A DNA stretch of 64,000 bases, from contig OY970192.1 in the NCBI GenBank assembly GCA_963708135.1, positions 5,344,001 to 5,408,000 of the forward strand. The letters run 5' to 3'. Every line of letters begins with the position of its first letter. Position 1 is the stretch's first letter. A program made the translations under genes and the position numbers. The notes below the pieces were generated by a model. The model was not told the DNA's origin and did no database searches. It worked only from the letters and a program-made list of their open reading frames with translations. This DNA comes from an uncultured Gemmatimonadales bacterium (GTDB lineage: Bacteria > Gemmatimonadota > Gemmatimonadetes > Longimicrobiales > RSA9). Positions 1 to 64,000 of the stretch are shown here, piece by piece.

Positions 1-1787
1 CGGCGCGTTCGACCCCGTCGCCCGTACGCTCGACGTGCGCCGCATCGCCTCCGGCCGCGGGCGTTACGACATCCCGAACATCGGCATCGTGCTCTGGCGC
101 CTCGCCCCCTACGACGTCGAGTCCGCCGTGCCGAGCCCCGATGCGTCCGCGCCCGACCGCAACTTCCACTTCGACCCCGTCGGGCTCGACGTGCCGCTCT
201 TCAACCCGCCGCGCGTACAGGCCGACGAGCGCGACCCCGTAACCGACCTGAACGTGCCCGACCCGCTGCGGCGCCGGCCGCTGGCACGCGAGCTGAACGC
301 CCGCCGCGCCGCGCTCGTGAACGGCGACGACATCCGCGCCCGCTTCTTCGCGCAGGACGCGCCCTTCGCCGTCTCCGTCGGCGGCGTGCGCGTGCCCGAC
401 GACCAGGTGCTGATCTGCGACCTGTTCAACCTGGCGCGCCATCCCCGCCACCCGCGACTACCTGCGCCGCAGCGACGTCACCATGGTGCCGCGCGCCATC
501 GGCGCCGCCGTCGACCCGGAGCTCGGCCGCTTCGCGTTCCCCGCCGCCGTCAACCCCGAGGACGTACGCGTCTCCTACACGTACGCCTTCCCCGCCGACC
601 TCGGCGGCGGGCCGTACGACCGGACGGCATCCATCGTGGAATGGCTCGACCCGGTCGCTCGCCCGGTCGATTTCCAGGTCGGCGTGAGCGCCGATCCCGC
701 CGAGGTCGGAAGTTCCAGCCCGCCCGACAGCATCGTGGTCGACACGGTGGCCGCGGCGCTCGCCGAGTGGAAGACGCACGTCGCCGCGAACCCGGGCGCG
801 TTCGGTGTCATCGCCATCATGGACAGCGCCACGTACGGCGAGGTGCTGACCGGCACCGACCGCGTCGAGGTCCCCGCCGGCGCGCGCCTCGCCATCGTCG
901 CCGCGGGCTGGCCGCGCTTCGATGCCGCGGGACCCGGCGGCCCGTTCCGCCCGCGCGCCGGGCTGACCGCCAGCGGGCTGCGCCCGCATCTGCGCGGCGC
1001 CGTCTCCATCTGCGGCACCCCCGCGCCCGACGAGGTGCTGCCCGACGGCTCGACCCGCCGGCGCCTGCCAGGTGAGTTGATCCTCGATGGGCTGCTCGTG
1101 GAGGGGGACGTGCGCGTGCTGGTCGGCAGCCTCGGCCGGCTCGAGATCTGCCACACCACGCTCGTGCCCGGCGCCGGCACCTTCGCCGTGAACGGCTCCG
1201 TGCAGCCGGACCTCCAGAACGCCCAGCTGGCGGTCGTGCTCGAGCACGCCATCGCCGGCGCGCTGACGCTGCCGGACTCGGTCCCCTCGCTCGTGATCGG
1301 CCGGTCCATCGTGGACGGCCCCGTCGCCGCGCCCGGCGCGCACCTCGAGGTCGAGGCCGCCACGCTGCTCGAGACGGTCGATGCGCTCGAGCTCGACGCG
1401 AGCGACGCACTGTTCGCCGAGCCGGTCACCGTCACGCGCCGGCAGAGCGGCTGCGTGCGCTACTCCTTCGTGCCGTCCGGCTCCGGCACGCCGCGCCGCT
1501 TCCGCTGCCAGCCGGACCTGGCGGTGAGCGGGCTCGCGGATCCCGCGCTGGCGGCGGAGACGCGCCGTCGCCTCGTGCCGACGTTCACCTCGCTGACCTA
1601 TGGACAGCCGGCGTACGCGCGGCTCGCGCGGCGCTGTGCGGTCGAGATCCGGACAGGCGCCGACGATGGCGCGGAGATGGGTGCGTTCAACCTGGTGAAG
1701 CAGCCTCCCCGTGAGGCCAACCTGCGGCTGCGGCTGCGCGAGCATCTTCGCGTCGGGCTCGAGGCCGGGTTTTTCTACCAGACCTGA
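1..1787 (+). pseudogene. Phage-tail/baseplate-associated protein of a DUF6519-type locus; 5' end outside the window; +1 frameshift near 425-431
   Basis: One frame reads GAFDPVARTLDVRR..GRYDIPNIGIVLWRL..ICDL and continues in the next frame as WRAIP..AVDPELGRF..GCVRYSFVP..PRRFRCQP..YGQPAYARL..GAEMGAF. These motifs are typical of the protein encoded just upstream of DUF6519 genes. May be a sequencing indel. Confidence 0.6.
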
Positions 1788-1810
1788 AGCTCGCGGCTTC
1801 GGAGGTTGTC

Positions 1811-4800
1811 ATGAAGGGCGATTTCAGCCGGCTCACGTACGATCGCGCCAAACGCTACACCGCCGTGCTCCAGCAGCAGGGCCGCGTCCTGAGCGATGCG
1901 GACTGGAACGAGGCCGAGGCCATCGAGGGCGGCCGCATCGAGCAGCTCGCCGCCGAGACCATCGGCCCGACCGGCGCGCCCAGGGCCGATGCCGGCTTCG
2001 GCATCACCCCCGCTGGCGGCGACTTCGCGATCGGCCACGGCCGCTACTGGGTCAACGGCATCGCGTGCGCGAACCCCGCCGACACGACCTACTCCGCGCA
2101 GCCCGACTTCCCGGCAGCCACCCTGCCGCCGCCCGAGGGCGCCGGGCTCTACATCGCGTACCTCAATGTCTGGCACCGCCACATCACCGCGCTCGACGAC
2201 CCGGAGATCCGCGAGCCCGCCCTCGGCGGCCCCGACACGACCACCCGCCTGCGCACCGTCGCGCAGGTCCGCCTCATGCGCCTCGGCGATGCCGATGCCG
2301 GCGCCACCTGCGAGGCGACGCTGCCTCTCTGGCGCGCCGCGCTCGACCAGCCGCGCGGCACCCTCACCGCCCGCCTCGGGCCGACGAGCGCGAACCCCGA
2401 CCCCTGCGAGCTGCCCCCCGGCGCCGGCTTCCGCGGCCTCGAGAACCAGCTCTACCGCGTCGAGGTCCACGAGGGCGCCGAGACCCTCGCCAGCGCGCGC
2501 TTCAAGTGGTCCCGCGACAATGGGACCGTGCTCGCCGACATCACGCAGTTCGACGCCACCGGCGTCTTCGTCAACGACCTCGGCCCCGACGACGTGCTCG
2601 GCTTCGCGCCCGGCCAGTGGGCCGAGATCGTCAACGAGCGCTCCGAGCTGCTCGCCGGACGTGGCCAGCTCGTGCAGCTCGGCGCCGTGAACCCCGACAC
2701 GCTGCGCATCGAGATCGTCGGCGCGCTCACCGCCGTGCCGCTCGACCGCAAGCCCAGGCTCCGCCGCTGGGACCAGACCGGCACCGCCGCCACCGGCGAT
2801 GGCGTCGCCGCCGCGCTGCTCGCCCCCGCGAACACCGAGTTGGGCCTCGTGCTCGAGGACGGCGTCGAGGTCGTGCTCACCGACGGCGTCTACCGCGACG
2901 GCGACTTCTGGCTGATCCCCGCCCGCACCGCGCTCGGCGGCTCGACCGGCTCCCTCGACTGGCCGAGCGATCCCGGCACCAGTGATCCGCTGCCGCAGGA
3001 GCCGCACGGCATCGAGCACCACTACGCGCCGCTCGCCGTGGTCAGCTTCGACGGCGCCGACTTCTTCCCTGCCGACCCGCCGGACTGCCGCCAGTTCTTC
3101 CCCTCCCTCACCACCCTCGCGGCGTCCGACGTCTCCTTCGACGACGCCGTCTGCGCGCTCGACGGCGCCACCACCGTGCAGGAGGCGCTCGACGCGCTGT
3201 GCGGCATCGCCAACCACGACGACCTGCGCCTCCACAACCGCATGCTGCACGGCTCCGGCGTGGTGTGCGGGCTCAAGGTGGTGTGCAACGCGGACCGAAC
3301 GCAGGTGCGCGTGAGGGAGGGGTACGCCCTCGACTGCGAGGGGTACGGCGTCAGCGTGGCGGCGCCCGGCCCCCTCGTCGACGTGGTCGCCACGGCCGAG
3401 ACCATGCAGCTCCTCGACGGCGCCGGCGCGGGCGAGGTGCTGGTGGCGCTCGCGCGCGATCCCGCCACCGGCGACCCCGTGCTCACCATCGAGCCCTACC
3501 AGGCGCAGACGCTGTGGGAGGAGGTCCTCGAGGGATCGCTCCTCAAGGACTACTACGACAATGCCATCAAGGGGCTGATCGACTTCTTCAGGAACGAGCT
3601 CTTCCCCGTCGCGACCTCGGGCGTGCCCGTGCCCGAGCGCAACCGCCGCCTCATCGCGGTGCTCAACCTCATCATCCAGCTCGTCAACCCGTCCAGCGGC
3701 CGCTACGTCTTCCTCTCGCGTGCCGAGCACGACCTGCTGCGCGGCTTCTACGACCGGCTCAAGGACCTCATCCGCAGCGACACCTTCTGCGGCCTCTTCG
3801 ACCTCGACCACGACTTCCCGGATTACCCCTACCCGGCGCCCGACCCCGAGGGGATCCGCACCGCGTTCGGCCTCATCCGCCTCCACCACCGCCTGAAGCT
3901 GCACCCCACGCGCAACTGGGCCTACACCTGCGGCACCGGCAACGCCATCAACGTGTTCGACATCGACACCGGCGAGATGATCGCGGACCTCGTCTTCCCG
4001 GCCAACGTGCAGCTCGACGTGCAGGACGTCGCCGTCTCGAGCGACGGCTCGACGCTCCACGCCGTCGCCATCCTCCAGGGCGCCTCGCCGCGAGACGCCG
4101 TCTTCGCCCGCGCCTCTATCGCGGCGGACGGCACCCACACCTGGGACCCGAAGACCACCAACGTCTGCGACTACGAGTTCGTCGCCCTCGCCACCAGCGC
4201 ACTCAAGCCCGGCCGCCTCCTCGCCCTCGCCCGCAGCCGCGGCCTCTACGACCTCGACCCGAGCGCCATCTCCCCCGTGCCCGGCGTCGCCGTGCCCTCC
4301 TTCAATGCGACCGGGCTGCTCGCCCTCTCCGCCGACGGCCACTTCGCCTTCGCCGCCGAGAGCACCGCCGCCGCGGTCGGCAGCATCGTCGCCGACTTCA
4401 CCCGCCTGCGCCGCATCGACCTGACCGCGATGGCCGCCGCGCCCGTGTTCTACAACGTCGCCGGCACCGACCTCGAGAACGACGCGCTGCTCGACGGCAC
4501 CACCCTCTGGGTCACCGGCGATCCGCAGCCCGGCCAGACCAAGACCCTCTGGTCCCTCGACATGAACACCGCCGCGCAGGTGCACCCGCCCACGGACCTG
4601 CTCGTCGACACCCTCAACCGCCTCGCCGCCGTGCCCGCGCACGATGCGCTGCTCGTCACCCTCGCCGACCGCTACCTCGCGCACCGGTTCCAGCTCAGCA
4701 ACGCCGCGGCGACGGCGACCTTCCGCGTGCCGCTCCAGATCATGCCGCTCGACCTCGCCACCGCGGCCGACGGGACGACCGTCGTCGCGGCCAATTTCGC

Positions 4801-5185
4801 GAGCAGCACGCTCAACCTCATCGACACCGACTTCGTCCTCGCCGGCGCGCCGCCGCCGTCCTACACGATCGATCCGCCATCCTCGCTGCGGCAGTACCGG
4901 GAGGACATCCTCGTGGCCTTCGGCGACTTGCTCGGCCACCTGCTGTTCTACCTGAAGGACAGGTTCTGCGATCAGTTCCTGATCGAGTGCCCCACCTGCG
5001 GCAGGGACGAGCGGGTGATCCTCGGCGCCGTGCAGATCAAGGGGCGCAAGGTGTACAAAATCTGCAACTTCACGAAGCGCCACTATGTGAAGTCGTTCGA
5101 CACCTACGGGTACTGGCTGTCAACCGTGCCCGTGATCCCGCTCGCGAAGCGCCTGTTCGCGCGCTTCTGCTGCTGGGTCTTCTAG
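1811..5185 (+). CDS. DUF6519 domain protein (fibre/baseplate-like) with an internal beta-propeller-like region
   Basis: MKGDFSR..QQGRVLSDADWNE, GGPDTTTR, GLENQLYRVEVH, FKWSRDNG, GDFWLIPART and HHYAPLA motifs; GGAGG RBS. Confidence 0.8.
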   Translation: MKGDFSRLTYDRAKRYTAVLQQQGRVLSDADWNEAEAIEGGRIEQLAAETIGPTGAPRADAGFGITPAGGDFAIGHGRYWVNGIACANPADTTYSAQPDFPAATLPPPEGAGLYIAYLNVWHRHITALDDPEIREPALGGPDTTTRLRTVAQVRLMRLGDADAGATCEATLPLWRAALDQPRGTLTARLGPTSANPDPCELPPGAGFRGLENQLYRVEVHEGAETLASARFKWSRDNGTVLADITQFDATGVFVNDLGPDDVLGFAPGQWAEIVNERSELLAGRGQLVQLGAVNPDTLRIEIVGALTAVPLDRKPRLRRWDQTGTAATGDGVAAALLAPANTELGLVLEDGVEVVLTDGVYRDGDFWLIPARTALGGSTGSLDWPSDPGTSDPLPQEPHGIEHHYAPLAVVSFDGADFFPADPPDCRQFFPSLTTLAASDVSFDDAVCALDGATTVQEALDALCGIANHDDLRLHNRMLHGSGVVCGLKVVCNADRTQVRVREGYALDCEGYGVSVAAPGPLVDVVATAETMQLLDGAGAGEVLVALARDPATGDPVLTIEPYQAQTLWEEVLEGSLLKDYYDNAIKGLIDFFRNELFPVATSGVPVPERNRRLIAVLNLIIQLVNPSSGRYVFLSRAEHDLLRGFYDRLKDLIRSDTFCGLFDLDHDFPDYPYPAPDPEGIRTAFGLIRLHHRLKLHPTRNWAYTCGTGNAINVFDIDTGEMIADLVFPANVQLDVQDVAVSSDGSTLHAVAILQGASPRDAVFARASIAADGTHTWDPKTTNVCDYEFVALATSALKPGRLLALARSRGLYDLDPSAISPVPGVAVPSFNATGLLALSADGHFAFAAESTAAAVGSIVADFTRLRRIDLTAMAAAPVFYNVAGTDLENDALLDGTTLWVTGDPQPGQTKTLWSLDMNTAAQVHPPTDLLVDTLNRLAAVPAHDALLVTLADRYLAHRFQLSNAAATATFRVPLQIMPLDLATAADGTTVVAANFASSTLNLIDTDFVLAGAPPPSYTIDPPSSLRQYREDILVAFGDLLGHLLFYLKDRFCDQFLIECPTCGRDERVILGAVQIKGRKVYKICNFTKRHYVKSFDTYGYWLSTVPVIPLAKRLFARFCCWVF

Positions 5186-5205
5186 CTTCCGCGAGAGAGG
5201 GCGCC

Positions 5206-6312
5206 ATGGCCGAATTCGAGATCGTCGGCACCGTCGTCGAGCGCGGCACGCAGCACGGCGTGCAGGGGCTGCGCGTCGAGGCGTGGGACCGCGACACGAA
5301 GTACCACGACATGCTCGGCTCCACCATCACCGACGGCGCGGGCCGCTTCCAGATCCGCTTCACCGACCAGTACTTCGGGGACTCCGCGCCCGACCGGCTG
5401 CCCGACGTCTTCTTCCGCGTGTTCCGCGACGAGACGCTGGTGCTGAGCACGCAGGATCATCCGATGGAGAACCAGCCTGGGCCCGTGATACGCGTGCCCC
5501 TCGAGATCGACCCCCTGGTCGAGCCCCAAGCCGCCGCTGACCGCGTCAGCACCCTCACCACCATGAAGGCCGTCACCTTCTTCCGCACCTCCGATTTCCG
5601 CGGCGTCGGCCGCGAGGCCAACGACCGCGTGCGCAGCGCCGGCAGCCTCCTCGGCACCATGCTCGCCAACGGCTTCCGCCAGTGGGACTGGCAGCCGATC
5701 CAGGCCTCGGCCGTCCGGAAGTCCGACGTGGTCGGCCAGGACACCGAGACCGCCCAGGCCCGCCTCGCCCAGCGGCAAATCGAGGTGGCCGCCGTCGAGC
5801 CGTTCAGCCCCACGCTCAGCCGCGACTCCGCCCGGCTCCTCACCGCCATGCCCGCCCGCCTCCAGCCCGGCGAGAAGGTCGTGCTCTACGAGCAGGACGG
5901 GCAGGTGAAGTACTACGCGCGCGTCACGGCTCGGCCCGTCGCCACCATCGACCAGCATGAGGTCCAGCGCATCGGCGGCGAGCTCGAGAACGTGAAGGGC
6001 CGGGTCGCCCAGGTCGACACGCTCCGCACCGAGGTCGAGAGCCTCAAGGCGACAACCGAGCAGGAGCGCGGCACGACCGCCGCCGACCTCGAGTCCGTAC
6101 GCACCGACCTCTCCGACCTCGCCGAGCTCAAGCGCACGATCACCGCCATGCAGGCCGACCTCGACCAGCGCAACCAGACGATCGCCAACCTGCAGACCGA
6201 GCTGAACAACGTGAAGGCCTCGCAGGCGCGCATCGAGCAGACCGACATCCTGCAGCGCGTCAGCTCACTCGAATCGAAGGTGAGGACGAGCGGCCCGGGG
6301 AACAACGGCTAG
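5206..6312 (+). CDS. Hypothetical protein: N-terminal transthyretin/carboxypeptidase-regulatory-like beta domain plus C-terminal coiled coil
   Basis: ATG 5206 after GAGAGG; GLRVEAWDRD..DMLGSTITDGAGRFQIRF..PDVFFRVF; heptad-rich C-terminus. Confidence 0.7.
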   Translation: MAEFEIVGTVVERGTQHGVQGLRVEAWDRDTKYHDMLGSTITDGAGRFQIRFTDQYFGDSAPDRLPDVFFRVFRDETLVLSTQDHPMENQPGPVIRVPLEIDPLVEPQAAADRVSTLTTMKAVTFFRTSDFRGVGREANDRVRSAGSLLGTMLANGFRQWDWQPIQASAVRKSDVVGQDTETAQARLAQRQIEVAAVEPFSPTLSRDSARLLTAMPARLQPGEKVVLYEQDGQVKYYARVTARPVATIDQHEVQRIGGELENVKGRVAQVDTLRTEVESLKATTEQERGTTAADLESVRTDLSDLAELKRTITAMQADLDQRNQTIANLQTELNNVKASQARIEQTDILQRVSSLESKVRTSGPGNNG

Positions 6313-6354
6313 CCCCCGCGGGGCGTCGGCGGCGCGACCGAAAGGAGACGTGCG

Positions 6355-9300
6355 ATGGCACTCGTCACGACCGGGCTCACCAACGGTGGAGCGACCACCC
6401 ACTACCGTTTCCAGTACGACGATTCCCTCGCCGGTGCCGGTGGCCCGGAGCCGGCGCGGACGAACACCATGATCGCCGCGTGTGAGGACGACTTCGACCT
6501 CATGTCCGGCTGGTTCGGCAACATCGCCCTGACCGTTGCCACCCCGATCACCGTCAATGTCGTGCCGGGCGCCTATGCCAGCGCCGGCTGGGGGCCTCCG
6601 ATCACCCTGACACCGGGCAACGCCTCGGATGCGATCCTGTGTCGGTACCTGCTTGTCTCCGAGGTGACGGAGATGTTCATGCTCGCACAGAACGCGGGCT
6701 GGTTCGCCCCCGACGGCAGCAACGAGGGCAGCGCGGGCGAGGGCCTCTCGCGATTTCTCGCCTCCCGGTTCCTTGTATCCATCGGACAGCCCCCCGCAAT
6801 GCCGGGCTTCGGCCTCGCGAACAGCTGGATGAACAGCCCCCGCGATGACTTCGTCAACCACGTGGATCCGGGCGACCACGGGATCGACGCGAAGACGGGC
6901 TGCGCCATCCTCTTCATCTACTACCTCTTCACCCAGCTCGGCTTCACGATCGAGGAGATCGTCGCCGCGGCCGCCGACCAGCTCTCGAGCGTCTACGCCA
7001 ACCTCACCGGGGACGGGAGCGATCCCTTCCCGTTCTTCAAGCAGCTGCTCGACACCGCGTATCCCGGCACGACGACCATCGGCGGGGCCAACCCGGACGA
7101 TCCGTTCCCGCTGGGCATCCTCTCGTTCTGGGTGGGCAAGAGCACCTTCGGCAGGGACGAGGTCCAGGACGTCGTCGCCTCCGCGAGCAACGGCACGTTC
7201 CCGAACGCCTACTGGCTCGTGCTGGAGGGCTTCAACCGGAAGGGGTTCACCGGCCTCGGCGTGGCCGCGCCGGCCTTCTCCGGCCCGTTCGCCGGCCTCC
7301 CCGGCCTCACGCTCCCCGCCGACAGCTCCGGCGTGGCCTTCGAGACCGCCGACACCCGGGTCCCGCAGCGCATTCGCTTTCCCTTCGACATCCGCTTCGC
7401 CAGCGCGACTCTGAACTCGTTCCCCGCGCCGGGTGAGGCACCGCTCCAGGAGACACTCCAGGCGGTGGTCGACGCGGGCGGCTCTCCGCTGCACGGCGCT
7501 TCGGCCATCACCGAGTTCGAGCTGGTCTCGGGCGCCGATCCCTACTTCACGGACATCGATCCGGCGCAGAACAACGTCTTCTGGCTCAGCCGCGACCTCC
7601 GCGTGTTCACCGCGTCGCCGAGCCTGAACGCCACGCCGGTTCCCGGCGCGCCGCCGGTCCCGGCCGACAGCTTCGCGGGCGCCTACGGCTACATCCAGAG
7701 CCTTCTGGCGTTCCTGAACAACCCCGCGAACCACTTCACCGACGGCTCGAACGATCCCTTCGCCTCGGGCGTCATCCCGGACCAGGCGGGGTCGCTGACG
7801 GGCGACTCGTCCGTGTCCCGGTACACCATCACCGGCTTCCCGCCCCAGTTCCACACCAACTATAACTTCGCCATCGCGAGAGTCCGCCTGCGCGGCACGG
7901 CCGGTCCGGCCGGGCAGGCGCAGAACGTCAGGGTCTTCTTCCGCCTGTGGTCAACCCAGACCGCCGACACAGGATTCGACCCGGGCTCGACTTACCTCAG
8001 TCACGTGGACGGCGGCCGGCCCCACTGGCCGCTGCCCGCGCCCGACAGCCACACAATCCCCTTCTTCGCCGCGGGCAACGCTCCGGATCTCGCTGATCCC
8101 AACAACCCCGAATACGGGAGCGGAGGCGTCAACAACCGGACGATCACCATCGCGTCGGGCGACGACGCCTGGGCGTACTTCGGCTGTTTCCTCAACGTGT
8201 ACGACCCCGCGAACGTGGTGAACGGCTCGCAGGTACAGGCACTCCTCGCCGGCACGCACCACTGCCTCGTCGCCGAGATCGCCTACGACAATGCGCCGAT
8301 CGTCAACGCCAACGGCGTCGTCGTCAACCCGGAGCGCTCCGACAAGCTCGCGCAGCGCAACCTGCAGCTGACGTATGCGGACAATCCGGGCCCGGCGGAC
8401 ACGCATCGCGTGCCGCAGACCTTCGAGCTGTCTCCCGCGCCGGCAATGGTGGCCGCTGCCGGCGCGCTGCTCGACTATCCCGACGAGCTGATGATCGATT
8501 GGGGACGGACACCGGCCGGGACGATCGCGCACATCTTCTGGCCGCAGATCGACGCCACAAAGGTGCTGGACCTGGCGAACCGCTTCTACGGCGCGCATCT
8601 GCTCTCCGCGTCCGACGCCCGCACTGTCAACTGCCGGGTGACGCATGGCGTGAGCTACGTCCCCATCCCGCCGGGGACCACCCAGAACATCGCCGGCCTG
8701 CTCACGGTGGATCTGCCGCAGACCGTCACGGTCGGCCAGGAGTTCGACATCGTCGTGCGCCGCGTCTCTACCCGCCGCTTCCGACAGGTGCCCATCGAGA
8801 CCAAGCGCGGCCTGCCGGTGCGCACCCACCTGCAGACACGCGGAAACGGCCCAGCCACCGAGTCTGGCGAGATCGAGGAGAACCGGGAGCCCCGCGTCAT
8901 CCCGCCGATGCGGAACTGGCGCTACGTCGCCGGGACCTTCCAGGTGAAGATCCCCGTGACCACCCCGCAGGTCATGCTCCGCCCCGACCAGGACGCCCTG
9001 GCGGTGATGAAGTGGCGACTGCAGGCCATGTCTCCTTCCAACCGCTGGCACCCCGTCATCGAGCGCTACGTCCAGTACCTCACCGCCCGGATCACGGGGC
9101 TCGGCGGCGACCCCGACGCGATTCCCCCCTCGCCCAGCGGTGCTCCGGTGACGCCGCACGGCGGGAAGCACCGGGTCCAGCACACCGGGAAGGTCGTCGA
9201 GATCGTCTATGATTGCTACGGCCACTTCGAGGGGTTCGTGCTGAGCGAGTGCGGCGAGCTCCGCACCTTCTGGACGCGAGAGGCTGGCGTCGAACGGATC

Positions 9301-9399
9301 GCGCTGCGGGCCTGCCGCGCACACCTGCTGCTGTCCGTCTACGTCGAAGCCGGACATCCGAACGACGGTCGGATCGCCAGGCTGGTCATCCGATGCTGA
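6355..9399 (+). CDS. Large multidomain hypothetical protein, possible cargo/effector
   Basis: 1014-aa ORF with AGGAG RBS and coding-like codon usage; no signal peptide evident. Confidence 0.7.
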   Translation: MALVTTGLTNGGATTHYRFQYDDSLAGAGGPEPARTNTMIAACEDDFDLMSGWFGNIALTVATPITVNVVPGAYASAGWGPPITLTPGNASDAILCRYLLVSEVTEMFMLAQNAGWFAPDGSNEGSAGEGLSRFLASRFLVSIGQPPAMPGFGLANSWMNSPRDDFVNHVDPGDHGIDAKTGCAILFIYYLFTQLGFTIEEIVAAAADQLSSVYANLTGDGSDPFPFFKQLLDTAYPGTTTIGGANPDDPFPLGILSFWVGKSTFGRDEVQDVVASASNGTFPNAYWLVLEGFNRKGFTGLGVAAPAFSGPFAGLPGLTLPADSSGVAFETADTRVPQRIRFPFDIRFASATLNSFPAPGEAPLQETLQAVVDAGGSPLHGASAITEFELVSGADPYFTDIDPAQNNVFWLSRDLRVFTASPSLNATPVPGAPPVPADSFAGAYGYIQSLLAFLNNPANHFTDGSNDPFASGVIPDQAGSLTGDSSVSRYTITGFPPQFHTNYNFAIARVRLRGTAGPAGQAQNVRVFFRLWSTQTADTGFDPGSTYLSHVDGGRPHWPLPAPDSHTIPFFAAGNAPDLADPNNPEYGSGGVNNRTITIASGDDAWAYFGCFLNVYDPANVVNGSQVQALLAGTHHCLVAEIAYDNAPIVNANGVVVNPERSDKLAQRNLQLTYADNPGPADTHRVPQTFELSPAPAMVAAAGALLDYPDELMIDWGRTPAGTIAHIFWPQIDATKVLDLANRFYGAHLLSASDARTVNCRVTHGVSYVPIPPGTTQNIAGLLTVDLPQTVTVGQEFDIVVRRVSTRRFRQVPIETKRGLPVRTHLQTRGNGPATESGEIEENREPRVIPPMRNWRYVAGTFQVKIPVTTPQVMLRPDQDALAVMKWRLQAMSPSNRWHPVIERYVQYLTARITGLGGDPDAIPPSPSGAPVTPHGGKHRVQHTGKVVEIVYDCYGHFEGFVLSECGELRTFWTREAGVERIALRACRAHLLLSVYVEAGHPNDGRIARLVIRC

Positions 9400-9494
9400 T
9401 GCCCACCGCCGGATGACGGTCGAGGCCCCGATCGCGTGGAATGCGACCGGGGCCTCGAGTCAGGAGAGTCGGGAGGGCGGCCCTTCCGCCGGCC

Positions 9495-9980
9495 TCACTG
9501 TGTGGGCGCTGCCAGGTTGCCGCACGCCACGGTCATGTCGCCGTTGGCGGCCGACGCCTGGACGCTCACGAAATAATCCCCCACCGTCGGCGTCCGAAGC
9601 TGAACGCGCGCCGACTCCGCACCCCGCCCATCGCCACCGATCTCGATGGCCTTGTAGGCCGAGCTCGACCCGAAGATGCCCTGGTCATTCCCGCACTGAC
9701 CGTAGTGCACCTCCCACGGGTGCACCCCGCCAGGCGAAGCGTTCGCCAGGCTGAGCCTCACGTTGGTGTTGCCGTCGTTGGAACCCGGCGCCATGGTGGC
9801 TTCGCCCGTCATCTGGACCGCGCCGGCGAGCGTCGCCGGGCTGGTGAGCGTCCCGTGCCAGCGCGAGTTGATGTTCGTGTCCTGCGCGTCGACCTGGACC
9901 GCCTGACTTCTGTGGAATGGGTTGCAGGCCCCAAGGGTGATCAGGGTCATGGCGAGAACGGAGACTTGAATGCGTTGCAT
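9495..9980 (-). CDS. SodC/CHRD-like lipoprotein
   Basis: Lipobox LGAC; HPWEVHYGQCG and VACGNL motifs; AGGAGG RBS. Confidence 0.65.
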   Translation of the reverse strand: MQRIQVSVLAMTLITLGACNPFHRSQAVQVDAQDTNINSRWHGTLTSPATLAGAVQMTGEATMAPGSNDGNTNVRLSLANASPGGVHPWEVHYGQCGNDQGIFGSSSAYKAIEIGGDGRGAESARVQLRTPTVGDYFVSVQASAANGDMTVACGNLAAPTQ

Positions 9981-10067
9981 GCGACCTCCTGGTCGGACGG
10001 TTCCTGATCCAGCCGCGTCGCGCGACCCGTGGACCTCGTCGCCCCGTATTGACCAGGTGATAAATAC

Positions 10068-10103
10068 AATGTAGCCGCTATTGACCGTTTGGTCAATAGC
10101 GGC
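10068..10103 (-). promoter_or_regulatory. Sigma70-like promoter (TTGACC-17-TACATT) overlapped by a 13-bp perfect inverted repeat (operator-like)
   Basis: gccgctattgacc-gttt-ggtcaatagcggc at 10074-10103; -35 at 10096-10091, -10 at 10073-10068. Confidence 0.6.
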
Positions 10104-10396
10104 GGCCGGTCCCGGTCGGCGGACACGCTGCTTCGGCGCGACACCGCCTGGCCGCCGCCAGCGATCGGTCTTGCCCGGGAGCTCTCCGGCGCAGCGCCGT
10201 CGGTCCGCTGGGCCCCGGACGGACGGCTCGTCCGCCCGCCGCGCCGCGTGCACAGAACTCCGCATCGCGGGCGCACGGCGATATTACAGGATTCCGCCGA
10301 TTCGTCGCCCTCATTCCCCGCGTAGATTGGAGCGTCCGCCGGCCGTGCACGCGACCGCTACCGTGACCCGGCCCGCCGGCTCACCGATCGCTCCAC

Positions 10397-10525
10397 AGGA
10401 GGCCGCCTGATCCGCGAAGTCCTGAACTGCAAGCCGGGCAACGTCCGGCCGATGGTGGAGAAGTTCCGCGTCCTGTCCCGCGCTGGAGGAGATGGGAGAG
10501 CCGCCGCTCCGTCTGCTGACTGAGG
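10397..10525 (+). pseudogene. Remnant of a small NIPSNAP-like protein N-terminus
   Basis: AGGAGG, then IREVLNCKPGNVRPMVEKFRVLS, a frameshift, then EMGEPPLRLLT; no start codon. Family recalled from memory. Confidence 0.4.
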
Positions 10526-10564
10526 GCGACGCAACGCGTCGCCGGGCCGAGGGCGGAGTGGACG

Positions 10565-11779
10565 ATGAGCGATGAGCAGGCCGGAACCGTGGTCGTCGGT
10601 GGCAGCCAGTCCGGGCTGGCGGTCGGCTATCACCTGGCGCGGCGGCACCTGCCCTTCGTAATCCTGGACGAGAACGAGCGGATCGGCGACGCGTGGCGCA
10701 AGCGGTGGGACTCGCTGCGCCTGTTCACGCCCGGCCGCTACGACGGGCTGCCGGGGATGCCGTTCCCGGGACCGCCGTCGCGCTACCCGACGAAGAACGA
10801 GGTGGCGGGATTCCTGGAGGCGTACGCCCGGAAGTTCGAGCTGCCCCTGCGGACCGGTGCCAGGGCCGAACGGCTGACGAGAGTCGACGATCGCTTCCAG
10901 GTGGTGAGCGGCCGGGACGCGTGGCTGGCCGAGAACGTGGTGGTGGCGACGGGCGCCTACCACCGGCCGCGGGTGCCACCGTTCGCCGGCAAGCTGGACG
11001 CGAGCATCAAGCAGCTGCACTCGAAGGAGTACCGCAGACCCTCGCAGATCGCACCGGGCGCCGTGCTGGTGGTGGGCGCCGGCAACTCGGGGGCGGAGAT
11101 CGCCATCGAGCTGGCGCGCCATCACCGGGTCTGGCTGTCGGGGCGGGACACGGGGCAGGAGCCGACGCGCGCGGGGAGCTTCGCCGATACCTACCTGTTC
11201 GCACCTCTCATGTGGTTCCTGGCGACGCGGGTGCTGACCGTGCGGACGCCGGTCGGGCGGAAGGTGCGCGACCACTTCCTGGATCCGCCGCGCGGAATCC
11301 CGCTGGGTCGCGTGCGGCGGAAAGACTTCGCCGCCGCGGGCGTCAAGCGGGTGCCGCGCGTGGCGGCGGTGCGCGATGGTCTGCCGGTCCTCGAGGACGG
11401 AACGGTGCTCGAGGTGGCGAACGTCGTCTGGTGCACCGGGCTCACTCCGGACTACGACTGGATCGACCTGCCGCTGCCATCCCGCCACGGGATCCCGCTC
11501 CACGACCGCGGCGTCGTCGAGTCCTGCCCCGGACTCTACCTCATGGGGCTCCCTTTCCTCTACTCGCTCAGCTCGGCCCTGCTGGGCGGCGTCGGGCGGG
11601 ATGCACGGCGCATCGCCGAGCGCATCGCTCGACCTTCCTACAGGCGCGCGCGCCAGGAACCTTCATGTGTCACGCGTAACGGCTCGCCGAGGACGGGTCT
11701 CAGACGTTGCCGAGCCGGGGGAGTGGCGGAAGACCCCGGTCGTGAGACAAGCTTCGCCGGCGGGGATCCCGGTGGCTGA
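10565..11779 (+). CDS. Flavin-containing monooxygenase / CzcO-like FAD-NAD(P) oxidoreductase
   Basis: VVVGGSQSGLAVG, WRKRWDSLRLFTP, VVVATG, LHSKEY, VLVVGAGNSG, VVWCTG. Confidence 0.85.
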   Translation: MSDEQAGTVVVGGSQSGLAVGYHLARRHLPFVILDENERIGDAWRKRWDSLRLFTPGRYDGLPGMPFPGPPSRYPTKNEVAGFLEAYARKFELPLRTGARAERLTRVDDRFQVVSGRDAWLAENVVVATGAYHRPRVPPFAGKLDASIKQLHSKEYRRPSQIAPGAVLVVGAGNSGAEIAIELARHHRVWLSGRDTGQEPTRAGSFADTYLFAPLMWFLATRVLTVRTPVGRKVRDHFLDPPRGIPLGRVRRKDFAAAGVKRVPRVAAVRDGLPVLEDGTVLEVANVVWCTGLTPDYDWIDLPLPSRHGIPLHDRGVVESCPGLYLMGLPFLYSLSSALLGGVGRDARRIAERIARPSYRRARQEPSCVTRNGSPRTGLRRCRAGGVAEDPGRETSFAGGDPGG

Positions 11780-11853
11780 GCAAGAGGTGCCGGCGCGAGC
11801 GACTTGCATCGTCGCCCGGGCGAGCGAAGGTTCTGCACCATCCGCCGGCGATC

Positions 11854-12017
11854 GTGCAGGGAAGGCGGATCGGGCTGATCACAAGGCAGTCGGGTCGGGA
11901 CCGCAGGGGCAGAGCACGATGGACCTGCTGAACGCGATGCCAGGGCTGAAGCTGGCGGCGCTGTTCTCCCCGGAGCACGGGATGCGCGGAGTGACGGAGA
12001 CGAAGGTGGAGCTCTGA
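11854..12017 (+). pseudogene. Frameshifted fragment of a NamZ/YbbC (DUF1343) exo-beta-N-acetylmuramidase
   Basis: VQGRRIGLITRQSGRDRRG, a frameshift, then QSTMDLLNAMPGLKLAALFSPEHGMRG and a stop. Confidence 0.65.
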
Positions 12018-12045
12018 CCACGTATGCCGGAGCGGAGGAGCATTC

Positions 12046-13047
12046 ATGCGAGATCCACCGCCAATCGCGGCGACGTCACCGAAGCACCCGGATGGAGCGG
12101 GCGGCTCCCGGACGGGGCGGCACCGGCTGCCGGCGCTGGTGGGGCTGCTGCTCGGCGCCGCCGCCACGGCCGCAGGCGCGCAGCAGCCCGTGCCGCCGCC
12201 GGCGGCGCAGAACCCCTCGCCGATGGTGGAGCACACCCGGGCCCACCGCCGGCTTCAGCCCGTGCAGCCGCCCGGGACCGAGCGCTCCTTCGCGGGGCCG
12301 CTCGGGAAGCCGGTGGTCGTCTTCATCCCCGCCGGCATGCGCGCGGCGGGGGCGGGGGCGCTGCGGCTCGTGGTCGAGTTCCTCGGCGCGCCGTACGTGA
12401 CCGAGCAGGCCGTCTCGCGGCTGGGCGGGCGCACGATCGCGGCGGTCGTGAATCTCGGCGCCGGCTCGGGAGTTTACGCGCAGACATTCGCCGCGCCCGA
12501 GGTTTTTGACAGCCTGCTGGCGGGGATCCGGCGCGAAGCCGGCGCGGTGCTGGGTCGCCCTGTCTCCTTCCACGAGTTGACGCTCGTAGGGTTCAGCGCC
12601 GGCCATGGGGCGGTACGCTCCATTCTGAGCGACCCCCGTCATCTTGGCAGAATCTCGAGCGTTCTGCTTCTGGACGGGCTCCATACCGGGTATCTGCCGC
12701 CGCGTACCGTCATGGCGGACGGCGGCACGCTCGACACGACCAATCTTGCCGTATTCGTCGCTTTCGCCCGGGCGGCGGAGGCGGGGCGTAAGCGGTTCCT
12801 GGTAACCCATTCCGAGATATTTCCGGGAACATTCGCCAGCACCACGGAGACGACCGATTACCTGGTCGGGGCGCTCGGGCTCGAGCGCACGCCGGTACTG
12901 CGCTGGGGGCCGCTGGGTATGCAGCAGCTCAGCGAGGTGAAGCAGGGTCGCTTCGAGCTGCTGGGCTTCGCCGGAAACGCGGCCCCGGACCACATCGACC
13001 AGTTCCAGTCCATGCCGGATATGTTGCGGCGTCTCGAAGGTCCTTGA
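12046..13047 (+). CDS. Secreted alpha/beta-hydrolase-like hypothetical protein
   Basis: Signal peptide ending AGA-QQ; GFSAG nucleophile elbow; LLLDGLH. Confidence 0.65.
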   Translation: MRDPPPIAATSPKHPDGAGGSRTGRHRLPALVGLLLGAAATAAGAQQPVPPPAAQNPSPMVEHTRAHRRLQPVQPPGTERSFAGPLGKPVVVFIPAGMRAAGAGALRLVVEFLGAPYVTEQAVSRLGGRTIAAVVNLGAGSGVYAQTFAAPEVFDSLLAGIRREAGAVLGRPVSFHELTLVGFSAGHGAVRSILSDPRHLGRISSVLLLDGLHTGYLPPRTVMADGGTLDTTNLAVFVAFARAAEAGRKRFLVTHSEIFPGTFASTTETTDYLVGALGLERTPVLRWGPLGMQQLSEVKQGRFELLGFAGNAAPDHIDQFQSMPDMLRRLEGP

Positions 13048-13079
13048 GCCCGCGCGGCACCGCCTCGGCCGCGGCGGCG

Positions 13080-13235
13080 AGAGCTGGCCCTCGATCCGGA
13101 CCTGCCGGCGGCGCACCGCGCGCGAGGATGGAGGTGCTTCGCTACGAGAACGACCCTCGCTTCGCCGCCTTCTGCCGCAAGGTGGGCCTGCCGGTCCCGG
13201 GGGAGACGGAGCCGGCGAGCGCCAGCAGGTCCTGA
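13080..13235 (+). pseudogene. C-terminal remnant of a TPR-containing (TolB-like/kinase) protein
   Basis: LALDPDLPAAH and DPRFAAFCRKVGLP are typical of the TPR tail of such proteins, here joined with the middle missing. Confidence 0.45.
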
Positions 13236-13369
13236 ACGCCTGACGCCAGGGGCGCGTGCAGTCGCTGGCTGTAAGGCGGGCTCGAAGAAGTCCTGGGCCC
13301 TGCTCGGGGTCCGCTCACATCGTTGCCCGGGCGTTGGGGATGCGCTCCGGGAGCAGCGCAGAGCGAGCC

Positions 13370-14074
13370 TCAATTCATCTGCGAGCGGAATTCCACCTCG
13401 AGCGTGATGCTGTCGTTCACGCTCATCACCCGGAAGATCTTGGGAGGCGTCAAGCCGAATTTCTCGAACGTGAACTCCGTCGTGGCGCGACCCGCCACGA
13501 GACCGCTGCGATCGTCGACGGTGGCGATCCCCTGCCACGTCAGCGGGGCGGTCGTCCCGTGGATGGTCATGTCGCCGGAAAGCTCAAACCCGAATTGACC
13601 GGTGAGTGGGTTGGGCATTCCCGTGATCGTATCCGGCACGAAGACGGCCGTGGGATACTGCGCGGTTTCGAGGGTGCGGTGCTGGATGAAGCCGTCGCGC
13701 ATCGGCTGATCGCTCTTCAGTGTGCGCAGGTCGAACGTCAGGTTCGAGCGGCTGCTGTCGATCGAGCCATCCTTGTTGAACACGATCGTGCCGGTCACGG
13801 CCGTCGATCGACCCACGGCGTCGCTTGGGAAGCTGACGCCGACGAGCTGTTCGCGCACACGGTAGGAGACGTTCGTCCCGTCAATGACGGTCAACGTGAG
13901 GGGAAAGGGTTTCGGCGCACCGCGCTGGCCCGGCGGTGGACCCGCCTGCGGCAACCCACCCCGGGCTTGCGGGACGGACCCAGGCACGAACGCCGCGGCG
14001 AGCAACGCGGCGCTTGCGCTCCACACCGTCCTGCGGCGGAGCCGCGCTCCAGCTGAAGGTTGCATCCGATTCAT
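13370..14074 (-). CDS. YceI family protein
   Basis: Signal peptide; VSYRVREQL, LKSDQPMRD, LETAQYP, GDMTIHG, FGLTPP. Confidence 0.85.
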   Translation of the reverse strand: MNRMQPSAGARLRRRTVWSASAALLAAAFVPGSVPQARGGLPQAGPPPGQRGAPKPFPLTLTVIDGTNVSYRVREQLVGVSFPSDAVGRSTAVTGTIVFNKDGSIDSSRSNLTFDLRTLKSDQPMRDGFIQHRTLETAQYPTAVFVPDTITGMPNPLTGQFGFELSGDMTIHGTTAPLTWQGIATVDDRSGLVAGRATTEFTFEKFGLTPPKIFRVMSVNDSITLEVEFRSQMN

Positions 14075-14373
14075 TCCTGTCCTCTCGCTGTACGGTGGAT
14101 CGCCCCCTGGCGGTCCAGGGCGGCCCATTGCTCGTGGCGGTGCATTCGATGTCGGCGAGCAGGTTAGTGTCCGACGGGTCGGCGCACCCGACTGATCCCC
14201 GTACGATGAACCGGCGGGACCACCTTTTCGTTCCGCCTGCGGAGGGAACTCCTGTGGCGCGAGACCGAGTGTAGCCCCCTCCGCAGGGCGACGCGAGATC
14301 AAATCGGCCCCGGGCACGAGCAGCACAAGGCGATCGATGTGCGTAGTGCGTACCTCTGCTGGCGCCCCGCCGG

Positions 14374-14420
14374 AAAGCACGACGGCACCGCTCCGATAAG
14401 TCGTTGCGGTGCCGTTCGTT
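14374..14420 (-). terminator. Probable terminator hairpin downstream of tRNA-Pro
   Basis: acgacggcaccgc/gcggtgccgttcgt inverted repeat followed by a short T run on the minus strand. Confidence 0.45.
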
Positions 14421-14426
14421 AGAGAG

Positions 14427-14500
14427 TCGGGACGGCGGGATTTGAACCCGCGACCCCCTGAACCCCATTCAGGTGCGCTACCGGGCTGCGCTACGTCCCG
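14427..14500 (-). tRNA. tRNA-Pro(GGG)
   Basis: Cloverleaf; anticodon arm CCTGA-AT GGG GT-TCAGG; GGTTCAAATCC. Confidence 0.95.
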
Positions 14501-14555
14501 AAACGCCAAATCATAGCGCATCCCCGCGCCCCCAACAACCCCGCGGCCGGCGCCC

Positions 14556-15007
14556 TCAGGCCTTCTGCGGCACCACCGGCGTCAGCCCGTGCCGCCGCAT
14601 CACCTCGCCCAGCGCGGCGCGGTCGGGCGGGCCGCCGGCCGACCGGGCCAGCACCTCGCCGATCTCCCGGAAGTACGCGGGCCGAAGACGCCGGGCGTCG
14701 CGACGGCGAGGAAGGTCGCGTCGGTGTCGCCCTGGTTCGAGAAGCCGTGCACCAGGCCCCGGCGGATGCACACGGCCTCGCCCGGGCCCACCTCCACGGT
14801 CCGGCCGTCGATGGTCCACGTCGTCACGCCCTCCAGCCCGTAGACCGTCTCTTCGAAGGCGTCGTGGCTGTGTGGGGCCGGCATCGTCGCCTTCGCCGGC
14901 ACGTAGCACTCGAAGACGCTCGCGCTGCCGTTGGAGTCCGAGCCCTCCACGAGGAACTTCACGCCCATCGCGCCCACCGCGATGATGTCCTCCGTCGCTG
15001 CGCTCAT
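14556..15007 (-). pseudogene. Cupin domain protein with a -1 frameshift near 14678
   Basis: PHSHDAFEETVYGLEG..HGFSN; PGVFGP continues in another frame as AYFREIGEVL..MRRHGLTP. Possible sequencing indel. Confidence 0.7.
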
Positions 15008-15038
15008 GTTGCATCTCCTGGCCGACGCAGGTACGTTG

Positions 15039-15095
15039 GTAAAGAAACTTGACCAAAGTCTAGACCCTGGCGCCCACTCTGTCAAGTGGCTTGAC
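15039..15095. promoter_or_regulatory. Probable MarR operators between the divergent cupin and marR genes
   Basis: gtcaag-tgg-cttgac (15081-15095) and a degenerate copy gtaaag-aaa-cttgac (15039-15053). Confidence 0.55.
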
Positions 15096-15098
15096 TAA

Positions 15099-15554
15099 AT
15101 GGCCGAGACGAACCCTCCGCCTGCGCTCATCGGGGCGCTGCTGCGCATGCCGTGGGAGGTGGTCCGCGAGCGGATGCTGACGGGGCTGCACGCGCGCGGG
15201 TACACCGATCTGGTGGCGGCGCACCTGAACGTGTTCCAGTACCCGGGCCCCGAGAACCAGCGGCCGTCGGACCTCGCGGCGCACACGCGCATGACGAAGC
15301 AGGCGCTCAACTACCTGCTCGGGCAGATGGAGCAGCTGGGCTACCTCGTGCGGGAGGACGACGCCGAGGACCAGCGCTCGAAACGCATTCGCGTGACGCC
15401 GCGGGGCGACGCCATGATTGCGGCGATCCGGGAGATCGTCCACGAGGTCGAGGCGGAATGGGCGGAGCGGCTCGGGGCGCGCAGGTTCGCGCAGCTGAAG
15501 GAGCTGCTGACGGAGCTGCAGGCGGTTGCGGCACCCGGCGATGCCTCCGCTTGA
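15099..15554 (+). CDS. MarR family transcriptional regulator
   Basis: SDLAAHTRMTKQAL..GYLVRE..DQRSKRIRVTPRG. Confidence 0.9.
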   Translation: MAETNPPPALIGALLRMPWEVVRERMLTGLHARGYTDLVAAHLNVFQYPGPENQRPSDLAAHTRMTKQALNYLLGQMEQLGYLVREDDAEDQRSKRIRVTPRGDAMIAAIREIVHEVEAEWAERLGARRFAQLKELLTELQAVAAPGDASA

Positions 15555-15668
15555 CAGGCGCCGCGTCTCCGGCTGGGGCGCGACCACTTCCGAGCAGCCT
15601 TCATTCGCCGCCTGCCGTCCCCGTCGAGCGGCCGGCGCAGTTCGACACCACCTCGACCGGAGGTCTCC

Positions 15669-16157
15669 ATGCCCGCTCCCCCGACGGCCCGCGATGTCCT
15701 CCTCGGCCTTCTGGACGAGGCCTACGACCGACCGGCATGGCACGGGCCGAACCTGAAGGCGGCGGTGCGCGGGCTCGGCCCGGAGCGGGCGCTCTGGCGG
15801 CCGGCACCGGGGCGGCACTGCATCTGGGAGCTGGTGCTCCACGTGGCTTACTGGGAGCATGCGGTCCTCCGGCGGATCGGCGGGACGGACGAGGCGTTTC
15901 CGCGCTCGCCCCGGAATTTCCCGGACCTGCCGGCCGAGCCCACCACCCGCGCCTGGAAGGCCGACCTCGCCCTGCTCGACGAAACGCACGCGCGGCTCCG
16001 CGACGCCGCGGCCGCGTTCCCCCTCGCCCGCCTCGCCGCGCCGCTCCCGGGCGTCCCGAAGCGCACCGCGCTGCGCGAGATCCGCGGCGCCGCGGCCCAC
16101 GACCTCTACCACGCCGGCCAGATGATGATGCTCCGCCGCATGGCCGAGCAGGGGTAG
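15669..16157 (+). CDS. DinB family protein
   Basis: AWHGPNL, IWELVLHVAYWE, HDLYHAGQ. Confidence 0.85.
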   Translation: MPAPPTARDVLLGLLDEAYDRPAWHGPNLKAAVRGLGPERALWRPAPGRHCIWELVLHVAYWEHAVLRRIGGTDEAFPRSPRNFPDLPAEPTTRAWKADLALLDETHARLRDAAAAFPLARLAAPLPGVPKRTALREIRGAAAHDLYHAGQMMMLRRMAEQG

Positions 16158-16379
16158 GCCCGCGCCCGGAGACCTCTTCCCGTACACGCACCCGCGGCCC
16201 GTCTTTCGCAGGTGCCCGTACACCTGGCAGTGCGGCCGCGCCCGTGCCCGGTGGTTCCGTGAACGCCTGCGTGCCCGGCCGGTCCAGGGCGATGCCACCG
16301 TTGCGTCCGCGCGGCGAACGCCAGATTCTACTTCGCGCCCACGAGCACCCGGGCGTGGACCTGATCCCGGAGGCACGCG

Positions 16380-16766
16380 ATGCAGGATCGCCAGCACGTG
16401 CCCACGGCGGCGCCGTGGGCGGCGATGGTCGGCTACTCCCGGGCGGTGAAGATCGGGCGCACGATCTACGTCTCGGGGACCGCCTCGGTCTCCGACGACG
16501 GCGGCGTGGCCCACCCGCGCGATCCCTACCGCCAGGCGCAGCGCTGCTGCGCGATCATCATCGACGCGCTGCGGGAGCTGGGCGCCGGCCCCGAGCACGT
16601 CGTTCGCACCCGCCTCTACGTGCGTCACCCGGAGCACTGGATGGACGTCGGCACGGCCCACGACGAGGCGTTCGGCGAGGCCCGTCCGGCCACGACGCTC
16701 GTCGCGGTGGCCGGCTTCATCGACCCCGCCATGCTCGTCGAGATCGAGGCGGAGGCCGTGGTCTGA
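16380..16766 (+). CDS. RidA/YjgF family protein
   Basis: VGYSRAV..IYVSGT..VVRTRLY..RPATT..LVEIEAEA. Confidence 0.9.
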   Translation: MQDRQHVPTAAPWAAMVGYSRAVKIGRTIYVSGTASVSDDGGVAHPRDPYRQAQRCCAIIIDALRELGAGPEHVVRTRLYVRHPEHWMDVGTAHDEAFGEARPATTLVAVAGFIDPAMLVEIEAEAVV

Positions 16767-16893
16767 CCGGCACCGGCTCGGGCGTCGGCGGCTGGGGCGG
16801 GAACCCGCCACGCCGCCACCGCGTTCTGCGGGATGAAGTCCCGGCCGCTCCCGCGTGTCGGGGCTCTTCCTTTCCGTGGAGAGGAGGTGTGTC

Positions 16894-17385
16894 TTGAGCG
16901 CCAGGACGATTCCCGTCCCCCTCGTGCGGGCGAACCAATGGACGATCGTCGTTGCCGTGCTCCTCGCCGCGGCGACGCGCGACCCCCTCTGGCTGCTCCT
17001 GCCGTGGGTGGCCGCCCTCGCCGGGCTCGCCGGCGGGCCGCGTTGGCAGCCGATCTTTCGGGTGACCCGGCGCGCGCTCGGGCCGCGGCTGGCGGATGCC
17101 GAGCGCGAGGACGCGGGCGCGCAGCGCTTCAACGCGATCCTGGCCTGGCTGCTCCTCTCGGTGGCGCTCCTCTCGCTGTTGGTGCTGGACACGCCGTCGA
17201 TCGGCTGGACGGCCGCCGGCGCCGTGGCATTGGCGGCGTTCTCCGGCGCCCGCGGCTTCTGCATCGGCTGTGCGCTGTACGGCTGGCTTCCGCCCTCCGC
17301 GCGCCGGGTTCTGGCCGGCCGCACCGGCGGCGAGACCGGGCAGGCGCCGCCCGTCTCCTCCCCGGAACCGCCCGCCCTCCACTGA
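16894..17385 (+). CDS. DUF4395 membrane protein
   Basis: TTG start after GAGGAGG; EDAGAQRFN and GFCIGCALY motifs. Confidence 0.75.
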   Translation: MSARTIPVPLVRANQWTIVVAVLLAAATRDPLWLLLPWVAALAGLAGGPRWQPIFRVTRRALGPRLADAEREDAGAQRFNAILAWLLLSVALLSLLVLDTPSIGWTAAGAVALAAFSGARGFCIGCALYGWLPPSARRVLAGRTGGETGQAPPVSSPEPPALH

Positions 17386-17970
17386 GACATCCGCGCCCCG
17401 CCTGAGACTTCCCGTCCACGGATACAAAAAAGCGGGCAGCGCGTCCCGCACGACGCGCTGCCCCGGAAAAGACGTTTGCGAATAGGTGTGGCAGAGGGCC
17501 ACGTGGTAGGTTTCGCATCCGCCTTCATGTCCTACTACGGCAGGAAGCAGACCACGGTTTCAGATGGTTCCCCGCCGGGTCCGCAAGGGTGGAGCGACGA
17601 TTCGCGACACGTCGGCCGGACGCAGATGTCGGCGGCGGCGGAGCGTGGGCGGATCGCCGCCGGCGCCACGTCGTCCGCGATCGCCGCGCGGCGCGGCGGC
17701 CCCCTTTCAACTCCTTGGATTCAATCGAGATGCGAGGTCGGCCTCGGATCGGAGCGGCCCCTTGCGCCGCGAGGCTCGCCCAGGCGGAGAGAGGCGCGGC
17801 CGGAGGTCGTCCGTGTCCGATCGGACGACCGGCGCGAGCGTGTCGGCCGAGCGAGCCGGCGGCCGGCCGGGTGACTTCGGGCACGCGCGCGGGGCGTTCG
17901 CTTGCGGGACGCGAGTGGTCGCAACTGAACAGAAGTCGGGAAATCTTTTCCCTGTTGGGCGCCCGGTGGG

Positions 17971-19539
17971 TCAGAAGAGCAGCTGGAGGGACGCAACGGC
18001 CTGCGCGGTCCGCCAGCGGCCGCCCGCGGCGCGCTCGCCGGCCAGGGAGAGGCCGACCTCGAGGCTGGGGCCGGTGCGCACCTCGAGGTCGAGGCGGCCG
18101 CCGCGGCTCGTGCCGGCGCGCTGCGGCGCGAGCAGGTTCTCGTCGCCGCGGTCGCGGGTGAAGGCCTGCGCGCGCAGCCGCACGCGGGCGGCGAGCAGGG
18201 CGGCGTCGCCGAAGGCGAGCCACTCGGAGCCGTTCCCGGCGAGCGGGCTGCCGACGGGGATGCCGGCGTCGGCCCAGCCGTTCCGGAGGGCGTAGTTTCG
18301 GTACCAGATCGGGTTGCCGCAGCAGGAGACGGCGAAGATGGTGCGCTCGAGGCCGAGGCCGACCTGCGGCACGCCGGGCAGCGCGGCCAGCCGGCCGCCG
18401 GCGGTGAAGCCGGGGACGTGGTGGTAGGCGCCGTGGCTGTCGTCCATTCCCCACTCGCCGTAGAGCTCGACGGGCAGCGGGCCGAGCGGCGGGCGCACCT
18501 CCGCGTCCACGCTCAGCACGTCATTGGCGAAGGCGCCGCTCCCGTCGGCGGCGTGGCCGGTCCCGCCGACGAGCAGGAAGGCCATGTTGTGCAGCGTGAT
18601 CGGCAGGTTCCCCTCGCCGCCGAACATGGCCGCGCGGTTGAGCCCGACGGTCACGCGCGGATTCGGCGTCATGGTGCCGCGGAAGCCGATGAAGTAGGGG
18701 TTCCGGATGCTGTCGCCGCCGCTCACGCGCGAGAGGAAGCTCTCGATGTGGATCGGGCCCATGACGCGGAAGATCCACGGGAAGCGGATCGGGTGCACGA
18801 GGAAGCCGCCGACGCCGTCGAAGGCGACGCCGCCGCCGAGCACGATCCCGCCGCCCTCGGATGGCCCGTAGGCGACGCGGCGCCGGCCGGCCCACACGCC
18901 GAGCGCTCGCCACGCGGCGGTGACCTCGCCCTCCCGGAGCACCAGGCCGTCGCGGCCGACGGCCGGCACGGCGCGCAGCGAGAGGTAGGGATGGAGGCTG
19001 CCGCTCAGGCTCACGGCGGCGAAGGGCGTGATGGTATCCGGAATGGGGACGGCGCCCGTCCAGTCCCCGGGCGCGTAGCCGGTGCCCGCTCCCACGCGAC
19101 CCGTCAGCCGCTCGTAGCCGGCCTCCAGACGGCCGGCGCCGCGGACGAGGCGGCCGTGCGGCGCCGCCTCGGCCACCTCGAGGATGGGCCCGAACTCCCC
19201 CGCGAAGCGCGCGAAGTAGCCGCGGGCGAGCGGGGCGAGGGCCGGGGCGGATGCCTCGGCGCGGGCCACGGCATCGCGGAACAGGTGCGCGGCATCGCGG
19301 CGGGTGAGGAGGCCGGTGCCCGGGTCGTACCACTTGCCCACGAGCCCGAGCGCCCAGAGCCGCCGGGCGGCATCCCGGGCCCAGTGCGTGGCCGGGAGGA
19401 AGGGGGACGCGAAGGAGGGCATGGGCGGCGTCGCCTGCGGCTCCTGTGCGTGGAGCGGCGAGGCGGCCACGGCCAGCGCGCACGCCAGCACGGCCGCGCT
19501 GCCGAGCGGCCGGCCGACCGCCCGGGCGAGGCTGGTCAC
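17971..19539 (-). CDS. Wzi-like capsule assembly / outer-membrane beta-barrel protein
   Basis: Signal peptide; WAGRRRVAYGP..GGIVLG, GLNRAAMFGG, LYGEWG, GSPLAGNG; C-terminal F; GTGA overlap with the mscS stop. Confidence 0.6.
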   Translation of the reverse strand: MTSLARAVGRPLGSAAVLACALAVAASPLHAQEPQATPPMPSFASPFLPATHWARDAARRLWALGLVGKWYDPGTGLLTRRDAAHLFRDAVARAEASAPALAPLARGYFARFAGEFGPILEVAEAAPHGRLVRGAGRLEAGYERLTGRVGAGTGYAPGDWTGAVPIPDTITPFAAVSLSGSLHPYLSLRAVPAVGRDGLVLREGEVTAAWRALGVWAGRRRVAYGPSEGGGIVLGGGVAFDGVGGFLVHPIRFPWIFRVMGPIHIESFLSRVSGGDSIRNPYFIGFRGTMTPNPRVTVGLNRAAMFGGEGNLPITLHNMAFLLVGGTGHAADGSGAFANDVLSVDAEVRPPLGPLPVELYGEWGMDDSHGAYHHVPGFTAGGRLAALPGVPQVGLGLERTIFAVSCCGNPIWYRNYALRNGWADAGIPVGSPLAGNGSEWLAFGDAALLAARVRLRAQAFTRDRGDENLLAPQRAGTSRGGRLDLEVRTGPSLEVGLSLAGERAAGGRWRTAQAVASLQLLF

Positions 19540-20648
19540 GAGCCGCCGGCCGGCCCGGCCGGGGCCGCGGAGGGCGGCTTCCTCCCGTCCGTCTCGCGCA
19601 CCTCCGCCCGGACGCGAGGGAGCGCGCCCGGGTGGCGCTCCTGCAGGAACGCGAGCAGGCGCTCCCGGACGAGGCAGCGCAGGTCGAAGGCGGTTCCTGC
19701 GTTCGCCGCGCTCATGAGCGCCCGCAGCTCCACGGTCCGGTCCGTGGCATCGGTCACCTGGAGCGCCCAGGCGCGCCCATCCCAGAGGTCGGTGCCCTTC
19801 AGGATTCGCTCGAGCTCCGCTCTCACCTCCTCGACCGGCACCGTGTAGTCCACGTACAGGAAGACCGTGCCGAGCAGGTTGGAGGTCGTGCGCGTCCAGT
19901 TCTGGAACGGGTTCTCGATGAACCAGGAGAGCGGCACGACCAGGCGCCGGTCGTCCCAGATCCGCACCACCACGTAGGTCGTCGTGATCTCCTCGATCCG
20001 CCCCCACTCGCCCTCCACGATCACCACGTCGTCGATCCGGATCGGCTCCGTCAGCGCCAGCTGGATGCCGCCGATGATGTTCGACAGCGCCGGCCGCGCC
20101 GCGATCCCGACCACCAGCCCCGCCATGCCGGCCGAGGCGAACAGGCTGATCCCGAGGTTCCGGATCGCCGGGAACGTCATGAGCGCGAGCGCCAGGGCGA
20201 CGATCGCCACGCCGGCCACTACCACGCGGCGCAGCAGGCCGATCTGCGTGCGCACACGCCGCGCCTGCAGGTTGTCGGCCACGTCGATCCGGTAGCGGCT
20301 GGACACGACGTCGCCCGCCACGTCCACCAGCGCGACCAGCAGCCACGCCATGGCGCCGATCAGCGCCAGCTCGAGGGCGTGACGGACGGGCCCCACCCAC
20401 CGGCCCGCGATCGTCGGCAGGCCGAAGGCGAACGACAGCCCGAGCAGCGGCAGGAGCACCCGCACCGGGCGACGCGTGCGGCGCACGAGCACGTCGTCCA
20501 GCACGCTCCCCGTCCGGCGCGCCAGCCGGCCGAGCACCGCGTAGAGCATGCCGTAGGCGGCGAGTCCCACGGCGAGACCGAGCACCAGCCCGACGGCCGA
20601 CCACAGCCAGGGGTGCGCGTCTGCGCTCAGGACCGGCATCCTTGCCAT
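19536..20648 (-). CDS. mscS: Small-conductance mechanosensitive channel family protein
   Basis: LSNIIGGIQLALTEPIRIDDVVIVEGEWGRIEEI..WDDRRLVVP..FQNW. Confidence 0.9.
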   Translation of the reverse strand: MARMPVLSADAHPWLWSAVGLVLGLAVGLAAYGMLYAVLGRLARRTGSVLDDVLVRRTRRPVRVLLPLLGLSFAFGLPTIAGRWVGPVRHALELALIGAMAWLLVALVDVAGDVVSSRYRIDVADNLQARRVRTQIGLLRRVVVAGVAIVALALALMTFPAIRNLGISLFASAGMAGLVVGIAARPALSNIIGGIQLALTEPIRIDDVVIVEGEWGRIEEITTTYVVVRIWDDRRLVVPLSWFIENPFQNWTRTTSNLLGTVFLYVDYTVPVEEVRAELERILKGTDLWDGRAWALQVTDATDRTVELRALMSAANAGTAFDLRCLVRERLLAFLQERHPGALPRVRAEVRETDGRKPPSAAPAGPAGGS

Positions 20649-20783
20649 CCCGTGGGTGTCGAGGATCGTTCGAGGCGACGCCGCGCGGGCGCGCAGAGAT
20701 CGTACCACCCTCCCGCCACTGCCGCCCGACAGACGGCACGCAGCCCTGCCGCGCCCCCGGTCGAGCGGCGACCGGGAGGGGGT

Positions 20784-21812
20784 TCAGGACGGAGGTTCGG
20801 TGGGGGAGGGAAGGTCGCCGAAATCGGGCATCCAGGCGACGAGGCCGTTGTCCGGGAGGGTTCGGTGGTAGCCGGAGACGAGCTGGTTGGCGTAGTAGTC
20901 GAGGTAGAAGTCGAAGGCATCGGCGGGGTCGGTATCGATCGCCTCGAGCTCCGTGTGCACCATGTACAGCTTGCCGAAGCGCAGCGCGCCGCCCTCGAAG
21001 AGGATGTAGTTCGGTGCGGCGACGGGCGGCGCCAGCGGCGTCGCGGCGGGATCCTGCTTCGACCCGAACACCTCGACCACCTCGTCGCCCTCGACACGGG
21101 CGGCCGTGAGCCGCCCCTCGATGCGGGGCGGCGGCAGGATGCGCAGCGGGTCGAGGATCAGGTCGTCGCCGGAGACGGTGACGCCATGTGCCCCGCTCAG
21201 GTCGAGCAGGTCCTCGAAATGGACGCCCAGCGCGCGCATGAGGCCCTTGCCGGGGATGGAGCAGATCTTCATCGAGGTGGGATGGAGGCGAATCCGGCCG
21301 TCCCCCGTCACGCTCACTTGCGCCCGCATCTGGAACGGAATATCCACCACCTTGTGCAGGATCCCGCTCTGCTCGATCTCGTTCCCGCGCGTCCTCACCA
21401 CCAGCCGGCGTAGCGGCGACCCCCGGTAGGCGAACACGTACCGGTTGAACAGGTCACTCAGCGACTGGCCCGTGAGCCCGACCTCGGCATATGCCAGCCG
21501 GAGCAGCATTCGCCGCTTGTCGTCCAGCACCAGGACGTGGTCTCCCGCCAGATCCTGCGCCGTGCCACGCAGCTCCCGCACGTGCATCAGGATCGAGTCG
21601 TCGATGTGGAAGAGCACGTTCCGCATGGCGAGCCGCGTCAACGTGTCCGTCTGGCTCGCCACCGGCGCCGGTACCGGCAGCGCGGGAACCACCGGGATCG
21701 CGTTTGCGTGCGCCGGACCAGTGGCCGGCGCGGCGTAGCAGCAGCACCCCCCGAGCATCATGGTGGCGAGGAGTATCCCCGCGGCGCGTTCTGGCAAGCC
21801 CGCCCCCTCCAT
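20784..21812 (-). CDS. Hypothetical exported protein / lipoprotein
   Basis: Hydrophobic leader ending GGCCC; globular-looking body (MRNVLFH..NYILFEGGALRFGKL). Start uncertain. Confidence 0.65.
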   Translation of the reverse strand: MEGAGLPERAAGILLATMMLGGCCCYAAPATGPAHANAIPVVPALPVPAPVASQTDTLTRLAMRNVLFHIDDSILMHVRELRGTAQDLAGDHVLVLDDKRRMLLRLAYAEVGLTGQSLSDLFNRYVFAYRGSPLRRLVVRTRGNEIEQSGILHKVVDIPFQMRAQVSVTGDGRIRLHPTSMKICSIPGKGLMRALGVHFEDLLDLSGAHGVTVSGDDLILDPLRILPPPRIEGRLTAARVEGDEVVEVFGSKQDPAATPLAPPVAAPNYILFEGGALRFGKLYMVHTELEAIDTDPADAFDFYLDYYANQLVSGYHRTLPDNGLVAWMPDFGDLPSPTEPPS

Positions 21813-22149
21813 CCCGCGCCGCTCCCGCCCGGCACGGACGGGTCTCGCGGGACCGCCCCGCCAACGCGCACAGGAAGCGGAGCGGTTCCCTGTATCACCC
21901 GGCGCCCCCCCGCGGCCACCCCCAGCCGCCACCCGTCCCGGCCGCCGCCCCGCCTTGCCGCCGCCCCCCAGCCGCGGCCGCCGCCTCCAGACGCCACCCG
22001 GCCCCGCCACCACCCGACGCGGCGACGCGGGGCGACTTCCAGCTGCGTGATCGCGCTCCTTTGGGGGCCGGGCGGGGCAGCGCCGGGCCGCCTGCGCCGC
22101 CCGCGCCGTTCGGTACCAGGCCCGGAGCCGGGCGTTCGCCGGGATCGCC

Positions 22150-22430
22150 GGCGCGGCCGCTCCGGTGACTGGCGGCGCGGGAATGACCGGCGCGGCCACC
22201 TGGCCCGGTGACCGGCGTCCGCCGCAATCGTCGCCCGGTCTCCCACTCTCCCACTCGGGGGGTGGTCGGGGGGGCGGAAAGGCCGGAAAGGCGCGGCACC
22301 GCTCCGGTGACCCGTGGCGCCGGAATCGCCGGCGCGCCCACTTGGCCCGGTGACCGGCGTCCGCCGCAATCGTCGCCCGGTCTCCCACTCTCCCACTCGG
22401 GGGGTGGTCGGGGAAGGGCGGAAAGGGCGG
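22150..22430. repeat. Tandem duplication of a ~142-bp unit
   Basis: Identical 71-bp cores at 22201-22271 and 22343-22413 with diverged flanks; each contains (tctcccac)2. Confidence 0.85.
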
Positions 22431-22849
22431 GGGGAGCCAGGCAGATGCAAGAACCCCCGGCAGCCGGACAAGTCCGATTACCGGGGGTCCCTGTAACTGG
22501 CGAGAGCCGAGGTCCGCTGGGTTCGGTACCACGTCTTGCGACGCGCCCGGAACCTCCTCTCTCTTCTCCTTGCCACGCGGCCCGTGGCTCGGGTGCCCCT
22601 TGGCCTGGGGCGTCGGCTGCGGCCAGTCGCCTCGCAGTCGGCTCACCGTGTTCCGAACCGCCGGTGAGCGGCCTCCGGAAAGCGTCCCTTTCGGAGGCGA
22701 CGTCCTCGGGCGGTAGGCCGCCCGCCCGCTGACGTCTGCGAACAATGATAATCCCACCTCCGCCCTCGGTCAAGCCTTTTCGACGATCCCGTAACATCAT
22801 GTAGCATAAAGCGTTTACGCTAATCGTCCCGGAAAGCGTCAATGCCCGC

Positions 22850-23000
22850 GCAGGAGTCCACACCGCAACCGCCCGGCCCCCTTTCACTTCCCCGTTTGTA
22901 ACAATTTCAATTCACAGAAATCCACAGAATTCATCGATTTGTCAACCGGGTTTCCACGCTCCACACCTCGTTATCCACCAGCTGCCCCGGGTTTTCCACG
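22850..23000. other. AT-rich patch with co-oriented DnaA-box-like motifs
   Basis: ttatccacc 22971, ttttccacg 22992, aaatccaca 22918, caattcaca, gtttccacg; AT-rich from about 22895 to 22945. Confidence 0.4.
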
Positions 23001-23119
23001 CCGAGCATGAGATCGCACCCCGCCGGCCGCCCCGCGTTCGGGGTGGGGGGCGCGTGCCCCCTCCCACGGCTGCGCACGGGCTGGGTCGCCGTCGCTGTCC
23101 AACGGCACCCGGGTTCCAG

Positions 23120-23295
23120 GGCCGTGAACTCCCCATGCGTCCCCCGGCGCGGAGACGGTTGGGGAGTTGACCGCGCTATTCGTTGTCAAATCCCCAAGCG
23201 TCGGAGGTGCATGGGAATGATTGGGGAGTTGACCGCGCTATTCGCAGTCAACTCCCCAACCGTCGATTCCACGGCCGATGCGTGGGGACTTTCCT
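23120..23295. repeat. Composite palindromic (REP/MITE-like) element
   Basis: 24-bp direct repeats at 23159 and 23221; 18-bp perfect inverted repeat at 23154-23171 / 23247-23264. Confidence 0.75.
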
Positions 23296-23472
23296 GCCCT
23301 CGCGGGCCCGAGCGTCAGCCCGCATCCCGCATCCCGGTGCGGATTTCCTCCCCTCGCGGACCCGACGCCCATCGCGCACCCCTCTCGCGCCTGCCTCACT
23401 CGCCTCGTTCCTGTTGACAATCTAGAGAAGCGGTCGCATCTTCTCCTCCAGATCACCAAGAGGAGGACGGCC

Positions 23473-23817
23473 GTGGCCGGCGAACGGAGCGAGCTGCTGC
23501 AGGGGACGCTCGAGCTGATGGTGCTGAAGACGCTGTCGGTGGAGCCCATGCACGGGTGGGGGATCGCGCAGCGGATCCAGCTGCTCTCGCGGGAGGTGTT
23601 CGAGGTGAACCAGGGCTCGCTCTATCCGGCGCTGCAGCGGATGGTGCGAAAGGGGTGGGTGCGCTCGGAGTGGCGGACGACGGAGAACAACCGGCGGGCA
23701 CGCTACTACGTGCTGACGGCGGACGGCCGGCGGCAGCTCGGGGTGGAGCGGGAAGGGTGGGAGCGGGCCTCGGCGGCGGTGAACGAGGTGCTGGGCTGGG
23801 CGGGAGGCGCGGCATGA
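23473..23817 (+). CDS. PadR family transcriptional regulator (acidobacterial type)
   Basis: LLQGTLELMVLKTL..MHGWGIA..QGSLYPALQR..NNRRARYY; AGGAGG RBS. Confidence 0.9.
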   Translation: MAGERSELLQGTLELMVLKTLSVEPMHGWGIAQRIQLLSREVFEVNQGSLYPALQRMVRKGWVRSEWRTTENNRRARYYVLTADGRRQLGVEREGWERASAAVNEVLGWAGGAA

Positions 23818-26444
23818 GGCTGCTGTCGGAGGTTCGCGAGCGGGTGCGCTCCCTGCTGTTCCGCCGCCGCCAGGAGCGGGAACTGGCGGAGGAGCTGCGC
23901 TTCCACCTGGAGATGGAGGCGGAGGCGAACATGCGCAGGGGCATGGCGGGGGTGGAGGCGCGGCGGGCGGCGCTGCGCCGCTTTGGCGGGGTGGACCGGC
24001 ACGCGGAGGCGGTGCGGGACGAGCGCGGGGTGCGGGTGCTGGAAGATATGGGGCGGGACGTGCGCTACGCGGTGCGGTCGCTCGTGCGGGCGCGCGCCTT
24101 CACGCTGGCGGCGGTGGTGGTGCTGGGACTCGGGACGGGGGGCACGGCGGCGCTGTTCACGGCGGTCAGCTCGCTCTTCCTGCATCCCGCGCCGGGGGTT
24201 GCGCCGGACGCGAGACGCGTGTGGATCACGCCACGCGAGCGCGGCCGGGCGACGATGCTGTCGTTCCCGGACTACGAGGATGCGTCCGGCGTGCGGCCGT
24301 TCGAGGCAGCGACGGCGTTCGGCAACACCACGGTCTCGGTGGCCTCCGGCGGGCCGGCGGAACGGGTGCAGGCGCAGCTCGTCACGCCGGGCTATTTCGC
24401 CATGTTCGGGGTGCGGCCACTGCGCGGGCGCGGCTTCCTGGCGGACGAGACGTCGCCCGGTCGGGCGGCGGTGGTGGTGCTGAGCGAGCGGCTGTGGCGG
24501 CGCGCGTTTTCCGCGGATCCGGGCGTCGTGGGGCGGAGCGTCAAGGTGGACGGGCGGCCGTTCACGGTCGTGGGCATCGCCCCGGCGGAGTTCACGGGTC
24601 CGGAGGTTGGCGACCTGTGCGAGCTGTGGCTGCCGATTGCGGCCCAGCCGCTGATCTCGCCGGACGGCAGGGACCTGCGTCCGGCGCGCCGCAGCGGATG
24701 GCTGACGGCGGTGGGCCGGCTGCGGCCCGGCGCCAACGCGGTCCAGGCGACCGCGGCGCTGGCGCATCTGGCGCAACCGGCGGAGCACTGGAGCATTGGA
24801 GCCGCGCCGATGCGCTCGGGCATGCGGCCGGGGAACGGCGCCGCCCTGCCGGGCATCATCGTGGGCGCCGTCGTGACCCTGCTCGTCCTGCTGATCGCAT
24901 GCTCGAACTTCGCGACCCTCCTGATCGGGCGGGGCGCGGGACGCCGCGCGGAGCTGGCGATGCGTCGGACGCTGGGCGCCGGACGGAGTCGCATCCTGCG
25001 GCTGCTGCTGACGGAGGTGGCGCTCGTGACGCTGGCCGGCGGCACCCTGGGCGTGCTGCTCTCGGTGGGAATCGCCGCAGGGCTCGAAGCCGCCGTGGGC
25101 ATGGATGGAGCACGGCTGGTGCTGCATCCCGACCGGCTCGCCCTCGCCGCGGCCCTCGGGCTCGCGCTCGTCAGCGGGCTGCTCTTCGGCGTCGCCCCTG
25201 CGGTGCAGGCGACGCGTCCGGATCCGCTCCCGGCGCTGCGCGACGCCGGGGCAGGCGGAGACCGCCGGGCGTCGCGCCTGCGGCGCGGGCTGGTCGTGGC
25301 ACAGGTCGCACTCTCGATGCTGCTGCTCGTCACGGCGGGGCTGCTGCTGAGGAGCCTCGGCAACGCGATGCGTGCGGATACCGGTTTCGACGCGGGCTCC
25401 AACGCGCTCCTGGCCTCCTTCGACCCCGCGCTCCAGGGGTACGCGCCGGCGCGCCGCGCCGCCTTCGAGGACGAGCTGCTGCGCCGCGTCCGGGAGCTCC
25501 CCGGCGTGGCCGCGGCCACGCTCGCGACCGACCTTCCGCTCAGCGGCATGTCCAGCGGAGCCAGGGCAGCCGCGGACGGAGGCGCGGGCGTGGAGGTGTC
25601 CGAGAGCACCACACGCCCCGGTCTCTTCCGCGCGCTCGGCGATCCGTTGGTGGCGGGGCGGGATTTCACCGCCGCGGATGGCCGCGGGGCCAGCGCCGTG
25701 GTCGTGGTGAACGAGTCGGTCGCCCGCCTGCTCTTCGGCCGCCGCAGCCCGCTCGGCCGGCGCGTCCGCGTGGGATACGGGACGGATGCACTGAACCGGA
25801 CCATCATCGGCGTCGCGCGCGACGCGGTCTACGACAGCCCTGGTGAGCCGCCGCAGCCCTTCGTCTTCCTGCCGCTCCTCCAGGTCGCGCCGGAGGAGCT
25901 GGCGCGGGCCACGCTCGTGGTGCGCTCCGCCTCCGGCGACGCCTCCATCCTCACCGGCCCCGTGCGCGCCGTGTTCAGGGACCTCGATCCCGACATGCCA
26001 GTTTTCGACGTGCGCACCTTCGCCGACCAGATCGCCCAGCGCCTCGCCCCGCGCCGCGTGGCCACTCGCCTCATCGCGCTCTTCGGTGCGCTCGCGCTGC
26101 TGCTCAGCGCGGTCGGCCTCTACGGCCTGACCGCCTACAGCGTCGCCCGGCGCACGCGCGAGGTGGGCGTACGCGTCGCGCTCGGCGCGCGTCCGGGCGA
26201 GGTGCTCCGCCTGTTCCTCGGGGAGGGGGTCCGGCTCTCGGCCGCGGGCGTCGCCATCGGACTGCCACTGGCGCTCGTGCTCACCCGGTTCCTGAGCAGC
26301 ATGCTCTACGGCGTGGGCGCCGCCGACCTCGCCACGTTCGCCACCGCCGCGGCCGTGCTGGGCGGCGCCGCGCTCCTGGCGAGCGCCATCCCCGCGCGCC
26401 GCGCCACGCGCATCGATGCGATGCGGGCGCTGCGGGTCGAGTGA
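23814..26444 (+). CDS. ADOP-type duplicated ABC permease (MacB/FtsX domains)
   Basis: EELRFHLEM, DVRYAVRSL, LLIACSN, LVVAQVALS, GLYG..RRTREVGVRVALGA, PARRATRID. Confidence 0.9.
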   Translation: MRLLSEVRERVRSLLFRRRQERELAEELRFHLEMEAEANMRRGMAGVEARRAALRRFGGVDRHAEAVRDERGVRVLEDMGRDVRYAVRSLVRARAFTLAAVVVLGLGTGGTAALFTAVSSLFLHPAPGVAPDARRVWITPRERGRATMLSFPDYEDASGVRPFEAATAFGNTTVSVASGGPAERVQAQLVTPGYFAMFGVRPLRGRGFLADETSPGRAAVVVLSERLWRRAFSADPGVVGRSVKVDGRPFTVVGIAPAEFTGPEVGDLCELWLPIAAQPLISPDGRDLRPARRSGWLTAVGRLRPGANAVQATAALAHLAQPAEHWSIGAAPMRSGMRPGNGAALPGIIVGAVVTLLVLLIACSNFATLLIGRGAGRRAELAMRRTLGAGRSRILRLLLTEVALVTLAGGTLGVLLSVGIAAGLEAAVGMDGARLVLHPDRLALAAALGLALVSGLLFGVAPAVQATRPDPLPALRDAGAGGDRRASRLRRGLVVAQVALSMLLLVTAGLLLRSLGNAMRADTGFDAGSNALLASFDPALQGYAPARRAAFEDELLRRVRELPGVAAATLATDLPLSGMSSGARAAADGGAGVEVSESTTRPGLFRALGDPLVAGRDFTAADGRGASAVVVVNESVARLLFGRRSPLGRRVRVGYGTDALNRTIIGVARDAVYDSPGEPPQPFVFLPLLQVAPEELARATLVVRSASGDASILTGPVRAVFRDLDPDMPVFDVRTFADQIAQRLAPRRVATRLIALFGALALLLSAVGLYGLTAYSVARRTREVGVRVALGARPGEVLRLFLGEGVRLSAAGVAIGLPLALVLTRFLSSMLYGVGAADLATFATAAAVLGGAALLASAIPARRATRIDAMRALRVE

Positions 26445-26584
26445 GTCCGGCGCGTGGTCCTGCCCGGCCGGCGGCAAGCCCCGGTGGGTTCGCAGCGGTT
26501 CGTCGCCATCGATCTTGCATCCGCTGGCGATTGCCGACATCGTGCGCCGTATCCCAACGAGCATACAATCAGCCGGGAACGAAC

Positions 26585-28114
26585 ATGCGCGTGAATCGAG
26601 GCAGCCACGCCCGAGCCAGCGTCGCCCGAACCGCCGCCCACGCGGCCCGCCTCGCCGCTGCGGGGCTCCTGCTTCTCGCGCCGCCGGCGGCCGCGCAGCA
26701 GGGGGGCGCCCGCTTCGACGGGGTGCGCGACAGCATCCGGGCGATGATGGCCAGGCAGCACGTGCAGGGCGTGGGCGTGGCGGTGGCGGAGCACGGGCGG
26801 ATCGTGTGGGAGGAGGGGTTCGGCTGGGCGGACCGGGCGCACATGGTGCCGGCGACGGCGAACACGATGTTCTCGCTGGCGTCGATCTCGAAGCCGTTCG
26901 CGGCGGCGGGGCTCATGACGCTGGTGGAAGCGGGGAGGGTGAATCTGGACGCGCCGGCCAACGATTACCTGGCGCCGACGGGCCAGCTCACGGGGCTGGC
27001 GGCGCCGGCGTCGGAGGCGACCGTGTGGCGGGTGCTGAGCCACACGGCGGGGCTGCCGCTGCACTGGCAGTTCTTCTACGAGGATGGCGGGTACGCGGCG
27101 CCGGACATGGACGTGACGATCGCGCACTACGGCAACCTGGTGAATCCGCCCGGGCACTACGAGTACTCGAACCTGGGGTACGGCATCATCGGCCACATTA
27201 TCGCGCGGGTGTCGGGGCAGCCGTACGAGGATTACATGCGGACGCACGTCTTCCTGCCGCTCGGGCTGACGCACACGGAGGTGGTGACGTCGCCGCCGGC
27301 GGGAGCGGAGTACGCGGCCCGGTACGAGGACGACGGCACGCCGGTACCGTGGTACGACTTCGACCACCGCGCGGCGTCGGCGGTGTACTCGAGCGCGCAC
27401 GACCTGGTGCGGCTCGGGATGTTCGAGCTGAAGGACCACCTGGCGGGGCAGGCCGCGATTCTTCCGGACAGCGACATCGACGCCATGCACCGCCAGCGGA
27501 CGACGGAGTCGGCGGAGCAGGGCTACGCACTGGGCTGGTTCATCGAGCGGGACCACGACGGCTACCGGCGCTACTCGCACACGGGGGGCATGCCGGGCGT
27601 GTCGACGGTGCTGAGCCTCTTCCCCACGGAGGACCTGGCGGTGGTGGTCCTGAGCAACGCGTCGGCGATCGGGGTGACGCGGATCGCGGACCAGATCGCG
27701 GGGATCATGCTGCCGCGCCTGGCCGCGGAGCGGGCGAAGCGGGCGCCCCTGAAAGCGGCGCCGCCCCCGGCCTACACCACGCCGGCAGAGCTGGCGGGCA
27801 CGTGGACGGGGACGGTGCGGACGTGGCAGGATGTGGTTCCGCTGACGCTCGTCTTCCAGCCGGACGGGGACGTCCACGTGAAGCTGGGCGAGCAGACGGA
27901 GACCCTGCTCGGCGATCCGCGGTGGAAGGATGGCGAGCTCACGGGCGAGCTCGCGGGCACGATCCCCACGCCGGACGCGCGCAGGCATCCAGGCGTGATC
28001 CGGCTGGACCTGCACCTGCGGGGCGCCCGGCTCTCGGGCGAGGCGTCCGCGATCAGTCCGGGCGACGGCTACTGGTACGCTCTCACGTCGTACGCGAACC
28101 TGGGCCACCAGTAG
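26585..28114 (+). CDS. Serine hydrolase (beta-lactamase class C-like), exported
   Basis: SISK, LSHTAGL, YSN and HTGG motifs; signal peptide. Confidence 0.88.
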   Translation: MRVNRGSHARASVARTAAHAARLAAAGLLLLAPPAAAQQGGARFDGVRDSIRAMMARQHVQGVGVAVAEHGRIVWEEGFGWADRAHMVPATANTMFSLASISKPFAAAGLMTLVEAGRVNLDAPANDYLAPTGQLTGLAAPASEATVWRVLSHTAGLPLHWQFFYEDGGYAAPDMDVTIAHYGNLVNPPGHYEYSNLGYGIIGHIIARVSGQPYEDYMRTHVFLPLGLTHTEVVTSPPAGAEYAARYEDDGTPVPWYDFDHRAASAVYSSAHDLVRLGMFELKDHLAGQAAILPDSDIDAMHRQRTTESAEQGYALGWFIERDHDGYRRYSHTGGMPGVSTVLSLFPTEDLAVVVLSNASAIGVTRIADQIAGIMLPRLAAERAKRAPLKAAPPPAYTTPAELAGTWTGTVRTWQDVVPLTLVFQPDGDVHVKLGEQTETLLGDPRWKDGELTGELAGTIPTPDARRHPGVIRLDLHLRGARLSGEASAISPGDGYWYALTSYANLGHQ

Positions 28115-28149
28115 CCTTCGCCAATCAATTCTCTATCGAAGGACCCGGG

Positions 28150-29829
28150 ATGGCCATGGACCGCCGCTCCTTCCTCCGTGCTTCGGCGGCGGCCGCCGCC
28201 GGAGCGCTCTCCGTGCCCGGATTGGCGCTTCCGGACGTGGGTCGCGCCGACCTCGTGCTGCGCGGCGCTACGGTCTTCGACGGCACGGGCGTACCCGGAC
28301 GCGAGCTGGACGTGGCCGTGACGGGCGAGCGCATCTCGGCGGTCGGGCGCGGCCTGGCGCGCGGCGCCGAGGAGCTGGACCTGCGCGGCCTGGCGCTGGC
28401 GCCCGGGTTCATCGACATCCACTCGCACGCGGATCTGCCGCTGTTCGTAGAGCCGAAGGCGGAGAGCCGGATCCGGCAGGGGGTCACGCTCGAGGTGGTG
28501 GGACAGGACGGCAGCTCGGTGGGGCCGTGGTCGGAGGAGGCGTACCAGCGCACGCGGGAACGCTACCGAACAGAGTACGGCGTCGCCATCGACTTCCGGG
28601 ACCCGCCCGGCTTCCTCTCGGCCATCGACCGGCTCCGTCCGGCCGTGAACGTGGCGAGCATGGTCGGCAACGGGACCGTGCGCGCGCTGGTGATCGGCGA
28701 CGAGAACCGCCCCGCGACGGAGGCGGAGCTCGCGCGGATGAAGGAAGAGGTGCGGCGCGCGATGAACGGCGGCTGCGTCGGTCTTTCGAGCGGGCTCGAG
28801 TACACGCCGTCCGGCTTCGCCGACACGGCCGAGTTGGGCGCGCTGGCCTCGGTGCTCCACGGCACCGGCTACCGCTACGCCAGCCATATGCGGAGCGAGG
28901 ACGACAGGCTGCTCGGCGCCGTCGAGGAGGCGCTCCTCGTCGGCGTGCTGGGCGGCGTCCCCGTGGAGATCTCGCACCTCAAGGCGGAGGGTCGAAGGAA
29001 CTGGTGGAAGGAAGACGTCGTCCTGGGCCTCTTCGACAGGGCGCGGGCGGACGGCGTGGACGTGGCCTTCGACGTCTATCCCTACACCGCCTACCAGACG
29101 GGGCTCGCCAATCTCTTCCCGACGGCCCTGCGCGCCGGCGGTACCGACGCCTTCCTGGCCCGGCTGAAGGACTCCGCGACCGCGCCGGCGCTCGAGGCGG
29201 CGTGCCGCGCCAAGGTGGCGCTGCTGGGCGACTGGAACTCGGTGCAGATCACGTCGGCGGGCAAGGACGCGGCGTGGGCCGCCGGGCGTCACCTCGGCGA
29301 TCTGGCGAAGGAGCGCGGCGAGGACCCCTACGCCCTCACGGTCCAGCTGCTCGAGGCGAGCCACGGCGATGCGGGCATGATCGGCCACGCCATGGGCGAG
29401 GAGAACGTCGAGCGGCTGGTGGCGCACCAGCTCGGCGCGATCTGCTCCGACGGCAGCTCCTACGCGCCGTACGGTCCGCTGAGCACCGGCTCGCCGCACC
29501 CGCGCGCGTACGGCACCTTCCCGCGCGTGCTCGGGAAGTACGTGCGGGAGCGCAAGGCGCTCCCGCTGGAGGCCGCGATCCACAAGTGCACGGGCGAGCC
29601 GGCGCGGAGGCTTCAGCTGAGCGACCGCGGCCGGATCGCGGTGGGCGCGTTCGCCGACCTCGTCACCTTCGATCCCGCCACCGTGGCGGACCGCGCCACG
29701 TACGAGAAGCCGCACCAGTACCCCGTCGGCATCCCCGTGGTGGTTGTGAACGGCGTCGTCACCCTGCGCGATGGCGAGCACACGGGCAAGCTGGCCGGGC
29801 GGGGTGTGCGCGGCGGCGCGCAGGTGTGA
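28150..29829 (+). CDS. N-acyl-D-amino-acid deacylase (D-aminoacylase), Tat-exported
   Basis: Tat leader RRSFL; PGFIDIHSH, SHMRSE, ISHLK, HPRAYGTFPRVL. Confidence 0.9.
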   Translation: MAMDRRSFLRASAAAAAGALSVPGLALPDVGRADLVLRGATVFDGTGVPGRELDVAVTGERISAVGRGLARGAEELDLRGLALAPGFIDIHSHADLPLFVEPKAESRIRQGVTLEVVGQDGSSVGPWSEEAYQRTRERYRTEYGVAIDFRDPPGFLSAIDRLRPAVNVASMVGNGTVRALVIGDENRPATEAELARMKEEVRRAMNGGCVGLSSGLEYTPSGFADTAELGALASVLHGTGYRYASHMRSEDDRLLGAVEEALLVGVLGGVPVEISHLKAEGRRNWWKEDVVLGLFDRARADGVDVAFDVYPYTAYQTGLANLFPTALRAGGTDAFLARLKDSATAPALEAACRAKVALLGDWNSVQITSAGKDAAWAAGRHLGDLAKERGEDPYALTVQLLEASHGDAGMIGHAMGEENVERLVAHQLGAICSDGSSYAPYGPLSTGSPHPRAYGTFPRVLGKYVRERKALPLEAAIHKCTGEPARRLQLSDRGRIAVGAFADLVTFDPATVADRATYEKPHQYPVGIPVVVVNGVVTLRDGEHTGKLAGRGVRGGAQV

Positions 29830-29839
29830 GGAAGAAGGG

Positions 29840-32560
29840 CTAGCGTCCCACCCAGTACGTCGCCTTGATCTGGAACACGTTCGTGGGCCGGTCGCGGAAC
29901 ATCGCCGCGCGCGCCTGGTCGAGGCCGAGCGAGCCCGACGGATCGGTGCCGGCGCGCTCCTGCGTCCAGACCAGGAAGAGGGTCGAGCCGGGGCGGTACT
30001 GCCAGCGCAGCACGGCGGTCCCGCGCAGCGACGTCGTCGTGAAGTCCGGGTTGTCGAAGGTGAATGCCTGCGCGGGGCCGGTCCCCCCGTCCGGGTCGAC
30101 GCGGTAGTCGGCCGTCGCGCTGTCGTACGCGATGCTGCCGCTGTCCTGGCCGTAGACGCGCTTGTCCAGCGTGCGCGGCCGGGCGAACTCGCGGAAGGAG
30201 GTGTAGCGCCCGCTGGCGACGAACGGCTGCGCGTAGAGCTGCAGCGTGAGGTCGGGCGAGACGGTCCAGTTCAGGCGGGTGTCGAGCGAGACGGTCCTCG
30301 TGCGGATGTAGGCGAAGACGTAGCGCTCGCCGTAGAACGACGTCGCCGTCGGGTCGGTCACGGCGGTCACGAACTGCGCGTCGTTCTCGTCCGACCGGTA
30401 GCTGGGCGAGATCTGCAGGAACAGGCTCGCGGCAGGCTTGAGCGCGACGCCGGGGCTGAAGGTGAAGGCGTGCGTCGGCGCGCCCACTCCGGCCGAGGCA
30501 TCCACGCGGAAGTCGAACACGGCGGGGGCGCGCGGGTCGGTCGAGATCTCGAGGCTGCCGAGGTCGTAGCCCGCGCGCCGGACCACGGGCCCGCCGCGCG
30601 TGAGCTGGTCGTCGAAGGAGGGCAGGTTGTGGATGCCCATGAGCCGCAGGTTCCAGTAGTTGGGCAGCTCGATGGCACCGAAGGCCTGCAGCTGGGCCCA
30701 GGTCCGGTCACCCTCGAAGTCGTACTGGGTGGCGCCGCCGAAGCTCGTGAAGATGTTGCGGTACCAGCTGGTGGGCGTGGTCCAGCTGCCTCCGACGTTG
30801 CCGTTGAGCCAGGCGTAGTCGGCGCGCGACAGGAAGGCCAGGTCGTTCACCTCGAAGCCCGGGCTGCGCACGTTCGCCATGGCCTCCCACAGCAGCGTGC
30901 CGTTGTCCTTCCCCACGCGCGTGAACAGGCCGTAGCCGCGCAGCGACGTCGCGGCCGTGTCGTAGCGCGCGGAGAACAGGCCGTCGCCCGACAGGTGCCG
31001 GCCCGGCCGCTGGAAGTAGTGGGCGCTGGAGCGCTCGGTCGCGGCGATGGCCGCGGGCGATCCTGCCACGTCGGAGAACAGCAGGCCGCCCATCCAGGAG
31101 TACTCCCGGTCACTCCAGGCGTGGCGCCAGTCGATGCCGGCGGCCTCGCCGTGGCTGCGCAGGCGGTCGCCCACGATGCTGTCCGGCACCTGCCGGACCA
31201 CGGATGTGAGGATGCCGCCCAGGGTGCTGGCTCCCGCGCGGAAATCCTTCTTCGCACGGCCGACGAAGTAGTTGGTGAGCGGCTCCACGACCTGCGTGGC
31301 GGGAGGCGCGCCCACGACCCCCAGATAGCGGGCGGTCTCCTGCGCCGTGACCGCGTCCAGCACGCCCACCGTGTAGCCGCCCTGCGTGCGGCCCGCGATC
31401 TTCGCGGCGCCGAGGATGGAGGTGGTCTCGGGCATGTCGGCGTATTCCGCGTGGTTGCCCACCCAGTCGTCCAGCTGCGGCGGCCGGCCGATGCGCCGCG
31501 AGTAGAACGCGCTCAGGCTGGAGGAGTTGCTGCAGAACATGCAGCGCATGCCGCCGAAGCTGAACGCGCTCGCGCCGGCGATGAAGAAGGGGCGCTTCTC
31601 CTCGTAGTAGGTCTCGAAGGCGCTCAGGTTGAGCGACGCCGGGTCCACCTCCACCTGCCCGAAGTCCGGGTTCAACGTGGCGTTCAGCGTCAGGTTCGAG
31701 GTGAGCAGCACCTTGATGTCGCCGCCCGCGGAGAGGCGAGTGGCGCGGCCGTCGTGGTAGGGGTCGCCGGGCGTGGCGTGGTCGAAGGTGCCGCCCGTGA
31801 CGGCGTACGGCAGCAGCTCGAGCTGCCGCGGCTGGGGCGGGATCTCCAGGCCGTCCAGCCGGCCGTAGAACGCCGGTCCGCCGGGCGAGTTCTGTCGCCA
31901 GAACGACCACATGTCGTGCTCGTTCAGCCGATCGATGTAGCGCCAGATCTGCAGCCCCCAGGTCTGCACGGAGTCGCGCGAGAAGCGCAGCTGGCTGAAG
32001 GGGATGCGAATCTCCGCGGTCCAGCCGAGCGAGTCCGCCCGCGCCGCCGCCTCCCAGACCGGGTCCCAGGAGGGATCTCCGTCGAGCTGGTCGCCCTTTA
32101 CTCCGGCCGGGTTCACCTCGAAGCGCGCGTCGTCCAGATGGTTGTGGTAGGGATCCAGGTCGATGACCAGCTTGTCGGTGGTGAGCGAGTTGAACGAGCC
32201 GTTGTCGCCGCTCGCGTCCAGCAGCTGGTCCCGCCGCGCCAGCGGCGCGACTACGCCGCCCGGCTGCCGCATGCGCGCGCCAATGTAGAGCGCGTGCGCG
32301 TCGTACAGGATCCGTACCTCCGTCGCGAGCGACGCCGGGGCGCCCTCCTCCGGCTGGTACTGCCGGAATCCCGTGATCGCCTCCGCCGTCCGCCATGCCG
32401 TCTCGTCGAGCAGGCCGTCGATGGCGATCGGACCGTTCCGCTGCGACGCGGCCGCCGCGGGCGTCGCCACCCCGTGTCGCTGCATCGCGCCCTGCGCGCG
32501 CACGGGCCCTGCGCGCAGGGCGAGGAGCAGGAGGGGAAGCAGAGGCCGCGCGTACCGCAT
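29840..32560 (-). CDS. DUF5916 / CBM9-like outer-membrane protein
   Basis: IDGLLDE, WTAEIRIPFSQLRF, NPDFGQVEVD, EKRPFF, FYSRRIG, LRWQYRPGS. Confidence 0.85.
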   Translation of the reverse strand: MRYARPLLPLLLLALRAGPVRAQGAMQRHGVATPAAAASQRNGPIAIDGLLDETAWRTAEAITGFRQYQPEEGAPASLATEVRILYDAHALYIGARMRQPGGVVAPLARRDQLLDASGDNGSFNSLTTDKLVIDLDPYHNHLDDARFEVNPAGVKGDQLDGDPSWDPVWEAAARADSLGWTAEIRIPFSQLRFSRDSVQTWGLQIWRYIDRLNEHDMWSFWRQNSPGGPAFYGRLDGLEIPPQPRQLELLPYAVTGGTFDHATPGDPYHDGRATRLSAGGDIKVLLTSNLTLNATLNPDFGQVEVDPASLNLSAFETYYEEKRPFFIAGASAFSFGGMRCMFCSNSSSLSAFYSRRIGRPPQLDDWVGNHAEYADMPETTSILGAAKIAGRTQGGYTVGVLDAVTAQETARYLGVVGAPPATQVVEPLTNYFVGRAKKDFRAGASTLGGILTSVVRQVPDSIVGDRLRSHGEAAGIDWRHAWSDREYSWMGGLLFSDVAGSPAAIAATERSSAHYFQRPGRHLSGDGLFSARYDTAATSLRGYGLFTRVGKDNGTLLWEAMANVRSPGFEVNDLAFLSRADYAWLNGNVGGSWTTPTSWYRNIFTSFGGATQYDFEGDRTWAQLQAFGAIELPNYWNLRLMGIHNLPSFDDQLTRGGPVVRRAGYDLGSLEISTDPRAPAVFDFRVDASAGVGAPTHAFTFSPGVALKPAASLFLQISPSYRSDENDAQFVTAVTDPTATSFYGERYVFAYIRTRTVSLDTRLNWTVSPDLTLQLYAQPFVASGRYTSFREFARPRTLDKRVYGQDSGSIAYDSATADYRVDPDGGTGPAQAFTFDNPDFTTTSLRGTAVLRWQYRPGSTLFLVWTQERAGTDPSGSLGLDQARAAMFRDRPTNVFQIKATYWVGR

Positions 32561-32674
32561 GGCGGCGCTGGAGTGGCGGCAACGTCAATGCGCGTGAGCG
32601 GCAGGATCCGGGCTGAGCTCGAGCAACGGCGTGGGCTTCATGCAATGCAGTCCTGACGAGGGTGCGAGTCCCGG

Positions 32675-33154
32675 GTGTCAGGACGTTGGATGGAACGACT
32701 GCCGACTTGGTTGCAGCGACCGGGGAGACTACCGCGCGGACCCCAAGGAGTTCGCCCGCAGCCACTCCTTCTATCCGGCCAATGCCGCCACCGGGTACCA
32801 GGTCCCCCAGCAGAATCCCACCATCCACCACTGTGGCACCGCCGGGGCGGCGGTCAGGCTCCCACGGTCGGCGAGTGCAACCAATTCTTCCGCGACCTCG
32901 TCAAAGAGATCAACCGGCTGGGACTGGGACGCCAGGGCGCCGTGCAGGCCCAGGTGCGCAGCGATCAGTACATGAGCAGCGCCGCCGTCCAGCAGCTCGA
33001 ACACAGCCCCTTCAAGACGACCCAGCAGCAGACCACCTACAAGCCGGCAGGAGCGGCGAGAGCGGTCGCCAAGCCGATCGAGCTGACGCGCGTCTTTCCC
33101 GGCGGCGGGGTCGCCAAGGCCACCACCACCTGGCGCCAGATCCAGGGGATCTAG
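32675..33154 (+). pseudogene. Degenerate hypothetical coding fragment
   Basis: The 3' half is coding-like (ECNQFFRDLVKEINRL..), but the 5' coding-like segment lies in a different frame. Confidence 0.3.
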
Positions 33155-33160
33155 CTTTCC

Positions 33161-33203
33161 CAAACAAGAATGGCCCCAACGCGCACAAGCGCCGTTGGGG
33201 CCA
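33161..33203 (-). terminator. Intrinsic terminator at the end of the tRNA array
   Basis: tggccccaacg..cgttggggcca hairpin followed by TTCTTGTTT on the minus strand. Confidence 0.75.
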
Positions 33204-33229
33204 TGATTTGCCCGGGTCGGAATCGACAG

Positions 33230-33313
33230 CGGAGGCGGAGGGACTCGAACCCCCAAGGGCTTGCGCCCGCCGCATTTCGAGTGCGGTGCCTTACCAGTTA
33301 GGACTACGCCTCC
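33230..33313 (-). tRNA. tRNA-Ser(CGA)
   Basis: CCGCA-CT CGA AA-TGCGG; variable arm. Confidence 0.92.
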
Positions 33314-33371
33314 AGGGGCTCGCGGCGGGCGACGAGGGCGCGGCCGCCTTCGTCGCCGTCCATGGTTTCAG

Positions 33372-33445
33372 TCGGGGAGACAGGATTTGAACCTGCGACC
33401 CCTGCGTCCCGAACGCAGTGCTCTACCGGGCTGAGCTACTCCCCG
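33372..33445 (-). tRNA. tRNA-Pro(CGG)
   Basis: CTGCG-TT CGG GA-CGCAG. Confidence 0.95.
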
Positions 33446-33488
33446 AAACCTGTGCTGCCTGCGGCGGGTCGGGAGCCCGCCGATCCAG

Positions 33489-33573
33489 CGGACGGGGTGG
33501 GATTCGAACCCACGAGGGCTCTCGCCCCACACGATTTCCAATCGTGCTCCTTAAGCCGCTCGGACACCCGTCC
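33489..33573 (-). tRNA. tRNA-Ser(GGA)
   Basis: CACGA-TT GGA AA-TCGTG; variable arm. Confidence 0.95.
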
Positions 33574-33629
33574 CGAACCCATCCCCGGCGCGTCGTCCGC
33601 CGCGTGGGCGGCGCCCGCTCCGGGCCGAA

Positions 33630-33715
33630 CGGAGAGGGTGGGATTCGAACCCACGCGGGCCTTTCGGGCCCGACGGTTTAGCAAACCGTTGCCGTAACCA
33701 CTTGGCTACCTCTCC
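33630..33715 (-). tRNA. tRNA-Ser(GCT)
   Basis: ACGGT-TT GCT AA-ACCGT; variable arm. Confidence 0.95.
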
Positions 33716-33780
33716 AAACCGTCGCTCTCCACGCCGCGGCGCGAGGCCCCGACGCGTGCTTCCTGGTGGACCGCATCCAC

Positions 33781-33948
33781 CTAGTGGACCGTATCCGAAG
33801 TAGCAATGGCATTCGCCGGCGGATCGGACGCGACCCGCCGCGTTGCTCGTCGTCGAAATAGCGCTGCTATTCCTTCCTCCTCGCGCCTTGCGCTTCGCGC
33901 CCGCTCCGCCGGCTCGGTGCTCACCGAACTTCAGATACGGTCCACTAG
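33781..33948. mobile_element. 168-bp MITE-like element
   Basis: 21-bp terminal inverted repeats (20/21 match) ctagtggaccgtatc(c/t)gaagt with CTAG at both ends; no ORF. Confidence 0.7.
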
Positions 33949-34021
33949 TTGCCCCTCCTGGGTTCGAACCAGGACTCTCCTGATCCAGAGTCAGGCGTGT
34001 TGCCAATTACACCAAGGGGCA
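33949..34021 (-). tRNA. tRNA-Gln(CTG)
   Basis: CCTGA-CT CTG GA-TCAGG. Confidence 0.95.
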
Positions 34022-34262
34022 GTCTCGCCCATCCGGCGCAGCCAGAGATTCGGATGAGCCCATCATCTTCCTGGTACGAGCGCGACGCACAGCGATGCGG
34101 CGCGCCTTTCACAGCCCAGCGAGACCCACCTGGCCGGGCACGATGCCGCCGATCCTGCGAGCAGCCCCGGACCTGGCGGGGGCCCTCTCCGGGCGCCATT
34201 CGAGCGCAACGCACAGCGATGCGGCGCGGCTCTTACACCCCTGCGAGACCCACCTGGCCGGG
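34022..34262. repeat. tRNA-linked repeat cluster 1 (one full 104-bp unit plus a partial copy)
   Basis: gtctcgc..ttcctggtacgagcgcgacgcacagcgatgcggcgcgcc..gcgagac at 34022-34125; partial copy at 34201-34262. Confidence 0.85.
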
Positions 34263-34371
34263 GGCCATCGCGTGCACTCGCAAGCGGGCCCGGGTTCGGC
34301 AAGCGGACAGGCGTCCCGGGAACCGCGTCCGGGTCGCGCACACGCACTGCACACAGGATGCCGCGATAAAG

Positions 34372-34444
34372 AGCGGGAGACGGGGCTCGAACCCGCGACC
34401 CTCAGCTTGGGAAGCTGATGCTCTACCAACTGAGCTACTCCCGC
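34372..34444 (-). tRNA. tRNA-Gly(CCC)
   Basis: TCAGC-TT CCC AA-GCTGA. Confidence 0.95.
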
Positions 34445-34449
34445 CGGAG

Positions 34450-34521
34450 AGCCACCGGTCGGACTTGAACCGACGACCGCTCGATTACGAATCGAGTGCT
34501 CTACCACTGAGCTACGGTGGC
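34450..34521 (-). tRNA. tRNA-Thr(CGT)
   Basis: CTCGA-TT CGT AA-TCGAG. Confidence 0.95.
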
Positions 34522-34528
34522 GGACCGA

Positions 34529-34602
<74 letters not shown>

Positions 34603-34639
34603 GGACCGTCTCTCTTCTTTCCGCTGCCGCGGCGCGGCA

Positions 34640-34713
<74 letters not shown>

Positions 34714-34749
34714 GGTCCTCTCTCGCTCGCCCCGCCAGGCGGCGGCCAG

Positions 34750-34833
34750 TGGTGGGGGTAGGATTCGAACCTACGTAGGCCTGAGGCCAGCAGATTTACA
34801 GTCTGCCCCATTTAGCCACTTTGGTACCCCACC
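34750..34833 (-). tRNA. tRNA-Tyr(GTA)
   Basis: GCAGA-CT GTA AA-TCTGC; variable arm. Confidence 0.95.
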
Positions 34834-34836
34834 GCA

Positions 34837-34910
34837 CGCGCCCGTGAGGACTCGAACCTCAAGCCTTCTGATCCGTAGTCAGATGCTCTATCCAATTGAG
34901 CTACGGGCGC
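34837..34910 (-). tRNA. tRNA-Arg(ACG)
   Basis: TCTGA-CT ACG GA-TCAGA. Confidence 0.95.
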
Positions 34911-34952
34911 CCGATCGCGTCCGTCTGCTGTCCCGGGACGCTTCCCCTCCGA

Positions 34953-35036
34953 TGCCCACGACAGGACTCGAACCTGTACGCCGTTGCCGGCACTGGTCCC
35001 TCAAACCAGCCTGTCTACCAATTCCAGCACGTGGGC
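34953..35036 (-). tRNA. tRNA-Leu(GAG)
   Basis: CTGGT-TT GAG GG-ACCAG; variable arm. Confidence 0.95.
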
Positions 35037-35039
35037 CGC

Positions 35040-35377
35040 GTCTCACCCACCCGGCGCAGCCAGCTGCCGGGATGAGCCAGACATCTTCCTGGTACGAGCG
35101 CGACGCACAGCGATGCGGCGCGCCCTTCCCCTGCAAGTGAGACCCGCTCTTCCCGGCGCCAGGCTCCTGAACAACCCGTTCAGCCAGCTGCCGGGATGAG
35201 CCAGACATCTTCCTGGTACGAGCGCGACGCACAGCAATGCGGCGCGCCCTTCCCCTGCAAGTGAGACCCGCTCTTCCCGGCGCCAGGCTCCTGAACAACC
35301 CGTTCAGCCAGCTGCCGGGATGAGCCAGACATCTTCCTGGTACGAGCGCGACGCACAGCAATGCGGCGCGCCCTTCC
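35040..35377. repeat. tRNA-linked repeat cluster 2 (124-bp tandem period, about 2.6 copies)
   Basis: Units start at 35057, 35181 and 35305; the first full unit gtctcac..gtgagac spans 35040-35143. Confidence 0.9.
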
Positions 35378-35384
35378 TCAAGAA

Positions 35385-35469
<85 letters not shown>

Positions 35470-35613
35470 GTAGTCCCGGGCCGGCAGATCGCTGCAGGCC
35501 GGGGTTGTCTCACCTTCGCGTCACGGACGCGTCCAGCAATGGCCCCCTGCGCCTGGGCCGGGGACGTGACGCGCACCCTGGGCTTCGCGGCGCCAGGAAA
35601 GGTGAGACGAGGA

Positions 35614-35686
35614 TGGAGCTGAGGGGAGTCGAACCCCTGACCTCCTGAATGCCATTCAGGCGCTCTCCCAACTGAGCTACAGCCCC
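35614..35686 (-). tRNA. tRNA-Ala(GGC)
   Basis: CCTGA-AT GGC AT-TCAGG. Confidence 0.95.
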
Positions 35687-35724
35687 ACGGTGGAACGGCC
35701 GTGCCGTTCCGGGATTCCGACCCG

Positions 35725-35754
35725 AGTTGTCAAGCAGCATCGCCGCGCGCGGCG
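35725..35754 (-). promoter_or_regulatory. boxB-like hairpin plus boxA-like antitermination motif
   Basis: Minus strand CGCCG-CGCG-CGGCG then TGCTGCTTGACAACT, resembling rrn boxA (TGCTCTTTAACA). Confidence 0.4.
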
Positions 35755-35777
35755 GCCGTACCTCTCACTTCGCTCAG

Positions 35778-35851
35778 CGGGGCTGACGGGACTTGAACCC
35801 GCGACCTCCGGTGTGACAGACCGGCACTCTAACCAGCTGAGCTACAGCCCC
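35778..35851 (-). tRNA. tRNA-Asp(GTC)
   Basis: CCGGT-CT GTC AC-ACCGG. Confidence 0.95.
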
Positions 35852-35875
35852 CTGAATCCTCTTCCTTCCCTCCAG

Positions 35876-35948
35876 AGCGGGCGACCGGACTCGAACCGGC
35901 GACCTTCTGCATGGCAAGCAGACGCTCTACCAACTGAGCTACGCCCGC
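35876..35948 (-). tRNA. tRNA-Gly(GCC)
   Basis: TCTGC-TT GCC AT-GCAGA. Confidence 0.95.
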
Positions 35949-35966
35949 GCTCTCTCGTCTCCCCAG

Positions 35967-36038
35967 TAGCCCCACGGGGAATCGAACCCCGGTTTCCACC
36001 TTGAAAGGGTGGCGTCCTGACCGTTAGACGATGGGGCC
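35967..36038 (-). tRNA. tRNA-Glu(TTC)
   Basis: CCACC-CT TTC AA-GGTGG. Confidence 0.95.
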
Positions 36039-36045
36039 CGCACGA

Positions 36046-36120
<75 letters not shown>

Positions 36121-36178
36121 CGTGTCTGTCGGCCTCGACCCCTCTTCGTCCCGGGGCCTCGCCCCGCCTTCCCTGCAA

Positions 36179-36251
36179 TACCCCCACGGGGAATCGAACC
36201 CCGGTTTTCTGGCTGAGAACCAGATGTCCTAGGCCACTAGACGATGGGGGC
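36179..36251 (-). tRNA. tRNA-Glu(CTC)
   Basis: TCTGG-TT CTC AG-CCAGA. Confidence 0.95.
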
Positions 36252-36511
36252 GTCTCGCCCATCCGGTGCAACCTCGCGCCGGCCGAACCCATGTCCTTCC
36301 TGGTACACGCGCGACGCACGGCGATCGTCTCGCCCATCCGGCGCAGCGCGCCGCCAGACCAAGCTGAACTTCTTCCTGGTACGCGCGCGACGCACAGCGA
36401 TCGTCTCGCCCATCCGGCGCAGCGCGCCGCCAGACCAAGCTGAACTTCTTCCTGGTACGCGCGCGACGCACAGCGATGCGGCGCGCCCTTCAAGACCGGC
36501 GAGACCCACCT
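36252..36511. repeat. tRNA-linked repeat cluster 3 (~76-bp tandem period, ending in a full 103-bp unit)
   Basis: Cores near 36295, 36371 and 36447; full unit gtctcgc..gcgagac at 36403-36505. Confidence 0.9.
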
Positions 36512-36547
36512 CGCTGGCATCCTCACATCCCCAATCCTCCTCCTCCA

Positions 36548-36620
36548 CAGGCCCGGAGGGACTTGAACCCCCAACCGCCGGTTTTGGAGACCGGTGCTCT
36601 ACCAGTTGAGCTACGGACCT
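36548..36620 (-). tRNA. tRNA-Trp(CCA)
   Basis: CCGGT-CT CCA AA-ACCGG. Confidence 0.95.
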
Positions 36621-36671
36621 AGAACCTCGGGGCATCGGCCGCGGAGCCGGGCTCGCGCGGGACGACGCACA

Positions 36672-36744
36672 TGGCCAGGGACGGGATCGAACCGCCGACA
36701 CCGTGATTTTCAGTCACGTGCTCTACCAACTGAGCTACCTGGCC
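36672..36744 (-). tRNA. tRNA-Phe(GAA)
   Basis: CGTGA-CT GAA AA-TCACG. Confidence 0.95.
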
Positions 36745-36770
36745 GGGCCGCGGCTCGGCTTCCGCCGACG

Positions 36771-36799
36771 AAAAACCCGCGCGGCGACGGCGGCGCGGG
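36771..36799 (-). terminator. Intrinsic terminator (candidate attenuator) inside the tRNA operon
   Basis: CCCGCGC-CGCCGTCGCC-GCGCGGG-TTTTT on the minus strand. Confidence 0.7.
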
Positions 36800-36834
36800 C
36801 GGGCGGGGAAGCGAGCGCGAACAGCGTTGACGCG

Positions 36835-36945
36835 CTAGGCTCCTCCCGCGGCGCTCGCCGCGTACGGCCAAGAGTCTACGTCCGCCCCGGCGCGCGGCGC
36901 ACCAGAGCGCGAGCGGACTCGCGCGAGCGGACGTGGAGCCTTCAT
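36835..36945 (-). CDS. Putative 36-aa leader peptide MKAPRPLARVRSRSGAPRAGADVDSWPYAASAAGGA
   Basis: AGGAGG 5 nt before the ATG; stop about 35 nt before a terminator hairpin. Confidence 0.55.
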   Translation of the reverse strand: MKAPRPLARVRSRSGAPRAGADVDSWPYAASAAGGA

Positions 36946-36992
36946 GCTCTCCTCCTGGACCGCGTGCCCCGGACGGGTCCGGAGCGGGAAAA

Positions 36993-37066
36993 TAGCGGGG
37001 GCGGGATTTGAACCCGCGACCTCCGGGTTATGAGCCCGGCGAGCTACCAGACTGCTCCACCCCGCG
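36993..37066 (-). tRNA. Initiator tRNA-fMet(CAT)
   Basis: C1:U72 mismatch; three G:C pairs in the anticodon stem; CT CAT AA loop. Confidence 0.95.
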
Positions 37067-37084
37067 TCAGTGTTCAGGCAGAGA

Positions 37085-37113
37085 AGTATAGCGGCGGTCG
37101 GGGGGTGTGTCAA
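37085..37113 (-). promoter_or_regulatory. Near-consensus sigma70 promoter of the tRNA array
   Basis: TTGACA (37113-37108), 17 bp, TATACT (37090-37085). Confidence 0.85.
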
Positions 37114-37247
37114 CCCGATCGAACGGGTCGCGGAGAGGCGCGATTCTTGGCGGTACGACGCGAAAAAAGCGGTGGGCCGGGCGCGAGCGAAGCGAGACCC
37201 GGATGGCGCCGGGAAGCGGCTTGCGCGCGGGGGCCACGGGTGCTCCT

Positions 37248-37337
37248 GTGGGGTTGGGGTTGTGGTTGTGGTTTTGGTTTTGGTTTTGGTTCAGGGGGTG
37301 GTGGGGTGGGAACCAAAACTCCAACCAGAACCACAAC
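37248..37337. repeat. GGTT(T/G)T hexamer run with an inverted partner
   Basis: gttgtggttttggtt.. can pair with ..aaccagaaccacaac. Confidence 0.65.
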
Positions 37338-37367
37338 GGAGCTGAACTCATCGGAAGGGCGGACGGC

Positions 37368-40139
<2,772 letters not shown>

Positions 40140-40167
40140 GCCGCGGCGGTGGGGGGACGCGGCGGGC

Positions 40168-42417
40168 CTACCGGTCCGCCGCCTTCTCCCGCGCCGCCTT
40201 CTCGAAGTGACTGCCGAACCAGTCGAAGATCCGCTGCCAGTGGTCCCTGAAATCCTCCACGGTCCCGTTGCGCCCGGCGCCGTGTCCGGCGTGCTCGTAC
40301 TGCACCCACACGGCTTCCTTCCCGAGGCGTCGCAGCGCGTAGTACATCTCCCGCTCGTTGGTGTCGGGCACGTTCCAGTCGGCCTTGCCGGTGAGCATCA
40401 GCAGCGGCGTGTGGATGCGGTCGGCGAACACGACCGCCGAATGCTGGATGTATTTCAGCGGCGCCTGCCACAGTGTGGCGCCGATCCGGTCCTGCCCGTG
40501 CTCGGCGGCGTAGTAGTTCCGCGTGCCGATCTTGGGGCTGTCCCCGAGGAAGGAGATGATGTCGACCTTGCCGGAGATGTTCACGGCGGCGGCGAAGCGG
40601 TCGGTCTGGGTGATGAGCAGGTTGGTGGCGTAGCCGCCGTAGCTGGTGCCCTCGACGCCGAGCTTCGTGCCGTCCACCAGCCCTCGCTGCTCGAGGCTGT
40701 TGATGCCATCGGTGACGCCCTTCACCCACGCCTCGCCGGGGTAGCCGATGTGCAGCTTGACGGATGGCCGAAACATGAACCAGCCCTGCGCCGCGAGCAG
40801 GTTCATGTTCTCGTTGAAGCCGTTGTCGAAGAAGGTCTCGTAGATCTCCGCCACCAGCGGGTACTTCTCTCCGGGCCGGTAATCGTATGGATAGTAGAGC
40901 ACGCCATGGAGCTTCTTGCCGTCGACATCGAGATAGCTCACCAACTCGGAGCGCGCGAGCGCCACGCCCTCGAGCTGTGGGTTCAGCTCCGTGAGGGAGT
41001 GCGCAGCGGCGAAGTCGCGGCCGGCGGTCCAGATCTCATCGGGACGATTGCCGTCGGAGCGCTCGAACACGAAGCGCGAGCCGTCGTCGGATACGTGCCA
41101 GGAGCCGTACAGCCCGGTATCCTGCACGAGCTCGGTCGCCTTCCGCGTGCCGAGGTCGTAGCGCTCGAGACCGCGCGCCCAGCGGTCTCGAGCGGAGGTG
41201 GAGAGGAAGAGGTAGCGCCCGTCGCGGCTCCACCGCTCGAAGCTCCGCCGGGGCCGCGTCGCGGTGTCGGGGCTCATGGGATAGACCAGCGCCAGGGAGT
41301 CGCTGCGGACGTCCAGCAGGTGGTAGCCGTCCTGGGCGCTCACCAGCAGCGCCCGGCCGTCGGGACGCCAGGCGACGACCGAGTAGGCGAGCTTCATCGT
41401 GTCCGTTCCGGAGAGGGGCGTTCGGTAGCGCTGCGTCAGGTTACGCGCGCTGTCGGCGTCCACGAAACGCACGAAAACGTTTCCCTTGTCGGCGTATGCG
41501 AACGCGCTGGCGCCCTCGTTCCAATCCGGCGTCAGCCGGTGCTCGGCGGGTCTGACCAGCGTATCAGGCATGCTGCCCGGCGTCAGCCGGAGGCGGAAGA
41601 CCCCGTACTCGGTCCCCGACTTCCGGTCGTACGACGTCCGCCTGGGCACGGCGGTGGAATAGGCGAGGTAGGAGCCGTCGGCGGAGAAGTGGGGGTCGCG
41701 GATCGGGGTTTCGGGAAGGATCTCACGCACGGCGCCGTCCGCAACGCTCACGAGGGCGGGGATCGAGCGGTCCCCGAGGTTCCGCACGCTGTCCCAGGCG
41801 AGGAAGGGCTGCCGGGCGTCGTGCACGACGATCTCGCCCCGGGACAGGTGCAGGAAGGCCTGCCGGGCGCCGCCGGCCCAACCGTCCGGGCGCAACGCGA
41901 GGAGCAACGAGCCGCCGTCCGGCGCCCACGCCAGGGGCGAGTTGGAGGCGATCTGCTTGCTCGTGCGCAAGCGGATGCGCCGCGTACGGTCCGCGCCGAC
42001 GTCGTGCACGTCGAGCGCCCAGCCGTCGCCCGTCCTGAGGAGGAAGGCGAGCCTGGCGCCGTCCTTCGAGAACGTGATGCCCCGTACCTGCACCTTGCCG
42101 GGGAAGATCTGCCGACTCCGTCCGGTGCTCGCGTCGAGCAGCTGGAATTCCACGGGCGACGGCGCCACGTACGTCGGGTCGCCGAAGCGGGCGTTGTCGA
42201 TGCCCAGCCGGTCCCGGCGGAGCTGCACGGTCAGCGCCACCCAGCGTCCGTCGCGGGAAACGTCGGCGATGCGGCCGGAGCGGACCGCGAGGGCATCCTC
42301 AATGGTGAAGCGGCGGCCGGATTGCTGGGCGAGGGCGGGCGAGCGGATCAGCGCGAGAGCGAAGATCGCGCGGGCGAGTGGGCGCAGGAGGGTGGAACGC
42401 GACCGTGGGCGGGACAT
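40168..42417 (-). CDS. S9 family (prolyl oligopeptidase-like) peptidase, exported
   Basis: Signal peptide; beta-propeller repeats; GTSYGG, DWNVP, AGHG. Confidence 0.9.
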   Translation of the reverse strand: MSRPRSRSTLLRPLARAIFALALIRSPALAQQSGRRFTIEDALAVRSGRIADVSRDGRWVALTVQLRRDRLGIDNARFGDPTYVAPSPVEFQLLDASTGRSRQIFPGKVQVRGITFSKDGARLAFLLRTGDGWALDVHDVGADRTRRIRLRTSKQIASNSPLAWAPDGGSLLLALRPDGWAGGARQAFLHLSRGEIVVHDARQPFLAWDSVRNLGDRSIPALVSVADGAVREILPETPIRDPHFSADGSYLAYSTAVPRRTSYDRKSGTEYGVFRLRLTPGSMPDTLVRPAEHRLTPDWNEGASAFAYADKGNVFVRFVDADSARNLTQRYRTPLSGTDTMKLAYSVVAWRPDGRALLVSAQDGYHLLDVRSDSLALVYPMSPDTATRPRRSFERWSRDGRYLFLSTSARDRWARGLERYDLGTRKATELVQDTGLYGSWHVSDDGSRFVFERSDGNRPDEIWTAGRDFAAAHSLTELNPQLEGVALARSELVSYLDVDGKKLHGVLYYPYDYRPGEKYPLVAEIYETFFDNGFNENMNLLAAQGWFMFRPSVKLHIGYPGEAWVKGVTDGINSLEQRGLVDGTKLGVEGTSYGGYATNLLITQTDRFAAAVNISGKVDIISFLGDSPKIGTRNYYAAEHGQDRIGATLWQAPLKYIQHSAVVFADRIHTPLLMLTGKADWNVPDTNEREMYYALRRLGKEAVWVQYEHAGHGAGRNGTVEDFRDHWQRIFDWFGSHFEKAAREKAADR

Positions 42418-42525
42418 GACGCGGCTCCGTGTGCGGTGGACCGTTCGGGGACCGCACGGAGGATGCGGGGCGACGAGGTGGCCGGCAAGCCGCCACACCT
42501 CGCCGGCCTCGCGTTGGCGGGTGCG

Positions 42526-44181
42526 CTAGCGCCTCTCGAACACCACCTTTCCGCCGACAATGGTTGCCATGACGCGGGCACTGGCGAGCGAGTCGGGCGG
42601 CATGGTAAAGAGATCGCGGTCGAGCACGTCGATATCGGCGAGCATGCCGGGAGCCAGGGTACCGCGCTTCTTCTCGGCGAAGACGGCGAAGGCGTTGCCC
42701 CAGGTGTAGGCCCGCAGGGCCTGGCCCACGGAGATCTTCTGCTCGGGAAGCCAGCCATCGGGGTTCTTCCCATCCAGCGTGCGGCGGGTGACCGCGGCGT
42801 AGACGCCGAGGATCGGATCCAGCGGCGCCACGGGCCAGTCAGAGCCGAAGGCCAGGACGGCGCTATCCTCGAGCAGTGAACGAAAGACGTAGCTGTCGTG
42901 CATCCGTTCGGGTCCGAGGCGCCCCTCGAGCCAGCGGCCGTCGTCGATGGCGTGATACGGCTGCATGGATGCGATGACGCCGAGCTCGTGGAACCTCGGC
43001 ACATCCTGCGCGCGCAGGTGCTGCGCGTGCTCCATCCGAAACCGTCGGTCGCGCGGGCCGTGCGCTTTCGCCACGGAGTCGTACATCGCGAGGAGCATGG
43101 CGTTCGCCGAGTCGCCTATGGAATGGATGGCGAGCTGGAGCCCGGCCGAATCGGCCGCGCCGATCCAGCTCGCCATGTCCGCGGGGTCATGCTGCAACAG
43201 CCCGCGATAGCCCGCCGAGTCGGTGTAGGGTTGTGCCATGAACGCGGTGCGCGAGCCCGCCGACCCATCCATGAAGCGCTTCATCCCGCCAACGCGCACC
43301 CAGTCATCACCCGGGCCGTCGGCGCGCAGCGTGTCCGCCGTAGCGCGCCAGTCCTCCAGGATGTAGAGCACCGCTCTGAGCGTGAGGCGCCCGGCCCGTT
43401 GCATCCGCCGGAAGCTGGCGAGATCGGCCAACGTCGCGCTCATGTACGCGACGCCCGTAAGCCCAAGCGAGTCGGCGTGCGCGAGGCCGCGTGCCAGGGC
43501 GGTGTCCATCTGGGCCGGCGTCGGGGCGGGGATCGCGTGGCCCACCAGGTCGAGCGCCGCATCCTTGAAGATGCCGGTCGGCTCGCCCGTCCTGGCGTCG
43601 TGCAGGACCTGCCCGCCGAAGGGTGTGGGCGTCCGTGCGGTGATGCCGGCCTCCTTCATGGCCAGCGCATTGGCCAGCGCCTCGTGTCCGTCGAGGCGCT
43701 CGATGAAGACGGGATTGTCCGGGGTGACCGAATCGATCCATTCGTGGCGGGGGAGCGTCTGCCCCGGCCAGCGTGTGTGGTCCCACTCGCCGCCGGTGAT
43801 CCATTCACCGGGCTTCAGGCGCCGCGCGTATTCGGCGATCCGCCGGACGAACTCCTGTGGCGTATCGGCGTCCCGCAGCTGCACGGAGGCGAGGCCGAAG
43901 CTGGCGTCGATGAAGTGCGTGTGACCGTCGTTGAAGCCGGGCATCACGAGTCCGTCGTGCGCGTCGATCACGCGCGTCCGCGGGCCAATGTAGCGGGCGG
44001 CGGTGGCGGAGTCGCCGACGGCCAGGATGGAGTCGCCACGAATGGCCACGACCCCGGGCTCGGCCGGACCGGTGGATGCGCCGGTCCATACCATGCCGTG
44101 CGTGATGACGAGGTCGGCGGGCGCCGAGGGTGCGCACGCGACGAGGGTGATCAGCAGGGCCAGCGGGCTCGCTCGCTTCAT
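42526..44181 (-). CDS. Amidohydrolase_3 (YtcJ-like) lipoprotein
   Basis: PGFNDGHTH, DGSAGSRTA, HSIGD, RMEHAQ, FGSDWPV. Confidence 0.9.
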   Translation of the reverse strand: MKRASPLALLITLVACAPSAPADLVITHGMVWTGASTGPAEPGVVAIRGDSILAVGDSATAARYIGPRTRVIDAHDGLVMPGFNDGHTHFIDASFGLASVQLRDADTPQEFVRRIAEYARRLKPGEWITGGEWDHTRWPGQTLPRHEWIDSVTPDNPVFIERLDGHEALANALAMKEAGITARTPTPFGGQVLHDARTGEPTGIFKDAALDLVGHAIPAPTPAQMDTALARGLAHADSLGLTGVAYMSATLADLASFRRMQRAGRLTLRAVLYILEDWRATADTLRADGPGDDWVRVGGMKRFMDGSAGSRTAFMAQPYTDSAGYRGLLQHDPADMASWIGAADSAGLQLAIHSIGDSANAMLLAMYDSVAKAHGPRDRRFRMEHAQHLRAQDVPRFHELGVIASMQPYHAIDDGRWLEGRLGPERMHDSYVFRSLLEDSAVLAFGSDWPVAPLDPILGVYAAVTRRTLDGKNPDGWLPEQKISVGQALRAYTWGNAFAVFAEKKRGTLAPGMLADIDVLDRDLFTMPPDSLASARVMATIVGGKVVFERR

Positions 44182-44209
44182 CGCGTTGGATCCTCCGTCG
44201 TGCGGCGCA

Positions 44210-46711
44210 TCACACGACCAGGTTGATCAGTCTGTCGGGTACGAAGATGGTCTTCCGGATCGCGCCGCCGTCGATGTAGCGGCGGACGTTGTCGTCGGCG
44301 AGGGCGGCGGAGCGGGCGTCATCCTCGGCCACGCCGCGCGGCATGGGCATGCGCGCGCGCACCTTGCCGTTGACCTGCACGACGAACTCGACCTCGTCGG
44401 TGGTGGCCTTGGCGGGGTCGTAGCTCGGCCAGCGCGCGGTCTCGAAGAGGGAGCCCTCGTGCCCGAGCCGCTCCCACAGCTCCTCGGCCAGGTGCGGCGC
44501 GAACGGCGCGATGAGGAGCGGCAGCGGCTCGACTTCCTCGCGGTTCACCCGGCGGCCCTCCTCCCGCACCGCGTTCAGGTACTCCATCATCGCCGCGATG
44601 GCCGTGTTGTAGCGGAGCGCGGCGATGTCCTCGGTCACCTTGCGGATGGTGGCGTGCAGCTTCTGCTCGAGGGGTCCCGCGAGCCGCTCCGAGCCGAGCG
44701 CCTCGACGGGGACGATGCTGTCCCAGAGGCGGCCGAGGAATCCGGCCGGGCCCTGGAGACCCTGGTCGCGGAAGTCGCCGCCCTCCTGGTACGGCCCGAG
44801 GAACATGAGGTAGGTGCGGAAGGCGTCCGCGCCCCAGCGCTCGATGTACTCGTCCGGCACCACGACATTGCCGCGGCTCTTCGACATCTTCGCACCATCC
44901 TTGATGATCAGCCCGTGCTTGCGGAAGGTGGCGTACGGCTCCTCGAACGTGAGGTGGCCGAGGTCGTGGAGCACCATGGTGGTGAAGCGGCTGTAGAGCA
45001 GGTGCAGCACCGAGTGCTCCTCGCCGCCGATGTAGCTGGCCACGGGGAGCCATTTCTCCGTGAGCTCGGGATCGAACGGCACGTCCTCGCGGTTGGCGGA
45101 CGGGTAGCGCAGGAAATACCAGGCGCTGTCGAGGAACGTGTCGCTCACGTCGGTCTCGCGCCGGGCCTCCGCGCCGCAGCGCGGGCACGGCACGCGGTAC
45201 CATTCCTCCACGCGGGCCAGCGGTGAGACGCCGCTCTCGTCGGGCTTGTAGTTCTCGACGTACGGCAGCACGACCGGCAGATCGGGCACGGGCACGGGCA
45301 CGGTGCCGCAGGCATCGCAGTAGATGATCGGGATCGGCGGCCCCCAGTAGCGCTGGCGCGAGATGCACCAGTCGTGGAGGCGGTAGTTCACGCGGGCCTC
45401 GCCCAGGCCGCGCTCCTCGAGCCACTCGGTGATGGCCCGCCGGCCCTCCTCCCACGGCAGCCCCGAGAACTGGCCGGAGTCGGTCAGCACGCCATCGCCG
45501 GTGTAGGCTTCGCGCAGCTCCGCGAATGGCACCGCCTCGCCCTCCCCGTCCACGGGGGCGATCACGGGGCGGATCGGCAGCCCGTACTTGCGGGCGAACT
45601 CGAAGTCGCGCTCGTCGTGGGCGGGCACGGCCATGATGGCGCCGGTGCCGTACTCCATGAGCACGTAATCGGCGACCCAGACGGGGATGTCCTCGCCGGT
45701 GGCCGGGTTGACGCAGTAGCCGCCGGTGAAGACGCCGGTCTTCTCCTTCTCGGCCTTCCTGCGCGAGACGAGGTCCATGGCGGCCGCCTGCCGGCGGTAC
45801 TCCTCGACGACGGGGCGCTGCTCCTGGGATATGAAGCGCTCGAGGAGCGGGTGCTCGGGCGCGAGCACCATGAAAGTGGCGCCGAAGAGCGTGTCGGGCC
45901 GGGTCGTGAAGACGGCGACGAGAGGCGGCTCACCGTGCAGCTGCGCACTTTCGTGGCGGTCCTCGGCCACCTTGCGGCGGGCGATGGGGAAGCGGACCTC
46001 GGCGCCCTCGCTGCGGCCGATCCAGTTCTCCTGCGCCTTCCTGGTGGTCTCGGACCAGTCGATCCAGGAGAGGTTCTCGAGCAGCCGCTTCGCGTATTTC
46101 GTGATGCGGAAGAACCACTGCGCGAGGAAGCGCTGCTCGACGGGGGTGCCGCAACGCTCGCACGCGCCGGCGATCACCTGCTCGTTGGCGAGGACGGTGT
46201 GGCAGGAGGGGCACCAGTTGACGGGCGCCTCCTGCTTCTCGGCGAGCCCCGCCTCGTAGAGCTGGAGGAAGAGCCACTGGGTCCACTTGTAGTAGCGCGT
46301 ATCGGTGGTGTCGACCGTGTGGTTCCAGTCGTACATCGCGCCGATGCGCCTGAGCTGCCGCGTGAAGTTGCGGATGTTGCGGGGAATCAGCTCCATCGGG
46401 TGGGTGCCGATCCTGAGGGCGTAGTTCTCCGAGTGGATGCCGAAGGCGTCGAAGCCGATCGGCTCGAAGACGGTCTTCCCCCGCAGCCGCTGGTAGCGGC
46501 CGTAGATGTCGGCGCCCGTGAAGGCGTAGATGTTCCCGACGTGCAGCCCCTCGGCGGAGGGGTAGGGGAACATCATCAGGTTGTAGAAGGGATCGGCCGC
46601 GTCGCGGAGCTGCTCATCCGTGAAGGTATTGGTGCCGCGCTCCGCCCACCGCCGCTGCCACTTCTCCTCGATGCCCGTCGGGTCGTAGTCGGTCCCGCTG
46701 GTGTCGCTCAT
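44210..46711 (-). CDS. leuS: Leucine--tRNA ligase
   Basis: MFPYPSAEGLHVGN, FTTRPDTLFG, DWCISRQRYWG, KMSKS. Confidence 0.97.
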   Translation of the reverse strand: MSDTSGTDYDPTGIEEKWQRRWAERGTNTFTDEQLRDAADPFYNLMMFPYPSAEGLHVGNIYAFTGADIYGRYQRLRGKTVFEPIGFDAFGIHSENYALRIGTHPMELIPRNIRNFTRQLRRIGAMYDWNHTVDTTDTRYYKWTQWLFLQLYEAGLAEKQEAPVNWCPSCHTVLANEQVIAGACERCGTPVEQRFLAQWFFRITKYAKRLLENLSWIDWSETTRKAQENWIGRSEGAEVRFPIARRKVAEDRHESAQLHGEPPLVAVFTTRPDTLFGATFMVLAPEHPLLERFISQEQRPVVEEYRRQAAAMDLVSRRKAEKEKTGVFTGGYCVNPATGEDIPVWVADYVLMEYGTGAIMAVPAHDERDFEFARKYGLPIRPVIAPVDGEGEAVPFAELREAYTGDGVLTDSGQFSGLPWEEGRRAITEWLEERGLGEARVNYRLHDWCISRQRYWGPPIPIIYCDACGTVPVPVPDLPVVLPYVENYKPDESGVSPLARVEEWYRVPCPRCGAEARRETDVSDTFLDSAWYFLRYPSANREDVPFDPELTEKWLPVASYIGGEEHSVLHLLYSRFTTMVLHDLGHLTFEEPYATFRKHGLIIKDGAKMSKSRGNVVVPDEYIERWGADAFRTYLMFLGPYQEGGDFRDQGLQGPAGFLGRLWDSIVPVEALGSERLAGPLEQKLHATIRKVTEDIAALRYNTAIAAMMEYLNAVREEGRRVNREEVEPLPLLIAPFAPHLAEELWERLGHEGSLFETARWPSYDPAKATTDEVEFVVQVNGKVRARMPMPRGVAEDDARSAALADDNVRRYIDGGAIRKTIFVPDRLINLVV

Positions 46712-46771
46712 CTGCCGTCCGTCGTTCCGGTCGTGGGGAACCGAAAAATATAGCGGGCGGCGGAAGCCCGA

Positions 46772-49288
46772 TCAATCGACGCGGTCGGCGAAGGTGCGCT
46801 CCAGGACGGCGGGCACGGGCGGGTTGGCGAGGCCGAGGACGAGGAGGTCCTGCTGCCTCAGCTCGTAGAGCGTGGCGGGGGTCACGGCGCGGATCGTGGC
46901 CTTGCGGCGGCCGGCGGCGAGCACGGCGGTCTCGCCGAAGAAGTCGCCGGCGACGAGGGTCGCGACGGCCTCGTCGCCGCCGCCGTCACCGTGGCGGAGC
47001 ACGCGCGCGACGCCGCGGGCGAGGAGGAAGAGCGAGTCCGCGGGGGCGTCCTCGGCCACGATGACCTCGTCGGCGCCGAAGGCACGGGGGCGGAGCAGCT
47101 CGGCGATGCGGGCGAGCTCGGTTTCGGGCAGCCCGCCAAAGAGCGGGACGCGGTGGAGCAGCTCGACGGGCGTGGCGTCGAGGGCGTCGATCGACCCGGC
47201 CGGACCGGTGTCGCGGCGGCGCTCGACGCCGTTCCGGAGGGCACGCGCCTGCCCCTGCGGCAGGACCTCGAGGGCCTCGAGCTCATCGAGCACCTGCTCC
47301 TCGGCGCGCAGGCAGAAGCGGTTGGCCAGGAGCTGCTGCGAGCGCGAGGCGTACTCGGGGAATCGGTCGGCAATGCGGTCGAGCGACTGGCGGCCGTTGC
47401 TGTTCCAGAGCTGGAAGAGCGCGCGCACCTGGAGCAGCCCATCGGCGGATCCCTCCTCCAGCGCGGCGGCGTCGATGGCGCCGAGCACGCGGTCGCTGGC
47501 GACGACGCGGGCGCGGAAGGTCTCGTAGAGCTCGGCGATGCGCTGGAGCCGCCTGCGGCGGAGCGCGGCGCTTTCGGGGACGACGCGGTCGAGCAGGTCG
47601 AGGAAGGCGGTCTCGGCGCGGCCGCGGCGGGGCGAGAGAGCGCTCCAGGCGGGGAGCCCGGCGGGGGAACGCAGGGCATCGACCTGCACGTTGACGGAAT
47701 GCTGGAGATCGCGGGCCACCCGCTCCGATACCTGACCGTTCTGGAAGAGGTCGAGGTAGACCTGCTTCTCGAGGAGGAGGAAGCGCCGCTTGAGCAGCGT
47801 GAGCTCCTCCTCGCGCTCGAGCAGGCCGCGCTCGCGGAGGCTCTCGAGCCGCTCGCGGGCCGCGGCCTCCTCGCGGGCGTACTCCTCGTCGAGGCGGCCG
47901 ATCAGGCGGTCCCCGACCATGCCGCCATGGCGGAGCTGGGGGAGGCGCTCGCGCGCGCGCTGCTTGGCGGCGAGCAGGCTGGTGTCGCGCACGTACTGGT
48001 CGGAGGGGTTGGCGCGGCCGAGGCCGAGCGCGCGGGCGAGCATTCCGAGGGTCGGCGCCTGGACGATGGCTCCGATGAGGGCGGTGCCGACGACGAGACC
48101 GAGGAGGATCTCGCGATAGGCGAAGTCCACGGGCAGGGCGAGCACGAGCAGCAGCGCGACGGGCCCGTCCATGGTGCCCCACGCCAGCAGTGCCTGGTGG
48201 CGGAGCTCGGCCGGATTGCCGCCGAAGAAGCGCTCGTGCAGGTGGAAGAGGCCGAAGACGGTGGCGGCGCGGGCGAGGAGCCAGAGGCCGGCGGCGGCGG
48301 CGATGGTGCCGAGCAGCGGCGGCAGCGCCCCGTCGGGCAGGAGGAGCCCTACGCCGACGAGGACGACCGCCTCGACCGCGATGGCGAGGAAGGTCCAGAA
48401 CTCGCTGACGGCGTGCAGCGTGGCCGGCTCGAAGCGGGCGCGGCCGGCGCCGCCCAGCGCGAGGCCGGCGCCGGCGGCGGCGACGACGCCGTTGACGTCG
48501 AGGAGCAGGGAGGCGACGACCGCGCTGTACGCCGCGGCGGCGGTGAGCAGCACGGCGAGGGCGCGCTCCCGTTCGAGGCGGTGGACGAGGCGGCCGAACA
48601 GCCACCCGATGAGCATGCCGGCGATCAGGGCGCCGGCGAGGCTGACGATGAGGGCGCCCGCGTCCCCGAGCAGCAGCCGCTCGAGCGCGGGGCCGTTGGC
48701 CCCGCCGGCGAGCGCATCCGCGGCGGGCGTGGGCCGGCCGGCGCCGCGCAGCCCCGCGAGCAGTACGGCGGCGAGCACCACCGTCGTCGCCTGGCGGAAC
48801 AGCTCCTCGCCGCGCGCGACGGTCATGACCCGGCGCGGGACGCCGAGGTCGCGGAAGAGCGTGTGCACCTCGGGCGTCCCGGCGGCGGCGAGAAGGGCGG
48901 CGGCGAGGAGCGCGACGGGGAGCGGCAGTTCGGCGGCCCCGGCAAGGGGGAGGCCGACCGCCGGCACCGCGAGGAGCGCCCCGCCCAGGCCGACGGCCAG
49001 GACGGGGCGGATGTTGCGCGCGAGCAGCGGGGTGTCGATGGCGAACGCGGTGCGGAACAGGAGGACCGGCAGCAGGACGTCGAGCGCCAGCTCGGGCGCG
49101 ATGTGGAACGCGGCCACGGCGGAGAGGACGCCGAATCGGTGCGCGACGGCGCCGAGCCCGAGTCCGCCCAGCAGCAGGGCGGCGGGGAGAAGGGGACGGG
49201 AGCGGCGCACGGCGATGTAGGCGACGGTCACCGTGGCCAGGAGCACCACGAGTGGCAGCAACGCGGTCAGCGCGGGGCGATCAGGCAT
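46772..49288 (-). CDS. CPA1/NhaP-like cation:proton antiporter with a C-terminal cNMP-binding domain
   Basis: Multiple TM helices (LLPVLLF, EFWTFLA, LLLVLALP), helical linker, then VPLF..GDFFGETA..RKATIRA. Confidence 0.8.
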   Translation of the reverse strand: MPDRPALTALLPLVVLLATVTVAYIAVRRSRPLLPAALLLGGLGLGAVAHRFGVLSAVAAFHIAPELALDVLLPVLLFRTAFAIDTPLLARNIRPVLAVGLGGALLAVPAVGLPLAGAAELPLPVALLAAALLAAAGTPEVHTLFRDLGVPRRVMTVARGEELFRQATTVVLAAVLLAGLRGAGRPTPAADALAGGANGPALERLLLGDAGALIVSLAGALIAGMLIGWLFGRLVHRLERERALAVLLTAAAAYSAVVASLLLDVNGVVAAAGAGLALGGAGRARFEPATLHAVSEFWTFLAIAVEAVVLVGVGLLLPDGALPPLLGTIAAAAGLWLLARAATVFGLFHLHERFFGGNPAELRHQALLAWGTMDGPVALLLVLALPVDFAYREILLGLVVGTALIGAIVQAPTLGMLARALGLGRANPSDQYVRDTSLLAAKQRARERLPQLRHGGMVGDRLIGRLDEEYAREEAAARERLESLRERGLLEREEELTLLKRRFLLLEKQVYLDLFQNGQVSERVARDLQHSVNVQVDALRSPAGLPAWSALSPRRGRAETAFLDLLDRVVPESAALRRRRLQRIAELYETFRARVVASDRVLGAIDAAALEEGSADGLLQVRALFQLWNSNGRQSLDRIADRFPEYASRSQQLLANRFCLRAEEQVLDELEALEVLPQGQARALRNGVERRRDTGPAGSIDALDATPVELLHRVPLFGGLPETELARIAELLRPRAFGADEVIVAEDAPADSLFLLARGVARVLRHGDGGGDEAVATLVAGDFFGETAVLAAGRRKATIRAVTPATLYELRQQDLLVLGLANPPVPAVLERTFADRVD

Positions 49289-49391
49289 GGGATGTACCCG
49301 CGGGATGAGCGTGAACGTCGGCGGGCTTCGCTGTCCCGAAAGTAGGGCGGCGCCGCGCCGAGCGGAAGGATCGCGTGATGGGAGGGGCGCG

Positions 49392-50471
49392 TCAGCGCGG
49401 CGGCGGCGCGGGTGCCAGGGCCGCGACGGCGGCGAAGGGGTGGTCGTGGTCGGCGCCGGCGGCGGCGACGATGGCGCGGATGGTGGCGGGCAGATCGCGT
49501 CCCATGCGGTCGTAGGCGGCCTCGAAGACGTCCAGCCGGTCGTAGTAGAGCCGACGCGCGATGAGGCTGGCGTTGTTGAGCTCCATGCGCCGGCCGTAGC
49601 CGCGGTAGGTGGGGGTCACGAGCTGCGGCTCGATGTCCGTCGTCCAGCGGGAGCGGGCCTCGTCGAAGACGCGCTGGCGCCGGCGCAGTCGCTCGGCAGG
49701 CGGCGCGGCGGTGTCGGCGTAGACGGCCTCCAGGCGGTGCACGAGGCCCGTGAGGAAGCGGCCGAAGACGAGGTCGTCGTGCCAGTCGCCGCGGGCGCGG
49801 AGGCACGAGGCAGCGGCGTCGCCTTCGACCTGGCAGAAGTAGTCGATGGCGCCGCGCCCGCCCACGAAATTGGCCAGGCTCTCGTTGAAGGAGACGTGGC
49901 TGGGGACGAAGATCGTGTTGTGGGTGGTCTCGTGGATGACGGTGTTCACGAGGTCGATGTCGCCGTAGCGGAGCACGGTGGAGAGCAGCGGGTCGTTGAA
50001 CCAGCCGAGCGTGCTGAATGCGCTGGTCGGGCGGACGTAGGCGTCGTAGCCGCGCGCCTCGAGCTTGCGCGCCTGGGCGCGGGCCTCATCGAAGTCGAAG
50101 AACCCCTTGTAGGGAACGCGGCCGACGATCGGGAACCACCAGGTGATTTCGCGGAAGCTCAGCTTGGGCGCGGCGGAGAGCACGAGCATGAGCGTGTCGT
50201 GCTCGACCCGGGAGAAGGTGGTGAAGCTCTGGCCCACGCGCAGCCCGAGCACGTGATGGGCGAAGGCGCGCGCGTGGAGCACGAGCTCGAGCTTCTCGCG
50301 CGTGGCCGTGGGAGTGGCGGGATCGGCGACGACGCGCGGGATCGGCCGCCGCCGGCTGAGGATGCGCGCCTCGGCGAAGCCCGCGCGGATGACGTAGACG
50401 GGGGAGCAGGCGGCCAGCAGCGCGACGGCGAGGGCGAGGCCGAGGAGGCGGTGCAGGTGGCGTCTCTTCAT
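49392..50471 (-). CDS. Predicted zinc aminopeptidase lipoprotein (DUF2265-like)
   Basis: Lipobox LAAC; WWFPIVGRVPYKGFF, AFSTLGWFNDP, HETTH..FNESLA. Confidence 0.85.
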   Translation of the reverse strand: MKRRHLHRLLGLALAVALLAACSPVYVIRAGFAEARILSRRRPIPRVVADPATPTATREKLELVLHARAFAHHVLGLRVGQSFTTFSRVEHDTLMLVLSAAPKLSFREITWWFPIVGRVPYKGFFDFDEARAQARKLEARGYDAYVRPTSAFSTLGWFNDPLLSTVLRYGDIDLVNTVIHETTHNTIFVPSHVSFNESLANFVGGRGAIDYFCQVEGDAAASCLRARGDWHDDLVFGRFLTGLVHRLEAVYADTAAPPAERLRRRQRVFDEARSRWTTDIEPQLVTPTYRGYGRRMELNNASLIARRLYYDRLDVFEAAYDRMGRDLPATIRAIVAAAGADHDHPFAAVAALAPAPPPR

Positions 50472-50674
50472 GGCATCCGATCGGCCGGCGGCCCATCCGC
50501 CGGCCCCGGATTGTGCCGCGCGGCCGGGCGTCCGGCAAGGGAGCGGTGGCGGGCGGATGGCGGGACGCGGGTATGGTTTATGCCGCCCGGGAAGCGACTT
50601 ACCCGCCGTCGCCAGGGGCGGGGACGCTCCCGCACCCCCCGGGGTGCATTCGAACCGCGGCGAGAACGTCCCGC

Positions 50675-53600
50675 ATGATGAAGTGGATCACAGGCAGGTA
50701 CGGGTGGCTCCTTCCACTCGCCGCGTTCCTTCTCGTGCTGTCCGGAACGTGGATCTTCGACCGTGAGCGCGGGGACCGGCTGCAGGCGGCGCGCCGCGAG
50801 GCGCAGGCCGTGGCGACGCGGCGGGCCTCGGTGCTGTCGGACCAGATCGGCAACGCGCTGAGCACGCGCATCGGCGCGCTCACGGCCGCGAAGCTCCGCT
50901 TCACCCAGGTCGAGGACTCCGTCTCGGAGCGCGTCTTCGACGCCGCCATGGACAGCGTCACGAGCCATCTGGCGGGGCTCAACGCGATCCACGTGCTCTA
51001 TCCCGACAGCGTACGGCCGGCGGACCGGCGCGCCCGGCGCGAGACGCCGCCGCTCGACATCGCCTCGGACACCGCGGTCGCGAACGCGTACCACCGAGCG
51101 CTGGCGGAGAAGCGGGTGACGGCGACGTCGGTGCTCGATCCCACCGGGCACCGGATGCTGATCTTCGATCCGGTCTTCGCGGCGGACAGCTCGAAGCTGC
51201 TGGGCGTGCTCGCGGCGGACATCGACCCGGTGGCGGTGGTGCGCAGCGCGCTCGCGGCGGCGGGCGCGGCGGACACGATCCGGGGCGCGTTCTATTCCGT
51301 GTTCGGGCCGAACGGCGTGCGCATCAGCGGCTATGCCGCGCCGCGGGACTGGCCCGCGATCGACCTGCCGATGAGCGCGGCGGACACGCGCTGGATGATC
51401 CGCCTCGCGTATCCGCCGGTGGACACGGGGGTCTACCAGGCGGAGCGGGTGGCCACGTGGGTGACGGGGCTGGCCGTGGCCCTGGCGTTCGCGGTGATCC
51501 TGGTGTTCTTCCGGAAAACGATCCTGTCGCAGCGCGAGGAGATCGAGCGGCGGGTGGTCGCGGAGGAGGCGGCGCGGACGAGCGCGGAGGAGGCGCGGGC
51601 GCGGGCGGAGGAGGCGCGCGAGCTGGCGCAGCAGATCGAGGCGGCGCAGCGGGCGGCACAGCGGCTCTCGACGTCGCTGGACCCGGACGACGTGGTGGAG
51701 CTGTTCCTGGGTGGGGTGGCGGAGACGCTGGAGGCGGACGTGGCCACGCTCTACACCTTCGCGGAGGAAGGGGAGGTGCTGGTCGGCCGCAAGCGGATGG
51801 TGTTCCGGGACGTGGGGAAGGCGACGGAGCGGCTGCGCACGGAGGACATCCGGCAGGTGCGCGTGCCGGTCGCGATGCTGCCGGTGCTGGCGGAGGCGGT
51901 GGCCACGGGCGAGCCGTACGTGATCGAGGACGCCTCGCGGGGTGGGCGCCCGGTGCCGAGCTACTCCGCCGGCCCGGAGGCAGCGCCGGCGTCGGTGACG
52001 GTGCCGCTGCTCATCGGCGGGCACACGGTGGGCGTGGCCACGTGGGAGATCTACCAGGGCCCGCGGCGCTTCGAGGCGGGGACGATCGCGTTCGCACAGG
52101 CGTTGGCGGCGCCGGCGGCGGCGGCGCTGCGCTCGGCGGAGCTGTTCGCCTCGCTGGAGTCGGCGCGCGCGCGGGCGACGTGGGAGGCGCTGCGCTTCGG
52201 CACGGTGCTCGACCAGATGGCGGATGGGGTGGTGGTGGTGGACGCGAAGGGGAAGGTGGAGCTGTCGAACCAGGCCGCGGCGGAGCTGCTGGGGCCGGAG
52301 CTGGCGGAGACCCCGCTCGAGCAGTGGCCTGCGCGCTTCAGCCTGGCGGCCAGCGACGGGCGGCCGTATCCGGCGGGGGAGAACCCGGTGGTGCGCGCGC
52401 TGCGCGGGGAGCGGGTGCGGCGGGCGACGTTCATGGTGCGCTCGCCGTGGGGGACGGAGCGGCACCTGTCGGCGGCGGCGGCGCCGATCCTGACGCGGAC
52501 GGGGGAGCCAGCGGGCGCGGCGATGGTGGTGCGGGACGTAAGCGACGAGCACGAGTACGCGGAGATGCTGCGGCACACGAACCGGGAGCTCAGGCGGCAG
52601 GCGGAGGTGCTGGAGGAGGTGAACACGCAGCTGCGGGACGCGACGAAGGCGAAGGACCAGTTCCTGGCGGTGATGAGCCACGAGCTGCGGACGCCGATCA
52701 ACGCGATCATGGGCTACTCGGACCTGCTGGACCTGGAGGTGAAGGGGAAGCTGAACGGGGAGCAGAAGGGGATGGTTTCGCGCGTGCGCGACACCTCGCG
52801 GCACCTGCTCGGGCTGATCAACGAGGTGCTGGACCTGGCCAAGGTGGGCGCCGGGCGGGTGGACCTGGTGATGGTGGATCTGAAGGTGGGCACGGTGGTC
52901 GAGCGGGCGGTGCACCAGGTGATGCCGCTGGCGGCGGCAAAAGGGCTCTCGATGGAGGTCAAGCCGGCGCCGACGGACCGGGATCTCGTGGTTGTGGCCG
53001 ACGAGACGCGGCTCACCCAGATCGTGATCAACCTGCTCTCGAACGCGGTGAAGTTCACGCAGCAGGGCAGCGTCACCGTCTCCTTCGGCCGTACGGATGA
53101 CACGGTCGAGATCCACGTGCGCGACACGGGCCCGGGGATCCCGCGGGAGCAGCGCGAACGCATCTTCGAAGAGTTCTACCAGGTCGAGAGCGGGCTCTCG
53201 CGCAGCATCGGCGGCACCGGCCTCGGGCTCGCGATCGCGCGCCGGTTCGCGCGCCTGATGAACGGCGACATCACCGTCGACAGCGAGTCCGGGAAGGGCT
53301 CCGAGTTCACCATCCGGCTGCCCTCCGTCGATGCCGCGCGGCCGGGCGCCCCCGAGCCACAGGAGACGACGGTCGCCCTCTACAGCACGGACGGCGACCT
53401 GATCGACCACGTGGCGGCGCTGCTCGCCGGCTCCGTCCGGATCGTGGGCGCCACGGAGCCGGCCCGGATGGCCTCGCTGGCGCGGCGGGAGGAGCCCTCG
53501 CTGGTGGCCCTCGATGCCGGCGGAGGGCTGCCCGCGTGGCGTACGCTCGCGGCGCTCCAGGCCGACCCGCTCACGGCCGACATCGAGGTGCTCCTGTGCG

Positions 53601-54115
53601 CCCGCCAGGACCACGGCGGCGCGAACGCGCTGGACCTCGGGCGCTTCACGATCCTGCCGAAGCCGCTCTCGCTGGAGCGGGCCGCGCACGCGATCCGGGC
53701 CGCCGCGGCGGGCCGCCTCGAGTCCGTGCTCGTCGTGGGCGACGACGCGGACGTCTGCCGCATCCTCGCGGAGTCGCTCGCGGCGCACGGCAGCCGCGTG
53801 CAGACGGCGTCCAACGCGCCGGGCGCGCTCCGCGCCGCCAGCGCGGAGCGACCGAGCGTGTGCGTCGTCGACCTCATGATGGGGGAGGGACAGGGGATCG
53901 CCGCGCTGGCGCGGCTGCGCCGGGACGCCGCGCTGCGTGACATCCCGGTGCTCGCGCTCTGCCCGCGCGCGCTCTCCGAGACGGAGATGCGCGAGCTGGC
54001 GGAGGCCATCCACCGGGTGGTTCGCACGTCCGCCGCCGCCATGCGGCCGCTTCCGCGGCTCATCCAGGAGGCGCTCGAGGACGGGACGTTTGACGCTCGG
54101 GCCGGCGCCGCGTAA
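50675..54115 (+). CDS. Membrane hybrid histidine kinase (sensor-GAF-PAS-HisKA-HATPase-two REC-like domains)
   Basis: FLAVMSHELRTP, NLLSNAVKFT, DTGPGI, GTGLGL; two TM segments. Confidence 0.92.
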   Translation: MMKWITGRYGWLLPLAAFLLVLSGTWIFDRERGDRLQAARREAQAVATRRASVLSDQIGNALSTRIGALTAAKLRFTQVEDSVSERVFDAAMDSVTSHLAGLNAIHVLYPDSVRPADRRARRETPPLDIASDTAVANAYHRALAEKRVTATSVLDPTGHRMLIFDPVFAADSSKLLGVLAADIDPVAVVRSALAAAGAADTIRGAFYSVFGPNGVRISGYAAPRDWPAIDLPMSAADTRWMIRLAYPPVDTGVYQAERVATWVTGLAVALAFAVILVFFRKTILSQREEIERRVVAEEAARTSAEEARARAEEARELAQQIEAAQRAAQRLSTSLDPDDVVELFLGGVAETLEADVATLYTFAEEGEVLVGRKRMVFRDVGKATERLRTEDIRQVRVPVAMLPVLAEAVATGEPYVIEDASRGGRPVPSYSAGPEAAPASVTVPLLIGGHTVGVATWEIYQGPRRFEAGTIAFAQALAAPAAAALRSAELFASLESARARATWEALRFGTVLDQMADGVVVVDAKGKVELSNQAAAELLGPELAETPLEQWPARFSLAASDGRPYPAGENPVVRALRGERVRRATFMVRSPWGTERHLSAAAAPILTRTGEPAGAAMVVRDVSDEHEYAEMLRHTNRELRRQAEVLEEVNTQLRDATKAKDQFLAVMSHELRTPINAIMGYSDLLDLEVKGKLNGEQKGMVSRVRDTSRHLLGLINEVLDLAKVGAGRVDLVMVDLKVGTVVERAVHQVMPLAAAKGLSMEVKPAPTDRDLVVVADETRLTQIVINLLSNAVKFTQQGSVTVSFGRTDDTVEIHVRDTGPGIPREQRERIFEEFYQVESGLSRSIGGTGLGLAIARRFARLMNGDITVDSESGKGSEFTIRLPSVDAARPGAPEPQETTVALYSTDGDLIDHVAALLAGSVRIVGATEPARMASLARREEPSLVALDAGGGLPAWRTLAALQADPLTADIEVLLCARQDHGGANALDLGRFTILPKPLSLERAAHAIRAAAAGRLESVLVVGDDADVCRILAESLAAHGSRVQTASNAPGALRAASAERPSVCVVDLMMGEGQGIAALARLRRDAALRDIPVLALCPRALSETEMRELAEAIHRVVRTSAAAMRPLPRLIQEALEDGTFDARAGAA

Positions 54116-54125
54116 CCTGCGCGGC

Positions 54126-54494
54126 ATGGACCGCCTCTTCTTCGCGCTCGGCGCCGCCTTCGCCTTCCTGGGCGTCGCGCTCGGCGCCTTCGGCGCCCAC
54201 GTGCTCACCGGCCGCCTGCCGGCCGACCGCCTGGCCATCTTCGAGGTCGGCGTGCGCTACCAGATGTACCACGCGCTGGGCCTGCTCGCCGTGGCGTGGG
54301 CGTGGAGCCGCTGGCCGGGCGTCGCCTCCGCCTGGGCGGGCTGGCTCTTCACGGGCGGGATCATCGTCTTCTCGGGGACGCTCTATCTGCTGGCCTTCGG
54401 GGCGCCGCGGTGGTGGGGGGCGGTGACGCCGCTGGGGGGACTGGCGATGCTGGGAGGGTGGGTGGTGCTGGGGTGGAGCGCGGTGAAGGGATAG
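54126..54494 (+). CDS. DUF423 membrane protein
   Basis: GAFGAH, YQMYHA, FSGTLY, GAVTPLGG. Confidence 0.9.
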   Translation: MDRLFFALGAAFAFLGVALGAFGAHVLTGRLPADRLAIFEVGVRYQMYHALGLLAVAWAWSRWPGVASAWAGWLFTGGIIVFSGTLYLLAFGAPRWWGAVTPLGGLAMLGGWVVLGWSAVKG

Positions 54495-54516
54495 CAGCGA
54501 AAGCTGGAGCCAGAGC

Positions 54517-55590
54517 TCACCCTCTTCCCTCCACGCAGTACAGCCTCTCGGCCACCGCATCACCGCTGTAGCGGCGGCCCACACCATCGGAATCCGAGCG
54601 GTAGCGGCGGTAGCCGCGGGTGTAGCGGCGGTAGGTCGCCGCACGGCCGTGGGCCTTCATCAGCCGCTCGATCTCCGGCTCGGGGATGATCCCTTCCGTG
54701 TTGTAGCTCATGACAATGTGGCGCGCGCGCGAGGCGGCCAGGAGGGCGTCGAGCGCCTCGACGCAGCCGCGCCGGCGCGACCATGCGCTCCGCTTCTCGG
54801 CGTCGGGCAGGAGCCCGGTCTTGCCGCGCGTCTCCGGCTCGCCGCCAGCCCAGCCCTGCGCGATGAGCTCGGGCACGTGGTAGTAGCCCGGGTACTGGCG
54901 GGTGTTGTAGGGCGGGTCGAGGTAGAGCAGGTCGACGCTCCCCGCCTCGGCCACGGTGACGAGCGCATCGGCGCGGCGGGCGCGGCAGCCGTTGGTCGGA
55001 ATGATGCGGGGCGGCCGGAGCTCGAGCGGCCGCATGGCGTTCGGCTGCCAGCTCTTCACGAACGAAGCGTAGACGCCGGTGGTGTTGGCCACGCCGTCCG
55101 CGGCCTCGAGGAGGGCGGCCAGCAGGACGTGGAAACCGTCGTCGTCGATGGCGCCGCCGGCGCGCCAGCGCTCGAGCGTGTCGCGGACGGCGTCGATGCG
55201 CGCGGCGTTCGGCGGGGTGAAGTACATGCGCCCGTGGATGCGGCCCTCGTCGCCATCGGGTGCGTAGTGGCGGTGGATCACGCCGGGGCATCCCTCCAGG
55301 CGGTTCAGCCAGGCGACGACGCCGCCGAGCGTCCGCGCCGCGCCGCCGAGCTCGGGCTCGAGGCCGGGAAACTCGGGGACCGCCGCCACCTCGACGTACG
55401 CGCGCCCGAAGACGTAGGCGTACTCCATGACGTCGGAGGCGGTCACGGCGAAGCCCCACGACTTGAGCGCGCGCGCTACGCTCGCGGTGCCCGTGAACGG
55501 GTCGATGGCGGTGCCGGCCGCGATGCCGCGCCGGCGGAGCGCGTCGCGGATGAAGCCGAGCAGCCGGGTCTTGTTGCCGATGTATCTCAC
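54517..55590 (-). CDS. DNA adenine methyltransferase (D12/FokI-like), no cognate nuclease nearby
   Basis: RYIGNK, DPFTGTASV, YLDPPYN, SYNTEG. Confidence 0.88.
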   Translation of the reverse strand: MRYIGNKTRLLGFIRDALRRRGIAAGTAIDPFTGTASVARALKSWGFAVTASDVMEYAYVFGRAYVEVAAVPEFPGLEPELGGAARTLGGVVAWLNRLEGCPGVIHRHYAPDGDEGRIHGRMYFTPPNAARIDAVRDTLERWRAGGAIDDDGFHVLLAALLEAADGVANTTGVYASFVKSWQPNAMRPLELRPPRIIPTNGCRARRADALVTVAEAGSVDLLYLDPPYNTRQYPGYYHVPELIAQGWAGGEPETRGKTGLLPDAEKRSAWSRRRGCVEALDALLAASRARHIVMSYNTEGIIPEPEIERLMKAHGRAATYRRYTRGYRRYRSDSDGVGRRYSGDAVAERLYCVEGRG

Positions 55591-55642
55591 CGGCCCGAAT
55601 ATAGACCGGAGATCGAACCCCGTCCATCGCGGAGCCCCGAGC

Positions 55643-55837
55643 ATGCCCACGTACCGGATGACCGTCCGCTACGGCGCGCCACGCGCGCGCTACCACATGG
55701 AGGACGTGCGGGCGGCCTCGCTGGCCGAGGCGATGCGGCGGGGCGCTGACGCGCTGCCGCCCGACGTTGCCGAAGGCGAGCTGGTCGAGATCCGGCGCAG
55801 CACGGAGGCGGAGCAGAGGGAGTATGGACCCGGCTGA
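55643..55837 (+). CDS. Small hypothetical protein (64 aa)
   Basis: GGAG RBS; overlaps the waaA start. Confidence 0.55.
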   Translation: MPTYRMTVRYGAPRARYHMEDVRAASLAEAMRRGADALPPDVAEGELVEIRRSTEAEQREYGPG

Positions 55838-57257
55838 GCTGCTGCGGCGCGAGCGCGTCTACGAGCGCGCCGTGCGGCTGGCGCGGCCGCTGCTCCGGCT
55901 GGCCTCACCGCTGAACGGCAAGCTCGCGCGCGGGGTGCGCGGCCGGGAGGGCGCGGCGGAGCGGCTGGAGGCGTGGGCCGCGGCGTCGCGGGAGCCGGGC
56001 CGGCCGCTGGTCTGGCTACACGCGCCGTCGGTGGGCGAGGGGCTCATGGCGCAGGCGATCATCGCGGCGCTGCGGGCGCGAGCGCCCGAGGCCCAGGTCG
56101 CGTTCACGTTCTTCTCGCCGTCGGCGGAGCGGCTGCGCGGCGCGACCGGCGCGGACGTGGAGGACTACCTGCCATGGGACCTGGACGAGGAGGTCGGGCG
56201 GGCCGTGGCCGCGCTCCGGCCCGACGTCGTCGCGTTCGTCCGGACCGAGGTGTGGCCGGTGCTCACGGCGCACGCGCGCGCGGCCGGCGCACGGCTGGCC
56301 CTGGTGAACGCGATCCTGCCGCGGCGGGCGGGACGGCTGCGCTGGGCCGCGCGCTTCCTGACCGGCCCGGCGTTCTACCGACTGGACGGCGTGGGGGCGG
56401 TCTCGGAGGCGGACGCGCGGCGCTTCCCGCTCCTGGGCGTCCCGTCGGCGCGGGTGCGGGTCACGGGCGATGCCCGCTTCGACCAGGTCTGGCAGCGCGT
56501 GCGGGCGCTCCGGCCGGACGCGCCCCTGCTCTCGCGGCTGCGGGCGCCCGGCGGGAGGACCGTGGTCGCGGGCTCGACGTGGCCATCGGATGAGCGGCTG
56601 CTCGTGCCGGCGGTTGCGGGCGCGCGGGAGGGGGAGGTCGGCGGAGAGGGTGGCGGCCAGGGGGAGGGGGAGCGGCCGGGGGGGAGGGTCCGGCTGATCG
56701 TGGCCCCCCACGAGCCGACGGAGGCGCATCTGCGAGGCGTCGAACGCCTGCTCGATGCGCACGGGATCGGGTGTCGCAGGTTGGGGAGGGTGGCGCGGGA
56801 GGGGGGGATCGCGGGAAGCCAGGGTAGGGGTGAGGGTAAGGGTAAGGGTAAGGGCGAGGGGGAGGGGGAGGGTGGGGGGGAGGGGGACCTGGAGGCGATC
56901 GTGGTCGACCGGGTGGGCGTGCTCGCGGATCTGTACGCCATCGCCGATGTGGCGTACGTGGGAGGCGGGTTCCACGAGGCGGGGCTTCATTCGGTCGTGG
57001 AGCCGGCGGCGCTGGGGGTGCCGGTGCTGTTCGGGCCGCGGCACGACCGGTCACGGGAGGCGGGGGAGCTGGCGGCGGCGGGGGGCGGGGTGATCGTGCC
57101 GGACGGGGCGGCGCTGGAGAGGGCGCTCGGGTGGTGGCTGACGGACGGGGAGGCGCGGGAGCGGGCGGGGGCGGCGGCGGAGGCGTACGTCCGCTCGCAG
57201 CTCGGAGGCGCCGAGGGGAACGCGGCGCTCATCCTGGAGCTCGCGGCGCGCGGCTGA
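55824..57257 (+). CDS. waaA: 3-deoxy-D-manno-octulosonic acid transferase
   Basis: WLHAPSVGE, YLPWD, EVWP, GDARFD, AGSTW, AYVGGGF..HSVVEPA..FGP. Confidence 0.88.
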   Translation: MDPAELLRRERVYERAVRLARPLLRLASPLNGKLARGVRGREGAAERLEAWAAASREPGRPLVWLHAPSVGEGLMAQAIIAALRARAPEAQVAFTFFSPSAERLRGATGADVEDYLPWDLDEEVGRAVAALRPDVVAFVRTEVWPVLTAHARAAGARLALVNAILPRRAGRLRWAARFLTGPAFYRLDGVGAVSEADARRFPLLGVPSARVRVTGDARFDQVWQRVRALRPDAPLLSRLRAPGGRTVVAGSTWPSDERLLVPAVAGAREGEVGGEGGGQGEGERPGGRVRLIVAPHEPTEAHLRGVERLLDAHGIGCRRLGRVAREGGIAGSQGRGEGKGKGKGEGEGEGGGEGDLEAIVVDRVGVLADLYAIADVAYVGGGFHEAGLHSVVEPAALGVPVLFGPRHDRSREAGELAAAGGGVIVPDGAALERALGWWLTDGEARERAGAAAEAYVRSQLGGAEGNAALILELAARG

Positions 57258-57284
57258 AAGTGGCGTGCGCTCCGGCTCGCTCCG

Positions 57285-57312
57285 TTGACAGCGAGGCCGT
57301 CCGGCGTAGCTT
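57285..57312 (+). promoter_or_regulatory. Possible sigma70 promoter of the JAB-MoeB operon
   Basis: TTGACA-16-TAGCTT followed by the palindrome aaggcatgcctt. Confidence 0.45.
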
Positions 57313-57347
57313 TAAGGCATGCCTTCCGGGGTCGGAAACCCTTTGCC

Positions 57348-57917
57348 ATGAAACGACATTCGACCGCCTCGACGGGCGCCGCGACGGCACCGATCGGCGC
57401 GCCGGCGCTGCGGGTATCCGCGGGCGTCGTGGCGACGGTCCTGGACGAGGCGCGGCGCGCCTGGCCGCACGAGTGCTGCGGCCTGCTCGCCGGAGTGGAG
57501 CGGCCGGACGCCGGCTGCCCGGACGCCGCCGGTGGCGGCGAGGGATCGCCAGGCGGCCGGCGGGACCACGCCGGACGCCCGGAGCGGCGGGTGGTGCGGG
57601 CGGTGCCGGTGCCGAACGGCGCGGAGGACGCCGCCCGCGGTTACCGGATCCCGGCGGCGGTGCTGCGGCGGCTCGAGGCGGAGCTTGCCGCGGATGGTCT
57701 CGAGGTGGTGGGGGTATACCACTCGCACCCGGACGGGCGGGCGCGGCCGTCCGCGGCGGACGGGGCGGCGGCGTGGCCGTGGTACAGCTACCTGATCGTG
57801 CCGCTCGCGGAAGGCGGCGAGGTGGGGGCCGCGGGGCTCCGTTCCTGGCGGCTGCGCGAGGACCGGAGCGGATTCGGGGAGGAGCGGCTCGAGGTGGAGC
57901 GGGGAGGCGGGGCGTGA
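57348..57917 (+). CDS. JAB/MPN+ (M67, Mec-like) metallopeptidase
   Basis: PHECCGLL; YHSHPDG..PSAAD JAMM motif; YSYLIV. Confidence 0.9.
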   Translation: MKRHSTASTGAATAPIGAPALRVSAGVVATVLDEARRAWPHECCGLLAGVERPDAGCPDAAGGGEGSPGGRRDHAGRPERRVVRAVPVPNGAEDAARGYRIPAAVLRRLEAELAADGLEVVGVYHSHPDGRARPSAADGAAAWPWYSYLIVPLAEGGEVGAAGLRSWRLREDRSGFGEERLEVERGGGA

Positions 57918-59446
57918 GCGACGTCGCCATTGGGATTCCGGCGCCGCTCCGGGCGCTGGCCGGGGGCGCCGCCGAGGTGCGGGTCGCGGCAGGCACGGTG
58001 GGCGAGGCGCTCGGCGCGCTGGTGACCGCGCACCCGGCGCTCCGGCGGCACCTGTACGCGGAGGGCGGCGGGCTCAGGAGCCACGTCAACATCTACGTGA
58101 ACGAGGACGACGTGCGCTGGCGGCAGGGCGAGGCCACGGCCGTCGGGGAGGGAGACCTGATCGTGATCGTACCGAGCATCGCCGGCGGCAGCGCGGAGGG
58201 CGGCGAGGGCGGGAGCGGCGCCGCATCCGACCCGACGGCGGACCTGAGCCGCAACGAGCTCGCGCGCTACGCCCGCCACCTCGTGCTGGACGAGGTGGGG
58301 ATGGAGGGGCAGCGGGCGCTGCGCTCGGCGCGGGTGCTGATCGTGGGCGCCGGCGGGCTCGGCTCCCCCGTCGCCCTGTACCTGGCGGCGGCCGGCGTGG
58401 GCACGCTGGGCGTGGTGGACTACGACCGGGTGGAGCTCAGCAACCTGCAGCGGCAGGTGCTCTACGGCGAGTCGGATGTCGGGCGGCCGAAGGCGGAGGC
58501 GGCCGCGGCGCGGCTGCGGGACCTGAACCCGAACGTGCGGACGGCCGAGCACGCGCTCCGGCTCACGAGCGCCAACGCGATGGATGTGATCCGCGACTAC
58601 GACGTGGTGGTGGACGGCACGGACAACTTCCCGACGCGCTATCTGGTGAACGACTGCTGCGTGCTGCTGGGCAAGCCGTACGTCTACGGCTCGATCCTGC
58701 GCTTCGAGGGGCAGGTCTCGGTGTTCGACGGCGCGCGCGGGCCGTGCTACCGCTGTCTCTTCCGCGAGCCGCCGCCGCCCGGGCTGGTGCCGAGCTGCGC
58801 GGAGGGCGGAGTCCTGGGCGTGCTGCCGGGGATCATCGGTTCGCTCCAGGCGCTGGAGACGATCAAGCTGATCCTGGGCGTCGGCGAGACGCTGCTCGGC
58901 CGGCTGGTCCTGTTCGACGCGCTGGCGCAGCGCTGGCGCGAGCTCAGGCTGCGCAAGAACCCCGACTGCCCCGTCTGCGGCGAGAAGCCGACCATCACGG
59001 CGCCGATCGACTACGAGGCGTTCTGCGGGATCACCCCGGAAGGCGACGGATCCGCCGCGGCGACCGGCGCGGACGCCGGCTCGCCGGCCGGCGCCGGGGC
59101 GGCCCAGGAGGCAGACTCGCTGCCGGACGAGGTCTCGGTGGTCGAGCTCGCGGAGCGGCTCGAGCGAGGCGAGCGGATCGCGCTGGTGGACATCCGGGAG
59201 CCGTTCGAGTGGCGCATCGCGAACCTCGAGGAGCACGGCGCGCGGCTGATCCCGATGGGGCAGCTCGAGGCGCGGCTGGGGGAGATCGACCCGGAAACGC
59301 CCACCGTGCTCTACTGTCATTCCGGGCGCCGCAGCCTCCTCGCGCTTCACGCGCTGCGTGCCCGGGGGCTCGACCGGGTCTCGCACCTGCGCGGCGGCAT
59401 CGACGCGTGGGCCGTGCAGGTGGACCCGTCCTTGCCCCGTTACTGA
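57914..59446 (+). CDS. moeB: MoaD/ThiS ubiquitin-like domain fused to MoeB-like adenylyltransferase and rhodanese
   Basis: IPAPLR..VNIYVN..IVPSIAGG, linker, RYARHL, GAGGLG, SNLQRQ, DGTDNF, CYRC, CPVC, YCHSGRRS. Confidence 0.9.
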   Translation: MSDVAIGIPAPLRALAGGAAEVRVAAGTVGEALGALVTAHPALRRHLYAEGGGLRSHVNIYVNEDDVRWRQGEATAVGEGDLIVIVPSIAGGSAEGGEGGSGAASDPTADLSRNELARYARHLVLDEVGMEGQRALRSARVLIVGAGGLGSPVALYLAAAGVGTLGVVDYDRVELSNLQRQVLYGESDVGRPKAEAAAARLRDLNPNVRTAEHALRLTSANAMDVIRDYDVVVDGTDNFPTRYLVNDCCVLLGKPYVYGSILRFEGQVSVFDGARGPCYRCLFREPPPPGLVPSCAEGGVLGVLPGIIGSLQALETIKLILGVGETLLGRLVLFDALAQRWRELRLRKNPDCPVCGEKPTITAPIDYEAFCGITPEGDGSAAATGADAGSPAGAGAAQEADSLPDEVSVVELAERLERGERIALVDIREPFEWRIANLEEHGARLIPMGQLEARLGEIDPETPTVLYCHSGRRSLLALHALRARGLDRVSHLRGGIDAWAVQVDPSLPRY

Positions 59447-59481
59447 TCGAGCGACCCTCTCCTCCCGATCGAGGCAGTGCC

Positions 59482-60843
59482 GTGAACGTTCCGAAGACCA
59501 CCCTGATCCGCGCCCTGGCCGACCGGCTCGGCGGCCGCGGCCGTGGCTACATGGCCGCGGGCGTGCTCCTGGTCCTGGCCGGCGGCGCGATGGCGTACGC
59601 CCGCAGCGGCCGGGGCGGAGGCAGCGCGCCCGCGGCGGCCGCCGCCTCCGCGAAGGCCGGCGATGCGCACGGGGCGAGCCCGGCGGCGGAGAAGAGGGCC
59701 GGCGAGGCGGGAGCCGCGGCGTCGCCGGAGGTGAAGCTCTCGGCGCGGGAGCGGGCCGCGGCGCTGCACGTCGCGCGGCCCGCGCGCATCCGCGGGCTGT
59801 ACCTGAACGCGTGGGCGGCGGGCTCGAAGCGGAAGCTGGCCAAGCTGCTGGCGATCGCGGACCGGACGGAGATCAACACGTTCGTGATCGACGTGAAGGA
59901 GGGCGGCTACATCAGCTACCGCAGCGGCGTGCCGCTGGCGGGGGAGATCGGCTCCGACAAGCGCTACATCCCGGACATCCGGGGCGTGCTCGCGCAGCTG
60001 AAGGCGCACGACATCTACCCGATCGCACGTATCGTCTGCTTCAAGGACCCCGTGCTCGCCACGGCGAAGCCGGAATGGGCGATCCAGAAGGCGGACGGCT
60101 CCTTCTGGCGCGACAGCGACGACCACCTCTGGGTGGACTCCTATAACCGGAAGGTGTGGGACTACAACATCGCCATTGCCCGCGAGGCGGCCGAGCTGGG
60201 GTTCGGCGAGATCCAGTGGGACTACGTCCGCTTCCCCGACGTGACGGCGTCGCGGCGAGCCACGCAGGTCTTCCCGGCCGAGAAGGGGCGCACGCGCGAG
60301 CAGGCGATCAGGGAGTTCGTCGCCTACTCGAAGGAGAAGCTGGCGGACCTCGGCGTGCCGGTGACCACGGACGTGTTCGGCCTCACCGTCTCGGCCCACG
60401 ACGACATGGGGATCGGCCAGAAGTGGGAGAGCATGGTCGGCGTCTCGGACGTCATGCTGCCAATGGTCTATCCCTCCCACTTCGCGCACGGCAGCTACGG
60501 CATCCACGATCCGAACGCGCACCCCTACGACATCATCCGCGACGCCATGAAGCACGCGCTCGAGCGGACCCCGCCGGAGCTCCGGCGGCACAAGATCCGG
60601 CCGTGGCTGCAGGACTTCACGCTCGGCCCGCCGCACTACGGCACGGACGAGGTGCGCGCCCAGATCAGCGCCGTCTACGACTCGGGGCTGCGCGAGTGGA
60701 TCCTGTGGAACCCGGGCAGCAACTACACGGTGGAAGCGCTGCGGCCGAAGGGCGAGGCGATGCAGCCGCCGGACGCGCCGGATTCGCTGCTCAGCCAGCC
60801 GGGGGACCGCCCGGCCGTACCCGACAGCGCGGCGCGCCGCTGA
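59482..60843 (+). CDS. Putative glycoside hydrolase (DUF4015-like TIM barrel), membrane anchored
   Basis: IRGLY, VIDVK, IARIVCFKD, EIQWDYVRFPD, PMVYPSH, RPWLQDF, WILWN. Confidence 0.85.
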   Translation: MNVPKTTLIRALADRLGGRGRGYMAAGVLLVLAGGAMAYARSGRGGGSAPAAAAASAKAGDAHGASPAAEKRAGEAGAAASPEVKLSARERAAALHVARPARIRGLYLNAWAAGSKRKLAKLLAIADRTEINTFVIDVKEGGYISYRSGVPLAGEIGSDKRYIPDIRGVLAQLKAHDIYPIARIVCFKDPVLATAKPEWAIQKADGSFWRDSDDHLWVDSYNRKVWDYNIAIAREAAELGFGEIQWDYVRFPDVTASRRATQVFPAEKGRTREQAIREFVAYSKEKLADLGVPVTTDVFGLTVSAHDDMGIGQKWESMVGVSDVMLPMVYPSHFAHGSYGIHDPNAHPYDIIRDAMKHALERTPPELRRHKIRPWLQDFTLGPPHYGTDEVRAQISAVYDSGLREWILWNPGSNYTVEALRPKGEAMQPPDAPDSLLSQPGDRPAVPDSAARR

Positions 60844-60859
60844 ACGGCATCCGCTGCGA

Positions 60860-61156
60860 TCAGCCCCCGGCCGTGGCTCCCACGACCATGAAGGGCTCTT
60901 CGCCGGACTGGACGGCGGCGGGGAGGGGTGCGTCGGGCGGCTCGTGGGAGAGGTCCTCGCCGCAGGCGAAGAAGCGGACGAAGGCGCGGCGGCGGTGGGT
61001 GCCGTGGTCGCGGATGGTGCCGCGCAGGACGGGGTGCCGCTCCTCCAGCGCATCCAGGACGGCATTCTGGGTGACGGGCGGCGCGACAGCGAGCGCAACC
61101 TCGCCCTGGACGCGGGCGAGGCGGTTCAGGTGGGTGGGCAGCAGGACGCGGATCAT
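60860..61156 (-). CDS. MoaD/ThiS family ubiquitin-like protein
   Basis: [31 protein letters not shown]-terminus; ATGA overlap with the upstream gene. Confidence 0.85.
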
Positions 61157-62268
61157 GGCAGCGTCTGGACCTCCACGGACAGGACGGAGGGGAGGTCGCG
61201 CGTGATGGTGATCCAGCTGTCGCCGGAGTCGGAGGAGGCGTAGACCTGGCCGCCGGTGGTGCCGAAGTAGATGCCGCAGGGGTCGAGCGAGTCGATCGCC
61301 ATGGCGTCGCGGAGCACGTTCACATAGCAGTCCTTCTGGGGCAGCCCGCTGGTGAGCGCCTCCCATTCGTTCCCGCTCGTGCGGCTGCGGTAGACGCGCA
61401 GCCGGCCCTCGGGCGGATAGTGCTCGGAGTCGCTCTTGATCGGGATGACATAGACCGTTTCCGGCTCGTGGGCGTGCACGTCGATGGTGAAGCCGAAGTC
61501 GGTGGGGAGGTTGCCGCTCACCTCGTGCCAGGAGTCGCCGGCGTCGTCGCTGCGCATGACGTCCCAGTGCTTCTGCATGTAGAGCACGTCGGGCCGGGCG
61601 GAGTGCATGGCGATGCGGTGAACGCAATGGCCGACCTCCGCCTCGGGATCCGGGATGTACTGCGAGTGGAGCCCGCGGTTGATGGGCTTCCAGCTTGCTC
61701 CGGCATCGTCGCTACGGAAAGCGCCGGCCGCGGAGATGGCCACGTAGATGCGCTCGGGGCGGCTCGGGTCCACGAGGATCGTGTGCAGGCACATGCCACC
61801 CGCGCCGGGCGCCCATTTCGGGCCGGTGCCGTGCTCGCGGAGGCCGGACAGCTCGCTCCAGGTGCGGCCGCCATCGGTGGACTGGAAGAGGGCGGCATCC
61901 TCGATGCCGGCGTAGAGGGCGTCCGGGTCGGAGCGTGACGGCTCGAGGTGCCAGACGCGCTTGAACTCCCACGGGTGAGGCGTGCCGTCGTACCACTGGT
62001 GGGTGCCGGGCACGCCGTCGTAGGCGAACTCGTTGCCGACGGCATCCCACGTCTTCCCGCCGTCGTCGGATCGCTGGATGAGCTGGCCGAACCAGCCGGT
62101 GCTCTGGGAGGCGTAGAGCCGGTCGGCGTCCGCCGGCGAGCCCTTCACGTGGTAGATCTCCCAGCCGCCGAAGTGGGGTCCGGAGATGTCCCAGCGATCG
62201 CGCCTGCCGTCCGACGTCAGAATGAACGCGCCCTTCCGGGTCCCGACCAGCACGCGTACCGAGCTCAT
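61153..62268 (-). CDS. BNR/Asp-box beta-propeller (sialidase-like) protein
   Basis: VLVGTRKG; repeated SDDGGKTW / STDGGRTW / SDDAGASW Asp boxes. Confidence 0.85.
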
Positions 62269-62421
62269 GTCATCGCTCCTTGCCGGGCGACGCCGCTCCC
62301 GCGCGCGCGGCGGCGGCGCCGGCGACAGGGGAGGGCAGCTCCTCGAGGGGTGGAACACGGCCGGGGACGGCCGTGGCCCGCCAATCTAGGATCGGGCGTC
62401 TTCCGCCACCAGCCCGTCAGC

Positions 62422-62556
62422 TCAGTCGTGCAGGATGCGCTCGGGCGGGTCGTCCAGGTCCTCGAACTGCCCGTGCCTGGCGGCGTGGATGAAGAGCGCG
62501 GCGAAGATGGCGCCGAGGAACAGCGCGATGGGGAGCAGGAAGATCACGGCCTGCAT
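62422..62556 (-). CDS. ccoS: cbb3-type cytochrome oxidase assembly protein CcoS (absent from the ORF track)
   Basis: MQAVIFLLPIALFLGAIFAALFIHAARHGQFEDLDDPPERILHD. Confidence 0.88.
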   Translation of the reverse strand: MQAVIFLLPIALFLGAIFAALFIHAARHGQFEDLDDPPERILHD

Positions 62557-64000
62557 GCGGCTTCCTCTCTGCGGACCAGGGTCTCAACGCGGAACGCGCC
62601 CCATACGACCATGGCGCTCGAGAGCGGCATGAGGACGGCGGCGACGAGCGGGTTCACGAGCCCGGCGGCGGCGGCGCCGACGGCCAGGAGGTTGTAGGCC
62701 ACCGAGCGGCGCTGGCTGGCGCGGATCGCGAAGGCGGCGGCGCGCGCGGCGCGGCGCCCGGCCAGGATCGGGCCGAGGGTCGCCCCGGAGAGCACGCCGT
62801 CGGCTACGAGCACGCTGCTGGCCGCGCCGCTGCCCATGGCGAGCGCCACGTCGGCGGCGGCGAGGGCGGGGCCGTCGTTCAGGCCGTCGCCGGCGAAGAG
62901 CACGCGCTGCCCCGTCGCCTGGCGGCCGCGAACCCATGCGGCCTTGGCCTCGGGGTCCATGCGCGCGGCCACCGCGTCCACGCCGGCCAGCCGACCGATC
63001 CGGCCAGCGGCGTCCGCGTGGTCGCCGGTGAGCAGCGCGACCTCGAGCCCTTCGGCATGCAGTGCGGCCACCGTTCGCGCGGCATCGGAGCGGGCGGTAT
63101 CGCCGAGGCGGATGGACTGGCTCATCCCCTCGCCGTCGGAAACCACCACGCCGCCGGCCGGCTCCGCGCAGAGCGTCCAGCGGCGGCCGTCCACCACGCC
63201 CGTCATGCCGACGCCGGCCTGCTCCCTGACATCTTCCCCCCGCGGCAGCGGGATGCCGCGGCGGACCGTCTCGGTCACGATGGCGCGGGCGATCGGGTGC
63301 GCGCTGAAGCGCTCGAGCGCGGCGGCGGTGCGGAGCGCCTCGTCGCCTGCTTCGGTGACGGCAAGGACGCCCTCGGTCATGGTGCCGGTCTTGTCGAAGG
63401 CGATGACGTCGAGGACCGCCATGTCGAGCAGCGTGTCCCCGGAGCGGAGCAGCAGCCCGCGCCGGGCGGCGGCGCCCAGCCCGGCCGCGGCGGCGAGCGG
63501 GTGGGCGAGCGCGAGCGCGCAGGGGCAGGCGACGACGAGCACCGCCACCGTGCGGGCGAGCCCCGCGCCCACGCCGGCGCCGAGGCTCCATCCCGCGAAC
63601 GTCAGCGCGGCCACGACCAGCGTGCCGGCGGTGAACCACGGGGCGATGCGGTCGGCGCCGGTGGGCCGGAGGGGGCGGTCGGCGGCGGCGCGGAGCTCCG
63701 CCGCCATGCGGTGCAGCAGCGTCTCGCCGCCGACGGCCTCGACGCGGACAGAGAGCGCCCCGTCGAGCAGCACGGTCCCGGCGTGGACCGTCCCGCCGGG
63801 GCCGACGGGGACGGGATCCGCCTCGCCGGTGAGCAGCGCGACCTGGAGGGTCCCGCCGCCCTCCGTGACGGTGCCGTCGGCAGGGATCTCCTCGCCGGCA
63901 CCGAGGTCGATCAGGTCGCCGGGGCGCAGGCTGGAGACGGCGACGGTCTCGAGGCCGGCCGCCGTGGCACGGCGGGCCGAGCGGGGCACCGAGGCGACGA
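62544..64000 (-). CDS. P1B heavy-metal (Cu) ATPase, CcoI/FixI-like; 5' end outside the window
   Basis: LTGE, ACPCAL, DKTGT, HPIA, TGD, GDGLND; adjacent to ccoS. Confidence 0.9.
   Translation of the reverse strand, partial: VASVPRSARRATAAGLETVAVSSLRPGDLIDLGAGEEIPADGTVTEGGGTLQVALLTGEADPVPVGPGGTVHAGTVLLDGALSVRVEAVGGETLLHRMAAELRAAADRPLRPTGADRIAPWFTAGTLVVAALTFAGWSLGAGVGAGLARTVAVLVVACPCALALAHPLAAAAGLGAAARRGLLLRSGDTLLDMAVLDVIAFDKTGTMTEGVLAVTEAGDEALRTAAALERFSAHPIARAIVTETVRRGIPLPRGEDVREQAGVGMTGVVDGRRWTLCAEPAGGVVVSDGEGMSQSIRLGDTARSDAARTVAALHAEGLEVALLTGDHADAAGRIGRLAGVDAVAARMDPEAKAAWVRGRQATGQRVLFAGDGLNDGPALAAADVALAMGSGAASSVLVADGVLSGATLGPILAGRRAARAAAFAIRASQRRSVAYNLLAVGAAAAGLVNPLVAAVLMPLSSAMVVWGAFRVETLVRREEAACRP

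Follow-up and report, generated by a model that had tools for sequence, protein, structure and literature searches.

A terminator and short reading frame that look like a conserved internal attenuator within a tRNA operon of Gemmatimonadota

How a single promoter can serve both an initiator tRNA gene and a long series of elongator tRNA genes when a terminator-like hairpin lies between them is the question raised by a tRNA gene cluster on the minus strand of the 64,000-nt stretch of DNA analyzed here (the window). The original prediction, made from the letters alone, had proposed a leader-peptide attenuator at this point, and its parts are all found where it had placed them, namely a TTGACA-17-TATACT promoter followed by tRNA-fMet, an AGGAGG sequence with a 36-codon open reading frame (uORF), a GC hairpin with U5 and, downstream of the hairpin, 21 further tRNA genes (Table 1).

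Table 1. Features of the tRNA operon and of the spacer between tRNA-fMet and tRNA-Phe (positions are those of the window)
Feature	Position	Strand	Basis or remark
Sigma-70-type promoter, TTGACA-17-TATACT	37085..37113	-	11/12 positions match
tRNA-fMet (CAT)	36993..37066	-	65.3 bits
Hairpin H1, directly behind tRNA-fMet	36966..36985	-	MFE fold; recurs in relatives
Shine-Dalgarno sequence AGGAGG	36951..36956	-	5 nt before ATG
uORF, 36 codons + TAG	36835..36945	-	ATG at 36945, TAG 36837-36835
Hairpin H2, within the uORF	36887..36905	-	MFE fold and relatives
Best-conserved peptide stretch, D-V-D-S-W-P	36865..36882	-	Family consensus D-x-D-S-W-P
G-rich 3' end of the uORF, ..GCGGGAGGAGCC	36838..36853	-	Possible partner of the C-rich tract or terminator 5' arm
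C-rich tract directly 5' of the terminator	36800..36811	-	3' strand of putative helix P1
Intrinsic terminator, 7-bp GC stem + 2 inner pairs + U5	36771..36799	-	Fold; 92.5% of cells paired
tRNA-Phe, first elongator gene	36744-36672	-	20 further tRNA genes behind, to 33229
21 elongator tRNA genes	33229..36744	-	tRNA predictions; gene order conserved in relatives
boxA-like motif GCTGCTTGACAAC, Asp-Ala spacer	35726..35738	-	1 match in the window versus 0.09 expected
Operon-closing hairpin + T-rich tail	33162..33204	-	12-bp stem ATGGCCCCAACG/CGTTGGGGCCAT then TCTTGTTT, read by eye

The 22 tRNA genes occupy 33229-37066 (3.84 kb, 5.7 genes per kb) and thus make up what is termed a tRNA array unit, defined as 20 or more tRNA genes with no fewer than two per kb (Tran et al., 2015; PMC4758250). 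Like such units, the cluster is read as one transcript from a common promoter. The arrays treated in mycobacterial papers lie on chromosomes but also on plasmids and phages, whereas the present array is a chromosomal, syntenic primary set with sole-copy tRNAs; the string 'Gemmatimon' does not occur in the main text of Tran et al. Behind the terminator the genes are ordered Phe, Trp, Glu, Thr, Glu, Gly, Asp, Ala, Leu, Leu, Arg, Tyr, Val, Ala, Thr, Gly, Gln, Ser, Ser, Pro, and Ser, and they include the only copies in the genome of Phe-GAA, Trp-CCA, Leu-CAG, Leu-GAG, Val-GAC, Ser-GGA, Ser-CGA, Pro-CGG, and Thr-CGT. The array is the main housekeeping tRNA operon of this Gemmatimonadota bacterium. 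An Rfam scan of 32500-38500 (E ≤ 1) returned tRNAs and chance matches only, with nothing in the Met-Phe spacer, and an nhmmer search with the spacer alignment detected no second copy of the spacer in the genome. Within the array, no hairpin followed by a T-run was found besides the one between tRNA-fMet and tRNA-Phe.

No other clear promoter had been noticed in the array, and this was borne out by a scan of 32500-38000 on both strands, in which the promoter upstream of tRNA-fMet was the only promoter-like site (shuffle mean 0.3). Relatives carry an equivalent TTGACA/-10 pair upstream of tRNA-fMet, and inspection by eye revealed no ECF-type or other promoter overlapping the terminator. The gene behind the promoter is the only one of initiator type among the three CAT tRNA genes of the genome; its hallmarks, a 1:72 mismatch and three anticodon-stem G:C pairs, were read by eye. 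It is followed by H1, in which both partners have changed at four of seven pairs (with 82% of cells paired) and which resembles a hairpin of the rRNA leaders. Since no second promoter was found, the 21 elongator tRNAs would depend on read-through of the terminator. Every polymerase that makes elongator tRNA would then have to pass this site, which would accordingly set the ratio of initiator to elongator tRNA and constitute a natural control point.

The terminator has the GC stem-loop and immediate U-tract by which intrinsic terminators are recognized in sequence (CCCGCGC..GCGCGGG then T5, reading from 36799 to 36771; -16.6 to -18.6 kcal/mol), it lies between the short reading frame and the genes that would be controlled, and it is unique in the genome. 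At 72% GC the genome has few runs of five or more T (321 counting both strands, of which 86 have a strong hairpin). A hairpin with a T-run is present between tRNA-fMet and tRNA-Phe in 36 of 39 genomes of the family and, in two sister families, at 14 of the 16 loci; one of these sister families has two terminator-like hairpins behind tRNA-fMet. Elsewhere in the phylum a terminator-like site was detected at 14 of 20 loci. At all five loci examined from other classes a hairpin and T-run follow tRNA-fMet at a distance of 5-13 nt, and the ~530 nt downstream yielded no tRNA gene. The uORF has a narrower distribution, being lost from 19 of the 39 family genomes, 17 of which keep the terminator. On this comparison of sequences the terminator predates the uORF and has the wider distribution, and the anatomy and conservation together suggest that the stand-alone terminator of fMet seen in the other classes may have become an internal attenuator here.

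The monocistronic arrangement of the initiator gene in those classes, with a terminator of the same kind, would also suit a different reading, in which the hairpin is the full terminator of a tRNA-fMet/uORF unit, as its efficient-looking stem and U5 (approximately -17 to -19 kcal/mol) might suggest, and the 21 tRNAs have a promoter of their own of a type that the scan does not recognize. This is very unlikely, given that no promoter-like site was found and that the tRNA promoters of the family are plainly sigma-70-like. The U-tract is separated from tRNA-Phe by 26 nt (~20 nt in one sister family), which leaves no room there for a -35 and a -10 sequence.

By eye, the C-rich tract before the hairpin and a G-rich CGTCGGCGG motif after the U-tract could form a longer outer stem. 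Such an enclosing stem would suit a reading in which the hairpin and its flanks are mainly a processing or stability element (for example an RNase III stem or a 3' stabilizer of the excised spacer RNA) with little termination, and in Escherichia coli RNase III frees metY from its operon transcript, according to the account of that operon in PMC6511841. The U-tract, which termination needs and a processing stem does not, is kept immediately behind the stem in 36 of 39 genomes. A predominantly processing role is considered very unlikely.

All 20 sequences share the same terminator 5' arm, CCCGCGC, and with no antiterminator visible this could mean that read-through is set by a protein factor (a transcription factor such as NusA or NusG, or an rRNA-type antitermination complex) and not by the ribosome. 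The same argument was applied by Naville and Gautheret to the sequence-conserved rimP-leader terminator, which in E. coli lies behind metY, in the relevant section of their paper (PMC2965389), and E. coli likewise has terminators, t1 and t2, behind metY (PMC6511841, in the passages on that operon). The likeness of H1 to the rRNA-leader hairpin and the presence of a boxA-like motif in the array can be added on the same side. Between promoter and terminator, however, the window contains no boxA-like motif, and within-family invariance of the stem may reflect recent ancestry. The stem is moreover widespread as a generic terminator: a scan of genome contigs with the terminator motif gave at least 120 matches, which are generic terminators from many phyla and give no distribution, and among the matches listed 119 of 120 are unlinked to a Met-Phe pair. 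Control by a protein factor would also leave the conserved reading frame unexplained, and it is considered quite unlikely. A boxA upstream of the terminator was tried as a cause of read-through and rejected, there being none in the spacer of the window. The boxA-like sequence of the Asp-Ala spacer, GCTGCTTGACAAC, is similar to GCTGTTTGA(C/A)AA, which is found in both rRNA leaders.

A translation-dependent gate would rest on the reading frame. The short ORF has a ribosome binding site, as leader ORFs do, and the 3' end of the 16S rRNA is canonical (..CACCTCCTT). An SD/ATG reading frame of 31-44 codons occurs in 20 of 39 family genomes, covering 14 of 28 genera, and at three sister-family loci; within the family it is carried by each of the 20 spacers in which ~150 nt or more precede the terminator. 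Alignment of the related fMet-Phe spacers, to which the original prediction had pointed as a check, shows the terminator, start, frame, stop, and stop-to-stem distance conserved. The related ORFs start with ATG (17) or GTG (3) and end with TAG (9), TGA (9), or TAA (2), and their lengths indicate that indels come in threes. Thirteen of the 20 have a 4-mer Shine-Dalgarno core ahead of the start codon, as counted by eye, and the other seven lack it. Stop and stem are 25-35 nt apart in all 19 sequences measured (L057, whose terminator was mis-located in the analysis, was left out of this count) and 22-26 nt apart at the three sister-family loci. In dinucleotide shuffles the per-sequence rate of an ORF comparable in size and position is ~6%, falling below 1% if a Shine-Dalgarno sequence is required. 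Taken with the rarity of T5+ runs and the recurrence in many genera, these rates place the layout, as judged from sequence, beyond chance.

The GC profile of the uORF looks non-coding. Its A/T-ending codons had been described as uncommon for the window, and that is correct (GC3 of 0.72 versus 0.90 in the 419 ORFs on the plus strand that reach 600 aa and have a GC3 above 0.8); as conserved rare codons they do not hold up, since over all 20 ORFs GC1/2/3 is flat and non-coding-like (0.72/0.73/0.75). The peptide is weakly constrained, with a pN/pS of 0.80 and with 162/157/195 differences at the three codon positions. Its consensus, MxxxRxxxRxRSxxGAxRAGxDxDSWPxxAGxx, has no invariant column; Trp occupies the D-x-D-S-W-P site in 14 of 20 ORFs (counted by eye), and sister-family ORFs carry S-D-T-W-S. 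None of 19 uORF peptides matched Pfam, and a protein database search with the peptide alignment, headed by a 44-aa natural member, returned three matches of 33 aa, one of them named 'hypothetical protein.' Ser, Trp, Arg, Ala, and Gly are enriched among the leader amino acids and Leu, Ile, Met, and Asn depleted, a make-up to be expected from the translation of GC-rich non-coding DNA. The uORF contains no run of regulatory codons. Codon sampling of the array by the uORF was considered and rejected because the enrichment of codons read by array-encoded tRNAs is too small (84% versus 76%). Part of the frame also covaries as RNA, five of the eight pairs of H2 changing on both sides (80% of cells paired).

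A metatranscriptome contig from a relative with ~95% identity covers Phe, the terminator, the ORF, and Met, and differs from the ORF of the window by one non-synonymous and two synonymous changes, with all indels outside the ORF; as RNA libraries can contain DNA, the contig is a weak hint. In a search of sequencing runs none contained half or more of the words sampled from the stretch; the best contained 0.24, and the small shares are the tRNA parts. Lack of cover over the spacer in these runs is uninformative.

Several of these features would also suit a terminator that leaks constitutively and so fixes the initiator:elongator transcription ratio, with the reading frame a passenger, either as a dispensable small basic protein expressed off the strong tRNA promoter or as a frame kept open by constraint on RNA structure (H2 and the G-rich end). 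The flat GC profile, the pN/pS value, the amino-acid composition, and the covariation of H2 are all in keeping with a passenger, as are the ease with which 72% GC DNA gives open frames and the persistence of the terminator where the ORF is missing, in the ORF-less family genomes and at most sister-family loci. A start codon at the homologous site in 20 of 20 sequences, the interchange of three stops, and indels in threes across 14 genera are hard to explain without selection for translation; an ORF with a Shine-Dalgarno sequence is too rare in shuffles to be expected by default, and the narrow stop-to-stem distance suggests coupling between the two elements. A passive leaky stop is rated somewhat unlikely.

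Were the ribosome to act on the terminator as in the trp leader, alternative folds would be expected. The original prediction had named CGCGGG (36850-45) as complementary to the terminator 5' arm, and GCGAGCGC (36858-51) as complementary to GCGCTCGC (36818-11); these complementarities are present in the window, but as conserved alternative folds they failed to appear in RNAalifold, which retains the terminator alone, with 0 compensatory pairs. No consensus antiterminator emerged; with the terminator arm invariant, covariation of an antiterminator cannot show. The sequence CGCGGGAG in the G-rich end of the uORF is conserved, and GGG:CCC pairs recur in the C-rich tract (61% of cells paired, almost invariant). 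In MFE folds of the nascent RNA, the terminator 5' arm pairs with the uORF 3' end or the stop region in 14 of 20 sequences. Duplexes between ORF end and terminator arm are no better than those of composition-matched shuffles (mean z -1.2), and the whole-spacer fold (z -1.76) is not distinctive for GC-rich RNA. A comparison of native with cross-species pairings gave a permutation p of 0.028, a value driven by few sequences and uncorrected for kinship. Pairings of the trp type beyond what G-rich and C-rich composition gives are not supported.

Equilibrium folds with ribosome masks likewise gave no consistent switch among 20 sequences; folding with and without a ribosome footprint at the stop had been proposed as a check in the original prediction. 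With a mask at the stop the probability of the terminator rose by more than 0.2 in six of the 20, stayed within 0.2 in 13, and fell by more than 0.2 in one, which is L057, whose terminator was mis-located in the mask analysis as well. In nine of the 20 the probability is at least 0.98 regardless of the mask. A mask at the conserved Trp codon favors the terminator (mean 0.82 versus 0.64 free). In E. coli, occlusion of a terminator by the ribosome faded beyond ~30 bp, as reported in the relevant part of PMC4824070; the distance between stop and stem here, 25-35 nt, counts against such an effect.

The arrangement looks like a conserved internal attenuator with a uORF inside a tRNA operon, and sensing of the ribosome would be a plausible mechanism for it. 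One sigma-70-type promoter would drive the sole initiator-tRNA gene and, behind it, H1, the uORF, the terminator, and the 21 tRNAs. Drift of the peptide with start, frame, stop, and distance kept fits a cis-acting regulatory uORF, which would most likely work by being translated and not through its peptide. A ribosome over the G-rich last codons would keep them from pairing with either the C-rich tract or the terminator's 5' arm, and the terminator would fold; when translation lags, the G-rich pairing may hold the terminator back so that more polymerases pass. We infer both the direction and the size of this ribosome effect. Of the original claim that elongator tRNAs are made only by read-through under a lagging ribosome, the need for read-through is supported by the single promoter and the internal terminator; for the lagging-ribosome fold no consistent switch emerged. 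The proposal as a whole, an operon gated by read-through with a uORF that acts in cis through its translation, is put at a little under an even chance. The more specific version, a translation-sensing attenuator in the primary tRNA operon of a free-living bacterium, in which the initiator is always made and the promptness of ribosome arrival at the G-rich end gates the 21 tRNAs, is doubtful.

By textbook account, bacteria regulate tRNA synthesis at the promoter, by way of growth rate and ppGpp. Searches of open-access text turned up no leader-ORF attenuator described for tRNA genes. If the proposal is right, a conserved terminator with a translated-looking frame would form a control point for tRNA after initiation that reads translation itself, and a single promoter would have a simple means of setting the initiator:elongator ratio. 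A feedback in cis would keep the capacity for initiation, the supply of elongator tRNAs, and the speed of translation in balance, and the translation-sensing attenuator would be conserved across at least an order of Gemmatimonadota. The element is short, with clear parts (Shine-Dalgarno sequence, ATG, stop, hairpins, and U-tract), and natural ORF-less variants exist within one genus (g4; three genomes with the uORF and four without), which makes it directly testable.

Among the closest known systems are the ribosome-mediated amino-acid leader attenuators (trpL, hisL, pheL, leuL, thrL, and ilvL), in which a promoter-proximal, Shine-Dalgarno-led short ORF is followed by an intrinsic terminator and then by the controlled genes. 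The peptide evolves freely in those leaders too, start and stop being kept, and H2 occupies the position of a 1:2-type hairpin. The likeness to trpL and hisL that had been claimed extends to the ORF and terminator. Here neither a run of regulatory codons nor a conserved 2:3 antiterminator was found, control would fall on tRNA genes, another tRNA gene stands ahead of the leader in the same transcript, and 25-35 nt separate the stop codon from the terminator stem. A small, basic, arginine-rich ORF, tpr, is also present in the E. coli tyrT operon transcript, in the 3' trailer after the tRNAs, whereas the uORF stands between tRNAs; we know of no role of tpr as a gate for downstream tRNAs.

The whiB7/wblC uORF of Actinobacteria is a general sensor of translation stress, efficient translation leading to a Rho-independent terminator and poor translation to read-through, as set out in the pertinent passages of PMC10274678. 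The logic is that of the reading proposed here and needs no codon run, but whiB7/wblC controls a transcription factor, has a defined antiterminator of a kind not found here, and is unrelated in sequence. In the E. coli metY-(t1,t2)-rimP-nusA-infB operon the initiator tRNA also comes first and internal terminators must be read through (PMC6511841, in its account of the operon); the genes downstream encode proteins, there is an extra internal promoter, P2, and no ORF lies between tRNA and terminator. The rimP-leader shares with the present terminator a stem conserved in sequence and the lack of a visible antiterminator, and in Gammaproteobacteria a CCCg..cGGG terminator lies upstream of it, according to the section of PMC2965389 that treats this element. 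The rimP-leader itself is GGGc..gCCC with a U-stretch before rimP-nusA-infB, whereas the hairpin described here has a C-rich 5' arm and tRNAs downstream; the genome's own rimP-type hairpin, with a G-rich 5' arm, lies elsewhere, upstream of nusA.

A terminator-like hairpin separates tRNA-fMet from the elongator tRNA genes of the operon, and the feature is real and conserved. The anatomy given in the original prediction was right at every coordinate checked (see table), and the site ahead of tRNA-fMet is the only promoter-like one found in 32500-38000. No T-run hairpin was found in the remaining spacers of the array. The unit's neighbors are a GH63-like glycosidase gene, which lies upstream in divergent orientation, and, on the downstream side, a DUF5916/CBM9 gene. 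Between the GH63-like gene and the tRNA promoter, the divergent region contains a GGTTTT/GGTTGTGGTTTT short repeat (5.7 and 3.3 copies; window 37252-37291), and a hairpin with T6 lies at ~37165-37200 on the minus strand, immediately upstream of the promoter.

Features of the tRNA operon and its leader
Feature	Coordinates	Strand	Basis or remark
Promoter-like site TTGACA-17-TATACT	37113..37085	-	no second such site found in 32500-38000
tRNA-Met(CAT)	37066-36993	-	downstream of promoter-like site
H1, 8-bp hairpin	36985-36966	-	fold
AGGAGG	36956-36951	-	sequence
36-codon frame	ATG at 36945, TAG at 36837-36835	-	sequence
GC hairpin with U5 (terminator)	36799-36771	-	sequence and fold
tRNA-Phe, then 20 more tRNA genes	26 nt past GC hairpin/U5; genes continue to 33229	-	tRNA prediction
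boxA-like motif GCTGCTTGACAAC	35726-35738	-	Asp-Ala spacer
Hairpin with T-rich tail, end of unit	~33204-33162	-	sequence

The source genome is a single contig of 5.45 Mb (72% GC), in which ARAGORN predicts 65 tRNA genes and one tmRNA (66 genes). The sole genomic copies of Phe-GAA, Trp-CCA, Leu-CAG, Leu-GAG, Val-GAC, Ser-GGA, Ser-CGA, Pro-CGG and Thr-CGT lie in the array, and of the three CAT tRNAs only the array copy displays, by eye, the initiator-type 1:72 mismatch and three G:C anticodon-stem pairs. Because of these sole-copy tRNAs, the sole initiator and a gene order (Met-Phe-Trp-Glu-Thr-Glu-Gly-Asp-Ala-Leu-Leu-Arg-Tyr-Val) common to relatives in many genera, the array is the primary tRNA operon of the chromosome rather than a mobile, spare one. 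Its long spacers are tandem repeats (window 35057-35377 and 36296-36477, also 34022-34370) with units of 124 nt (2.6 copies, 99% identity) and 76 nt (2.4 copies, 98%); a motif ..GCGCGCCGCATCGCTGTGCGTCGCGC..GTACCAGGAAGA.. is common to three spacers, and the corresponding spacers of relatives are short. In the whole-genome prediction, several over-long tRNAs (Asp 96, Ala 98, Gly 91, Tyr 95, Glu 91 and Ala 88 nt) may be false calls or intron-bearing genes, and tRNA-SeC and a tmRNA with the tag ANSNMALAA are also present.

With one set of criteria for all loci (hairpins of 5 or more pairs and -9 kcal/mol or lower, ending no more than 2 nt from a T-rich run), a terminator-like site was detected in the Met-Phe spacer of 36 of the 39 family genomes from which that spacer was retrieved. 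This tally includes four unpublished genomes, two of them with the ORF (G015 and G085) and two with the terminator alone (G016 and G019); without these four it is 32/35. It was also found in 14/16 fetched loci from two sister families of the same order (including the unpublished G038), in one of which the entire spacer is 52-57 nt and the T-run ends ~20 nt ahead of tRNA-Phe, and behind tRNA-fMet in 14/20 fetched loci elsewhere in the phylum, the Gemmatimonadota. At all five loci from other classes a hairpin plus T-run follows tRNA-fMet by only 5-13 nt and no tRNA gene was found within the ~530 nt fetched downstream, so that the initiator gene there looks like a separate unit. The simplest history is that the initiator's own terminator was retained when the elongator array became its downstream neighbor. 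Its retention across an order, despite sole-copy tRNAs that depend on its being passed, argues that it works here as a partial or regulated stop.

The 5′ arm of the stem (CCCGCGC) is invariant in 20/20 family sequences, and covariation within the family is accordingly absent. A factor-dependent terminator appears improbable. The invariant stem does parallel the argument made for the rimP-leader, where a sequence-conserved stem lacking an antiterminator was taken as pointing to a protein factor (PMC2965389). Between families the terminator sequence changes and the hairpin and T-run stay, and in many phyla the same stem motif commonly serves as a terminator (119 of the 120 pattern matches listed were not at a Met-Phe locus). 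In the source genome the motif occurs once, and few of the 321 T5+ runs (86) are canonical hairpin-T5 sites. A rimP-type hairpin, separate from the tRNA-operon terminator, is present upstream of nusA: GTGGGGGAC..CCCCCAC + T6, outside the window at ~1017105-1017130 (+) of the source contig (G000:C1) and ~570 nt upstream of a NusA_N match, with a G-rich 5′ arm that fits the rimP-leader description (PMC2965389).

Five loci of sister family f2 (L062, L063, L064, L066 and L067) carry two terminator-like hairpins behind tRNA-fMet, the first directly after the tRNA (CGCCGCC..GGCGGCG TTTT) and the second before tRNA-Phe, resembling t1/t2 behind E. coli metY; L062 and L063 have an ORF between the two. 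In the Met-Phe spacers of L022, L034, L038, L039, L040, L044 and L050, the 5′ half of tRNA-Phe (GGCCAGGTAGCTCAGTTG..) recurs as one or two incomplete copies between the terminator and the true tRNA-Phe, which looks like local duplication via slippage or recombination.

An ORF of 31-44 codons occupies the homologous place in 20/39 family genomes and 14/28 genera (18/35 and 12/24 without the four unpublished genomes); these 20 make up the full set of family spacers with roughly 150 nt or more between tRNA and terminator. Starts are ATG (17) or GTG (3), stops are TAG (9), TGA (9) or TAA (2) at the homologous position, length differences are whole codons, and 13/20 have a 4-mer SD core ahead of the start. 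Dinucleotide shuffles yield such an ORF in ~6% per sequence and, with an SD, in <1%. In one sister family, three loci likewise carry an ORF led by an SD; its peptide has a related S-D-T-W-S core, and it stops 22-26 nt ahead of a terminator that is these loci's own and differs in sequence. A protein-coding role is doubtful, since GC1/2/3 is flat (0.72/0.73/0.75 versus 0.74/0.53/0.90 in long genes), pooled pN/pS is 0.80 over 16 pairs, a Pfam search with the peptides gave no match, and the peptides abound in Ser, Trp, Arg, Ala and Gly, as expected of GC-rich DNA in any frame. Also against such a role are the differences by codon position (162/157/195), a peptide alignment that lacks any invariant column, and a search of 5.8 billion proteins that returned three 33-aa matches. 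Selection appears to act on the act of translation and hardly on the product, which is the signature of a cis-acting uORF.

The ORF is missing from 19 family genomes, including 4/7 in genus g4. Because 17 of these 19 keep the terminator, the latter is the core element and the ORF a dispensable modulator at most. Some ORF-less spacers retain a small hairpin whose 5′ strand resembles, by eye, the G-rich end of the ORF.

Base-pair probabilities averaged over 20 family sequences (L011 and L055, from G015 and G085, are included in these folds and in the 5′-arm comparison, consensus fold, duplexes, shuffles, pN/pS and pair counts) revealed four recurrent helices: H1 behind the tRNA, H2 in mid-ORF, P1, a short helix joining the G-rich last codons to a C-rich tract immediately next to the terminator, and the terminator itself. 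H1 and H2 are supported by two-sided changes (4/7 and 5/8 pairs, respectively), P1 is almost without variation, and in the entire structure 82% of cells pair, versus 37-53% with partners slid by 1-3 columns; the RNAalifold consensus of the family sequences returned the terminator alone. In folds that end at the terminator loop, 14/20 sequences have the 5′ arm paired to the final ten codons or the region of the stop. Under the mechanism first proposed, a ribosome on the ORF end would let the terminator form and a lagging ribosome would allow read-through. This direction is compatible with the folds, but a consistent switch was not seen: with a 30-nt ribosome mask placed over the stop, equilibrium terminator probability rose by >0.2 in 6/20 sequences, stayed within 0.2 in 13/20 (nine of these at least 0.98 masked or unmasked) and fell by >0.2 only in L057, where the script mis-located the terminator. 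A mask at the conserved Trp codon also favors the terminator (mean probability 0.64 free, 0.77 stop, 0.82 Trp). Duplexes between ORF end and arm are strong (-19 to -35 kcal/mol), yet no better than same-segment G-rich shuffles (mean z -1.2); native duplexes are slightly better than cross-species ones (-26.8 versus -25.6 kcal/mol; p 0.028 by permutation, with no correction for relatedness), and the particular pairings first proposed are not conserved. In E. coli, a stop-codon ribosome represses a terminator at short distance only, efficiency being maximal beyond ~30 bp (PMC4824070). Since the stop here lies 25-35 nt before the stem (19/19 measured, L057 left out), any ribosome effect would have to act through the upstream helix rather than by direct occlusion.

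The best-supported reading, at not quite an even chance, is that the inherited internal terminator attenuates the primary tRNA operon and that the cis-acting uORF is a lineage-specific modulator. Less likely is that the terminator is purely constitutive and the ORF a passenger, against which the rarity of SD-led ORFs in shuffles speaks. The layout works like that of leader-peptide attenuators, the class originally assigned, but consensus folding of the family sequences found no conserved antiterminator, and the ORF has no run of regulatory codons. Nearest in logic is the whiB7 uORF, at which efficient translation allows the terminator and translation stress gives read-through (PMC10274678). 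A further parallel is E. coli metY-t1/t2-rimP-nusA-infB, where the initiator tRNA comes first and internal terminators behind it are read through (PMC6511841). A search of the open-access literature found no description of a leader ORF and terminator ahead of tRNA genes.

No sequencing run contained half or more of the sampled words of the stretch. A 330-nt metatranscriptome contig (X10, depth 3.4) aligns to 36715-37046 and bridges tRNA-Phe, terminator, ORF and tRNA-Met of a relative; within the ORF it differs at one non-synonymous site (codon 2) and at two synonymous third positions, with all its indels outside. It hints weakly at a read-through precursor that had escaped processing, DNA carry-over in the library being possible.

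In both rRNA leaders (upstream of 103284 (+) and 1596778 (-)) a hairpin of the GCCGGAC..GTCCGGC type is followed by GCTGTTTGA(C/A)AA..CGAGGTCG, which the boxA-like motif in the Asp-Ala spacer resembles. Similar TGTTTGACA motifs occur behind the terminator in some relatives (L014, L207 and L209), a hint that tRNA operons in the phylum may carry antitermination signals of the rRNA type.
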